Translations under genes and position numbers: made by a program
Notes under the pieces: model-generated
Told to the model about the DNA's origin: nothing
The model's input: only the letters and a program-made list of their open reading frames with translations
The model's database searches: none
Source: Ylistrum balloti
Lineage: Eukaryota
Length of the DNA: 64,000 nucleotides
NCBI RefSeq assembly: GCF_031769215.1
Contig: NW_026782064.1
Location: forward strand, 1,674,001-1,738,000
Direction: 5' to 3'
Shown here: positions 1-64,000 of the stretch, in pieces
Position numbering within the stretch: the stretch's first letter is position 1
Layout of the letters: each line of letters starts with the position of its first letter

Positions 1-183
1 TACATAGGTTGTGTGTGTAGCATGGCTTCCTGAATCTCTCGTACCAATCGTGCACGATTTAACATTTTATTCATGGCCTCACTGGACAGGTTCTGGGTTG
101 AATACCACACTGGGCTGTCTGGTACACAGGATCTCTCTGGGGTTAGGTAGAATGCATCATTGCGGTTCTTAATACTTTCAGGG
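1..183 (-). CDS. ZMYM4: ZMYM terminal coding exon (PESIKNRNDAFYLTPERSCVPDSPVWYS...HTQPM); the last codon TA- is cut by the window edge
   Basis: ccttttacag acceptor; conserved FYL.PE...DSPVWY C-terminus. Confidence 0.9.
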
Positions 184-3100
184 CTGTAAAAGGAACATTT
201 TATATAAAGGGACACTGTAAAATGGGACAATCTACATTAAAGAACATCGTAACATAAAGAGACATTTCAGAAATACAAGATCTTAGGAGTTTTCATTTCA
301 ATGAAATTTTATGAAACAAAAACTTGGAAGTATTTTTGCAAGTCCTTTTTTGAAATTCAAAATGCGGAGAAAAAATTAAATGGAGGTAGCCATTTTGCTG
401 CACTATGTTGACTTCATGACAGAATATCATTGTCCATATTGACATCACAACGGATTTCTGACCAGCACAGCTTATTGGTACTGTAGTGTATTATAATCCC
501 TAATCCTTAAAGTTGAACACACTATTACCGATATATCGAATCAAATCATGTAGCTAACAAGTCTTTTAATTGATTGTGGTTGTATTTACTTAAAGACCGA
601 GTCATTACAATTGTTTTCTAGAAACTAACTTTCTTTTATTGCTACGATGTTTGACTTGTCTTTGTCTTAATTTAAAGGGATTCACTTTTGCAAAAGTAAT
701 CACACAGGAATGAAAACTGGCTTACACTGTAACACAAATTAAATGATTTTTCATAACATATCATACCTAAGCTTGAGCAATATATTACAGGGCAGTAAAT
801 TACCTCCACACTGTAGAGATGTTTTACTTTTTTACTGACTATTAACTCTCCTGGTTTGATGTGAATAACTTACAGTCACATGTTTGAATGGTAGCAGAGT
901 GATCAGAATATTAGACTTAATGTTGTGTATATTCCCCTAAAAATAATCAAGACTCAGGTCTTTGGTCTCTCTGGAATGACTGTCACATATCATCCAGAAT
1001 GGCTGATTACGGTAGGCAGAGTATAAATTTATCATGAAAATTACCATTTTGAGAGGTAGAACTCGTACAACTTGACAGGACATCTGAGTGGATTGTCTAG
1101 ATTTTCAGCTTGTTCATACACCGGCACCTCATCTTTTTGTTTCTTCTTCTGGTTCACATCATCTAGAAAACAGAATAAGCACCAGTGAATGACAAAGCAT
1201 TTAACAGTTTTGTCCATCATGTACTTTCTAGCATTAACAACTCACTCTTATAAACAAATAGTGATGTGAAGGGTAAAAATAGACCACAGATTCAAATCTT
1301 AAAACCACACCAAAACCTACACACTGTAGAAAAAATTGGTTGATGAGTGAGTTTTACAGAAAATTTTGACCTTGGTGTTACTGTGAACTTATTATGACAT
1401 TTGACCTCTTGTCTCCCTAACTAATGTCCTCTTAGTCATGATGTTCACTAAATATACTCAAGAAAACAAGATGCTGTAACAAGGTACAAACATGCTTCTG
1501 GACAATTCTAGTAAAATTAACTTCACAGAATACTCATATAGAAAAATAAGCTGATTCAGCAAAACAAATTAGTTCTGCTTGTACTCATATGGTCTGATGG
1601 CTTTTACCAAAAAGAGACATAATTTTGATAAAAAGTGGACAGTGTTTTAGTGATTTCATAGCATGGAACCAAATCTCTATACGATTGCAGCAAAACCTCT
1701 GAAAATAAATGCAGCCACAAGAAGTTGAAGAGAGATATATATGATGACTGAGTAACTAACATCACAACATACACTTTTATCTTGGAGATCGGACATAAGT
1801 CCTACAAAGGAGAAGAGATCACTGGGTTCTGTGTGTTTCCACAAGCACAAAACCATTATAATTTACTAAAGAGACAAATGATTAAGCTCAGTGAGGCCAT
1901 GGAGATCACCTACTTGCGACTTTGGTTGGGTTTGGGCAGTAGTAGCGTAGATAGACACTTCGACCAGTGGTGTTGTTCTTGCCAATTGGAGTTTTCTTCC
2001 AGTGCTTCATGATATGTGTAAAAGAAAGCTTCATATGGTCATCGACCTCCTTGAGCATGAAGTACTTGGTGTTGAAGAAGACAAGAGTGTTAAGAAGGAC
2101 ATGAGGAGAGTGGGCACCTAACTGTTTACACTCCCAAAGGTGTTCCTCCTCAATACGACACACAAGCTGGCCTGTAAAACAGTCACACAGATTTTTTAAA
2201 AATTGCTCAAAAAAGAGCTTTTGTCCTAACTAAATCTTTAAGCTATATCCTTGCCAAAGTATCTATATAAAGTTGTACAACAGTTTCTTATAGACACAAA
2301 GGTAACATAATCATCTATGGATACACATAATATACTTTAAATGTTTTCGTCCAATTCTGTCTCAATTCACGAGCGCCGGCAGAGTGATCCATATTATATT
2401 TCATTTTAGACCTAACATTTAGCAGCAATAGAAGATTTTCTGGAATAATTTGAGGGAAAAAAAATTCTAAAAAAGATCTTCAAGATGAGAACCTAAAAAG
2501 TCCTAACATTAAATAAATGAATGTCACATCAGTAGAAAATAGAGTACTGATGATTTTAACTGTATCTAAATAATATACCATATTCTACAAAATATTCATA
2601 GGATTCTTAGGACATGTGAAATTAAATTGGACAAGGCAGCAATGATTATTTATGTGAAATAATTTATAGAGATTTATTGGATACATATTAAGTATCAGTG
2701 CTATACTTAAAGGTTTACTTACCTGCAGTGTTAATCAGTGCTATACTTAAAGGTTCACTTACCTGCAGTGTTAATCAGTGCTATACTTAAAGGTTCACTT
2801 ACCTGCAGTGTTAATCAGTGCTATACTTAAAGGTTCACTTACCTCCAGTGTTAATCAGTGCTATACTTAAAGGTTCACTTACCTCCAGTGTTAATCAGTG
2901 CTATACTTAAAGGTTTACTTACCTGCGGTGTTAATCAGTGCTATACTTAAAGGTTCACTTACCTGCAGTGTTAATCAGTGCTATACTTAAAGGTTCACTT
3001 ACCTGCAGTGTTAATCAGTGCTATACTTAAAGGTTCACTTACCTGCAGTGTTAATCAGTGCTATACTTAAAGGTTCACTTACCTCCAGTGTTAATCAGTG

Positions 3101-6100
3101 CTATACTTAAAGGTTCACTTACCTCCAGTGTTAATCAGTGCTATACTTAAAGGTTCACTTACCTCCAGTGTTAATCAGTGCTATACTTAAAGGTTCACTT
3201 ACCTGCAGTGTTAATCAGTGCTATACTTAAAGGTTCACTTACCTCCAGTGTTAATCAGTGCTATACTTAAAGGTTCACTTACCTGCAGTGTTAATCTTGG
3301 GCTCATATCTGTTCAGGACTTCATTCAAACACTCTGTGAATTTCTCATAATACATATCCGTGAAGATGTTATCAATCCTGCTATTCTCGAACAGATACTG
3401 CTGAATTCCTGCAACAGAGTTCCTTCATAAATGTCACATATGTAACACTGGTCATCATCTATTTCAATGTTATTTTTAATATTGTTATATCATTAAAACC
3501 CAGGAAAAACTAATCTGACACTACTCCAACTGAGCTACCTATTGTACGCAATGTAACAGAGGTCATTATTTGTGTCAATGCCTCTGCTTGGATTTGAACT
3601 AAGGACCTCTGGCTTATTAGTCAACTGATGCTCAACCGTTAGAGCTAAAGAGAAGTTTTTTGAGGTTAGTATTTCATCAGAGTTATACATAACATTCAAC
3701 AATTACAATTATAACAGAAACTCTGAAATAAAGTTATTTATCAGCATTAAAGATTCAAGATAATTTGAACTTCATTAACAATTTCTTAATAAAAAAGTAC
3801 ATCTCCTGACAGAAATAGGCCTGTGTCATAAATATTGAAAGACACATTTGTATTAGCATTATTGTGATATAATAACATAATGTTATCTTTGTCTCAGCAG
3901 AGAAAACATGCTGAGTCTGGCTTAAAATCTGCCTGTCTTACAGAAAAATAAATTTTAGATTTTTAAAGAACATGTTGTAATCATAAGAAATGTTAAAATA
4001 TTTACAAGAGAATGACAAAGCCTACATGATAGACTTTAAAACTTACCTAGACAAAGGTAATAAATACTGTCGGGAGCATACTCGTCCCCATTGGGTTTCC
4101 GCACCTCCTTCACAAACAGACACAGTGAGTAATTGAGTTCGTCAGCGGAACATCCCATCATGTCTGTTTTGAAGAGTTTTAGTTTGCCAGATCCGTGTTT
4201 AGACACTTTCTCTAACTGGGCGTTCTTTAGTACCACCCAATGTTTCCATGCATTGACACCATATGTGTACTTTAGGTACATATTGGCATCTAGAGGAATC
4301 TCTGGTACTTCCTGCTCCATAACCTGCTCTGTCTCCATCTTCTCTTCCTGTTCGAGGGGATGTGCCACTTTCTGTCGCTTGCTTTTGCGACTGGCTCTTG
4401 ACCCTGACCTCTTTGGGCCACGACCCCTTGACCTGGTCTCTCTTGTTGGAATAAGCTCCTCTTCTTCCTCTTCCTGAGGAGGAGGTGGTGGAGGTTCTGT
4501 AATGTAGGAAATGTTACATTACTTGCTATTTTAGACTCTAAAGTTAATTGGAGGCAAGGAATATTTATGCATAAATTTTTCGAAAATGATTAAGAAATCA
4601 TTTGCAATGTAAGGTTTATTTGTTTACAACTGAAACATACTTTCAGAAGTAAATAAGCTGTATTTCACCAATTCAACCACTGCTGAACTACAAGATGTAT
4701 GCATTTCAGTACAAAATTGAAATTTGAAAAATTTCAAAAAATCTAAACTGAGCATAAAGAGATTTTAGCTGAAATGCTGTTTCTTTCTGATATGTATAAA
4801 TAATCACTTTTGCCTTTTCTCCAAATGAAGTATTGACAGATTTACCTTTACCTGTAACAGACAACAGCCTCTTTTTAATTAATATTTATTCTAAAATGAT
4901 CCAGAATAATAGATATTTGTTATTGACCTTCAAACAAAATGTGAGATAAACATAATATTCATTTCGTAATCATGAAACTTCAGGTACACATGTTATTATC
5001 ATGCAGTATTGGTACCAACTCATAGATAACAAGATCTCAACATACAGTACACAAATAAAGAACAATATACGTGCGCGACCAAACCAGTCATTTCTAATTT
5101 TTCAACAAACTTTATATATACAAATTGGCATGAATATTTAAAACATTAAAAGAAATGACTGGACAGATTTTTGGTGATATTGAGTGACCTTGTGTACCTG
5201 CTTTTGAAAGTTGCCATGAATGCGGACACAGAAATATCAGTGTTACATTAATAAGACTAAGTATGATCTCCCAATGTATCTTTTTTCTTTTAACGATTAC
5301 GATGATAGAAACCAATCTCAACAAGCTCGGGGTAAATGGTAGGATCTTTATTGGTTTGTGGACCAGTTTCGCCTGAACCTATGTGGGCTTCATCAGGACA
5401 CCAATTCTAAACAAAATTCTCTCCTAAAGTACATAAAAATCAGAAGGGTTCCTAGAATTTTCTTCTGAGTCACTGGCTCTTGAATAATTTTTCAAACCTT
5501 TACATAAAAACCTGGAGCTAGAATTAAATGCTCTGAACTCATAATCTTTCTCTTGAGATGTATCTGGCTGCTGACTTCTAAGCTTAATACTTCCATTGTT
5601 GGTTTGAATAATAACATTCTTTTATTGTTCCTGACTGAAATTTCTTTGCAGAAATTGATAAAATTATCCTGGTTTTCCGCACAAATTGCACTGTGAGGTC
5701 TTGAATCAATCTTCTCTGTGTTTTCCCTTCTCCAACCTATTTCTATCAAGTTTGAGGATTTATATAGCAAATTTGTAATTCAATCACATATTGTTTCATA
5801 AACTTAACAAAAGTAAAAAGAGGAAAACAATAAATATTAAATAAATTTGGTATGGTATCAGTCAATAATAATTCAAAATTTAGTTAAATATCTTGGTTGG
5901 TATTTTATATTATGTTAATCAGTTAAAGAATTCTACAAAAAAAAGTTCTTCAAATATTCTGATTACTGGGAGAGAGACAGCTATGTTACAGTGATAAAAA
6001 TACTGCTCAATCAGCACTTTTTATCTTTATATCAATATATCTTATATTAAGCAGAACCTTTCTGACAACAGCAGAATGGTGATGAGCATGTCATTCCACA

Positions 6101-9100
6101 TTGAGCTTTTTGGTCAAATAGGGCAATGATAGGATAAGGTGACATTAATCTACACATGGACCATATATTCTCTACATTGTTGTTGGTACTGTACTTTAAA
6201 ATACGTAGTAAATACAAAATTTGATAGATTCTCATTCTCTGTCAGATACATACAGTGTGGCAGAATATTCAGAAAATTTTACTTATATTTTCAGATCTGT
6301 AAAACGAAAAAAATTTATGTTTGAGAAGTTGATCAATAACTGAATACCATTAAATGACCCCGATATTTACTATATATTCTGTAAAAGAATACTGAAACAT
6401 ACATACATACTGGCACATAAATTGCAATTTCACATCTCCAAGCTGTTTCTGCCTTTTAGAAGCCATTCATGCATGAAATATGATCCATACCAATAAGAAG
6501 CACTTAAGATACACTAGGATCTATGATAAGTACACAACTACTTAAACCTACCAGTGTTTACAGGGACAGGGTCTATGGAACTTTCAAGGTCCATCACAGG
6601 TTCAGAAGTCATCTCTGTTGCCATACGAAGGGCCATCTGCAGCATGTCTTCACCAAACTCTCCGTTGGCTTGGCCAGGTGTGGGTGTGACTTCAGGGACT
6701 GGGTCAGGCATAGGTGAGGGAGAGTTTGACACAGCATTCTCATCAGCTGTTGGAGTTTCTGTTATAGGAAAAAAATCAAATGCTATTGATTTGTTTGTTT
6801 TATAATATATAAATAAGTACATGTATATATATTTTATAAATTTCTGATCCTGTTTAATACCAGAAATACTACACAGAAAAACTTTCTTGTAAAACTTCAA
6901 AATGATGAGGTTGTGCACAGACACACTTTATTGTTTGATAAGCAGAAACAAGTATTGTGTTTTATAAGTTGACGATTCTGTAAATTCAGAAAAGTTTTCC
7001 CTCATTATAACTGATCGGTGCTAGAGGCCATAACACTAGTATCATATAACACGATAATGCAAAGCATGACATTATCCCCTGTGCCCCACTGTTTAATGAA
7101 AAGACAATCAATCACAACATATGTAAATATTATAATAACAGATATCATCTCCATTCCACCACTGTTACTGATTTTTTCATGTAGATCATCTTTTCCTGTA
7201 GTATGGTTTGGCATCATTCACAGATACAATGGTTACATAATCAACAGGTTAAATAGGTTCTATTTATTAATTATAATCGATCCATACAACTGAAAGTATT
7301 GAAATGAAGTACTTAACTAAAGTACTAGTTTTATAAATACAAAGGTTTAGGTAATTATCTTGAACAGTTTAAAAGAACAGGTCTTAAAGGACTGCACTTT
7401 GTGATTTTACCTATCTGTTTCCATGGTAACTGAAAAAGTATTTAAATGGAGAACTTCCTCATAACAAAAGGCACCACTACATTACTAGCTTGATAACTGT
7501 ATAAAGTTTTGAGTGATTGTTTTCAATGTTTTCAGAGCACTGGTCCGGAAAATGACCCACAGAACCCGATCTAACATCCCCTGCAAACATGTTTTACGGG
7601 TGATAATGAAGACCATAAATATCTTTTTACATATGTACTACCATTTGTCCTAGACCAGAGTAACATATAAGTCCAACATTGTTCAGGACTAGCATGCCAT
7701 ACTTACTTGCGGAAGTCAAAATGTCCTCATTGTCTGATTCTGATTCTGAGTCTGGATCCACAACTGCCACTGCCTCAGCCATCATCAAGAGCTCAGCTTC
7801 CAAAGGGTCAGACGGTATTCTTTCCTGGATTTCCTGTTCCCATGTAAGTCTAATTAGTATTCTGTATTCTGGACAATTTTTACACTACAGTTGGTTTTAT
7901 GATACAGGAAATGAAGGTGCAATCCGTAATAACTTTATGCTCTTCATGCTAAATGGGACATGGTAAGGAATTAACATGTATGTTTATTTCAATAACTAAT
8001 TATAAAAAACTATCAACATCTAAACCATGGCCACTGGTCTACTGTTTACTACACTGACCTTTATGTGTTTGAAGATGCTGCTAGCTGACTTCTTGGTTGT
8101 GGGGATGAAGCATGGTACTGGAATGGGAACAGGGATTGGGATTGGTACCGGTGTGTACTGAGTGTACATCATCATTGGTGTAGGGATGTAGTAAGGAATG
8201 GGCAACGGTACCAGGCATCGCTTAGGCGTCCAGTCGTCCTCTACAACACAAAACAATGGCTCTGTCAATATGTATTTTCTTCTAATGGTGAATCTGACAC
8301 TATCAATTTTTCACAGATATTGCTATCTTCAAGACAGGTGTAGATAAGTGACAATTTGCTTCTCACTCTAAGCAGGCCACATCACTATTTGGAGTCTGAT
8401 CTAGCGGAAAAACACTGTACATATATATCTGTACACAAAATTATATTCTGAAATTACAACGATGGCAGAATTAATTCTTGACTATAACTTATCTGTGTCT
8501 CCTTGACTTGTGTGTGGGGTTTGACCTTGATGTTAACTGTAACTTTCCTGTCTGTGTCTCCTTGTTGTGTGTGTAGGACCTGACCTTCCTGTGAACTGTA
8601 ACTTACCTGTCTGTGTCTCCTTGTTGTGTGTGTAAGACCTGACCTTAGTCTGTACTGTAACTTACCTGTTTGTGTCTCCTTGTTGTGTGTGTAGGACCTG
8701 ACCTTAGTCTGTACTGTAACTTACCTGTCTGTGTCTCCTTGGTGTGTGTGTAGGACCTGATCTTGGTCTGAACTGTAACTTACCTGTCTGTGTCTCCTTG
8801 TTGTGTGTGTAGGACCTGACCTTAGTCTAAACTGTAACTTACCTTTCTCTGTCTCCTTGTTGTGTGTGTAGGGCCTGACCTTGGTCTGAACTGTAACTTA
8901 CATGTCTGTGTCACCTTGTTGTGTGTGTAGGACCTGACCTTGATGTGAACTGTAACTTACCTGTCTGTGTTTCCTTGGTCTGTGTGTAGGACCTGACCTT
9001 AGTCTTAACTGTAACTTACCTGTCTGTGTCTCCTTGTTGTGTGTGTAGGACCTGACCTTGATGTGAACTGTAACTTACCTGTCTGTGTCTCCTTGTTGTG

Positions 9101-12100
9101 TGTGTAGGACCTGATCTTGGTCTGAACTGTAACTTACCTGTCTGTGTCTCCTTGGTCTGTGTGTAGGACCTGACCTTAGTCTTAACTGTAACTTACCTGT
9201 CTGTGTCTCCTTGGTCTGTGTGTGGGGCCTGCAGGATGTGGCCTTGGTCTGTACAAAAGGTTTACACAAGAGTGATTTGTTCTTGACTGTCTTTGGTGGT
9301 GGAGGTTGGATAATGATCTGTTGTGGTGGTGTCTGCATGGCTGTAGTGGTAACAGATGCCTGTCAATACAAAATTCACTAAATTAAATAAATCCTGTACA
9401 TTGATCACTTGTCAATGAAATTTACAAAGTTTTCTATCCATTATTTGACAGATGGTAAAAAAGTAAACTGGTAAATCTGTCTATGATGAATTTATTTTCA
9501 CCAACATCAAACACACATAAAAAAGTACTATTTTACATAGTTGTTACAAAAGAAGTTGCTCATTGTATGTTACGAGACACACAAGAAATTTACATAACAT
9601 TGTTATGCGCGATACAATGTGATAATTGACAGTATTTTGTACATTCCTGGAATGGTTTATAGGTTAAATTGTTTGAATTAAGACACAGACAGCGCACCTG
9701 TGTAATCCCTTAAAAAAATAAAAATAATCCTAAATCTCAAAGAAACAAGAACTAGTGGTTGATACAAACCCTTGGTTGTGCCTGACTGTTGACGAGATTT
9801 GGCATCTGAGTATTTCTCATTGCTTGTTGCTGCGGCCCTGGAATATACAGCAGTTTTATGGTTATTTCTGTATTTCTATCAACACTTTAATTTCATGAGT
9901 AACATACAATATTTCCATGAGCAACATACATCAGGGTTTGTTTTATGAGGAGAACAAGTTAAAGATATATAGACATTAATTACCCTTCTCTAACAGACAT
10001 AATGCCACATTGCCTGGCTACAGTTCAGATAGTTGTTGATCAACATTATTATATATAAATGGATTAAGAAAAAACATCAAAAGACAATATTTCTTTCATA
10101 TCTTGTACATTGTTTTATATAAGACATATTTTCTTAGCATTCAATTATGTGATATGCTGTCTTTGATGTGTCATTAAGTTATCTTCTGTTGTTCCATTTG
10201 TCTGAGACTTGTTTACAGTAAGAACTGATGAGATTCTTTAGAACAGTATAATAGAATCAGGTATAATTGTGTCATACTTTAACATAAAGGTACTCCTCCT
10301 GAAATCTGGCAGATGAACCACATCACACATGACATTTATTCTTAGAGAATTTCTGGCTAGGACAATGAAATACAAATAGCAAACAGTGGAAGTAGATATT
10401 AGACCTTTGACTGTGACCCTATGTGTATGCAAATGGGAAAAAGTCTGCAACAGATATTGACTTTCAAACAGTTAGTGGTATTTAAATACAGAAAATGACC
10501 ATAATATTACTGGTCACAACCTGGGCCGAAGGCTGAATATTATCCTCATTCTTAAACAGGAACAAAAGTATCTTTATAGTTAGCAATATTAATTAAAGCG
10601 GCATTCTAAACTAAGAATTAAATATCAAACTACATGTGTACCAAGCATAAAAAAGCATGCATTAAATCATAACACCAAAGCACCGTTCACCCAATTCTGG
10701 GATCATCATTTTCATCTCTAATTCTATTTAATCTCTTTTACTAGTTTTTGTAAATGAGACCATGGTCTTACACACTGATTAATCAAAGTAAATATACACA
10801 GAAGCCAGGAAATTCAAAAAGCAGATGTATATATATATAAGGTAATTCTATATTTGTTTACCAAAGACATTTTGTTAAAGGATGGAAGGAGAGAAACTTG
10901 ACAAATTTTTCAAAAATAAAGGTGAATTTTTTTGAAAGAAATCACTGAAGCAGCCGAAGCATCCTAGTACATTTCTAACACCAATTACAACAGATATATA
11001 TAATATTATACATCAAATCAGTATGCATTAATTTCTGACGGTTAATCTTCAAACAAATGAAGACTTTATAATAAACTAAATGCTTCCTTATCATTCCCTT
11101 TGACAGCCAATGGGTAATTGCAAGGCGTGTAAAAGCACACAGAAATAAATTATAAGCAGATTTTTAAATATAGTATTTAAGCATAAGATATAAAACTAAT
11201 CTTGTTCCAAAAAATACATAGTTTATGATTAGCTATTTAAATAAATATTTTTTACTGGTATATAAGTAGATACATGACTGAAAAAGCTCAATTCTAAAAA
11301 CATATTGTATCTGTACAAAATCCTGATTTAAAATGATTATATTTAAGATACAGAAGTTTGATTGAGAGTTTTGATGATTCACTGAATCAAAATAGTCAAC
11401 TATAATGCATGATCTTGTATATTAAGTAGAAAAAAAAACCTCACGTATCCATAATGTATATCAGTAATGTGTTATTCAGCTATACAATTGGAAACAAGAT
11501 AAAGTGTTCTCTATGATATTAAAAGTGCATGCATTTTGCAAATTAAATACCTCGTAGCAACTGGACATTGTTTTTTTTAGGCTGGGTCTTGCTTGCATCT
11601 GCAGCAAGATAAAATTTTGTTCATTTTCATACTTAAATCTATAAGTAAAAGTGTTGATAAAATTTGAAAATGACAAAACCTTTATATCAAAATCATGTTA
11701 TAGATGGAGAAATGTAAATCTCAAATCAAATTATATTAAAATGTATCAAATGAGATAATAAATGTCCTACCTTCTACACAAATCTAATGGTACTGTTTTT
11801 ATATGAAACTGACTATTAATGCAAGACTGTAAAGTCAAACTTAAATAAAAAAGACATCTGTGTCAGTCTCATATATTAGGTAATCTATCTAACAGTACAG
11901 CAGAGGATGGGAGAAAACAAGGAATGTATGATAACTAGTTGTTAAACTTACCTGTGTTTTGAGATGATAAGGAAACCACATTGGAGATGACTGGCACATG
12001 TGTCTGTTTTTGCTGAGAGGTAACCACTTCAACAGATATATACAAAATACAATGCACATATTGATAAGGGTTGTCTAATGATAAATCTAATAAACCAGGT

Positions 12101-15100
12101 AGAGACAGGGGCCATGAAGACATCTCTGATTCCCACTTCCGTCCAGTTTTTTCCCTCCATTCTAATAAGCCCACTATATCAATGTCAACAACCACATTTG
12201 ATTCACTATCTTTAGCGAATTCTCATAATAATTTAAATAATGAAATAATTTGGCCCATTTGGAAAAATGTTAAGATCACTGAGTTTCCCTCAATTTATTA
12301 TATGAAGACTGCATGATTTGGTGAAAATTATGAGAATCTAAGACAAGAAAGAGGCTCATTGATGCAGACTTTACTGTCTATATGTATCAACAGTTATAAG
12401 AGATCATGATGTCCTTTGCTACATACACAATACGTGTTTATAATGTGATAGTTCTGACTAACAGACTTACACCAGGAGATACCTGTTTATAATGTGATAG
12501 TTCTGACTAACAGACTTACACCAGGAGATACCTGTTTATAATGTGATAGTTCTGACTAACAGACTTACACCAGGAGATACGTGTTTATAATGTGATAGTT
12601 CTGACTAACAGACTTACACCAGGAGATACGTGTTTATAATGTGATAGTTCTGACTAACAGACTTACACCAGGAGATACGTGTTTATAATGTGATAGTTCT
12701 GACTAACAGACTTACACCAGGAGATACGTGTTTATAATGTGATAGTTCTGACTAACAGACTTACACCAGGAGATACCTGTTTATAATGTGATAGTTCTGA
12801 CTAACAGACTTACACCAGGAGATACGTGTTTATAATGTGATAGTTCTGACTAACAGACTTACACCAGGAGATACGTGTTTATAATGTGATAGTTCTGACT
12901 AACAGACTTACACCAGGAGATACGTGTTTATAATGTGATAGTTCTGACTAACAGACTTACACCAGGAGATACCTGTTTGTAATGTGATAGTTCTGACTAA
13001 CAGACTTACACCAGGAGATACGTGTTTATAATGTGATAGTTCTGACTAACAGACTTACACCAGGAGATACGTGTTTATAATGTGATAGTTCTGACTAACA
13101 GACTTACACCAGGAGATACGTGTTTATAATGTGATAGTTCTGACTAACAGACTTACACCAGGAGATACCTGTTTATAATGTGATAGTTCTGACTAACAGA
13201 CTTACACCAAAGATACCTGTTCTCTACCATTACAGGTCAAATATCACTTATAGCCTATGATAAAATTTCATTAGACAACAGTAATGAACATGATTTCTTT
13301 CAATACAGAATAGAGGTCAAAATTATTTTAGTGGTCAAAATACTGACCTTTCAACTTTACAGGAGTTTGATTATTCATATAGAGCAAAGCACTTAAAAAA
13401 CTAAACATAGGAAAACATCTACTTGACCCCAAGTCTCAAAAACACTTCTATCCATTGTTTGGGGTTTTGCCTATTACATCTGAGCAAATTATCAATTATA
13501 TTTTTTGGGTGGTACTTTAAACAAAACCTAGAGTCCTGGGGTATGATAAATACTTTACTGGAATAGCCCTAAAATACCTGAATACCTTGGGTGGGGTAAA
13601 TGTTTTATTGGAACAGTCCTTCACAAAACCCATAGTCCTGGGGTGGGGTAAATGCTTTATTGGAACAGTCCTTCACAAAACCCATAGTCCTGGGGTGGGG
13701 TAAATGCTTCATTGGAACAGTCCTTAACAAAACCCATAGTCCTGGGGTGGGGTAAATGCTTTATTGGAACAGTCCTTCACAAAACCCATAGTCCTGGGGT
13801 GGGGTAAATGTTTTATTGGAACAGTCCTTCACAAAACCCATAGTCCTGGGGTGGGGTAAATGCTTTATTGGAACAGTCCTTCACAAAACCCATAGTCCTG
13901 GGGTGGGGTAAATGCTTTATTGGAACAGTCCTTCACAAAACCCATAGTCCTGGGGTGGGGTAAATGCTTTATTGGAACAGTCCTTCACAAAACCCATAGT
14001 CCTGGGGTGGGGTAAATGCTTTATTGGAACAGTCCTTCACAAAACCCATAGTCCTGGGGTGGGGTAAATGCTTTATTGGAACAGTCCTTCACAAAACCCA
14101 TAGTCCTGGGGTGGGTTAAATGCTTTATTGGAACAGTCCTTAACAAAACCCATAGTCCTGGGGTGGGGTAAATGCTTTATTGGAACAGTCCTTCACAAAA
14201 CCCATAGTCCTGGGGTGGGGTAAATGCTTTATTGGAACAGTCCTTCACAAAACCCATAGTCCTGGGGTGGGGTAAATGCTTTATTGGAACAGTCCTTTAC
14301 AAAACCCATAGTCCTGGGGTGGGGTAAATGCTTTATTGGAACAGTCCTTCACAAAACCCATAGTCCTGGGGTGGGGTAAATGCTTTATTGGAACAGTCCT
14401 TCACAAAACCCATAGTCCTGGGGTGGGGTAAATGTTTTATTGGAACAGTCCTTCACAAAACCCATAGTCCTGGGGTGGGGTAAATGTTTTATTGGAACAG
14501 TCCTTCACAAAACCCATAGTCCTGGGGTGGGGTAAATGCTTTATTGGAACAGTCCTTAACAAAACCCATAGTCCTGGGGTGGGGTAAATGCTTTATTGGA
14601 ACAGTCCTTCACAAAACCCATAGTCCTGGGGTGGGGTAAATGCTTTATTGGAACAGTCCTTCACAAAACCCATAGTCCTGGGGTGGGGTAAATGCTTTAT
14701 TGGAACAGTCCTTCACAAAACCCATAGTCCTGGGGTGGGGTAAATGTTTTATTGGAACAGTCCTTCACAAAACCCATAGTCCTGGGGTGGGGTAAATGTT
14801 TTATTGGAACAGTCCTTCACAAAACCCATAGTCCTGGGGTGGGGTAAATGCTTTATTGGAACAGTCCTTCACAAAACCCATAGTCCTGGGGTGGGGTAAA
14901 TGCTTTATTGGAACAGTCCTTCACAAAACCCATAGTCCTGGGGTGGGGTAAATGCTTTATTGGAACAGTCCTTAACAAAACCCATAGTCCTGGGGTGGGG
15001 TAAATGCTTTATTGGAACAGTCCTTAACAAAACCCATAGTCCTGGGGTGGGGTAAATGCTTTATTGGAACAGTCCTTCACAAAACCCATAGTCCTGGGGT

Positions 15101-18100
15101 GGGGTAAATGCTTTATTGGAATAGTCCTTCACAAAACCCATAGTCCTGGGGTGGGATAAATGTTTTACCGGAAGAGCCCTAAATAAGAGCTAAACCTGGA
15201 GTCCTGATGTCTGATTACTGGAATAAATAGCCCATTCCCCAAAACAAAAAACAATGGAAAAGCAATCATACAGAATGGAATTCTTTTGTCTAAGTCTATT
15301 TATTACTTTATAGGTTTTTTTCTATTTCTGAGGAGAGATCAAAATCTTTAAAAATTGAACCTTTAAAGTCAAATAGAGGAAGTTGATAGCTGTTTGATGA
15401 CTTCCTTCAAAAATACATCCACTTTGCTTCAAACTACTCTTAAAACCACCTGAATTCAAACCATTGAGAAAAAATTTGGCACATCAGCTAGCCTTACACT
15501 TTAGACTGTGCTTACTTTATTAATCGATAATACTGCTGATAGATGCAGAAGATAATTACTTTAGAATCAGTGATTTTACCACATTTAATCAAAGGGGGAA
15601 AAAATTGTGTACCTCTTGAGGAAGCTCTAGTAGGAGTGTTTCTAGTATTGGTTCTTCCTACTGTCGTTTTCTGATTTTGTGGTGCAGTGTTCATTATAGG
15701 TGTCTGAGATTTATTAGATCCTCCAGCAAACTGTGATTGAAATGTCATGACACACTGATAGGAACAGAAGTTCCTAACTGAAGCATCACTCATTGTGAGA
15801 TGATACTGGGCAGGTACAAACTTTCTACACTGGTCACAGACCACCGCCTGATTGGATGTCGCCTGTAGATTCACTCTGTATAATGAAAGACAGTTGAGTG
15901 AACAGAACAGTTGGTACTTGTTGTTGGCATCAACACGCTCGATCATGTCAAAGTTGCTCTTTTTACAATTACACCATGCACAAGATACAACCTTTTTGTT
16001 CAGAGCTTTGAATGTGTTCACACACATAAAGCTGCAGAAACGTTTCTGTTGGCCTTCAAATTGTATATACTGTGGTGCCATACCCTCATTGTAGCAGTAG
16101 ACACCACAATTGTCACAAGTGTTCATGGTCAGTTTATTGGCATACTGAAAAGCTGAGAAGCATGGATCGCCACACAATCTGTTCATCTTCCCTTCCAATT
16201 TAATCTCATGCTTCACAGGCCCTGTTTTCCTACAAACAGCACATTGGAAGTTCCCTTTAGGGGGCACCTGTGATTTCTGAGGACGGTCAATACCAACAAT
16301 CTCAACATCACGATTGGATTTCTCCTCATACTTCTGCAAACAGCTTTGACTACAAAAGTCCTTGAATAAAGCATCTTTCCCAACTGGTGCTACAAAAGCA
16401 TCAGATATTTTGGTAACATCCTTTTGGCAAAATTCGCAAAGTTTTTGTCTCTTCTTGAATTCATTATAGCAAGGGCCAGAACAAAATTGTTTGACATCAT
16501 TATCAACCCGAGCACAGAATTTACCCTTGGAGGCTTGCTGAACAGTAAGACCACAATAGTTACAAGCAGCATTCAGTCCAGCTTGAAATTTTCCCAAACA
16601 GTCCTCACCACAGAAGTCCATACATTGCCAGTTGAGGAATGGCTTTGATGTCTTTACATTCATCAGCTGACATATGGAGCATGTCTTGTATCTCTCCTGA
16701 GAAGGTGGAGGAACAGGTGGTGGCGGGGCTTGGGCAGGACCCTCTGGCTTCTTTGTCACCTGGTTGTCAGCTGATGCACGAAGAAACATAGTGGGGTTGG
16801 CACGGAACTGCTTGAAGCAGATATCATCACACAGATGCTTGATATCTCCATTTCTCACAATGTTATATTTACATTTACCAATCTGAAAAAGAAATATCAC
16901 AAAAGGTGATAAAATAGTCAACACAAAAATGTAAATAGATCCGAACATCTTGATCAACCACTTCAATCCTTTTTGTCCATAAGAAAACTAAACCATAATA
17001 ATACAAAAAAGCATTTTTTCAATGAATTTTTTTAGTAGTAAACTCTTGGTTCAAACAAGAACATCACGCTTTCTTCCAATTTAATGAAATGCTGAAGGTA
17101 CTATGTTTGTAAAAGTATCTGTTCTCAGTTTGTAATCACATGCAAACATATCTATTTCTCATACCTACCTTTTGACAAACAATGCAGGTCTGAGTTTTGG
17201 ATGTACTCTTAACTTTCGTCTCCCCACTTTTAGGTTCTTGTTTGATTTCTTTGGAAACTGAAAATGTAACATGATTTACAAACTAAATAGCTAAAACTGA
17301 AATAAATATGAACTCTGCTGAAATCTAACTTTAAATCATAAGTTCAGTTATCCATTCTGAAATAATGTTTCATGAAACATCAACATTTGACAGGAACTGA
17401 CTTCATGTGAGGCCTTGAAAAGTCAAGTTTTTCCCCTATATTATATTTGTGTCAAGAAAGCTGCAACTCCACAACATAAAACCATTAATTTTTCAGCTAC
17501 CTCAATTTCAGTTTCAACAAATAATTGTAAAGACTTTATAATTTTCCTTACTAAACCTTAGACAGTTTGCTGTACATGATAGTAAACAGGATCTTACCAT
17601 TTTCTTCTTTGATATTGAGTTCCCCTTCTTTTTTGTCTTCTTTCTTTTCCTCAAACTGTGAAATTTACATATAAGAGAATGGAATAAAAAAAGATGTATT
17701 GTTTGTAAATAGTAAAATGTTTATGATTTGCAGGTTTGATTATCCTTGTAGGTCTCTGTGAATTCAGGCACCATCTCATACCGATTGTGACTTCCAAGTA
17801 GTTAGCATCTCTTCATGATAGAATAATGCTGACAATAATAAAACCAATTAAATGATTCTTCAGGATGATGAAATCAAAGTACTATTAATACTAATACAAG
17901 GTCCCGGTACTACACTTCCCCTTTCAATCTTCACATTGACATTACTACCCAATGAATGAAGAAAACAATGTACCTGCCCAGCAGTAGTTGGTGTAATGTA
18001 TACATATACTGAGCCAGAGTGCTGTTTTGTATGTGGTTGATTTCTTCTGATGACATATCAACAACATTTTCATACTAATGATTTAAGATCTTCTAGAAAC

Positions 18101-21100
18101 TTACATTTTGTTCTGGCATGTCAACCCCTCCACTGACTGAGGCAATCTGTAGACACATCTCTCCATTTTCCACTACAGGCCTTTCATCTTTGTTTTCATC
18201 TTTGTTATCATCTTTCATCGTTATTTTTTCATCTTTGGCCTTGTTTCCTTCATCATCAGAATGAATGTCTATAATCTTAACATCATCATCTTCATCATCT
18301 TCTGCTGATTTAGGTTTCGTGTCTTCTGAAGGTTCAGTTATTACTTTTTCCAATGTAACTTCACCTTCCTGTTTCATTTCAGTATCATTATCTGTATCTT
18401 TGACATGTGCAATTTTTTCTCCAACCTCTTCTTGAACGCCATTTTCTTTATCATCAAGCTTCTGCTTGCTTTCATTCTCTGTGTCTATCATTTCAACATC
18501 ATCATCTTTGTTGCTTTCATTTGCATCAGATACCTTTCCACTATCCTCCCCAGTTTCTTTCTGAGAAGAATTTTGGTCAACATCCATCATCTCATTGTCC
18601 TCTAACATCTCTGCATTTCCAGTAACAGAGCCGATTTGAAGCATCATATCTCCGGGAGAAGCCTGACCTTCATCTTGTTGGGATTCATCTAACATTCTTT
18701 CACTCCGTTCATTATTTTCAGAATCATCCATCATTTCCTTGTTTTCCACATCTTCCAGCAATTTATCTTCCTCAACAATATCTTGTTCCTCTGCTGACAA
18801 CTGAACAGGTGTATTGTTTTCCTCTGTTTCAGCAGTAACCTCTTCATTTGTCTCTGAAGTTTCCAAAACTGACTCATCGTGTAAACTGTCATTTTGACAA
18901 ACTGATTCATCTACTTGCATGGTCTGGTCATCACTCTGGTTTTCTGTCCAATTTTCAGTGTTTTCTAAATTGTCAACATTTTCTGATTCTGTCAATGTAG
19001 TCTCTACAACAGCAGAATCGTCTTCTAGTGATGTCTTTTCTGCCACAGGTGAGTTATCTAATACTGGAGGCTCCTCTGTTTCTGCTACACCCGGTGTGTC
19101 TTCTACTGGCAATGAATCATCTACACTTAGTGTGTCCTCTACTGGTGATGAATCTCCTACATCTGGTGTGTCCTCTACTGGCGATGAATCATCTACAGCT
19201 GGTGTGTCCTCTATTGGCGATGAATCATCTACAGCTGGTATGTCCTCAACTGCAGTTGAAGCATCAGCAGTTTGTGTGTCCTCAACTGCCAATAAACCTT
19301 CTGCATTCTCTGATTCATCATTGATGACGTTCTCTACATCTCCTGCATCAGCTGTTTCCAATGTTTCAATATCTTCTTCCTTTTCATTTTCAATGTCTTC
19401 CACTTTTTGTTCTTCTGTGCTGGAAATTGTATTGTCATCTAGATTTTGGTTCACAGCTTCTTCTGAAAGATAAACAATCTGATCAAAATTGATTTGATTT
19501 CACAAATATACTATATTACTATAATGGGTTTTATGATAGAAGATAAAATTACAAAGGTTGAAATACAGTTAATCACAATTTCTTTCAATGTTGAAGCAGT
19601 ATTATTTTGAGATAGTTAATCATGAAGTTAGTAAACTGCATTTTCTTTTCTGTTACCCAGACAATGAAACATCATCCCTTGAAATGATTAGAAGTTTCGG
19701 TTCATCTCAGGAGTCTTGCAAATACTCTTTTTCTTATGAGGGCCCAAAAAATTCAGAATTGAATATTTTTCAGGAAATGTCAAAATTCAGACATCAATAA
19801 AATTACAAAAGTTTACGAGATTTTTCAAAACGACAAAAATCATGAAAACAGAAGATATAGCAAGGACAAGGGCTACCAATAGTATTAGGTTTTCACATGG
19901 TCTCTCATAAGCATGACTGAATTGTTTGCTGGGTTTATGACACAGTGAAAAGCCAGGGTCAGTTTTAGGTGAGTCTCCTTATAGAAACTGTTGACTAGCT
20001 CACTGAACAACTGATCCACATCATTAAAGGTGAAGTGTCTTACCCAAGGACACAATCACATCAGCAGAGGCCAGTCAGTATCTCAGTTTCCTGAGAAACA
20101 CAAACCCTTGCAGGTAGGTAGTGTTAAACCATGAACCGCATATCTTCATTCAAGGTTATGTAGGTCAATGCCTTACTTGACTGAGGTATCACAGAGCTCT
20201 ATCATTACCTTGTAATAGGAGTGGGGAAATACACCACCAGACCAGGATTCAAATGCAAGCCTCTTCAAACTATATATGAGCACTTTACTAATTGTGTTAA
20301 GAATGGACACTGTATTTTTCTGCTACCATGCCCCCTCAAAGACTCATCTATTTACAACCCTGCTTCAGGTGTCCCCTTCTCAAGCCTTCACCAACTTGAA
20401 ACAAAAGTTGGTCACAAGCACCAAATGTAACAGGAGCAGAAAAATGCACCGCCACACCTGGATTCAAACCCAGGACCATCTATAATCTTGACCGAAGCTT
20501 TGCTAACTGAGCTACCTGGTTGCCAATGATTGACGCATTTCAATTCTGCTACACTTTAATACCAGTGGGAAAACATTTGCCATTTCTGCCTTTAAATAGA
20601 TGTAGAAAGTAAAATACATATTTAATATCATATATACTGGTCCTTTACCCACCTGTTGTGTTATCACCAGTCTGTTCAACATCCCTCAGCTGCAAGAAAA
20701 ATAATAAGCAGTGATCATAAAATCTCTGAACAACAGCAAAAGTATGATAAAACTGATTGAACAAACCATAAAACCCACCTGATAAGAGCAGATTTGAATT
20801 CTGAACAAACCACAATCCCACCTGACAAGGGCAGATCTAAATTGTAAGAGCTTTTCTATGAAATGTTTTGCACACAAGAAAAATTCCATCAATGCCCATA
20901 ATCTATTTTGTAAAAATACTTGTCATATTGATAACTATAATCAAACAGTTTAAGTTAAATTTTTTTATAAATCTAAAGCAGTGACATAATCCTGAAATGC
21001 TGCTTTACAATCCATTCATCAAGAGTATTTTCTAACAAACATTTTAGTAATATTACCAGCAGCATGTAAAAAACGACAGCAAGTCTAGGTTGTTTTTTGT

Positions 21101-23389
21101 TTTTTTGTTTGTATGAAAGGGCAATATTCTTTAATTCATGAAATCAACAACTTATCGCCATTTGTTTCTTTAATTATAAATCATCATTACTATTACATTT
21201 ATTGAGAACCCATGGTTGGCACGTTTTTGAAATTAGTTTGATCTATATTTAAGTCTGAGCCTGAAAAAATCTATAACTTCTTATCAAATTTGCCTATTAT
21301 ATTTTCTAGTATTGTGAAATAATATGTTCTACTATTTCTCATTGACTAAAATATTGTCATGTGATTCCAAATTATATTATATGACTCATGCCTTTGATCT
21401 CTGGTTGAGAGAGCGATACTCATGAAGATTTGCCAAAAACACAATACAACTTCAAATTGCCAGTCACCTGCATACAGGTCTGCCTGAATCAAGTGATTTC
21501 TGTGACATGGACATTTTGATCCAGGAAAGTTACAGTAAAAACATTTGACACACCAGCATAACATAATATTTCAACTTCCTATCAAAACGAGATCAGTGCT
21601 AACAAGGAACTTCATGGAATTTACATCCCCCGCTTTCCAAACATATTGTAAGTAAATATTTTAGAGGTTAGGAGTAAACATGTCATAATGCTATGTACAA
21701 TGATATAGTTTAATGATAAACTGATAATATTTGTGGGACTTCACGTTACATCTAAATCAGATTATATTTAGGAAAAATAGAGCACAAAAACTAACCAACC
21801 AATAAATGAAAGGATACCTAATTAGTATGCACAGATATTAACAGATGATGCTGATTGCTGAACACAGTCTTATGTGCCCTCATATGCATCTGCTGACCAA
21901 GTTTCACCCAAGTCGGATGATATTTGGGGAAGTTAGAACACGGAAATAAAAGTGTGACAAACGGACGAACCCAAATTAATATCCCCCGGATGGGGGATAA
22001 TTACAAAAGATGGGTCACAGACTATTTATCATGTATGAAAATTTTAAAAGACAGTGATTCTGTTAAAAATATAAACTTTTAAATAATTTTACCATATCAT
22101 TGTTCAAAGTATAACAGACTTATCATTTGTTGATATAACATGTAGAATTGTTTGTTATTCTAGTGTGTATGTAAATTGATGCCATTCAATACTAATGCAA
22201 TTAATTATTGCAGGCATTTTGGCTAAGCTTTAAATGATGGTTGTCATCCATGTACCAGAAGTGGCTTACCCTTCCTGAACCTCTGGTCCTATACCCCTTG
22301 GTCAACTTTTTCTATATTATGTAAATCTGTCTTTTTTTCATGTTACTGACTTTGAGTTTGGGTTGCAATTTTCTTAACTTCTCATAATTTTCTGATTGTT
22401 TTCAAAGTCAGATTACATATACATGTAAGTAAATAAAAAAATTATTGACATCCATCATTAAACATTGATATTCACCTAAGCCTCGGTGAATATTGCTTTT
22501 CTGGATTAATTAAAGTCTTTTATTACAATGTTTGCGTTATTCCTTTTACTGATTTTCCGATTTCAAACATTATATGTTACTGTTATACCAACTCAAAATT
22601 AATAATATAACAATTTTTACAATGCAAGAAAATTTAATTGATAGTGAAAATGGCATTATTATCAACATCAGTTTCCTTGTTTTTCACACAGACAAGAAAT
22701 ACATTGTTTTATTTGAATTTTTAATTCAATCATCTCTGAATGATTTCAATTTCATATTGGGTTAAATTGATTTTTTTCCTGAAATAAAAAAAAAATCATT
22801 TTTGATAATGATATTTAGCTATTATAGCATTTTGATGTTGGTCAATACAAGTAGTCATCACATAGTTTATTTATTAACCTCAAATAAAACCATTAACTAG
22901 TGCCCACTGAATCCTCAGTCGTTATTGTTAACAATGTTCATAAAACATGTATTGACATCACAAAAAGTTAATTGGTTATTATTGCTTTGTAAGTTGTCTT
23001 TTATAATAATCATAACATTAATTCACAAACTCAACCAAGTTCAAAACCTCCCTTTATTTACAGTGTGATTGAACAATGTACCATGTTACTGTAAAGATCT
23101 ATTACTTAACAATTTTCTACATACTTAGCAATTGTATTGTGCTGGTTTGTGAGGCTTGAAGTGGTGGGGTGGGGGGTCAAGAATGAGTTATCCCCCTTCT
23201 CATGTATGCTACAGCTGAACTGATTTATCAGAATTAATGAAGTACTATTAATGAATCTTTTTTAATAAGTTGCAAACCTACTAATAAATTCTGATAGTTT
23301 ACCTCTGTATCCACAGCATCTTTGTCATAGTTTTTTGTGCTCTGAGACTGATCAGACGCCAATAGTGTACCGTCTCCTGCTTCATTCAT
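1..23389 (-). CDS. ZMYM4: MYM-type zinc finger protein (single invertebrate co-orthologue of ZMYM2/3/4, Drosophila woc family); 17 coding exons, 3' end runs off the window start
   Basis: Hand-spliced exons, all GT-AG and phase-consistent: 23303-23389, 20653-20689, 18105-19462, 17598-17655, 17169-17257, 15613-16882, 11952-12026, 9770-9837, 9197-9359, 8059-8240, 7707-7833, 6552-6758, 4047-4496, 3283-3408, 1914-2171, 1045-1162, 1-183 (4,856 nt). Domains in order: acidic N-terminus; eight CxxC...FCSxxC MYM fingers; CKP..TKATSCRPH and proline-rich PVPIPVP segments; C-terminal DUF3504-type domain ([50 protein letters not shown]). The paralogue symbol is nominal. Confidence 0.93.
1045..1162 (-). CDS. 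ZMYM4: ZMYM exon 16 (...[24 protein letters not shown])
   Basis: ttttctag acceptor, ATG|gtaatt donor; conserved [14 protein letters not shown]. Confidence 0.93.
1914..2171 (-). CDS. ZMYM4: ZMYM exon 15 ([38 protein letters not shown]...)
   Basis: ORF 1906..2163; ttttacag acceptor, CAA|gtaggt donor. Confidence 0.93.
2694..3295 (-). repeat. 40-bp tandem array (about 15 copies) spanning the ZMYM exon 14 / intron junction
   Basis: Sense unit ATTAACACTGCAG|GTAAGTGAACCTTTAAGTATAGCACTG; period 40. Confidence 0.97.
3283..3408 (-). CDS. ZMYM4: ZMYM exon 14 ([42 protein letters not shown])
   Basis: gttgcag acceptor, CAG|gtaagt donor; 126 nt, phase 1 to 1. Confidence 0.92.
3548..3690 (-). mobile_element. 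tRNA-derived SINE-like element
   Basis: Minus strand has A-box-like TAGCTCTAACGGTTGAGCA, B-box-like GTTCAAATCC and a TGTTACA tail; related to the copies at 26089-26528. Confidence 0.6.
4047..4496 (-). CDS. ZMYM4: ZMYM exon 13, basic NLS-like stretch and start of the DUF3504-type domain
   Basis: ORF 4036..4368 extended upstream to the cattacag acceptor; [41 protein letters not shown]; TAG|gtaagt donor. Confidence 0.93.
5345..5403 (-). mobile_element. Penelope-like terminal fragment: hammerhead-like core followed by AATAAA, in a ZMYM intron
   Basis: Minus strand GTGTC-CTGATGA-A-GCC-(12 nt)-GGC-GAAA-C-TG-G-TC-CACAAACC-AATAAA; stem I is imperfect. Confidence 0.45.
6552..6758 (-). CDS. ZMYM4: ZMYM exon 12 (...EFGEDMLQMALRMATE...MDLESSID...)
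   Basis: Within ORF 6538..6924; ataacag acceptor, CTG|gtaggt donor; 207 nt, phase 1 to 1. Confidence 0.88.
7707..7833 (-). CDS. ZMYM4: ZMYM exon 11 (EIQERIPSDPLEAELLMMAEAVA...)
   Basis: Conserved P.DPLEAELL.MAE motif; GCAA|gtaagt donor. Confidence 0.9.
8059..8240 (-). CDS. ZMYM4: ZMYM exon 10, proline-rich segment
   Basis: LVPLPIPYYIPTPMMMYTQYTPVPIPIPVPIPVPCFIP; ttgtag acceptor, AAG|gtcagt donor. Confidence 0.92.
8487..9222 (-). repeat. 59-bp tandem array (about 12 copies) spanning the ZMYM exon 9 / intron junction
   Basis: Sense unit GTAAGTTACAG + TTCAGACCAAGGTCAGGTCCTACACACACAACAAGGAGACACAGACAG; period 59. Confidence 0.97.
9197..9359 (-). CDS. ZMYM4: ZMYM exon 9 (...KNKSLLCKPFVQTKATSCRPHTQTKETQT)
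   Basis: Conserved ZMYM CKP/TKATSC motif; donor CAG|gtaagt. Confidence 0.9.
9770..9837 (-). CDS. ZMYM4: ZMYM exon 8 (PQQQAMRNTQMPNLVNSQAQPR)
   Basis: tattccag acceptor, AGG|gtttgt donor, phase 1 to 0. Confidence 0.72.
11952..12026 (-). CDS. ZMYM4: ZMYM exon 7 (VVTSQQKQTHVPVISNVVSLSSQNT)
   Basis: Donor CAG|gtaagt; AAG acceptor chosen to keep phase 1 to 1; the PVISNVVSL motif resembles ZMYM sequences as I recall them. The acceptor position is less certain. Confidence 0.72.
12432..13222. repeat. 49-bp tandem array (about 16 copies) in ZMYM intron 6
   Basis: Plus-strand unit ATAATGTGATAGTTCTGACTAACAGACTTACACCAGGAGATAC[C/G]TGTTT; period 49. Confidence 0.97.
13588..15166. repeat. 52-bp tandem array (about 30 copies) in ZMYM intron 6
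   Basis: Plus-strand unit AAACCCATAGTCCTGGGGTGGGGTAAATGCTTTATTGGAACAGTCCTTCACA; period 52. Confidence 0.97.
15613..16882 (-). CDS. ZMYM4: ZMYM exon 6, MYM zinc-finger array
   Basis: ORF 15512..16966 with repeated CxxC-x(16-22)-[FL]C[SGD]xxC units; acceptor tttttcag; weak donor GAG|gtacac. Confidence 0.93.
17169..17257 (-). CDS. ZMYM4: ZMYM exon 5 (SKEIKQEPKSGETKVKSTSKTQTCIVCQK), start of the first MYM finger
   Basis: ttttcag acceptor, AAG|gtaggt donor, phase 1 to 0; the CxxC continues into exon 6. Confidence 0.88.
17598..17655 (-). CDS. ZMYM4: ZMYM exon 4 (FEEKKEDKKEGELNIKEEN)
   Basis: tttcacag acceptor, ATG|gtaaga donor, phase 0 to 1. Confidence 0.8.
18105..19462 (-). CDS. ZMYM4: ZMYM exon 3, acidic low-complexity region with internal 12-aa repeats
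   Basis: ORF 18093..19454; acceptor ctttcag, donor AAT|gtaagt. Confidence 0.88.
19075..19275 (-). repeat. Coding 36-bp repeat (VEDTPAVDDSSP-like, about 6 copies) in ZMYM exon 3
   Basis: Translation: VEDIPAVDDSSP IEDTPAVDDSSP VEDTPDVGDSSP VEDTLSVDDSLP VEDTPGV. Confidence 0.9.
20020..20058 (+). mobile_element. SINE body fragment
   Basis: GTGAAGTGTCTTACCCAAGGACACAA resembles a conserved SINE-body motif I recall from fish and mollusc repeats; the family is not verified. Confidence 0.35.
20424..20525 (-). mobile_element. tRNA-derived SINE head, with a more decayed neighbour at about 20215-20310
   Basis: GGTAGCTCAGTTAGCAAAGC...GGTCCTGGGTTTGAATCC...CCTGTTACA. Confidence 0.6.
20653..20689 (-). CDS. 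ZMYM4: ZMYM exon 2, 37 nt (LRDVEQTGDNTT)
   Basis: Acceptor ttttcttgcag, donor CAG|gtgggt; phase 0 to 1 exactly bridges exons 1 and 3. Confidence 0.7.
21790..22001 (+). mobile_element. Non-autonomous Helentron/HINE-like element fragment
   Basis: ACGGACG microsatellite remnant followed by the perfect terminal hairpin TATCCCCC-GGAT-GGGGGATA (21980-21999), a typical HINE 3' architecture. Weaker similar fragments occur at about 39545-39700 and 48465-48780. Confidence 0.5.
23303..23389 (-). CDS. ZMYM4: ZMYM exon 1 (MNEAGDGTLLASDQSQSTKNYDKDAVDTE)
   Basis: ATG at 23389 in the CpG-retaining promoter region; donor GAG|gtaaac; phase 0, matching exon 2. Confidence 0.7.
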
Positions 23390-24268
23390 TGCCGCGGCTT
23401 TTCAAATGGTGTCCTCAATGCAGGTCTCTTTTACCTATCCTGATATGAAATGTTGCCAAATTGGCAATGTCAAATTTCAGATGTAACACGAGGGGTTTCA
23501 GATGTATAAATGGTGAATCAAGCCTAAATAGCGCGCGAGCCATTCATGAAGCCCTTTGACTGTACCTCAACCTCGTTTTCAGATATTGCCTCTGACTTGA
23601 AGGCGACCGTGTCTGATATTTACAGAAATGAACTGAAAAATGAAATTTAATTTTCATTTTAAAAATAATTTTCTTGCTTCAGCCGTTTCAAAAGTCGGAA
23701 ATTAAGTCTGTTGAAATGAAAAATATCTTTGTCACGTGTTTAAATACATGAAATTTAATCTGTTCATTGTGTGGAGATTCTAATATTTGATACGGATCAG
23801 GGCTAGCCATTTTTTTCTCAATGGGGCCAAAAGAAGGGTGACAGGGTTAAAGCTGATCGTGCACTTATGTAATAAAGTCTGTTTCGGTATAAAAGTCGAT
23901 ATATTGGAATTGGTTTATTTTTATATTTATCATCTGTCTTTGGATAAATCCTAATTAAACTTTGTTGCCCAACCATAATTCAATTCTGCCAACAACAAAG
24001 GTAATCAAACTGATTATAGGGGAATGATATTTGTTTTTATATTTTGCATTCGAACTATCATCACTAGTTGTAAATGCGTTGCAGCATAAAGTCTAAGTCT
24101 ATCTTAACGTTAATATCATACTGACCTACGTAGTATATAGGGTTCCGGAATTTATCCATTATTCTGGTTGTTATTTTGTTGATCACGTGACTAATTAACA
24201 TAAGCACGCAGCCATTTTGGAAAGTGGAACAAAGACGACGCTGGGAAAACAACTCGTACACTATCAAT
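23390..24268. promoter_or_regulatory. Bidirectional promoter and 5' UTRs shared by the ZMYM and DBHS genes
   Basis: The divergent ATGs are about 880 bp apart; CpG is locally retained compared with the flanking introns; YY1-like GCCATTTT occurs at about 23807 and 24210. Confidence 0.75.
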
Positions 24269-24757
24269 ATGTCGGAAAAGACAGCAACGAAGCCCGTTAC
24301 ACCTGCAAAGAAAGAGCCAACTGAGAACAAAACTCCAACACCGGTAAAACCTAAACCACAACAGGATGGGAATAAACATCATGACCAACAGAACAGAAAT
24401 CGTGGTGGAGGTGTCGGTGGTGGTGGCGGTGATCGAGGTGGCCATGGAGGACCACGGCGTGGCGGTGGCGGCGGAGGAGGTCGCGGACGATTTAACAATA
24501 ATCGTAACTATTCCCAGGGCGGAGGAGGCGGAGAACGCCATTCTCATGCAGGACACAAAAATCAGCCGGAGGTAGATTCCAACGATGATCCGTCTGGACC
24601 AAAAGAAGATTTAAAATTCACGGGAAGATGCCGTCTCTTTGTTGGAAATTTGACGCCAGATGTAACTGAAGAAGAGTTCAAGGGAATGTTCACAAAATTT
24701 GGCGAAATATCAGAACTCTTTGTTAATGGAGCAAAGGGGTTTGGATTCATCCGGATG
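24269..24757 (+). CDS. NONO: DBHS exon 1 (RGG-rich region, first half of RRM1)
   Basis: First ATG in ORF 24224..24793; donor ATG|gtacga. Confidence 0.9.
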
Positions 24758-27700
24758 GTACGAATCTTGTTTATCTTTGAGTTAAGGATGTAAAGTATTG
24801 GACAGGTCGAAGAAAATTTGCTTATCATTCCTTTTGCTTCAAATATAAAATTCTCATTGTAGTTAGCATTCATTTTAGATTGATCGGGATGATGTCTGTA
24901 ATTAATTATCTTGTACTTAACTATGTATATATATTTATCTGGTTAAGAAATTTTATGTATTGATTGTGCTTAAATTTAAACTTGGCCAATGAAAGTTTTT
25001 TCATTGCTCATGCTAGCTGAATGTGCAGTGTAGCAAAGTCAGGGTCCAGAATAGTGCTTCTAGCTTTGCATAAAGTAAAAGACTTCTTGAAGAATGTTGT
25101 AACTGAAATTAGAAGTAAATCTTTGACATAAATACATGTATGTTACATGTTAAGACACTGTTTCATGCTCCAAATTCTCTATTCTTCCAATACACTTGTT
25201 TTTTGGGGTGCATTAATCAGATCTACTGATACTCTTGTTATTTAAATTATTATTGGGTAAAAAGCCTTGATGCTGATATTTGATCTAGCTGAATAAACTG
25301 GTGATAGGTAAAAGATTAACTTTTCTCATGCCAATGGAAAGATCCAATGGCTTAAAACTATTTTGAGAAGATCACACTTTTTTTAGTGGAGGCAAACCTG
25401 CCTTTTTGATAGCCTAGTTATATTCTAATTGTGGAAGAAAGCCAGCAGGAATATGTATATTTGAAATCAGATTCTAAAAAAAATTGCTCTGTTATTAGGA
25501 CTATAGACACAATGCAGAAGCAGCAAAGGCAGCCCTAGATGGAACACAGAGGAAAGGACGTAGTCTCAGAGTTCGATTTGCAAATCATGGAGCTGCAATC
25601 CGAGTTAAGAACCTATCTCCATTTGTATCCAATGAGCTTTTGCACCAGTCCTTCTCACAGTTTGGTGACATTGAAAGAGCCATTGTTTGTGTGGATGATA
25701 GAGGAAGGTCATCAGGAGAAGGAATAATAGAGTTCGCTAGAAAACCAGGTGCCAGTCAAGCCATGAAGAGAATCAATGAAGGAGTTTTCCTCATGTCAGC
25801 GTAAGAATTTGATTTTATGTTTTATATCATCTCTTGCCATAGTTGCAAGGATTGATTGGTTCCCTTTTTACATATATTATGTGTTAACAAATGCAGATAT
25901 CAATCACAACAAGCTTGGGGTAAGTTGTGGGCTCTTCATTGGTATGTTGACCAGTTTTGCCCCTAGGTGAAGCCCACACAAGATCAGGCAAAACTGGTTG
26001 ACATACCAATGAACATCCCACAATTTACCCCAAGCTTGTGGGATTGATATGTCTTTGTTTTGCTCTTCTTCCTCAATCTTCATGCATCTGTAACAGAAGT
26101 CATTTTTCCATCTCAATGCCTCTAAGAATGAACCCGGGAGGCGTATCACGCTCAACCAATCGAGCTAAAGAGAAGTTCTCTCTGCCGAGTGGTATATTGC
26201 GGCTAGTATTTTACCAGGGTTACATACTCCCTCTCCAGAAAATAACTAGTCCTCGAGTTTCCAGGGTTCACAGCGGTACTTGTGAAAGTAATGCTGGTGG
26301 TACTCAAGTTTCCAGGGGTTACAGCTACGCCGGTGGGGCATGGCTAAGTACTATTCCCGGGTCCCTCCATGGGCGCCAATGTAACAGAAGTCATTTTTCC
26401 ATCTCAATGCCTCTACTAGGAATCGACAGTGATGATCATCCTCAACCAATCGAGCTAAAGAGAAGTTCTCTCTAGCCGAGTGGTATATTGCGGCTAGTAT
26501 TTTACCAGGGTTACATACTCCCTCTCCAAATGGAAGTGTAACAACTTTGATAAATAAGTTTGTCACAGGTTGAAATTAATGATATGATCTGAATATTATG
26601 CTGTGAACATTCTTGACTGATGGTTACTATATAAGGTATTCCTGCTTGTATTTCCAAAATTGGTGCTTGATAATTTAACTCGGGTAACTTCAATACCTCT
26701 GATTTTGTTCTGGTTTGTAGTTACCCAAGACCAGTTTTTGTGGAGCCCTTGGAGCAAAAGGATGAAGAAGATGGTCTGCCAGAGAAATTCTTGCCTAGAA
26801 ATGAACATTGCAGAAAAGACAGAGAAAAGGAGCCTAGATTTGCTCCACCAGGTTCTTTTGAATACAGATTTGCACAGCGATGGAAGGAATTAGATGAGCT
26901 GGAGAAACAGCAACATGAGAGAGTAAAGCAAGAAATGGAAGATGCACGAATCAAACTGGAAGCAGAGATGGAGGGTGCCATGTACGAGTTCCAAGCTGAA
27001 CAAATCAGAGCAGGTGTGTATAGCATTTTTGATTCAAGAAATACAAGACTCATTTTATTAATGGTGAAAATATGAGATAGTTGGTCTGTAATATTGTATT
27101 CCCTAGGACATTTGCATTTGAGTAATGCAGTGATGCATAATCATCATTTATATCCTGTAGTGCTGGCAAAACCAGAATTTTTGCCAGATATTTATAAACT
27201 TAACTTACTGTACCACAACCCATAACATTCCACTTCCATACACAAACACATCCCTATGTATAATCTTGCAAGCATGCTATTTGTATAGAACTATACATCA
27301 CTATAACACTATAGATACAGAGGTAAACTGGATATCCACTGTAAATAAATGCACTTAAACATACAAGTGAAAAAAATTACCTGAAAAGATGAAAAAAAAC
27401 TTGAGTGTTAATTCCATATTGAAGTATTAAGTTAAGCTACAAAAGAGAAAAAATAGCTTAAATGTTTTTCCTTCAGCATATGTTGAATTAAAATCATATT
27501 TGATTTGTAGCATCACTTGTTCATATAAGGACTATCACATGTATGGAATTGAAAATTGAACATGAAATTATACCTGTACTTGTACTTTTTGTTTTAATTG
27601 TTATATATTTATAGGAATACATCCAGGTATGAAGCACTGCAAAATGTTAAAAGGTGTTGAGTTGTGTTAATGATATAAATCAAGGGATATATATTCATTA

Positions 27701-30700
27701 TTCTTTTGTCTTAAATACTCTTCTGGAAATTTCATTTGAACACCTACATTAACCATTTTTTGGTGTCATTGCAGATCTGTTAAGACAACAGGAAGAACTT
27801 CAAAGAATTGAGGAAATGAGACAAGAACAGATGAGGCGTAGACAAGAAATGGACATGCGGTAGGTTTCAAGGATATTAGTGGTAGAACCATATTTCGTGT
27901 AGGGTACATGTTTATAACAGAATTGAAAAAAATCTAATTAAGTTTCAGCAATAAGAGAGAAAGTTTTGTTTGTCTTCCCTCAAATATGATGCTGTCAGAT
28001 AGGATGACATACTCTCTTTTTCATTCTATGTTAATATTTCTAATTACATTTGAAAATATCTTGCTTCATCTAGCAAACAAAGTATCCATTATTGATAAAC
28101 TTTCCCCCTCTTTACAACTGACAGGATTTGGTGTGTATTGCTTTTATAACATTATCAATTCACCAATAACTGATATGAAAATATGAATAAAACACATTGT
28201 AATTACTTGTAGGCCTCTCTACATCATAGTTCCCCGATATCATTTTACCACTTCTAAAACAATCTTTGTTTGGCATTATGTTTGTATCTTCTATGTTGAA
28301 TTACATTTTTGTGTTAAATTAAATGGTTAATCTGGTATGAAATTGTTGTTTCACTCAAGTTCATTTGTATCAGATATACTGGTACTCTTTAAGGTTCCTA
28401 TTGCTGAATTAATAGATGCTAGCAATGGTTGAAATATAGATAACATAATTCTGATGGCCAGGTTCCATCTCTTCTATAAGCATGGATCATTTGCAATATC
28501 TGATTTGTTGGTTTTGATATCTTATAATTGGTGTTAAAGAAATGCCAATTATTTCAGTCGACAAGATGATAATAGGATGGTAAGAGAAGAAGAAGAGAGA
28601 CGCAGAGAGATGATAATGAGGGGAGAAGGAAGTGGTATGAGAGGAGGAAGAGGACCAATGGACAGAAGCGGTCAGATGGAACAGGTAACACTGAACTTGT
28701 TAACAGATCATTATGTAGAATTGATGTTACATGTTTGTTAATTGACAATAACTGGTAGTAAACCCATCTGTATATATTTTAAAAATAAACCTGTCCAATC
28801 AAATTCTGATCCATTGCTGTTTCATTGTCTTGCAATAAGCCCAAACCTTGAATAAGAAGTAATGTGTAGGTCATCTAACTGTATGATAAGTATGGTAAGC
28901 AGTTATGTCATATACACAATAATACTTTCACAGATTTGTAGAGACACTGAATCAACAATCATAATAAATGGGTTCTCTTGAATCCATTGAGTTTCATATT
29001 GTGCCAGTTGTTACAGAATAGAAATATATAGGGAGCAGAATCACATCTATTTGTTTATTTCAAAATACAGATCACTATATTCAACACTTAGACAAGACTC
29101 AAAATAAATATTGGCCTTCATTTGTATGTAGAAGTTGACGTGATAAACTATACTTTCAACACAGTTCATGAATTTGATTCTCTGAATTTACTTGTGAAAA
29201 GGAGAACATCAAAAATTTTCACACTGATATTCCTGTGGAATGATGCAGGTGCATTGTCTACAAAAGTAAGCAATGTTTATGATTACCTCAAGTAAGTGTT
29301 GTAATTCAAGTAAATAAGCTGCAAGTTAGGTCCTGTGAAATCTAGTAAAAACTTCTGGAAGTTAGTAATGACGGTCTATGTGAACCATGTAAAATTTTGA
29401 GGAAATTTTGGTCCAAAAGTGAAGCTCTGTCAGCTCCTATGTGTGTATGTATATAATTGATAAATAGCAGATGGCCTGGGTGCTGTTATGTAGCTGTGTA
29501 ATAAACCATTAGTGGTTTGAAAATACACATTGAATGTCCTGTACTCCATACTGGATATGTGTGGTAAATAGTTGAGGCAGAATTAAGGAATACAATCAAA
29601 CTGAATCAGCATTACTACATCATTATTTTGTCGGTTGATTGTTGCACATTAACTTCGAATACATAATGTAACACCTGGCTTTACTTTTGATGGGAGTATT
29701 GACATGGCAAGACCATTTTATTGCATGAAATAGGTAGCTTTATTGAATAATTTCGCAAATATTGAATCAGGAGTACTTGACTGTTAATTGATAGTGTTTT
29801 CTAAGAATGATTGTGACATGTTATAAACGATGTTGTATAAAAGATATGCATGTGAATAGCACTGAAATACAAATTTAGGGTTGGATTCAGTGGAGCTAAA
29901 TAATGAGGTAAACTTTCAACTTGGTTCCTGATTTTGCTTTAATATAGCTATCAAATCTTTATTCTAGACTATGGACATAGTGTATATGTCCATTTTAACT
30001 TCAAGATTTGTGATAAAGTATTGTGTATTCTTTCAGCTAATTAAGTAACATACATTATGTTCGCTTTCATCAACATCCAGAAATGATTTGACACAAATAT
30101 TTTTGTTGTTACATTTTTACAATACTACATCAGCAGAATTCTAATTGGAGCACAAACCTCCTGCCACTGTTGTTAGCTAAGATGTAACTGATTTGTTACA
30201 GCCGGGAATGAGAGGCGATGGAATGCGTGGAGACGGAATGCGTGGCGATGGGATGCGTGGAGAAGGCATGCGTGGTGAAGGAATGCGAGGTGAAGGAATG
30301 CGCGGCGATGGGATGCGAGGAGAAGGCATGCGTGGTGAAGGACAGCGGGGTCGTTCTGGAGGGCCTCCACCTGTACCACCACCTCCAGCCCCTCCTGCTG
30401 CCATGGGCATTGAAAATGTAAGTGTTGCTAACTGCATAGTATACATATGTGCCATAGGATATCTCTCGGGGAAATTGGTGCAAAAGTTGAAATGCAGCAC
30501 TCACCATAGCCACATTTAAAATAACCTGCCATGGTATACCTTACTCACAAGTCATATCATAGTAAAATAAGAAGAAAGTTTGGTACCTCTGGGTTGACAT
30601 AATTTTGCATATTAGAATCGTCTGATTGAGTTTTGGCTTTCTCACAATGTCTTTGATATAACTAGTGATTTGTGTAGCTACAATTGCTAGATTTAGAATT

Positions 30701-33700
30701 TGAGTACATGAGATAGGAGTTTTCATTTATACTTTCTATGATACTACTGAGTCCCTGAGTCATCAAACTTAATATACAGATACATTTTTAGTGATCTTAC
30801 TATATTGAATTTTAATTTGAATACCTGCTGAAAATTGATGAACCAAGATCAATTTTTCAGTATACATATTCCAAGTTTTGTTGGTAATATATCTTAGATT
30901 ATTCTCTGAATATTTATTTCACTTTATTTGTTATCACAATCTGCTCTTTTTACAGCAGAAATATTTTCCTTTCAATAACAAAATGCAAAATATTTTGAAT
31001 TGTGGTGAATGATATCTTATGCAGAGACAACAGAATGAGGGATCAATGGGAAGTGGCTTTGGAGGAGGATCTGGTGGGAACATGGGCAGTGGAGGTATGG
31101 GTGGCAGCCAGGGGTCAATGCAAGGTCAAAGCCAAGGAATGGGAGGTCAAGGCCAGGGAATGGTATGTATCACTGAAAATTTGTTTATACTGGTTCTTTG
31201 TTATCTTAGATTGAAAAACATACACACTTACTTTTCATCACACCAGTTGTTGTGTCTTTCTTCAGATGGAAGCACTGAAATCAATTCATTTGATATATCG
31301 CCAAGGTTATTAAATTATTTGGGATGTTTATTATATGAAGCAGGTTGAATTCATGGACCTTTGTCCTACAAGTATGATTTACAATTATGTAAAGGTTTTG
31401 TGTGAAGGAAACAAACTATGAAAGTATTTTAGTAAAACAAACACAATGAATATTGTGAATGTGTGTCCCGAATGGCTGTTCTTAAGCAGCAGGGTGCAAT
31501 CTTCACCAATATTATATTATGTATTTCCACTGAGTATTCAGCTTTATTTGGTTGTTGTGTCCCTTGCATCATAAACTATAGAAATAAAAACTGTTACAAA
31601 GAGACCTGTACTTCATTACTGTTAGACACTTTGAAAGAGAAGGAAAAAAAGCATGTTTCATCACTGTTTACAAAAAATCTGCAGAGAAAAATGTTTTTTC
31701 TCAACTCCTGATGATAAGTTGTATGTGAAAATTAACATGTATGTGGAATCATATATTCAGGTTCTAAATTTGTGATACTCTCTCCAGTTTGACAGATTGA
31801 ACTGTCAGAAGTCTGCAGTCTGTGATCCCTCTTTTTGAACTCATCCATCAGTTCATACATTATTTGTATGTAGACCATTGGGATGTTTTATTTAAACAAT
31901 GTGCCTCATAGACTACTATATATGAGTTGCAGTGCTGGGGTCTACCTATATTTGATATTCCCTGCAAAGTTGGCTAAAAGTTCCTTTTTTGGATGGAATT
32001 AATGCTTATTTGAATTGGTGTTGGGCTCTACTATGTAAACAAATTTTAATGTATTGTTACTAAAGATGTGCTGCACTTTTACTTGTTATTAGTAAAACTG
32101 AATATAGACTTGATGTTGAGGCTTTGACATTTTCTCTGAGAGGTATTACAGTCCCATTTGAAGGATGCTTCTAAGGTATATTGTCTTAAAACAAAATTTT
32201 CCTATATCACTTTCACGATAGTGGTACTGGTTCTTACAAGGTCTGGTGAATTAGTGGTATGCTAAACAAAGGAAATCGGAAATTGAAATAAGTGTAGAAG
32301 GACTTGGTTATGAATCCCATCACTTTGTAATGATGATCCAGGCAGAGGATTTGCAAGTGGTGGCTTGGTTAAGGGCATTTTTCTTTTTTTCGGAAAAAAA
32401 CATGGCATTAATTCCTGAAATATTGATTATGTATGGAGCTATGGATCATTATATTTGATATTTCAATACTAAGATGCACATATTACTTTTGTATACTTTC
32501 CTATCTCAAAGTTGATTTGTGGAGTTGAAACATAAAATTAAAAATGTGTATTCAATGATTGTATCATTATTTTGGAGTGGTTCCTTAAATACAGTGTTCA
32601 GTAGAAGCCACTAAGGAATAGATGAACTGTAATCATTAATCATATAACAACATTTTTTACTAAAGCTGATAGAGGTTTCCAGAATTTTTTCTGAAGGAAT
32701 GTTTTTTACAGGGTTTGCATACTATCTTTGAAGTGTTTAACTCTTGTTAAGTTGGGAATAGTCCAAACAGTTCCTGCATTTTCATTGTTTTGCATTCTTC
32801 CTTTTGATGTTATTATGATCCTCATAGATGATGTTAGGTGTTTGAGATGCTAATAAGATTATGAAATTTTGATACTAATGCGTAAGAATAGCTGTACAGA
32901 GCTAAAGTGAGATTGTTGTAAAACACTGTGTCAAATAAAGGGTGTTGTATCTTCCAACTTGTTCAACATTGGGTAAGTGTGCAAGTTACCTTTGGGCTTA
33001 TGACAGTTTTACAACTGTTAAGCAGTAGTACATGGAGGAAGCACAGTAGGTGAAGCAAATCTACCTGTAAGCTTAGCCCTTGTTACACTGATGGAATCTG
33101 TATTGGCCTGTCTATTTCCTTTTATGTCTTTATCACTGGTCTACAATGTGATGATTCACGTTTGCTTTGTGGGATGTTGAAGGAAGAAAACTGAAAGCAA
33201 GTTGGTATGTTATCACTCTGTGCTGTTTAAATTGATCAGGTTGGTTGGAAATAGGCAAAAGAAGACAGTCTATAAAAAAATGTGATAAGAAAACCTGTCT
33301 TGTTAAATGTTATTTTTAAAACTTCAGGAAAGGATTCAACTTTCTCTAAGTAAGTGCTTTATATATCATAGTTTGTTACATTAATGCATTAGAGGTGTTG
33401 AAATTCTGGCAGAAGAGTTGTACTTGGCATTCATAGATATTTCATTGGCAGCGGAGTCCATCCCATGTCATCACTTGTGTACAATTATCAAGATGCTAAC
33501 TATAAGAATGCATTTATCTTGTTTATGACACTTAATGCACTGCCATTATGAAAAGAAAAAAAAGGAGATTCAAATCAATTGAAGCTACCATTGATGAAAC
33601 CTCATGATTACAACCCAGTCCTAAAATCAACAGCATTCTTATAGCCCTGAATGATGGATGCCTTTTTCTCTTTCATAGTTACATACATAATGACACATCA

Positions 33701-36700
33701 CCATTGTATCACAGATATCTATGAAGTGTGATGATTTAACCCTTGAAAAAGTAATATCTAGGTGCATTGTTTTGAAAATAAGGAAAATCATGAGCAATAG
33801 TTAAATCTAATATGGAAATGGGATGGGGATGGATAATGATGTTAAGAAGATATACCTGAAATGGGTATCAAAATGTGTGAGAAGTGCCTGAAACAAGCAA
33901 GCTGAACCTTTGCTGTTCTTCGAATATTATTGTGCCAGCTTGCTCCATATCTTGGATGTCTGTATTATGTTTTTCACATATGTTCATATGTGTGTGTATA
34001 TATATATAGATGACAGATGATGAAACATGCTTTTTTTACAAATAATGGATAACATTTATATTTTGAAATTGTTCCTGTATAAAAAAAAAAAGAAGGAAAA
34101 ACAGAAGTAAAATTATTTTGATAATTGAAAAAAAATATCGATCACATAACATGTATTTTTTCTAGATGATGAATATGGTTTAGAATTACAAACAGTGATG
34201 AATGATGGATCTTGTACAGTCTCCTCAATAAATATATTATGACGTTAATGACAGTGATGTCATTATTACTTTATATGGTGTTGTTGGGTTCTCATCAGAA
34301 GCCAGTTCTGGTGATTGTTAATAAATATTTGATTTATATATGTTTTAATCTGACAAACATTGAGGTAAAATGGGTTTGCCTGTGAGGTAGATATGTAGGA
34401 AACAATCATCGTCATTTATCTGGGTCATTTCTTTATCTTCAGTTCAGATTTCTTGATTAAATTATATACTGTATTACAATTTTGATAATAAGTAGTTTTG
34501 CAAAATCTGACTCTTGCCAAAAAAGGCTGATTTCTGTCAACTTTTGAGTTTGTTAAGTGTGGAAAATAAACAGGAATAACAAGTCCATTTGAAAATTAAC
34601 CACATCTTGAAAAGGTAAAAGTGTGAGATCCTTTGATGGTTCTAATAATTTCAAATAAATAAACTGCTACAAACACCATCAAAAACCAGTAATGTCATCT
34701 AGTCTGCGAAATATTTCATATACCAATCATCAGCAAATGGTTCCATATGACCTTTTTCACAATGTCATCATGGCACATTTCTATTGAACATGTTTTGTGA
34801 AAGCTGCTTATAGATTACAGGTTTAAATGGTCTCCTATGCTTTGTGCTAGTTTTATACATCATGGATTTGAATATAATGCATGAATGTCGAGTATCAATT
34901 TGTTTAGAATTTTGACAAAACTCGTGTCTTGAAAGAAATATTAGGTCTAAGTTGTACAAATGTCATATTCTATATTTACATGGAAAGAGAGAAGCATTTG
35001 TTTCATTTTTAATAATAATTTGAGGTTAATTATGTATATCAATGTTGGACTGCTGTTAAAGGAAATATGACTGTTGTGGACAAAGTACCCTAGTCCATAC
35101 TAGTGCAATATGATATGTTGCACATACACAATATTATACCATCCTTATTTGCATGTTGGGGAAAACAGAAAGTTTGATAAAATATTTAAACTACTGATGC
35201 AAGGGACAAAAAAAGTTTTGATAAAATATGGTAATTACATGTACTCCTGATGCAAGGGACACAATTAACATTGTATCTTTGATTGTCCTTGATGACGAAG
35301 CAGCAGAGATATCTGCTTGCATGAGATGTGAACCAATAACCTTGTACATTGTACATACATATGTGTACATTGACATTACTTTTCGTGTTTTAGTTTTCTT
35401 TCAGGATGAATTAAAAAATATGAAACCACTGTTAAACTTGTAGTTGATGGAAAGGTGCTACAATGTTTTAATGTTAAAGCTGTGTGGTTTTAAAGCTGTT
35501 GGGTAGGTATTTGATGATGGATGTCTTTGGCTGCTACTTAAAATTTTAAAGCATCATATTATTCAGTAATGATTTTGATCTGAATTTCATGGAATTCTAT
35601 TGTCATGTGACAAGGGGATTGGACAGCTGACAAAACTCATGCAAGTCCTCTCCTTAGTAATGGTATTTGATTATCTTGTGTCTGTATAAATAACCTGTCC
35701 AGTTCTGCACCTTCATTTGCATTTACTGGAATGATAATATTGTATAGATTGAACATGCTGAACACCTAACACATGTCAGATTGTCTCCATTACTACTCTA
35801 TAAATTGTGTACAAGAATTGATGCAGAAAGACTGTTTGAACAAATGGAAAAAACATACTGTATATCCTTCACTATGTGTAGTCTGGATTTTCGAGAAGAA
35901 AGAATTTTTGACTACCTGTATTCAGAGGATTTACTTCTTTACAGTAGTGTTAATTATTGAATTTATGTGCCATTTATACTGCAGGTGCTGAAACTTTGTT
36001 GAGATAACAAAGTTTAGTATGGGGAAAAGTAATGGTAGTATTTCTGGAAATATCCTACATTTTGAACAGACATACCACTTTTTACTGTTACTACACTTGG
36101 AATTAGGTCATGATCAATGTTTACCTCCGGAGTAGACATTGTGAATAATTTTCACCTTCCATATACTTGTCGGTGATGTTTATCTGAGATATTTTGAAGC
36201 GTACTCTCTACAGGAATATTTATAATTAAACAAGGTCAAGGACACCGTTATTGATTCAACAGGAAGGCTCTCTTAATTGAATGAAGTCTCCAAGAACTTG
36301 AAAACTTCATAAAATGACTGTAAAAAAATCAGAATGTTTCTATCAGTTTTGGTATCAAAAACTGTATAGGTTGTAAAGTCAATATATCACACTTGGATTT
36401 TGTTGTCATTTCCTAGTGTCTTTCAGTAGTTGTTATTTTTAGTAACCTGGGTGGGCATAATGGCATTGGTCACCTCTTGACAAACAATGGTAATTCACAT
36501 TGTTTTGGCACATGAACTATTTCATTGTAGCAACTGCATTCACTATGAGATATTCATGAAAGTGGCACATACAGTTATGTTTACATTTGTGGTCATGTTT
36601 GTGTAAACATGAGGATGTGGTTTGTTGATTGGAAAATCGATAAGTGGAAAAAGGGAAGTCTTGTCATTTAGATAATGCTTGCTTGGTGATAATTTTTACA

Positions 36701-38873
36701 GAAAACAAGTATAATAGTGTTGATATAAGAATTCTAGAATTTTAAAGATGCTGCTTGAGAAAAAGTCCATGGAATCATAGATTAGATTATTTGTCTTTAG
36801 ATTGAGATACCATGTGCAAGCATAATATGATATAGAGCAATACAATTTTGTTTTTGGCTGAGGTAAGCATTTACCCGTGTGTGCTGAATGTTTGGAGAGA
36901 TTCCCAGTACTAGAAATGAGATATAAAAGTATGCTTGGAAATCTTCCAAGCAGAACTTACAATTGCAAATGATGAATTTGAAACTGGTATGCATGTAAAC
37001 ATTCTGTTGTCTGTGAAAAATATAGAGAAGAAAATCATTACCCTTTGAAGATTGTGCTGAAGACATACAAGTGAATAGCACCATTTAACCCAAATTTGGA
37101 TAAGATACAATAGAGCTAAACAATGAGTTAGACACCATCATACAGCTGTTTTATGTTCTAGGGCTTGTCAGTGATTCTAAGAGCCTAAATGTTCAACCTA
37201 GGATGTAAATGAGGAGAAACTCTAGATGGGGAGGTGCACTAGTCCCATGATTGAGGAAGTTTTATAGTTTTGACATATCTGATAATGTATCTGTTTTATT
37301 CAGAATTTAATTGTACTTTGCTTTTGCCTGTTGCAAAAAATCTATGAACTGGTCATTGTTAACAAATGTTGGTATTCAATACTGGAAGGAAAGCTTGCAA
37401 GTTGTGTGAAGGAGAAGCCATATTGACATGTGTGCTTGACTCCTGATGCCTTTAATGTAAGAAAGAAATATATTAAGAATAGAGGTCAATGCTTGCGTAC
37501 ATCAACAGCAAAGAATTGTAAGAGTAAATACTGCTGTTTTCATGAAATACTTGAATGGAAATTAAAAAGAAATGCTGATGCCTGCAGTATGATGTCATAT
37601 TTCAGGTGACTGGATTTTGTTGACAATATTATTGATATTGTCTTTACTTGAATGAAAATAATGGATAATTTGTACTTTATTTTGAAAACCTATCAAAGTA
37701 TGGAATACTCTCTGGAAGGTACATTAAGGATACATCTAGAACTAATTAAATTAAATTTAGTTAAAATGTGTAAAAATAGTGATTTGTATTTTCAAACTGT
37801 AGACTTGGTTAAGATCCGTAGTGTTGGGGAATCAATACTGTTCTGTTATTTTCTGCTGGAAATAATAGAATCAGTTTTGAATTAAATCTGATGTATTGCC
37901 GATTGAGGCAAAATATGGGAAGAAACAGTAGAATGTGTAAAATTTGATATTGGAGGTGGGAGGGGGGATATTTGTAATGGTCATTTGAGGAAACGGGGTA
38001 AAAGATATGTTGTTTGACACATAAAACAGTCTAAAGACGTTGATAAATCACTGTTTTACTAGTATTGACTTGTACTGATTTTGTGTCCGTCTATAAGTAA
38101 TTGATGGGTTATACTTATACATGTGTGCTGTTATACTCATTATTGGTGTACACATTCTGTACATAAATATATATGGAATATATGGTTATTTTCATTGCAT
38201 GGTTATTTTGAGACACAAGGTAATTTTAATATCAATATGTTATATAATTGCTATGATTTTAACCCTACTTTTGATTTGAAAGCCATCAGACAAGTCATCA
38301 TTTACCAACCTGGAGCATCTCCCTCTGCTCTTTTGAGCCTTTTGTAGAGGTAAGATTCTTAGTTGAAAACCAATATTTCATGTTTTCTAATGAACTATTT
38401 CTTCTTCCTTTTTTTTCTTGTGCCCGTGATGGATTTATCCTGTGAAAATGATGTCCTCTACAACCATTTGTAAATCAATCCAAAAATTGATTTAAAATTG
38501 GTCAACTTTACCTTTGACCATGAATATTATACCGGCCTGAATTGTGATGGACCTATGCATTCATTTCTGAATGTTAACCCTGATATAATTACCATAAAAA
38601 ACTCAACAACAGCGCCAATCAAGATTTGATCAACAAGGTGGTAACTACGGAAATGGAAACTTTGGGGGCCGTGGGGGTATGGGAGGCCAGGGCGGGGGTA
38701 TGTCTGGAGGAAATGGAGGTGGTGGTATGCAGGGGGGTGGCAACATGTACGGAGGTGGGGGTATGAGTGGAAATATGGGAGGTGGACGTGGTGGTATGAA
38801 TGAACGCAGGCGCCAAGAGGCTGGAGGACCCCGTGACGACTATGGAGATATGAAGAGAATGCGCCGGTATTAG
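24269..38873 (+). CDS. NONO: DBHS-family RNA-binding protein (NONO/SFPQ/PSPC1; nonA/hrp65-like), 8 coding exons, 636 aa
   Basis: Exons 24269-24757, 25499-25800, 26721-27013, 27775-27859, 28558-28684, 30202-30417, 31025-31162, 38613-38873 (1,911 nt, phase-consistent). Domains in order: RGG-rich N-terminus; RRM1 (RCRLFVGNL...KGFGFIRM); RRM2 ([15 protein letters not shown]...[15 protein letters not shown]); NOPS ([21 protein letters not shown]...[18 protein letters not shown]); coiled coil; G/M/R-rich tail ending KRMRRY. The paralogue symbol is nominal. Confidence 0.94.
25499..25800 (+). CDS. NONO: DBHS exon 2 (end of RRM1, RRM2)
   Basis: [39 protein letters not shown]...; ttattag acceptor, GC|gtaaga donor. 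Confidence 0.94.
26089..26528 (-). mobile_element. Tandem pair (about 291-bp period) of young tRNA-like SINE copies in DBHS intron 2
   Basis: Two near-identical TGTAACAGAAGTCATTTTTCCATCTCAATGCCTCTA...CTCAACCAATCGAGCTAAAGAGAAG...GGGTTACATACTCCCTCTCCA blocks; CpG-rich in a CpG-poor intron. Confidence 0.65.
26721..27013 (+). CDS. NONO: DBHS exon 3 (NOPS domain, start of the coiled coil)
   Basis: ORF 26740..27075; tttgtag acceptor, CAG|gtgtgt donor. Confidence 0.94.
27775..27859 (+). CDS. NONO: DBHS exon 4 ([28 protein letters not shown])
   Basis: cattgcag acceptor, CG|gtaggt donor; typical DBHS coiled coil. Confidence 0.92.
28558..28684 (+). CDS. NONO: DBHS exon 5 ([24 protein letters not shown]...QMEQ)
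   Basis: atttcag acceptor, CAG|gtaaca donor. Confidence 0.9.
30202..30417 (+). CDS. NONO: DBHS exon 6, (GMRG[DE])n repeats and a proline stretch
   Basis: ORF 30193..30519; gttacag acceptor, AAT|gtaagt donor. Confidence 0.9.
30205..30345 (+). repeat. Coding 15-bp repeat, (GMRG[DE]) x9, in DBHS exon 6
   Basis: Direct translation; synonymous variation between units. Confidence 0.92.
31025..31162 (+). CDS. NONO: DBHS exon 7, G/M/Q/S-rich
   Basis: ttatgcag acceptor, ATG|gtatgt donor. Confidence 0.88.
38613..38873 (+). CDS. NONO: DBHS terminal exon ([10 protein letters not shown]...DMKRMRRY*)
   Basis: In frame with ORF 38679..38873; the C-terminal basic-plus-aromatic end resembles the DBHS C-terminal NLS; the acceptor caacaacag lacks a pyrimidine tract. 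Confidence 0.85.
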   Translation, partial: RQSRFDQQGGNYGNGNFGGRGGMGGQGGGMSGGNGGGGMQGGGNMYGGGGMSGNMGGGRGGMNERRRQEAGGPRDDYGDMKRMRRY

Positions 38874-38943
38874 TTCTTGAATTAATAGACTCTGCAGGCT
38901 TGCTGAGGGATATAAATTGCTTTAGAGAAAATATAGACATGTC

Positions 38944-38949
38944 AATAAA
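38944..38949 (+). terminator. Candidate proximal poly(A) signal AATAAA of the DBHS gene
   Basis: AATAAA 70 nt after the stop codon. Confidence 0.45.
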
Positions 38950-41900
38950 GAAGTTTAAACTTCTTATAAAACAGCAATCATGATCAGCCAGTGTCAGTAG
39001 CAGTTAAATAGCTTGACATTATGTGTTGGAAGAGTACATTGAAAAAAACTTTGAAAAGTGGAAGAGAAAGACTGGAAAAAATTACAGCCAGTTGTTTCTT
39101 TTTTATGCATTGATTGCAGTCAAAGATAATACAGATATGTGTGGAAGTGACATGAACATTGAATTATCACTTTAGATATCGTAAGATATTGTCTCTGTGT
39201 ATGTCGATTGAATTGAATTCATCATTTGATATCATTCATTGTAATATATCCATCTTTATTTTGTGTTGTGTCCTTCATCATTTTAACTCTATGTTTCATT
39301 TTATACTTATTGGACAAGGATCCATAATCATGTTGTTACAACATTGAAAAGAAATAGCATTCATTATGATAATGGTCTCTCCTGATGTCCTATTCATGTC
39401 AATTCATTAGAAAGACGTAATCCATAATTCTAGATTGTCATACCCAAACAACCATTATTTTACTATTTGAAGATGTATCCATTGGTAATGTAAAAAAAAA
39501 AATGTCAAAAGAAATAAAATATTGTACCTATAAACTTACTGCTGTATATTATATTATAATGGCCGACTGGAGATTATCAGACTGACCCAGTCAAAAATTT
39601 GGACAGGGCATGTTATGGTGTAGCGTCCGTCTGTCCATCAGTCATCAGCTGTTTTAGCCTAGATATCTACTGTCTCAGATTTTAAGCAGAGTCCTGGTAT
39701 ACTTAATAAAAAGTTTTGTTTTCATGATGGCTTTTCAACTCAATTCAGCATTTTCATATTCTTTGGCATAGTATATTTTTGTATCTATTTTTCTGCCATC
39801 GTTGTATAACTACGACATGAAAAGAATTTAGTTTTTGCTAAAGACGTTCCATTTGATAGCTTTGTTTTGTTCATCTTATCAACTTTGTCCATATCTCTCT
39901 CACTCTCATGTTTTCTGCTGATCTTTGAAATTTTGCAGGATAATTATTGTGACACTGGGTTGTATTTTGCTAAAATGGTATTTTGTGGTATAAGGTGTTT
40001 TTTTTATGTTTTTTCATTAACAGTCATTAATTTTGTCCTGGGGAGCTCTCAGTTTTTAAGGGGTTTCTTTAAACTTTTGTAGGTTTTTCCATAATGGCTT
40101 GAAGCTCTGAATTTGATACTTTTATGAATTAAGATACAAAACAAGGTAATATATACATCTTTAATATCATTAAAGAAATTTTCCACCTTGCTTATATCTG
40201 CGAGTAAAAATCTCAATTCACATCAAGTACGGCAGTCAAACGGAAGGTGTTGAATCTGTCTGAACAACTGTAGCTTGTGTGCAGTAGAAAGGGACATTCA
40301 ATTTTGTATTCTTCCACTTTCCAGAATGAATTTTAGTCTGGTAACTAGAATTGCTGATGGAATCATAATCATACGATCAGAAAAAGTATTTACATGTGGC
40401 TGAATTACATTAATTAAAGGTCTGCTGCTGAAGTATGTAAATGATACAAAAGTACATGTATTTTGGTATTCTGTGCCCTGCAGTTACTGGCAAACAATGT
40501 CAATATGTAGTTATTGTGAAAGTAGGACTATGAAAGAAACCGTGACCTCTATCTATATGTTATAAACTTTAACATGGCTCATACAGAAAGGAAAAGTCCT
40601 AAATATCAGCACTTTCTTGGAAATGCCTTGGAATTCTGTGCCAGTTTGAAAAATTGGAATATTTCTGTCCCTGAAATGTTTTGGAAATGTTCTTGAACTT
40701 CATATTGGAAAGTCCAGGGGGAAAGTCCTCAAAATCATATTAGGTGTCGGAAGTCTATACATACAAACAATATTTGAAATCTGCAAGTATTTTGAAATAT
40801 TTGACATAATTATTAATGGGAATCTTGAAATTTTGGGAAATGCCTATCATCTAGACATGTTCACCCAATAAATTGTATGGGGTAAGCAGGTTCTTCACAT
40901 CTCCACTTTTTCAATCACTTTGTAGATGTCTCTTACGGTACTGTTAATTTGAGTGAGAGAATTTCTGAAAAATACTTTTTCTTTCTTTCAGAATATTTTA
41001 TTGTCATGGTGGTATTGACAGTAGGAATTGGGCAACAGGCAGAGCCTATGAAAGCCCTCTCCTTACAGTGCATAAACAAGTATACAGACACATCAATCAA
41101 AATTAGAGATAACAGATAATAATAATATTAGGAATAAGAATGTAGAAGATAGATTAAAATGGATGATTATATAACCGAAATGCAAAATAGGCATCACCAT
41201 CGTTTGTATTATTGAGTTCCAGAACAGTAACATAAACTAAAAGATACAAATTAGGTATCACAAGATATTACAAGACTGGGTCAAAAATACTATTTATAAA
41301 ACAAAACAAAAAAATATGGGACCTTGTCAAAAAAAAGCTGTCGTGTATATAAATCTAAATATTTATGTGCAGAAATGAAGTGCTTTTACAACCTTTACAC
41401 TTGCTGTTGCACAAAATTAAAGATTCCCACATCAAATGTAGTGACAAAACAATTAGCATCCCCAGTTTAAATGTGTCCTTAACAACATGCTAATTTTGTG
41501 AATACAAACCGAAGTAAAGCAACTGTAGAGAACTTTAAAAGGATTTAATTTGTCTTTCTGAAAAGTCATTGTGATGTCTTAGTGATACTAAACGTTTGTC
41601 TTAATACTCTTTTTCAATGTCATTGTCAACGACAGGCAACAAAACTTGCCTGAAGGTGTAAACCTATTTTAATTTCCTATCACTGATGTATGAAGCAAAC
41701 TGAACAATGGTAGATAGAGATGCACACTTTATTCTACCTCCACAGTCTCATGGATTGATTGGCGTCGTCTTCCATCTGTTTATGAAACCTTTTGTTGCAT
41801 GTACATATGTATCGTGGACGAACAACATCCAAATGATGCCTTCGATTCCAATTCTAAAAAAAAAAACGAAAAATTGATAGTAGGCTGTATTTGTACTCTC

Positions 41901-43456
41901 GGATTAGTTAAGTTATTTATATAATATAGATCTTGGGTTCATACATCGTCAAGTATATTCCTGAGCTGATTGCCACAAGTTACAAATGGTGCATAGATAT
42001 TAATTATACACCTGTTTAATGTTACCTCATTAACAACTTGTAATGTTTTAATCTTTATACAAAATTACATTTGATACCATTTCAATAGTTTTGATGACCT
42101 TGTTTTGCGTGGCTACTTTATGCCATCGAATAATATAAGTTGAAGCTCCTCAGAAACCATTTATGGAACATTTCATTATTCAAAGTTGGGATGGATGGTA
42201 TGATACCTTAAAGGATATGTATAAGACGCAAGAAAAACTTTGATGTCAAAGAAAGAAAATAATCCATCTGCTGTTTATATTTCTTGAATACTGGTACAAT
42301 ATCGAGAAGAATGATCTACGGAATGGATTTTTTTTAGTCACTTCAATATTTGGAGTGCAGCCATTTTACAGGTGTTTTAGATGTAGTTTTCATGAAATTC
42401 ATCATACATTTGACCATTTTATGCTTTGGACCAAGATAATTAATGGTCTGATGACTGAATAATTTGGATTCCTGTGCATTTGTGGGAAAAAACTTGAAGT
42501 TGATGTCCAAACCTTCCCAGATCCACAGAAGATAAGGTTTTAGTGACTTTGTAGGCCAACTGATAAATGAACATATTTGAGATGACTAAATTTTGAAGTC
42601 ACTCATGTCATATATCGTAAGTATACATCCTCAGTAAAGGAATGGTAAGTATTTATGTTTAGATGCATACTTCTTTAAAGAATGAGATAACCAGGGATAT
42701 CCAATATAATTTTGAGAAATGATCACTGTCATAATTCTTCGTGATTGATGAGGGATATATATATGGTGATGAATCCTTAACACACGCTGTTGTTTCATTT
42801 TCTCATCATTTTGGGGTTTGGGGAAGCAATCTGCTTTCAGCTGTTAATAAGGAAAAACCACCGCATCTGTGTTAAAATATACAGCAGCATATGTCTGAAA
42901 ACTTGGAAAGTATAATAATGTTTTCTTAAAAATTTGGGATATTTGTTTTATTTTTTCATCATTTCAAGGAAATAGCAGTTTTTGGTTTGGGAAAACAGTC
43001 TGCTTTCAGCTGTAAACAGAAAAAAAACCCACTGCATTTGTATTCTATAAAGAAATTTCATAATGTGTTGTATGCTAAGAAAATGTGTTGCAAACACATC
43101 GTGCTGATCTTCAGAAGGTGATCAGAATGTAGATATTGTGCATTATGTTCCCTTCTCTAGACTATGAATCTATATTGAGGGGAAGGTTAGACTTTCATAG
43201 TCATACATAATATAGGGAGATGTTGATTGCTTTGCCCTTTGTGGGTGATTGTGTTGAACTGTTGACCTTTTAAGTTTTATTTCAGATTATTTAACCCAGC
43301 AAAGACTTCTCTGTAAACATCCAACTGTTCACTAGCTGCAGGGATATGATCTTACAAGAAACAGTTAGGAGGGAAAGATCTCCCGATACTGGCAGACTTC
43401 ATAACCTTTGGTCTTAGCATTTATAGCTTTGAGTCCTCATAATGAGCAACAAAATA

Positions 43457-46400
43457 ATGGACCCAAGAGAAGATGCATGTTATTTCATCATGGAGGATAG
43501 CAAAAAAAATGGGTGTACTTGTTTATATCTGATGTATATATATATAACCTATGAAGTTAACAGTTTCTGTAATTTGAATTGTTGATGAATGACTATGAAA
43601 CATGTCTGTTTTCTAGCTTTGAAATGACTGGGGAAACTATGCCTTGTGGTTGTGAAAGGATGCTGCAGAATTTCAAACAAAACTGAAATATCATTATGTG
43701 TTTTCAACCTAAACCCTCAGATTGTATTAATTGCAGCAAAAAGACCTGAACTGTTCATTTTTAAAATGCTGAAAAAGAACTTTAAATTTCACATGATCAA
43801 CCATTGTCACAAAAATTTTGGCTGTGAAATAACATGCAATCACTTTTAAATTGATGGAATTGATGCTGTGTAACGATAGTGCACTGCATATGGGAAATAT
43901 CTTAGTATATTTCATTTAGAATCGGAAATGCACATGAATATTAAGTAGTGAACATAAAAATGTTGTCAAGTGACAAATTACCATAAACAAATACAAAATA
44001 ATGGCACTCTTAAGTGCGTTTACCATTTTTTCCTCTTCATCATAGGTTGCAGATGTTGATTCACTTTTGCTGAAAATGATGTTTTTTTTCCGATATCTGA
44101 TTGTGTCAAATCTGCATATACTGGTATATGAATTCATAAGACTAGATATATTCCTGGTGAATAGACGATTTCACTAGCTGAGTGATGAAGCTAAGTGTAA
44201 AGATGGACGAATGTTAATTATTGATATTGAATGAAATAGTGAATCATCTGTGATTAATGGGCTATTGGGATTCTGAATGTGAAGCTTTTTAACCAAATAA
44301 ATTGTTCTTAAGATATATACATGTATTAAAGTGTGTTGACTATCGAGTCATAGGGATGAAGTGAAAACCTGGCATGGGATAAGGGTATGCCATGATTTAT
44401 TATTGTCAATCAGAACTTGCTCATCATGGAAAGATGGAAAGAGTGGGCATTGAAAAAGACTATTTGATAGCTTATCTGGCCTGACAGTTTTACATTGTAT
44501 TATCTTATTAAAAGTTAGGGGAGGGGGGAGACTCAAATCTCGACAACAATATTTCGGGGGGTGGGGGGGGTCACTTTGTGTAAAAAAAGAAAGGAAAGGC
44601 TAGAATCGCAACAACATTGGGCAAGATTTCAGGGGGAAAATCATTGTGTAGTGGTAGGTTAATTTGGGATCATTAGTTTAAATTTCTATTTACTGAAAGA
44701 ATTCCTGATAAAATCAGATTCTTGTGAAGAAAATATAATGTGAAGATCATTGAATAGCACTAACTAGTAGTTTGATATATGTTGCCATACTTGCTTGTAG
44801 ACAGAATTGCCCCTCCATTTCAGAAGAGTTTCTAACATTGATAACTTTTAACCCATAAAGTAATGAGCAGTAATAAAATTCTCATGGAAGCCTTGGCTTT
44901 TTCTGCATTGAAGTTACCTCTTGGAAGTATTGGAACAACTTCAACAAGCTGAAAATATTGCAGGATGTGGTATTTCTTTCTAGAATAAGAGAAGCAAGGT
45001 TTTTAAAAATATGTATATCAGTTTTTGAAATGAAGAAAATAATATGTTTATTGCAAACATTAAAAGCTTTTTTATCTCATTAAATTTGAATTTAATGCAT
45101 GTAAAAAAATTAACTTCAAAATGCAGTAGGTACAAGTAGATAAATTATCTCCCTTCATCCATGTTGGTGTACAATTCCTACAAGGTGATGGGCCATTCTT
45201 GTTTCCTACCAGTATGTATGATATGTGCTATGTATCTAGAAATACAATATGACTTAAGAGGGAGAAATGACCACCTGATTGCTTGTAACTTCACTTATTG
45301 GCCGGACCTCTACAGAATATTGTTATCTTACAAGTAATCACTCTATGGAGACTAAACCTTTGACAATAGAGTCCATTGAAGGTATGTATTGTATGAATTC
45401 ATGTCAAAATGTTGTTCTTGCCGCAAATGAGATTTGCATTGTACATGTAGAAGTACTGTCGTAAACTATAGTAATGTGTGAGATTTTGACATTGGGAATA
45501 TAAGACAGTTTCAGTATCTGAAATGCAGGGCATATCTGAAAGATATTGTAGAATCTTTTCTTCCCTGTTTTGGGTTTCCACTTTACATTGGAATCTGGAT
45601 GGATATTGTTGTATGTTTAGAGCAAGAACAAGTGTGATGTACAGTGCTATAAAGATAAAATTCATTAATATCTGCTGAAAAGAGATTCTTTATCTCTTTG
45701 CATTCCTCAGCATAAATACTTAGATCAGTTTGCTGTTGGATTTTGTCATGAATAGTCTTTGCTCAATAGAGCTGTTTGAGAGTTTACTTGAATTATATCC
45801 AAGATACTATGATTTACAAGTAAATGATATTCTTTTCTCAATTAAGCTGTTTGTGTTATCCCAACATTCTTATTCACGGTCCTCTATAGTGTAGTTATAT
45901 AATGCCATCTAGTATTTGCAGCATATCACTCAATCATAAAGTATCAAATCTAAAGCAATTAAGGAAATATGTGTTGATATAGATGAACGATATGCAGTAA
46001 ATGATTTCATTAGACTGATACAAGTTGTTAACTTGGCAGTGCTTTTCATGTCATGGCCACATGCCTGGTTTTATCATGTCATGAGCATTCTCATCACAGC
46101 AACATTCCTTTGAAACCAAAGAATGGTTCAAAATTTCAAAAGTGATAATTTATGTTTGCATACAGAGGAAGTGATTGTCCTGTGTATTATAAAGGGTTTA
46201 CCATGGAGGTGACAATTTCCGTAAAAGTCGCACGTCTGTATGTTACCGATGAACCGTTGGGAAGTGTTGCTGGTTGCTTCATAAGTGGACTGGCTCTCTT
46301 ACTTTTAATGCAATACTAAATAATTTTTCACTTTCATTATCGAAATGTGAAAGGATGAAAAAAAGACATTATGTTATACTTTTCAAATTTCGTTCGATTG

Positions 46401-47801
46401 TGAAAATAGATGTCAAAAAAAAAGTAAATACATTTCACTCCATTTGAGTGTGTATATATATATATGTGTACAATCTGTTGTTTGGATGGTGTATATTTCA
46501 GTTCTGAAATTAATTTTGATAAAAACAAACTTTTTAAGTAAATGTTTGTATTTATTGGATGATAACTTTTTGAGTTCTTCAGTATCATTTTTTAAAGCTA
46601 TCATTGGCATTGTATATTCTCATTCATATCTCATTTGACTTTCCTATCTTTTTCATAGATGATTGCATGCTGTGGATGAGGAACACATTGGCGTTGTTAA
46701 GGTAATCACAAGTTAAATGTTTGTTTCCATGATGTTCCATATATGTTACTGGACAAGGGTAATGTGTGCAAATCCCAAACAAAAAGTCATGGTCGTACAA
46801 CTGCATCGTCTTACATGTATGTTTAACTGGCAATGATTGAGCAGATGGATAGGCCCTAGAAATTTTAATTGAAAATTAAAAAAAAAATAACTAGGTATTG
46901 CAGAACCTTCATATGTTAATTATCTTGGCATTGTAGAACCTTCATAAGGTGAAAAAAAATACTGCATTCTACTACTGACACGAAATTTTTACATGCATTT
47001 TCACGTTTTCCAGACATGAGTTACATGATGACCTGAGAGCATCTGTTGTTGATGAGAGACTTGTCCATACTTGATGCCACATCTTCATTCATGTGATGGT
47101 AAGAAATAACTTGTGCATGAAATAAAAGATAGTTAATGGATTTTAAAGGGGTGAATTTGTTAAGATTTTCACAATTTCAGCCCATAAGTTATTAAGCTGA
47201 AGATGGGAAAAATAATTGTTGCTTGCCCCATGAAGGTTTGCTTGTACACTAAGTATATACAAACAGGTTCTGTCGTCTATCCATGGCATTATTGAGCATA
47301 TCTCCAAAAAGCATTCAAGATAACAGAACTAACTTTCTCTACACATCAGTCAAGAAATTAAAAGTTCCAAATTTTGTTTTATTTTTCATTTCAGTCTCCA
47401 GATCAAATCCCTTTACTTGAGGATATTGATGATATTGACAAGACTTGCTGTGAACAAGTGAGTGCAAGTGTGGAGACTTGTCATATACAACATGCAAGGC
47501 AAAGAAAGAAATGAAGTTCACCAAATGGGAGAGGTGAGAACAAAGACCATAGATAAATGACTCTGTCATAACAATACCTCAATGTCCATATCTAACAACT
47601 AAATAGTAGGCCTGCATTAAGATACAGTCATTACATAGTACTTTCTTTTACCAATTAGCATGTAATGAAATATTTTATAAACTTTTAACACATTTAAAAT
47701 GTTATGTTTACTGAATTTGATTTATATTTTAGATTGTGTGTGGATCCATTACAAGATGGAATAATGAAAGACTGGAGTTACAGAACTCGACTGGACAGTG
47801 A
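43457..47801 (+). other. Candidate multi-exon gene or pseudogene of unknown family (about 150 codons, one in-frame TGA)
   Basis: Phase-consistent exon chain 43457-43512, 44914-44969, 45316-45381, 46659-46701, 47014-47098, 47395-47457, 47733-47801; AATAAA at 47839 and 47844. The first two exons are weaker. Confidence 0.4.
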
Positions 47802-49884
47802 TATTCTTCAATTTGATTGTTAGCATTAAATTTGATAGAATAAAATAAATTGAAACTGATCAGGTTTTCTTATGATCTGTATCTCACCAGCATAATTTAA
47901 TTGTATCTCTCATAATGTCAAGTTTCTTTGGAGCACTTACCAGTGTCATGTCACATGAAGTTCACACAAAAATTATAACATAAACAGACAAAATTGTAGA
48001 TCATTTACGAGTTTAAGTATTATTATTGTTCATTAAACCTTGTCATGTCTTTACTGAAATGACATTCCTTTTAAGTAAATGGATTTTTCCTAGAAATTTG
48101 TGAAAAAAACTGAATTGTTGTCATCATTAGACTGCATCATAACTTCCCTATATTTGCTATTATCTGTTAATGTTTATCCAAGCATCATGACATTAGAAAC
48201 AAGGCCTTGAATATGATATGAGACATTTAAGCACAATATTTAGAGGAAGGAGGGATTGTTACTATCTAGCAATCAACATCAAGTTGAATGCTTAGCCGTT
48301 TGTGTTGGTTACATTTTTGGGAAATCAGATATGCGTGAGCCATTCGTGTCCATCATGTTCCTGGCAAACGGACAAAAAAAACGGAAGCAAAGTGTAAGCA
48401 AAAGTGAAGATTACACAAGAAAAGCATCCAATGGGGAGAAGTAGAAAGAATGATACTTTTAACTCGCATTTTTGCACAGTTACATCATCTACAACGGTGT
48501 CGCCAACTTGCCCGATATTGTCAGGTCAACTTTACATTTAGAACATCTAAATACATACTGATGTGATAACTACTACAGAATGGATTATAATGTCATATTA
48601 CCTGACGACCCTTTAAAGTGCCTAGTCAACCTTGATTTTGAAGGCCATGACCAGATATTCACAAGAGGTTGACGACACGGCTAACACACAATTTATACTA
48701 CACACAGCCATGACAAAATGACCAACATACCGGACACCGTTCACACGGTTAGCGATATGTGGCAGCATTGTTGACTAAGACATACTAGTAAAACACTCCT
48801 CATCAGTAAATTTCATCAAAATAAGGAATAAATTAGATCATTTAATCAAACAGGAAGATTGTAATTTTGAATATCATAACAATAGATTTATCTGAATTGC
48901 ATATATATATATATATATGATGTATGAAGGAGAAGTGACATACATACATGGAAGGGTCACATCTGCGTTGTTGTGGAAAAGGCAGTAATTAAGAAAACGT
49001 GTTAAATAAAAAAGTCTCCAACAGCCGTAATATGGATTTGTTATCAGATGAACTTATAAACGTCACAATACGAAAACATTCTGTATAAACACTGAAAATA
49101 ATGGTGTACACATCAAGGACTTGGTAACGGAGTGGTCGTTTACTTCTAAAATGAAGGAGCATTGCAAGTGGTGCATTAGTGCTGTTATAAACATAGGTGA
49201 TCAGTGTAAACACAAGGGAAGATCAACAGCTAAGTAAATCCTTAATTTTAATTCCAAAAGCGAGAACTTTGTGGATAGCAGCAACAAACGTACAAGTTGA
49301 CTTGCACCTTACTTCATTTAGCAAACGGAGACGGAATATTTACTAAGGGAGAAAGTTGAAACAATAAAACGCCGAAGATCTGACCCATTACGAAATTGCG
49401 CCTGGTATAAAGAGAACCCGTTTTTTTTAATCGCAAGGGTACATAATGCACTATTCGATCACTGTTTGACAGTGTAATACGCATTTTATCAAAAATAGTT
49501 TTTGAATTCGTATATCCCACGGTACACTTTTTCAGAAATATCTCATAGATTAACCTTTATCATTTCATTGAAAAAAAAAGTTTTTAGCTTTTATAACACC
49601 CGAAATCATTATATAAATATACAATTGGGTTGTTTCAATGCCCAAGAGTGACTGATTTGCTGTTTCTCACTCGACAACTACCATGACTATGTCGATGTGT
49701 TCTTGAAATGCTTGTAGTAAGCGTTCGTATCAAAAGTTTGCAAATCAAAATAAGATTAGGAAAACACTGCGACCAAAAGACGAAATAAAGTGCATTTACA
49801 ACATACGTTTTTAAGATATAATCCGCCTGTTATCCGATCCGGAATATTTTTTGTATATATCACAAGTGGAATATACCCTAGAGC

Positions 49885-49975
49885 GTTTCTCATTGGCTGC
49901 ACCAGTCAGAAATAAGTTGTGATGTCATGATGAACAATAGGATTATGTCATGAATTGAAAATGGTTGCCTCCGTT
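49885..49975. promoter_or_regulatory. Candidate core promoter
   Basis: Clustered ATTGG (CCAAT box), TGATGTCA (CRE-like) and AAAATGGTTGCC (YY1-like) just inside the CpG-retaining zone; direction unknown. Confidence 0.3.
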
Positions 49976-50322
49976 TAATGTTGTTTGGTGTTCTCGACAT
50001 TTCTATTTGTTAGAATGTAACTTTTCTAAGTCATGTGATAATTTTTTAAAAATGGTTTCATTTCATATAAGATTCTATGAAAGGCAAAGATCTGTTAACA
50101 CTCGGTTCATAAAATCTCTTCAATGAAAACCTATTTAAGATTCCATATATAACAACATTTATCTATTTTACTTTAAATGTGTTGCGGTATCGACTGCAGT
50201 TTTGTTTATTGTAAATTACAAAGAACATGACATGAAGTCCGGGGTTGACACAGGCATCTTGATGTATGCTCATAGAGTTAATTCTGATTAATTTTCATGC
50301 TTTATATCATTAATAAATCGAG

Positions 50323-50586
50323 ATGTTTAAAACGTGTACTTTCTTCTTATGCATTACGTTTTTGCAGTTGTTTTCTGTTGTAACGCTTTTGCTAATGTTG
50401 TTGGTCGGTACTGATTTGTTGACAAAGAAAGGTAAGAAAAGTTTGAATCATTCTATAAAAAAATATTATTACTTAAGTCTGTAACTTTGTGTTGTGTAGA
50501 GAGTCATGTACTAATTACTGAAAGCTTGGTTACAATATATGTTTTGACACTTTGTTTCAACAGCTGTTCATCAGTTTATGCATTAG
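50323..50586 (+). CDS. Candidate two-exon hydrophobic micropeptide (43 aa)
   Basis: 50323-50431 (AAG|gtaaga) spliced to 50564-50586 (tttcaacag acceptor) gives MFKTCTFFLCITFLQLFSVVTLLLMLLVGTDLLTKKAVHQFMH; AATAAA at 50717. Confidence 0.3.
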
Positions 50587-51295
50587 TATGGACCTCCAAG
50601 TCATTATCGTTTGACATCTGTGTAGAGAGTTGTGGTTTTATCGTTTGACAGACCATTTGTTGGCGACAACACACGACAGACAGTAGTGCCTGGTCATAGA
50701 ACATGGCATATGTTGCAATAAACACGAAACATTGTAAAAGTCTGTGAATCTGGTTTTACCTCGAGGGTCTTACAAAAACATCATTTATATCAGCATGACA
50801 AAAACACATATTGTTTGTGAAATTTAATCCTTTCTTTTGTTGTGATAACATTTACTAGAATATGTTTGTCAATGAATCGAGTTCAGTCGCAGTGTTAATT
50901 TACATACCTCTCGGATTATTTAATATATCTGTGTTTCCATATATAGTAATACTATGATTACAACATCCCTAAATATCCCCGATACCATTAGCGCTGTGGT
51001 ACTGATTTATTTTAATTGCATTGTCAATCTGTCGTTAAAGCTATTCATTACATTGACAAGCTTTCATATCTATGATATTATTTTTCCACTAATGGGTTTT
51101 AAACACAACGAAACACATTTCATAAAATGTCTGCGATGTCGTTATGATTTATGCTGTCAAGACCAGGTGCTCGTTTTTCATTAAAAACAAGTGGGGAAAA
51201 AAATCGGCTATAAATACACATTTTTATGTCAAAATTGCCGAGTACAATTTTATTTTAATAATTTGCTTGCGATTGGGTATCGGATTTCACTGGAC

Positions 51296-51961
51296 ATGAG
51301 GAGGACGTGTTTAGGTCTGTATCTAATGGTGCTGGTAGTGATGACATCTGTCACGAGCTTCTCAGGTATGAATATATATTTGCTACCTGTCTTAATAAAG
51401 AGAGATTATCTTACTTTGTACGCGTTCAAACAAAACCTCACTTATACTTGAATAAATGTTGTTACATCACAAGAAAAGATATGTTTGACGTTTCGATGAC
51501 GACACTGTCACATTCATAAATGTTCTATTTTGTTGTGATATAATAATATTCAATCTATTTATGAAAACAACAAAACTGACTGAATTACAGGGCTAGTGTA
51601 CATTCTCATTTAGAGTTTAACATTGCCCCCGGTCACTCTGTATTTTCCTCAGTCGCTTTCAAAATTCGGTTCATATTATCATAGACGAGTCCTAGAAGGA
51701 CGAAACAGCAGTATAATGCAGTTGAATTCGTTATTTGGCACTAATTGTAAATTGTCTTAAAAGGTGCCATAGATCTGTTGTATTTTGTACAATTTTAGGT
51801 GAATGTTCCGTGACTTTATATTGATTTAAATTAATTGTTTTGATTTTACAGTACCAACACTGCGATGCAAGTCTACATGCAGAATTTATTGTCCGTTTGG
51901 TTTCTTAGACGATGGTAGATGTCCAAGATGTACCTGTGCAAAATCCCCTCTCGGAAGGTAA
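51296..51961 (+). CDS. Small secreted antistasin-like cysteine-rich peptide (putative protease inhibitor)
   Basis: Exon 51296-51365 encodes a signal peptide, MRRTCLGLYLMVLVVMTSVTSFS (CAG|gtatga). Exon 51852-51961 (ttttacag acceptor, phase 1) encodes VPTLRCKSTCRIYCPFGFLDDGRCPRCTCAKSPLGR*, with the antistasin C..C...CP.GF..D..C..C.C pattern. The stop codon overlaps a possible donor (AG|gtaatt). Confidence 0.82.
51676..51719 (+). mobile_element. Degenerate hammerhead-motif copy in the antistasin-like gene intron
   Basis: TAGACGA-GTCC-TAGAA-GGAC-GAAA-C-AGCA-G-TA; CUGA is mutated, the 4-bp stem II is intact. Confidence 0.5.
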
Positions 51962-52317
51962 TTACCTGATGTACTCTCTGAGGTACTAATAGATTGCCTG
52001 TGGTAGATACTGTAATGTAGGCTGTGAAGGAATAAATCCATTTCTGTCGTTAATAGACTTAACAAATCAATTCCATTTTCACGAGTCAAAAATTACCCGT
52101 TGTTTAATTATCTGTTCATCTACTTCGCTTGTTTCATCACTTACTTCAACACATGAAACATATTCTTTATATTTGATTTTACCTGTATACGAACTATTTT
52201 AAAATACTCTCCTCACGATAATGAAATGCGTTTTACTTGTCAATGTCTCAAAGTTTTAGATATGATCTCTATTCAACTATCAATGCCATAGCGATTTGTG
52301 ATGATGTTAAGCTAGTT

Positions 52318-53311
52318 TCATACACTGTGTGAAAATTAGGTAGCATGGTGGTCATGTTATTGACTAATGTAGGTGGTGTCGCAGAGTTTGGTAGGAATAT
52401 CACGGTTATTGTCATACACTGTGTGAAAGTTAGGTAGCATGGTGGTCATGTTATTGACTAATGTAGGTGGTGTCGCAGAGTTTGGTAGGAATATCACGGT
52501 TATTGTCATACACCGTGTGAAAGTTAGGTAGCATTGTGGTCATGTTATTGTCTGATGTAGGTGGTGTAGAATTTGGTAGGAATATCACGGTTATTGTCAT
52601 ACACTGTGTGAGAGTTAGGTAGCATGGTGATCATGTTATTGTCTGATGTAGGTGGTGTCGCAGAGTTTGGTAGGAATATCACGGTTATTGTCATACACTG
52701 TGTGAGAGTTAGGTAGCATGGTGGTCATGTTATTGTCTGATGTAGGTGGTGTAGAATTTGGCAGGAATATCACGGTTATTGTCATACACTGTGTGAGAGT
52801 TAGGTAGCATGGTGGTCATGCTATTGTCTGATGTAGGTGGTGTAGAATTTGGTAGGAATATCACGGTTATTGTCATACACTGTGTGAGAATTAGGTAGCA
52901 TGGTGGTCATGTTATTGTCTGATGTAGGTGGTGTAGAATTTGGCAGGAATATCACGGTTATTGTCATACACTGAGTGAGAGTTAGGTAGCATGGTGGTCA
53001 TGTTATTGTCTGATGTAGGTGGTGTAGAATTTGGTAGGAATATCACGGTTATTGTCATACACTGTGTGAGAGTTAGGTAGCATGGTGATCATGTTATTGT
53101 CTGATGTAGGTGGTGTAGAATTTGGCAGGAATATCACGGTTATTGTCATACACTGTGTGAGAGTTAGGTAGCATGGTGGTCATGTTATTGTCTGATGTAG
53201 GTGGTGTTGTAGAATTTGGTAGGAATATCACGGTTATTGTCATACACTGTGTGAGAGTTAGGTAGCATGGTGGTCATGCTATTGTCTGATGTAGGTGGTG
53301 TTGTAGAATTT
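52318..53311. repeat. 91-94-bp tandem array (about 10.5 copies) downstream of the antistasin-like exon
   Basis: Unit TCATACACTGTGTGAGAGTTAGGTAGCATGGTGGTCATGTTATTGTCTGATGTAGGTGGTGTAGAATTTGGTAGGAATATCACGGTTATTG. Confidence 0.95.
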
Positions 53312-54382
53312 GGTTGTGAAGTTACATTTATCGGTAAATTTAGTTTGGCATTCATGTGACGGTTATTGTCATAAGGTTATCACAGTATTTGATGATTGTG
53401 TTACAGTTTCTGTAATACATTAGATGATGTCATATTGTTTGATAGTCACGGGACGGTTATTGTCATGTTGGAAGTAAATCCTGCTCTGTAGATCGTAAGA
53501 AGGGGCATGATTCATTCGATTCAAAATTATAGAAGGCGATAACAGTATAATAAAACAAAACTTGTTGGCTTGATAATGATAGTTTTTGGTTACAATACTC
53601 AAATGTAGCATAGCTTTTATAAATTGTGATTTACAACGAAACTATATAAATATGAGGTTCGCCAATTGTTCTCGTCATTTATTCACGTAAATATTTGTAT
53701 GTCGTTCATCATCACTCAATTTATATTTCAGGGTCGACTGGTGGAAGAAAAGTCTGATATAATAACGGTTTATTCCGAGAGTATAGCCTCACCATATTTA
53801 CTTCCGGTAGCAGGAGCAATGGTTACGTCAACAAGTAAACATACATGAAGGAGAATTATGTCACAAGTGTGACACTGAATGTAGCTCATCAGTTCAAATT
53901 CGAATGGTCGAGTAAAATTTTGAACATCGAAATTTACTGCTTTTACTGATATGTTGTGTTGTAGACTTATTTCCAAACTCATAACCAAGAGAAAAAATAT
54001 ACTACTTTATCACGGCTCGATACCAGAGCGATATGATACCGAACAGTCATATTGTCTTCAACTTTTCGATCATAGAAATTATTTTTTATTTTTCTCTTGT
54101 ATACTTATAAGTTTCTCTTCCTACCCCGGCCCTTTCATCTTGCTGATTCATAAACAATTTAATGACACTCTTATTTTTTGCAAGATCAAAATTACCATAA
54201 AGGTCTTAATCATCACCACTAGTATTAATACTCCATTATGCTCCATACCCATAGAATTTAATTTAACAAGAACATGTCATGCACGTTATCCCAGATCTTG
54301 GAGGCTTAAGTCCACCAGTGGTGTCTACCACTATTTTCAAAATAATAGTTAGATATTGTAGAACCAAATATTAAAGAAAAAT

Positions 54383-54426
54383 GCATCATACAAATGTTTT
54401 GACCTTTCAGGACTCGTCCGTGATGC
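54383..54426 (-). mobile_element. Degenerate copy of the same hammerhead-bearing repeat; body continues to about 54540, with a related copy at about 59445-59560
   Basis: GCATCA-CGGACGA-GTCC-TGAAA-GGTC-AAAA-CATTTGTA-TGATGC has a perfect 6-bp stem I but a mutated core. The body AAGTAATGTCACGTTC...TATACAACAACG is shared by the two loci. Confidence 0.55.
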
Positions 54427-55159
54427 TAAGACTTTACATTGTAAATCTTGGTCAGTACAAGTAATGTCACGTTCTCAAATAAGAACAACGTATACAACAA
54501 CGAAACCAACATGCATACTAACGGGCATCTAACACGTCCAGCCACATACCACACAAACAAATAGGATATTTTCCAATGAGAACATTATGGCGACCATGAA
54601 ACTTCCGCACATTTTTTTATCAACCTCCATCTTTCAAAACCATGTGTTGTGAAATTGTCTGACGGGTGACATCTTGCACAAAAATCGTGATATTGAGAAA
54701 CAGACCCTTGATTACCGAATCAACAGCGACATGTAAACGTTACTCGTTTAGGTTTCATTATTTTTTATATTGTATTATTGAAAAGAAACATTAGGTGTGT
54801 GTAGTACGACAAGATTTAAGATATTAAAATTATTCCTGACTTCGTCTTCTGCTACATAAACCAATGCATGCAACCAATTAAAACTTCCCTAACTACTGCA
54901 TTGGTTAGACGGTTGGAATCTCCCAGGTGAATACCAAGGCTAAAGCAACAGGCATAATACTCTGTTGAAGACAATACATTTCATCTTGTTGAGAAGTACC
55001 ATTTTGATATGGTGATGTTGTTCCAAGGAAAAGAAATCACAGAGGTCATTGTAGAAAATCACATCAAGGAAAACAAAGAGAAAAGGATGATCTTTATTAT
55101 TTAATTTTTAAACGTTAATGAGACAATACATCGTCATCAAATTATCAAAAGTAACACAC

Positions 55160-55165
55160 TTTATT
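55160..55165 (-). terminator. Candidate poly(A) signal of the Kunitz gene
   Basis: AATAAA on the minus strand 25 nt after the stop codon. Confidence 0.5.
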
Positions 55166-55190
55166 TAAGACTTATTACAGAAAACAAAAA

Positions 55191-55908
55191 TCAATGATCA
55201 CAAATACGTAAACATTCCATTTCTGTTTCGAACACATTCACTCGGTTTGTATCATCGCACGTGCTCCAAAGGAAAGGGAAACAGCCCTTCCTCTCGGCAC
55301 TGTAGAAATACCTAGTCATCTTGGGCCAGCATGATCCAGAAGGAGGTCTCTCGAGACAATCTGTAAGGCACGAGATGATTTCGATTGAAATAAGTGTTTT
55401 TGTACATTTATCTTTCTATGTTATAGGTACTCAATATTTCATGTTTTCAACTGAGACAGTGGCAGCTACTAGTGCGTAAGACTAGTTTATATTACTAAAA
55501 GAACTGAGGAAAACCAAAGGTCTTGTGGTAGAAAATAGGAACATACTAACAAGAATATTAAGTGTCAAGAGTACAACATAAACGTCTGATTTAAGAAGGC
55601 ATTCCCTTTCCTTCATCTTATTTGGATTATCTCCCTTATATTACATTCATGACTCGTAACCGTTCTCATGTTCAAACGGAATCGCGTCAAAAAGCACCAT
55701 TTGTGTAATTTTAATGTAGCTTTGAATCCATGAACATTACATCCTATTTGTTTGTCTATACCGAACACATACATTATGAATTTAAATGTCAAGAATTCTA
55801 AAAATAGAAAATAGCACCAATATATTACCTACCCCCTTCGACCTTTCGCCGGAGAGCCAATGTTACTGCGACCATCAATAAACAAATACAAACAAATGTA
55901 CACTTCAT
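55191..55908 (-). CDS. Small secreted single-domain Kunitz/BPTI protein
   Basis: Exon 55833-55908 encodes MKCTFVCICLLMVAVTLALRRKVEG (GGG|gtaggt). Exon 55191-55360 (ccttacag acceptor, phase 1) encodes DCLERPPSGSCWPKMTRYFYSAERKGCFPFLWSTCDDTNRVNVFETEMECLRICDH*, with six Cys in Kunitz order, an RYFY motif and N.F.T..EC...C. Confidence 0.88.
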
Positions 55909-58419
55909 TTTTTGGCTGTTCCTTGATACGATCACCGTTGAGTTATCTGTAATGTAAAACAGCTTGTAATTGTTGACGTAGCTGTTTATTTCATTATCAA
56001 ATACCAGAAGTTTACATCCTAGCATAACCAACGAGACAAGATTTCATTAGATTTGTGAATTTTTTTCTATTTATATCAGTCGAGCTTAAAGAACACAGTA
56101 TTCAAGAATTGTAAGAAATCAATACACCCTCGCTCTCTCTCTTTCTTTATTTGCATGGTATTTCACAAATTGAGAAATCTACCTAGGGTTCAGTAACCTT
56201 CCCAGTGACGAGTTCTGAGTGCCACGATTTGTTGGGAGTGGAATAAGTTATTGTAATTTTTCAAGTTAAAAGAACCACCCATATTTTTAACAAAACAAAG
56301 ACGATTGGTGACACTGTAGATTTAAGATCTTAGTAATGACAAATAAAGAGAAAGAAGAAAGAGATAACAAAGAAACATTCAATGGAACGTGATAACCTGA
56401 ACTAAGTTACACCCTGTTCATGATACCCCTATACAAACAATGGGAACATTGATATGATAGGATAAAATATTTTTTCGTACAACGTGACGCTAGTCAAAAT
56501 GGAACGCCGAACAACATGGATTATTAGCATCATTTTGTATTTGACAATGTCTTTTCATACAATATGAGTGAACAGTAGCTACGCAAATTACGGCATTTGT
56601 AATGAACTATGTATATATTTTTACCAGCCTATGCCTTTTAAGTTGTTTATCATATCTGTATTAACATGAAACAGTAGAAATCTTTGTAAAAGATGCCATG
56701 CGATATCACAAAAATCCTATTTATAAATAACGGTTGAAAGTTCTATTAGTCAACGTCTTGTATGTTGCTTCTCATCTCCATTTTTAAGAAAATGAAATGG
56801 TAGTGGGAAAAGAAAGAAAAATAAATCTCGAGTATGAAGTCATCACAAATGACTAACATGTTTTTATACAACTGAAAGTATTGCTGAAATGAATATTTTT
56901 TGATAAGCAAGTGATAAAGCTTGACGAGAAAGTATGTGAACTTTGGGAAATATATCATTTATTCTATAGATTCCATTGTTATTCATATAGACACACAGGA
57001 ACTCCCAAACCACGATTGAATTAGTGACTATAACTATATGAAATGTTGAATGTGTGACATTTGGTTATTTAAAGTGAAATCATAATAGACTGTATTAAAC
57101 TGGTGTTATTCACTGAGTAACATGGCAATCTTGTGATTAAAACAAAATATCTTTTTGTTCGTACCTTTTAGGCTCTTAATTGTGATGTATATAAATATAG
57201 GTAATCGTCAGGTCAGTACTACGGAAATAATAAATCAGGGTTAGTTTTGTTTTCTCAGTATAACTAATTCTATTCACTTTTATATTGCTATATTAAAATT
57301 AATATAATGCTACACATACAGAGAGATGTATGTACTTACATACTGACTTGTTGGTGACGTTATACACTATATCGAGTCCGTACGAATTTATGTCCAGTTC
57401 TGTTGATGATACAGGGGACAGGTCAGTTTATATATAATGTGATGAGCGACCGTGGGTGTAACATCTGTACGCTAGAGCTTTGGTATAACCCCAAGGGGTG
57501 TACGGACGTGTGTCATACGGTGTCAGCTTCCAGTAATCTATTGTGTCTAAAACATTTATAGATATTTCTATGACATATCGTTTTTGCTCTCAATCTATTG
57601 AGACTACGTTGTATATATTCACTATGTAAACAATTTTTTTCGACGAAAGATAAATCTGAAGGAAATATTGCATTATTTCCAGAAGGGTAGATACTTAACA
57701 ATTATTTTTATTGACAATACAATTACTTTACATACTTATATGATTTTTTTTTATAATTTTGATAAGGTACGTCTTGTTTTGTTATTGAATTTGTAAAGTA
57801 ATATTAACAATCACAATGTTGAAGGAATACCCTTCACAGTATGCAGTCCGCGGTGCCCGCTTGATTTTTATGATTCTGAGGATTCTAAGGTTTCTTCAAT
57901 CAAATCATTTATATCATACTGTACGGAAGAAAACTTTACATTTTTGTTATTGGAGGTTGTTCTATTTTTTTCTCGTGAGAGAGCGAAAGGTACCTTACCA
58001 TGATTCATTCACTTCTTTATTTCATCATTAGTTATATCTTTGCTACAATTTTATCACAAATGATACTGTTAAAATATAATGCATGCTGACACATATATTT
58101 ACAATTATGGTAGTCAAATTTCCCAATCTTACCACAGAAAGCTCAAAAGTTTGAAATATGTATCGTCTGTAAACATTGACGGTTCATGCATATGAGCCCA
58201 AAAGTAAACATTAATGTTGTATGTTTAAATGTCAGACCATGCTAATCATTCATTGCTAGTACCAATGGGTCAAATTAGGTACGCTGTATTTGCGACATCT
58301 CCAACAAATTCATACAAAAATTGGAACATCTGGAACACTACAACAAACACAAAAGTCAAGAGCACACTTTGATACAACTTTACAGTTATATACAGAAGAG
58401 CCAAACAATGTATTATCTC

Positions 58420-58539
58420 TTTCGTCTTTCTAGGACTCGTCAGTAATGTTATATCATACAGCTATTTCGTCTTTCTAGGACTCGTCAGTAATGTTATATC
58501 ATACAGCTATTTCGTCTTTCTAGGACTCGTCAGTGATGC
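58420..58539 (-). ncRNA. Tandem minimal type I hammerhead-ribozyme motifs (45-bp period; two complete, one truncated)
   Basis: Minus strand reads GCATCA-CTGACGA-GTC-CTAGAAA-GAC-GAAA-T-AGCT-G-TA-TGAT: conserved CUGANGA and GAAA core, stem II GUC/GAC, minimal stem III with a palindromic AGCU loop, GUA cleavage triplet, stem I AUCA/UGAU. Confidence 0.72.
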
Positions 58540-61500
58540 TAAGGGCCTAAATTTCGAAGCCGAGAAGGCGATTGCGGAAAATCCAAAGTAACCGAAAGAA
58601 AGGTCAAAATCCAAACTGGGGAGGGGCAACAACTCCATAATTCAATAATTTCGTAATTTTCATGTGTCTGATAATATAAGTACAACGTAAAGCACGTGTG
58701 TATATTCTAAACTGTGTCACTATTCGAATAAATTTAAACGTTCAGTATAAGTCGTAATAGATGTATTTTTTGTTTATAGTCAAAATTATTTCATTAAACA
58801 AATCGGTCAGTGTCAGACTTTGTTCGCGACAACAGACTGAATAACAACAGGTGTCACCCGCCTTCGTACAGGCCACTGTAAACAGATGCGAAGTACACGT
58901 ATCTGGCGTTGATACAGGTGAACGCCTAATTATTAATATCAGGAAGTGCTTCTATTATTTTCAATTAAATATGACAGACAGAGATTTTTATACATCAATA
59001 ACAATTATTGATATTAAGTTTAAATAATTTTATAAGAAAAACATTGTAATATTTTCTGTGGATATTTTTATCAACACTAAGATAAATGGGGTGAGTGTTG
59101 AATAGTCTGCCTACGTTATGCACGTGTCAAAATCAAAACGATACACTGTCGTGAGAACAACATATGGTGACGACAAGCCTTACTAGACAATAACATACAA
59201 CGTCACATTTATGTTAATGCGACCCAGAAGGTTATGTGTATTAAAGCCTCACAATTCAGCTTTCCTTTTTCTCTACTAGATATAAATGGATGTTAAACCA
59301 ACAAAGAAAATACAGACTTGTCACAGAATCTTTAATTCATTTTCAATGAAGTTATAGCAAGAGATTTATACGATTACCACGAAAAATACACACATCTCAA
59401 ATGGGTAACTTCTGCTGATTCAAGCTGCATCCGCAAAGTCAATTTTGGTCAATCCAAGAAAGTAATGTCACGTTCCCAAAATGAGAACATGATATACAAC
59501 AACGGAACCACAAGGCATGCAAACGAAAATCCAACGTACCCAATGTCATATCGCACAATGAACAAGAATATTTTAAGGAAATCGCTGTTTTGACCATATT
59601 GTCTTTCTTTACCCGTGCTATATTTTAAGACTCTGACCTTGTAACTATTTCTGTCTCTCAACGGGCGAGTAAAAATCAGTCAATAAAATTACTTGTGTCA
59701 AACAAAAATCACCGGTATGGTGTTATTAAAACCTGCCAGTATACCGTGTCTACTTTCTATCTATGTACTGTTTAATAAAACAAATATATATGTTCTGATG
59801 ATCAATACTTAGTTAACACAGTTGAGATAAAACACAGGAAAGACACTTGACCTTGTCTGAATATACTGTCTGGAAACCGTGAAAGTGATTGCAATTTCAT
59901 ATACTTATTTTATTTTCAGTGTATACTCGAAATAGAACACCTTGAACATAACTACCTTAACGGTAAGTAGAATGTCCAAAATCTGTCTTTGTAGTAGGGA
60001 TATATTTGTTTTACTTAGACCTTTTTGGTTCAAAAAGTAGATTGCTCATTTCACGAGTTGAATATACCATATTTTTAGGCCTACTTTTATAATACATCTT
60101 ACGTGACAAGAATTATTTGGAGATCGTGATATTACTTGCTTGCATTGACCAAGACTTGCATTATCAGGTCATGAAACCAGGTAATATCTATTCTTTGCAT
60201 TGTTTATATCAATTGTCAGTAAATTCTGGCAATTTACTTTCTAAGTTAACAAACCCATCCTCGAAATTCCAAAACTCCAGGGGTGACAGAGATCGTGAGT
60301 GTTCGTAACCTCTCGGATTTCGAGGATGACAGACCGAATACCTTGAAAGCGGAAACAAAAATCAAAGGCAGACAAGAAATGAAAGATAATTTCGACCGAA
60401 ACAACACATGCCATTGGAAACAGTATGGAAGGTGTTATATCCGGATTAAAAGTTGATAAAATTGATAAAATGATGGATATACATTCATACGACAATGGCG
60501 TAAACGTTTCATATTCTACATGGTGTTTCCTGGAATATCTATAAATTGTTAAGTTGTCATGTACATGATAAATAATGATATCTAACCTGGTAATTTAATA
60601 GGACAGTATCAATTGATACATAGTTTATTGTTTTTCTTCCGTGTGATGTCACGTGATAAATGTGGAGTAGATGGATTGTGGGTGGAGGAATATGAGCAAG
60701 ACTAAAAAGGAATCATGGTTGTAATCAAAAGACAAGGATATAAGTACAGTTACTAAGAATTCAGGTAATTAAATCTGATGTGCAATAAGGATGTCGACTT
60801 TCATTCTCTGAGTTGTACTCACCACGTTTTCTATTTATCATTCATCCCTCTATCGACCATGCTGAATCTGCTTACCATTTCTTTATATTGTGACATTTTC
60901 TTAGGTTACACCAGGCAATATATCGACCTTCTTAGGAGTTGATTACAGCTCTAGTATACAGGAACATCAATTGATCGAATATTTGATTATCTGTGAGCAT
61001 TTGATGTTTATATTATCACTAACGTATGTGACACCAGCCCCAGAATAAGTTATGTTTCAAACCACAGTGGGTAGGTCAGTACATCTTACAGATCTGTAGA
61101 ATTTTTTAGTTGTCATCTCGATACACTAATTTGTAAACAAGATGATGACAAAATCAAACGTTGGGTTAAAAACTGGACTAACTTATACTGATAAATTGCT
61201 GCAGATATCTTACAATTCGTGAAAAGGCAAAAGGATTGACACTTTAACGGTGTTGTGTTGTATAAAGAATGACAATTTGTGTAAGATTTTATTTCTTTCG
61301 CTACTAAAGACAGTCAGTATTTATCTGAAAGTTACAGAATATTATACATTTAGGTAATCACTTTCTATCCAGCCTCGATCACATATTTAGTACACCTCTA
61401 TATATTGTGCTATAATTTTGAATCCGACGTCCTTTTCACTTACAGACAAGCATCGACATTCATCGTTGTCATCTGAGAAGAAAGAATGTACATGGCATAC

Positions 61501-64000
61501 TATATAACAATGTACGGTTTTAGGAAGTTCATAGTCCTACCATGACTGGAGTATTTTACCTTAAAACCTGTAGATGTGTTCAAACTGTTTTGATCACCTT
61601 GATGGTGATGATATATACAATGCTTAGTGAAACTAATTATTGCCAGCAAAATTGAACGATGTGATACGGGATAAGTGTTTTAACATAGATGATTTGAAGT
61701 TAGATAATACCAGAAGATAAAACAAACACAAGTGATTCGATTTAAAACAGTTTATCGTAATGTATGGCATCAACATCGTTTGAACTTATTGACACTTCCG
61801 ACAACACAATAGCAAATTGTAAATCGATGTAGTTTAGACACACAATGAGTTTGCAGGTACAGAGGTAATGTCCGGATATCGATAATTACATAATTAGTTT
61901 GAGCTAATTATCAAGTCAGTCACGAGCATTGAAGAAAAGTATTGGCAGCTGTTATTTGGTAAAACAACATCATACGTCACGGAAATCGAATGAGTACTTC
62001 AACACTAATCAGCACAATACTCAGAATTATTTCGCATTTAACAATTGATCACATTTTGCACTCCGTAAACTATCGACCAGAACGGAAATTCCGTAATTGT
62101 ATATAGTGATTGTATCTGTATGTGATCCTAAATATATATCTACCACTGTATTTATGTGTAGGACATTGATAATGCATTTCAGAAAACACCCACCTGGTTT
62201 CTAAACTTTCTTACAGTTTTACGATAGCTACGGACTGGGTATAATTGGTGTACCAATACTTTAATGCACCTTTGAAATGTCAATTTGTTCTGTATTATTT
62301 TTGAACAATTACAAAATGTATTTTTCTATTGAAGTTTACTTTATTTTCTTGGTCATGCTTGAGAAGTAAACGAGAGTGCATATCTAAAAATGATATATGT
62401 TAAACATGTACAATCAGAGTTTGGTGTCCTTATTAGTTAGTCTGACGTTTTTAGAGCGACACAACAATTCAATAACGTCATGTTTTGCCTGCCCCTGCTG
62501 TGCGAAGTACTTGTGGTACGGGCACGAAAAATCAACCGCTGATGTTTTGTCGCAGTAGTTAGCTCTGAATACATTTACATGATGTCACTCCTCGAGAGAC
62601 TTTTGACGTAATTATGAAGTACATCAACATGTTTGTTTATTTTGATTAAGTTTGATTTCTTGATACTTGAAATATCAGATAGAGTGTGCTTTAAACCTTT
62701 TGTTTAACTTAAATAACAGAAAATACATAATGAAGTCAAGAATTGATCCTACCGTTTTCACAAGTCTTATGTAAACATACTTCCACCTTAATTCCCCTGC
62801 CATTCGTTTCTTATATGTTATCGCTACTAAACCATATGCTTTTCACTTAACCATAAGCCTTTAAAATTAAAAAAAAAAGACAAAAAAGTTGGTGTATTAA
62901 GGCATAAATTTTGAAACATCAAAAATGAAAATCGACCTTGGCTTCCACTTTAATGAACCGAAGACTGAAATTAGGTATAAAGAACCTTTTCTTAGTTGAG
63001 AGCCAAGAGACCTGTTGAGTCAGTTAAATGTCTTCAAACCTGTTTACCGCAAAGTGATTAAAATCACCTTTGATTATAGTATACGTTTTCTGTCAAAATT
63101 TTACAAAAGTCTGCGTGTTGTTTTGATTAAAAGATATTTGGAGACAGTTTGACAGGGGCGAATCTATAAGAAGGTTCCAACGCGTGGTGAAAGTAAAGGT
63201 GGACGTACTAGTACGAGGAGGCCGCCTGCAGATTGTTTGTTCTGAGTCAATATTTTGTACAACGTCACAAAAATTGGTCCCGTTTTAATTGGTTCTGTAA
63301 ACACCACACGTGCGTTGAGCATAATGCAATTTACGTACAAGGGAGTAGCGGAATTTGTGAGGATCATTCCATCGGTATAAATTAAACAGGAGAAAACAAG
63401 TTCAAGTGCAAAGTCTGTCAACTAAAACAATTCTTGAAAGGACGGATGTTGGGTCTTAACAGGTAGTATCTGCATTTTCATGCTACAAGCTATGTCCGTT
63501 ATCAAACAAGGTAATACCAAAGCCATTACATTGTAAATTTCACATAAATTATTTGCTTAACGATAAAGGTTTCCGTCACAATTAACCCATTGATTTTACA
63601 TATATCGAACGCAAATATAGGTAAAGGTGTGTTTACCTGTGTACCTACCGACGACACAGTCGATCGGCAGTCGTCCAGATAGCCAGTGACTGATGATCAT
63701 ATATTGACTCTCGCGTAACACAGATAGTACATTAATGCCAGGCCGGAAGGACAATGTAGACACGGCAGACAGATAACACGGACAAAACTCATCTTCATGT
63801 ACAGCGTTGGGGATTCATAAAGCCAAGGAATAGAAAAACAAAACCTATTGCATACAGTCTATTTATCTTCTAATGGATTAGCGAATGCATACTGATAATT
63901 CCGTCGGTTTTATGTAGCATTACAGAATTTACTGTGAACCCTTTTTGAATGAAAATTTGCAATGTTACTTGGATGACTAAGAAAACTATTTGAGATATAC

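Follow-up and report, generated by a model that had tools for sequence, protein, structure and literature searches.

The roughly 30 tandem copies of a 52-bp unit in intron 6 of a scallop gene, which by its predicted domains belongs to the ZMYM/Woc type of chromatin factors, are best explained as a young, locus-specific intronic minisatellite whose likeness to a polyadenylation site is a by-product and whose copies are mostly ignored, a reading to which we assign a probability of about 0.6. The host gene encodes zf-FCS/MYM fingers (E 4e-25), a QRICH1 domain at 4036-4368 and DUF3504 at 1906-2163, with domain matches as strong as E 1e-28. As far as can be judged from the DNA, the evidence on the array leans against a selected function and toward an ordinary minisatellite, and low-level incidental premature polyadenylation may occur there. 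All positions refer to the window, that is, the whole stretch of 64,000 nucleotides that was analysed.

The initial annotation had described about 30 tandem, sense-oriented 52-bp cassettes behind the zinc-finger exon, each with AATAAA, a CA about 17 nt further on and a G/U-rich element, and with the hexamer kept in almost all units. This description is confirmed, as Tandem Repeats Finder reports a single array of period 52 with 96% matches and 0 indels (Table 1), in which the 29 exact AATAAA are strictly spaced at 52 nt on the minus strand, the sense strand of the gene. Within the unit, the hexamer is followed after 16-17 nt by CA and, 7 nt further on, by the GU-rich TGGGTTTTGTG. More than half of the core units (16/30) are identical, and the variant ones (AATAAAA, GTT) are mostly paired side by side, while the two edge copies have TTTAGGGCT, xGTAAA and TTTATC in common and thereby differ from the core. 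A 32-nt core pattern gave 30 matches where 0 were expected, which puts the repeat well outside what chance would give; how closely it resembles a poly(A) site has to be judged separately.

Table 1. Features of the array, its intron and the adjoining exons (window coordinates)
Feature	Position	Strand	Remarks
Exon 6 (large MYM-zinc-finger exon)	15613..16882	-	5' boundary approximate; 3' end placed where conservation stops
GT of the non-consensus exon 6 donor GAG/GTACAC	15611..15612	-	
In-frame read-through of the exon 6 donor	15512..15612	-	33-residue tail; TAA at 15512-15514
Intron 6	12027..15612	-	3586 nt; 52-bp and 49-bp arrays make up 68% of its length
Single-copy sense ATTAAA	15584-15589	-	Closer to donor than array
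Single-copy sense AATAAA	15516..15521	-	Just ahead of read-through stop; closer to donor than array
Single-copy sense AATAAA	15299-15304	-	Closer to donor than array
52-bp minisatellite	13521..15167	-	Sense to ZMYM gene; 31.7 copies
Diverged 5' edge copy of 52-bp array	15130..15183	-	GGTAAA replaces AATAAA
Homogenised core of 52-bp array	13604..15117	-	29 exact AATAAA and one AATGAA unit at 13713
Diverged 3' edge copy of 52-bp array	13520..13573	-	AGTAAA replaces AATAAA
49-bp array of intron 6	12430..13221	-	16.2 copies; each unit with sense-strand GGTGTAAGT, a U1-type GTAAGT site
Exon 7	11952..12026	-	75 nt; phase same as exon 6 end; donor CAG/GTAAGT

The array is also found in an independent sequencing run, the one public run to carry this DNA, where its k-mers reach a depth of 188-315 versus about 12.6 in the single-copy flank. 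The run represents genomic DNA, its contigs being contiguous over exon and intron without joints, and the comparison with it took in 1.5 units of the array. Since the array k-mers occur at high depth in these independent data, an assembly artefact is ruled out. The depth amounts to about 15-25 times that of single-copy DNA, which fits one locus, and the same estimate gives about 15-25 array copies in this second data set, whose contigs give no exact count. No second copy of the unit was found elsewhere in the window, nor any match in metagenome contigs. The array is locus-specific, and it is not conserved: in one relative, the bivalve L001, the orthologous interval of about 8.3 kb, from exon 6 to the exon matching 9323-9194, contains no array.

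AATAAA is the derived state, having arisen inside the array, because both diverged edge copies read xGTAAA. The history that we infer would begin with two diverged copies of a local sequence, about 52 bp long, in intron 6, which replication slippage and unequal exchange would have expanded to about 30 copies. One G-to-A change would have turned the ancestral xGTAAA into AATAAA, and turnover of the array would then have carried this variant across the core. With AATAAA spread by array turnover, the likeness to a cleavage and polyadenylation site would be a by-product of whatever got amplified. It has been described that the cluster boundaries of tandem repeats escape homogenisation (PMC3087553), and a homogenised core with diverged edges is, in our analysis, the usual picture of minisatellite turnover. 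The window holds five arrays of at least 600 bp, and four lie in introns of the ZMYM gene (three besides the 52-bp array). When random 52-mers from the window were tandemised, 5.3% of them had AATAAA on a given strand and 0.15-0.8% the full layout, as measured by a crude, self-written score; an occasional poly(A)-like unit is expected by chance in a genome with so many repeats.

The position of the array relative to the exons bears on whether its copies are read as signals. Similarity to seven relatives stops exactly at the exon 6 donor, after a shared ...TRxxxRG, which supports the position of this donor. The homologous donors of two relatives are likewise non-consensus (GAG/GTTTGT and GAG/GTTCAG), which makes three species in all. 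It had further been proposed that the array starts about 450 nt past a weak donor and that read-through of this donor stays in frame to a TAA, and both points hold, as the first full unit lies 445 nt downstream of the non-consensus donor and the frame is open over the whole tail. The tail itself is not conserved, being unrelated to those of the seven relatives. An alternative donor beside the read-through stop, AA/GTAAGC, was dropped because the phase would change. Exon 7 encodes VPVISNVVSL, a motif common to the multi-exon products of relatives, and single products in relatives contain exon 6 together with exon 7 and later exons, so relatives splice exon 6 onward; in particular, a 704-aa Capitella protein is collinear with exon 6 and nine downstream exons. 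The QRICH1/DUF3504 exons downstream of the array are all intact and conserved. Apart from a few multi-exon products, the homologues of the exon 6 ORF are all read-through ORFs called on genomic contigs, and no short isoform is named among them, in a set from which a length limit hides full-length kin.

Being intronic, the copies are expected to be mostly ignored. In Drosophila, even strong poly(A) signals are silenced while they are still intronic (PMC3890989), and U1 telescripting is documented, with protection reaching a median distance of about 500 nt in the same organism (PMC4889658). In the scallop gene, splicing and protection by U1 snRNP would silence the signals of the array, the pre-mRNA would be read through it, spliced to exon 7 and continued to the conserved QRICH1/DUF3504 exons, and transcripts ending in or before the array would form a minor fraction at most.

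The alternative that survives best, which we regard as possible though rather doubtful on the sequence, is that the array is used, with any of the 29 cassettes, or the AATAAA of 15516-15521, serving as the cleavage and polyadenylation site for a measurable fraction of the ZMYM pre-mRNA. The product could then consist of the acidic region and the MYM fingers followed by the 33-residue tail, without QRICH1/DUF3504, and could represent either tolerated noise or, as the initial annotation proposed, the output of a length-dependent rheostat. The canonical layout of the unit is an observation that counts for use and against silence, since it makes the unit a better mimic of a poly(A) site than nearly all hexamers of the gene: it outdoes 40 of the 41 other sense AATAAA/ATTAAA, and a single one of these 41 has an equally GU-rich downstream element together with CA. 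The donor, non-consensus in three species, and the location of most of the array past the median U1 range of about 500 nt (PMC4889658) point in the same direction, as does the purine-rich end of the intron 6 acceptor. The RNA of the array is moreover predicted to be unstructured and would therefore be accessible, its fold having a z-score of +1.9 with 197 of 200 shuffles folding at least equally well; a structured RNA or ribozyme array was rejected on this weak fold and on the lack of any Rfam match in the array. The effect would also be cumulative, since 29 sites add up and even 1-2% use of each would truncate a sizeable share of the transcripts.

Use of the array is opposed by its absence from L001 and the derived state of AATAAA, by the lack of conservation of the read-through tail, and by the general silencing of intronic signals (PMC3890989). 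Furthermore, three single-copy hexamers sit closer to the donor than the array, and the intact, conserved downstream exons mean that read-through must be efficient. The rheostat version additionally requires a copy-number polymorphism that correlates with the isoform ratio. In its full form, the array would be a functional device that doses intronic polyadenylation of ZMYM through its variable copy number, its length setting the ratio of the finger-only to the full-length QRICH1/DUF3504 product, and this we consider very improbable on what the sequence offers. Each unit would have a small chance of cleavage, and the 49-bp array, with its 16 GTAAGT U1-type sites 300 nt downstream, might counteract; a downstream splice donor silences the poly(A) site of the HIV-1 5' LTR, which provides a precedent. 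The 49-bp array adjoins no conserved exon. If the dose device were real, all four arrays of the gene would multiply sense-strand RNA-processing signals.

It is just as hard to credit a role of the array at the level of DNA, for example as about 30 GT/CACCC boxes (GGGGTGGGG, plus strand) that would bind Sp/KLF-type factors and form an intronic enhancer or chromatin element, with the poly(A)-like motif irrelevant. Indeed, CCCCACCCC/GGGGTGGGG is present in every 52-bp unit and resembles a GT/CACCC box, but this is a likeness between motifs, the array is not conserved in L001, and an array multiplies any G/C-rich 9-mer of its unit. An origin from a splice junction ("mirage") or a transposon is the least credible explanation and was rejected: two other arrays of the gene, which carry CAGGTAAGT and start at an exon end or next to one, are of the mirage type, but the 52-bp unit has no match among the exons and junctions of the window, no exon adjoins the array (the closest ones being 445 nt away upstream and about 1.5 kb away downstream), its k-mer depth is that of a single locus rather than of a genome-wide satellite, it has no ribozyme or Rfam match, and its flanks have no inverted or terminal repeats and do not recur in the rest of the window.

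The preferred reading, a minisatellite with silent copies, places the array close to several known systems. Like intronic minisatellites and VNTRs, it is made of head-to-tail units in the 10-100 bp class, has a homogenised core, diverged edges and adjacent blocks of variant units, and is locus- and lineage-specific; unlike them, its unit bears a full-looking sense poly(A) layout directly behind a weak donor. Regulated intronic polyadenylation yields truncated isoforms of the IgM heavy chain, of CSTF3 and of many other mammalian genes. The locus resembles such genes in its geometry, with a poly(A) signal in the intron that follows a weak 5' splice site and a reading frame that continues past this splice site to a stop close by, but here site and tail are not conserved, and a repeat array takes the place of one conserved site. 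Sense-oriented intronic retroelements (L1, SVA, ERV) reportedly cause premature polyadenylation, and they too are repetitive DNA that places sense poly(A) signals in an intron, whereas the 52-bp array has no transposon features and arose in place.

Mirage minisatellites are tandem copies of exon-intron boundaries, described in amphioxus Adh3 and globins, which leave normal splicing undisturbed where this was tested (PMC3087553). The 52-bp array resembles them as an intronic tandem array that multiplies an RNA-processing signal; unlike them, it copies no exon-intron boundary, and its signal is poly(A)-like and arose by mutation within the array. The cryptic intronic poly(A) signals that are silenced by splicing and U1 telescripting (PMC3890989, PMC4889658) likewise consist of a sense AATAAA with downstream elements in an intron, and are expected to be ignored. 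They are scattered single sites, in contrast to the 29 near-identical copies in a row found here, which carry a much larger cumulative risk and follow a non-consensus donor.

Silent copies would turn the locus into a natural stress test, in which 29 good-looking poly(A) signals behind a weak donor are tolerated in an essential-looking chromatin gene, and would show how robust the suppression of intronic signals by splicing and U1 is in a mollusc. Should the copies instead be used, a minisatellite would here set an isoform ratio via premature polyadenylation, which would be a rare case.

The 52-bp array lies within a ZMYM/Woc-type gene read from the minus strand. A 484-codon open frame (15512-16966, minus strand) encodes MYM-type zinc fingers (zf-FCS, E 4e-25), and a Capitella protein of 704 residues is collinear with the gene from this finger exon (16186-15707) over nine more exons, up to window position 6. 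Together with the presence of the QRICH1 and DUF3504 domains (see table), this collinearity indicates that the full-length gene is intact. The finger exon, exon 6, ends at 15613, exactly where the similarity of seven relatives stops at a common ...TRxxxRG, the sequence beyond being different and unrelated in each species. The donor at this point, GAG/GTACAC, and its in-frame read-through (33 codons, then TAA at 15512-15514) had both been proposed in the initial annotation and are borne out in the sequence. Homologous exon 6 donors are non-consensus too, namely GAG/GTTCAG in L001, a locus of a related bivalve assembly (about 11056), and GAG/GTTTGT in L002, the locus of another relative (about 1793); the exon 6 donor (window 15611-15613), which follows an exon of 1.3 kb, may thus be weak and conserved as such. 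The exon-end AGAG beside it is kept across all three species seen. Exon 7 can be placed since the VPVISNVxSL match, the AG, the donor and the phase agree; the motif (12021-11953) is also found in three multi-exon products of relatives. The 52-bp and 49-bp arrays occupy 68% of intron 6, with 445 nt between the exon 6 donor and the start of the former.

Features of the ZMYM gene and repeat arrays of the window
Feature	Position	Strand	Remarks
QRICH1 domain	4036-4368	minus	E 2e-28
DUF3504	1906-2163	minus	E 5e-28
Exon 7	12026-11952	minus	motif; AG 12028-12027; CAG/GTAAGT donor after 11952; matching phase
Intron 6	15612-12027	minus	3586 nt
ATTAAA	15589-15584	minus	single-copy; nearer donor than array
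AATAAA	15521-15516	minus	single-copy; overlaps last read-through codons, directly before TAA; nearer donor than array
AATAAA	15304-15299	minus	single-copy; nearer donor than array
49-bp array	12430-13221	minus	16 copies; intron 6, 300 nt downstream of 52-bp array
40-bp array	2694-3296	minus	intronic, ZMYM gene; begins where exon mapped to 3409-3281 ends
59-bp array	8492-9231	minus	intronic, ZMYM gene; begins inside end of exon mapped to 9293-9186
91-bp (or 185-bp) array	52318-53301		10.7 copies, matches 95%; outside ZMYM gene

The 52-bp array itself (13521-15167) comprises 31.7 copies with 96% matches and no indels (Tandem Repeats Finder); of the 30 units in its core, 16 share one identical sequence. 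On the sense strand, exact AATAAA recurs in 29 units at a strict 52-nt spacing, one unit having AATGAA; the hexamer is followed by a CA 16-17 nt further and by TGGGTTTTGTG, which begins 7 nt past the CA. Repeat finding, hexamer count and unit layout, thus each checkable detail, match what had been described earlier. The array RNA had no match in an Rfam search, and its predicted fold is weaker than that of shuffled sequences (z +1.9). A diverged copy is kept at each array end (15183-15130 and 13573-13520), and boundary copies that escape homogenisation are a usual sign of tandem-repeat turnover (PMC3087553). These edge copies share TTTAGGGCT where the core has GTGAAGGACT, and TTTATC where it has TTTACC; at the hexamer position they have GGTAAA and AGTAAA, the core AATAAA. 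The simplest reading is that an ancestral xGTAAA unit would have acquired AATAAA via a single G-to-A change, the changed unit later taking over the array core. Variant units (AATAAAA, GTT) are often paired as neighbours, as would be expected from the duplication of blocks through unequal exchange.

One public run contains this DNA, with contigs contiguous over exon and introns at a depth of 10-15 and no joints; over 3.3 kb they show 21 substitutions and 5 indels relative to the window, and the run is genomic DNA of another haplotype or individual. Over the 1.5 units compared with its reads, k-mer depth is 188-315 versus about 12.6 in the single-copy flank, or roughly 15-25 copies; therefore, the array is real and present beyond the window's assembly and, as a single locus accounts for the depth, the unit does not form a satellite spread across the genome. 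No further copies occur in the window besides the array's own edge copies, and none was found in metagenome contigs. An origin from a transposon is not supported, as terminal repeats, whether inverted or direct, are absent from the flanks, and flank sequence does not recur in other parts of the window. In L001, where nucleotide identity in the exon is 71%, about 8.3 kb separate the finger exon and the exon matching 9323-9194; this stretch holds no array, only a 24-bp repeat of two copies, and 430 nt of intron on a second relative's contig contain neither hexamer nor repeat. By this comparison, the 52-bp array is lineage-specific. L001 also carries a 155/309-bp array (148-1598) about 8 kb upstream of its finger exon, but its counterpart of the intron 6 interval is free of arrays.

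The unit is a good mimic of a poly(A) site, since only 1 of the 41 AATAAA/ATTAAA hexamers on the gene's sense strand outside the array (1.9 per kb) has an equally GU-rich downstream element and CA. The frequency of such units by chance was estimated, to an order of magnitude and with a crude score of our own, by tandemising every window 52-mer outside the arrays: 5.3% of cases have AATAAA on a given strand, 4.4% have AATAAA with CA, and 0.15-0.8% have both with a downstream element as good as the array's. With five arrays of at least 600 bp in the window alone and a genome this rich in repeats, one such poly(A)-like array is within expectation on this order-of-magnitude argument. By their sequence and their starts at exon ends, the 40-bp and 59-bp arrays, whose sense strand carries CAGGTAAGT, are donor-echo ('mirage') arrays. 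On the sense strand, each 49-bp unit contains GGTGTAAGT, by sequence a GTAAGT U1-type site expected in only about 2% of 49-mers (own arithmetic from base composition), with AAACAGGTATC in some units and AAACACGTATC in others; this array adjoins no conserved exon, and all reading frames of the flank upstream of it are closed by stops. Thus, all four arrays of the gene multiply an RNA-processing-like signal in sense orientation. A weak SNORD47-like C/D-box match in intron 6 (12219-12284, minus strand; 22.6 bits versus a gathering score of 50, E 0.58) is probably due to chance.

Silence of the array is the default, as poly(A) signals within introns are ignored in Drosophila and become active only on removal of the 5' splice site (PMC3890989), and U1 at the 5' splice site shields about 500 nt downstream (PMC4889658). 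Behind weak donors, sense AATAAA is more strongly counter-selected (PMC4889658). Premature cleavage would be most likely at such a place, given the weak donor and an array that lies mostly farther than 500 nt from it, but 29 sites add up and the conserved downstream exons, which are intact, need expression, which argues for very low use per site. Premature polyadenylation at a measurable level is rather unlikely. If intronic polyadenylation occurs at all, the AATAAA at 15516-15521 is the nearest candidate site; it is followed by a donor-like GTAAGC. A truncated isoform would not need the array, because three hexamers lie closer to the donor, and the adaptive rheostat suggested in the initial annotation, a special case of premature polyadenylation, is highly improbable. 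Collectively, the evidence leans, indirectly, against a selected role of the array, which would rather represent, with a probability of about 0.6, a young intronic minisatellite specific to this locus, the likeness of its unit to a poly(A) site being incidental and the copies mostly silent.
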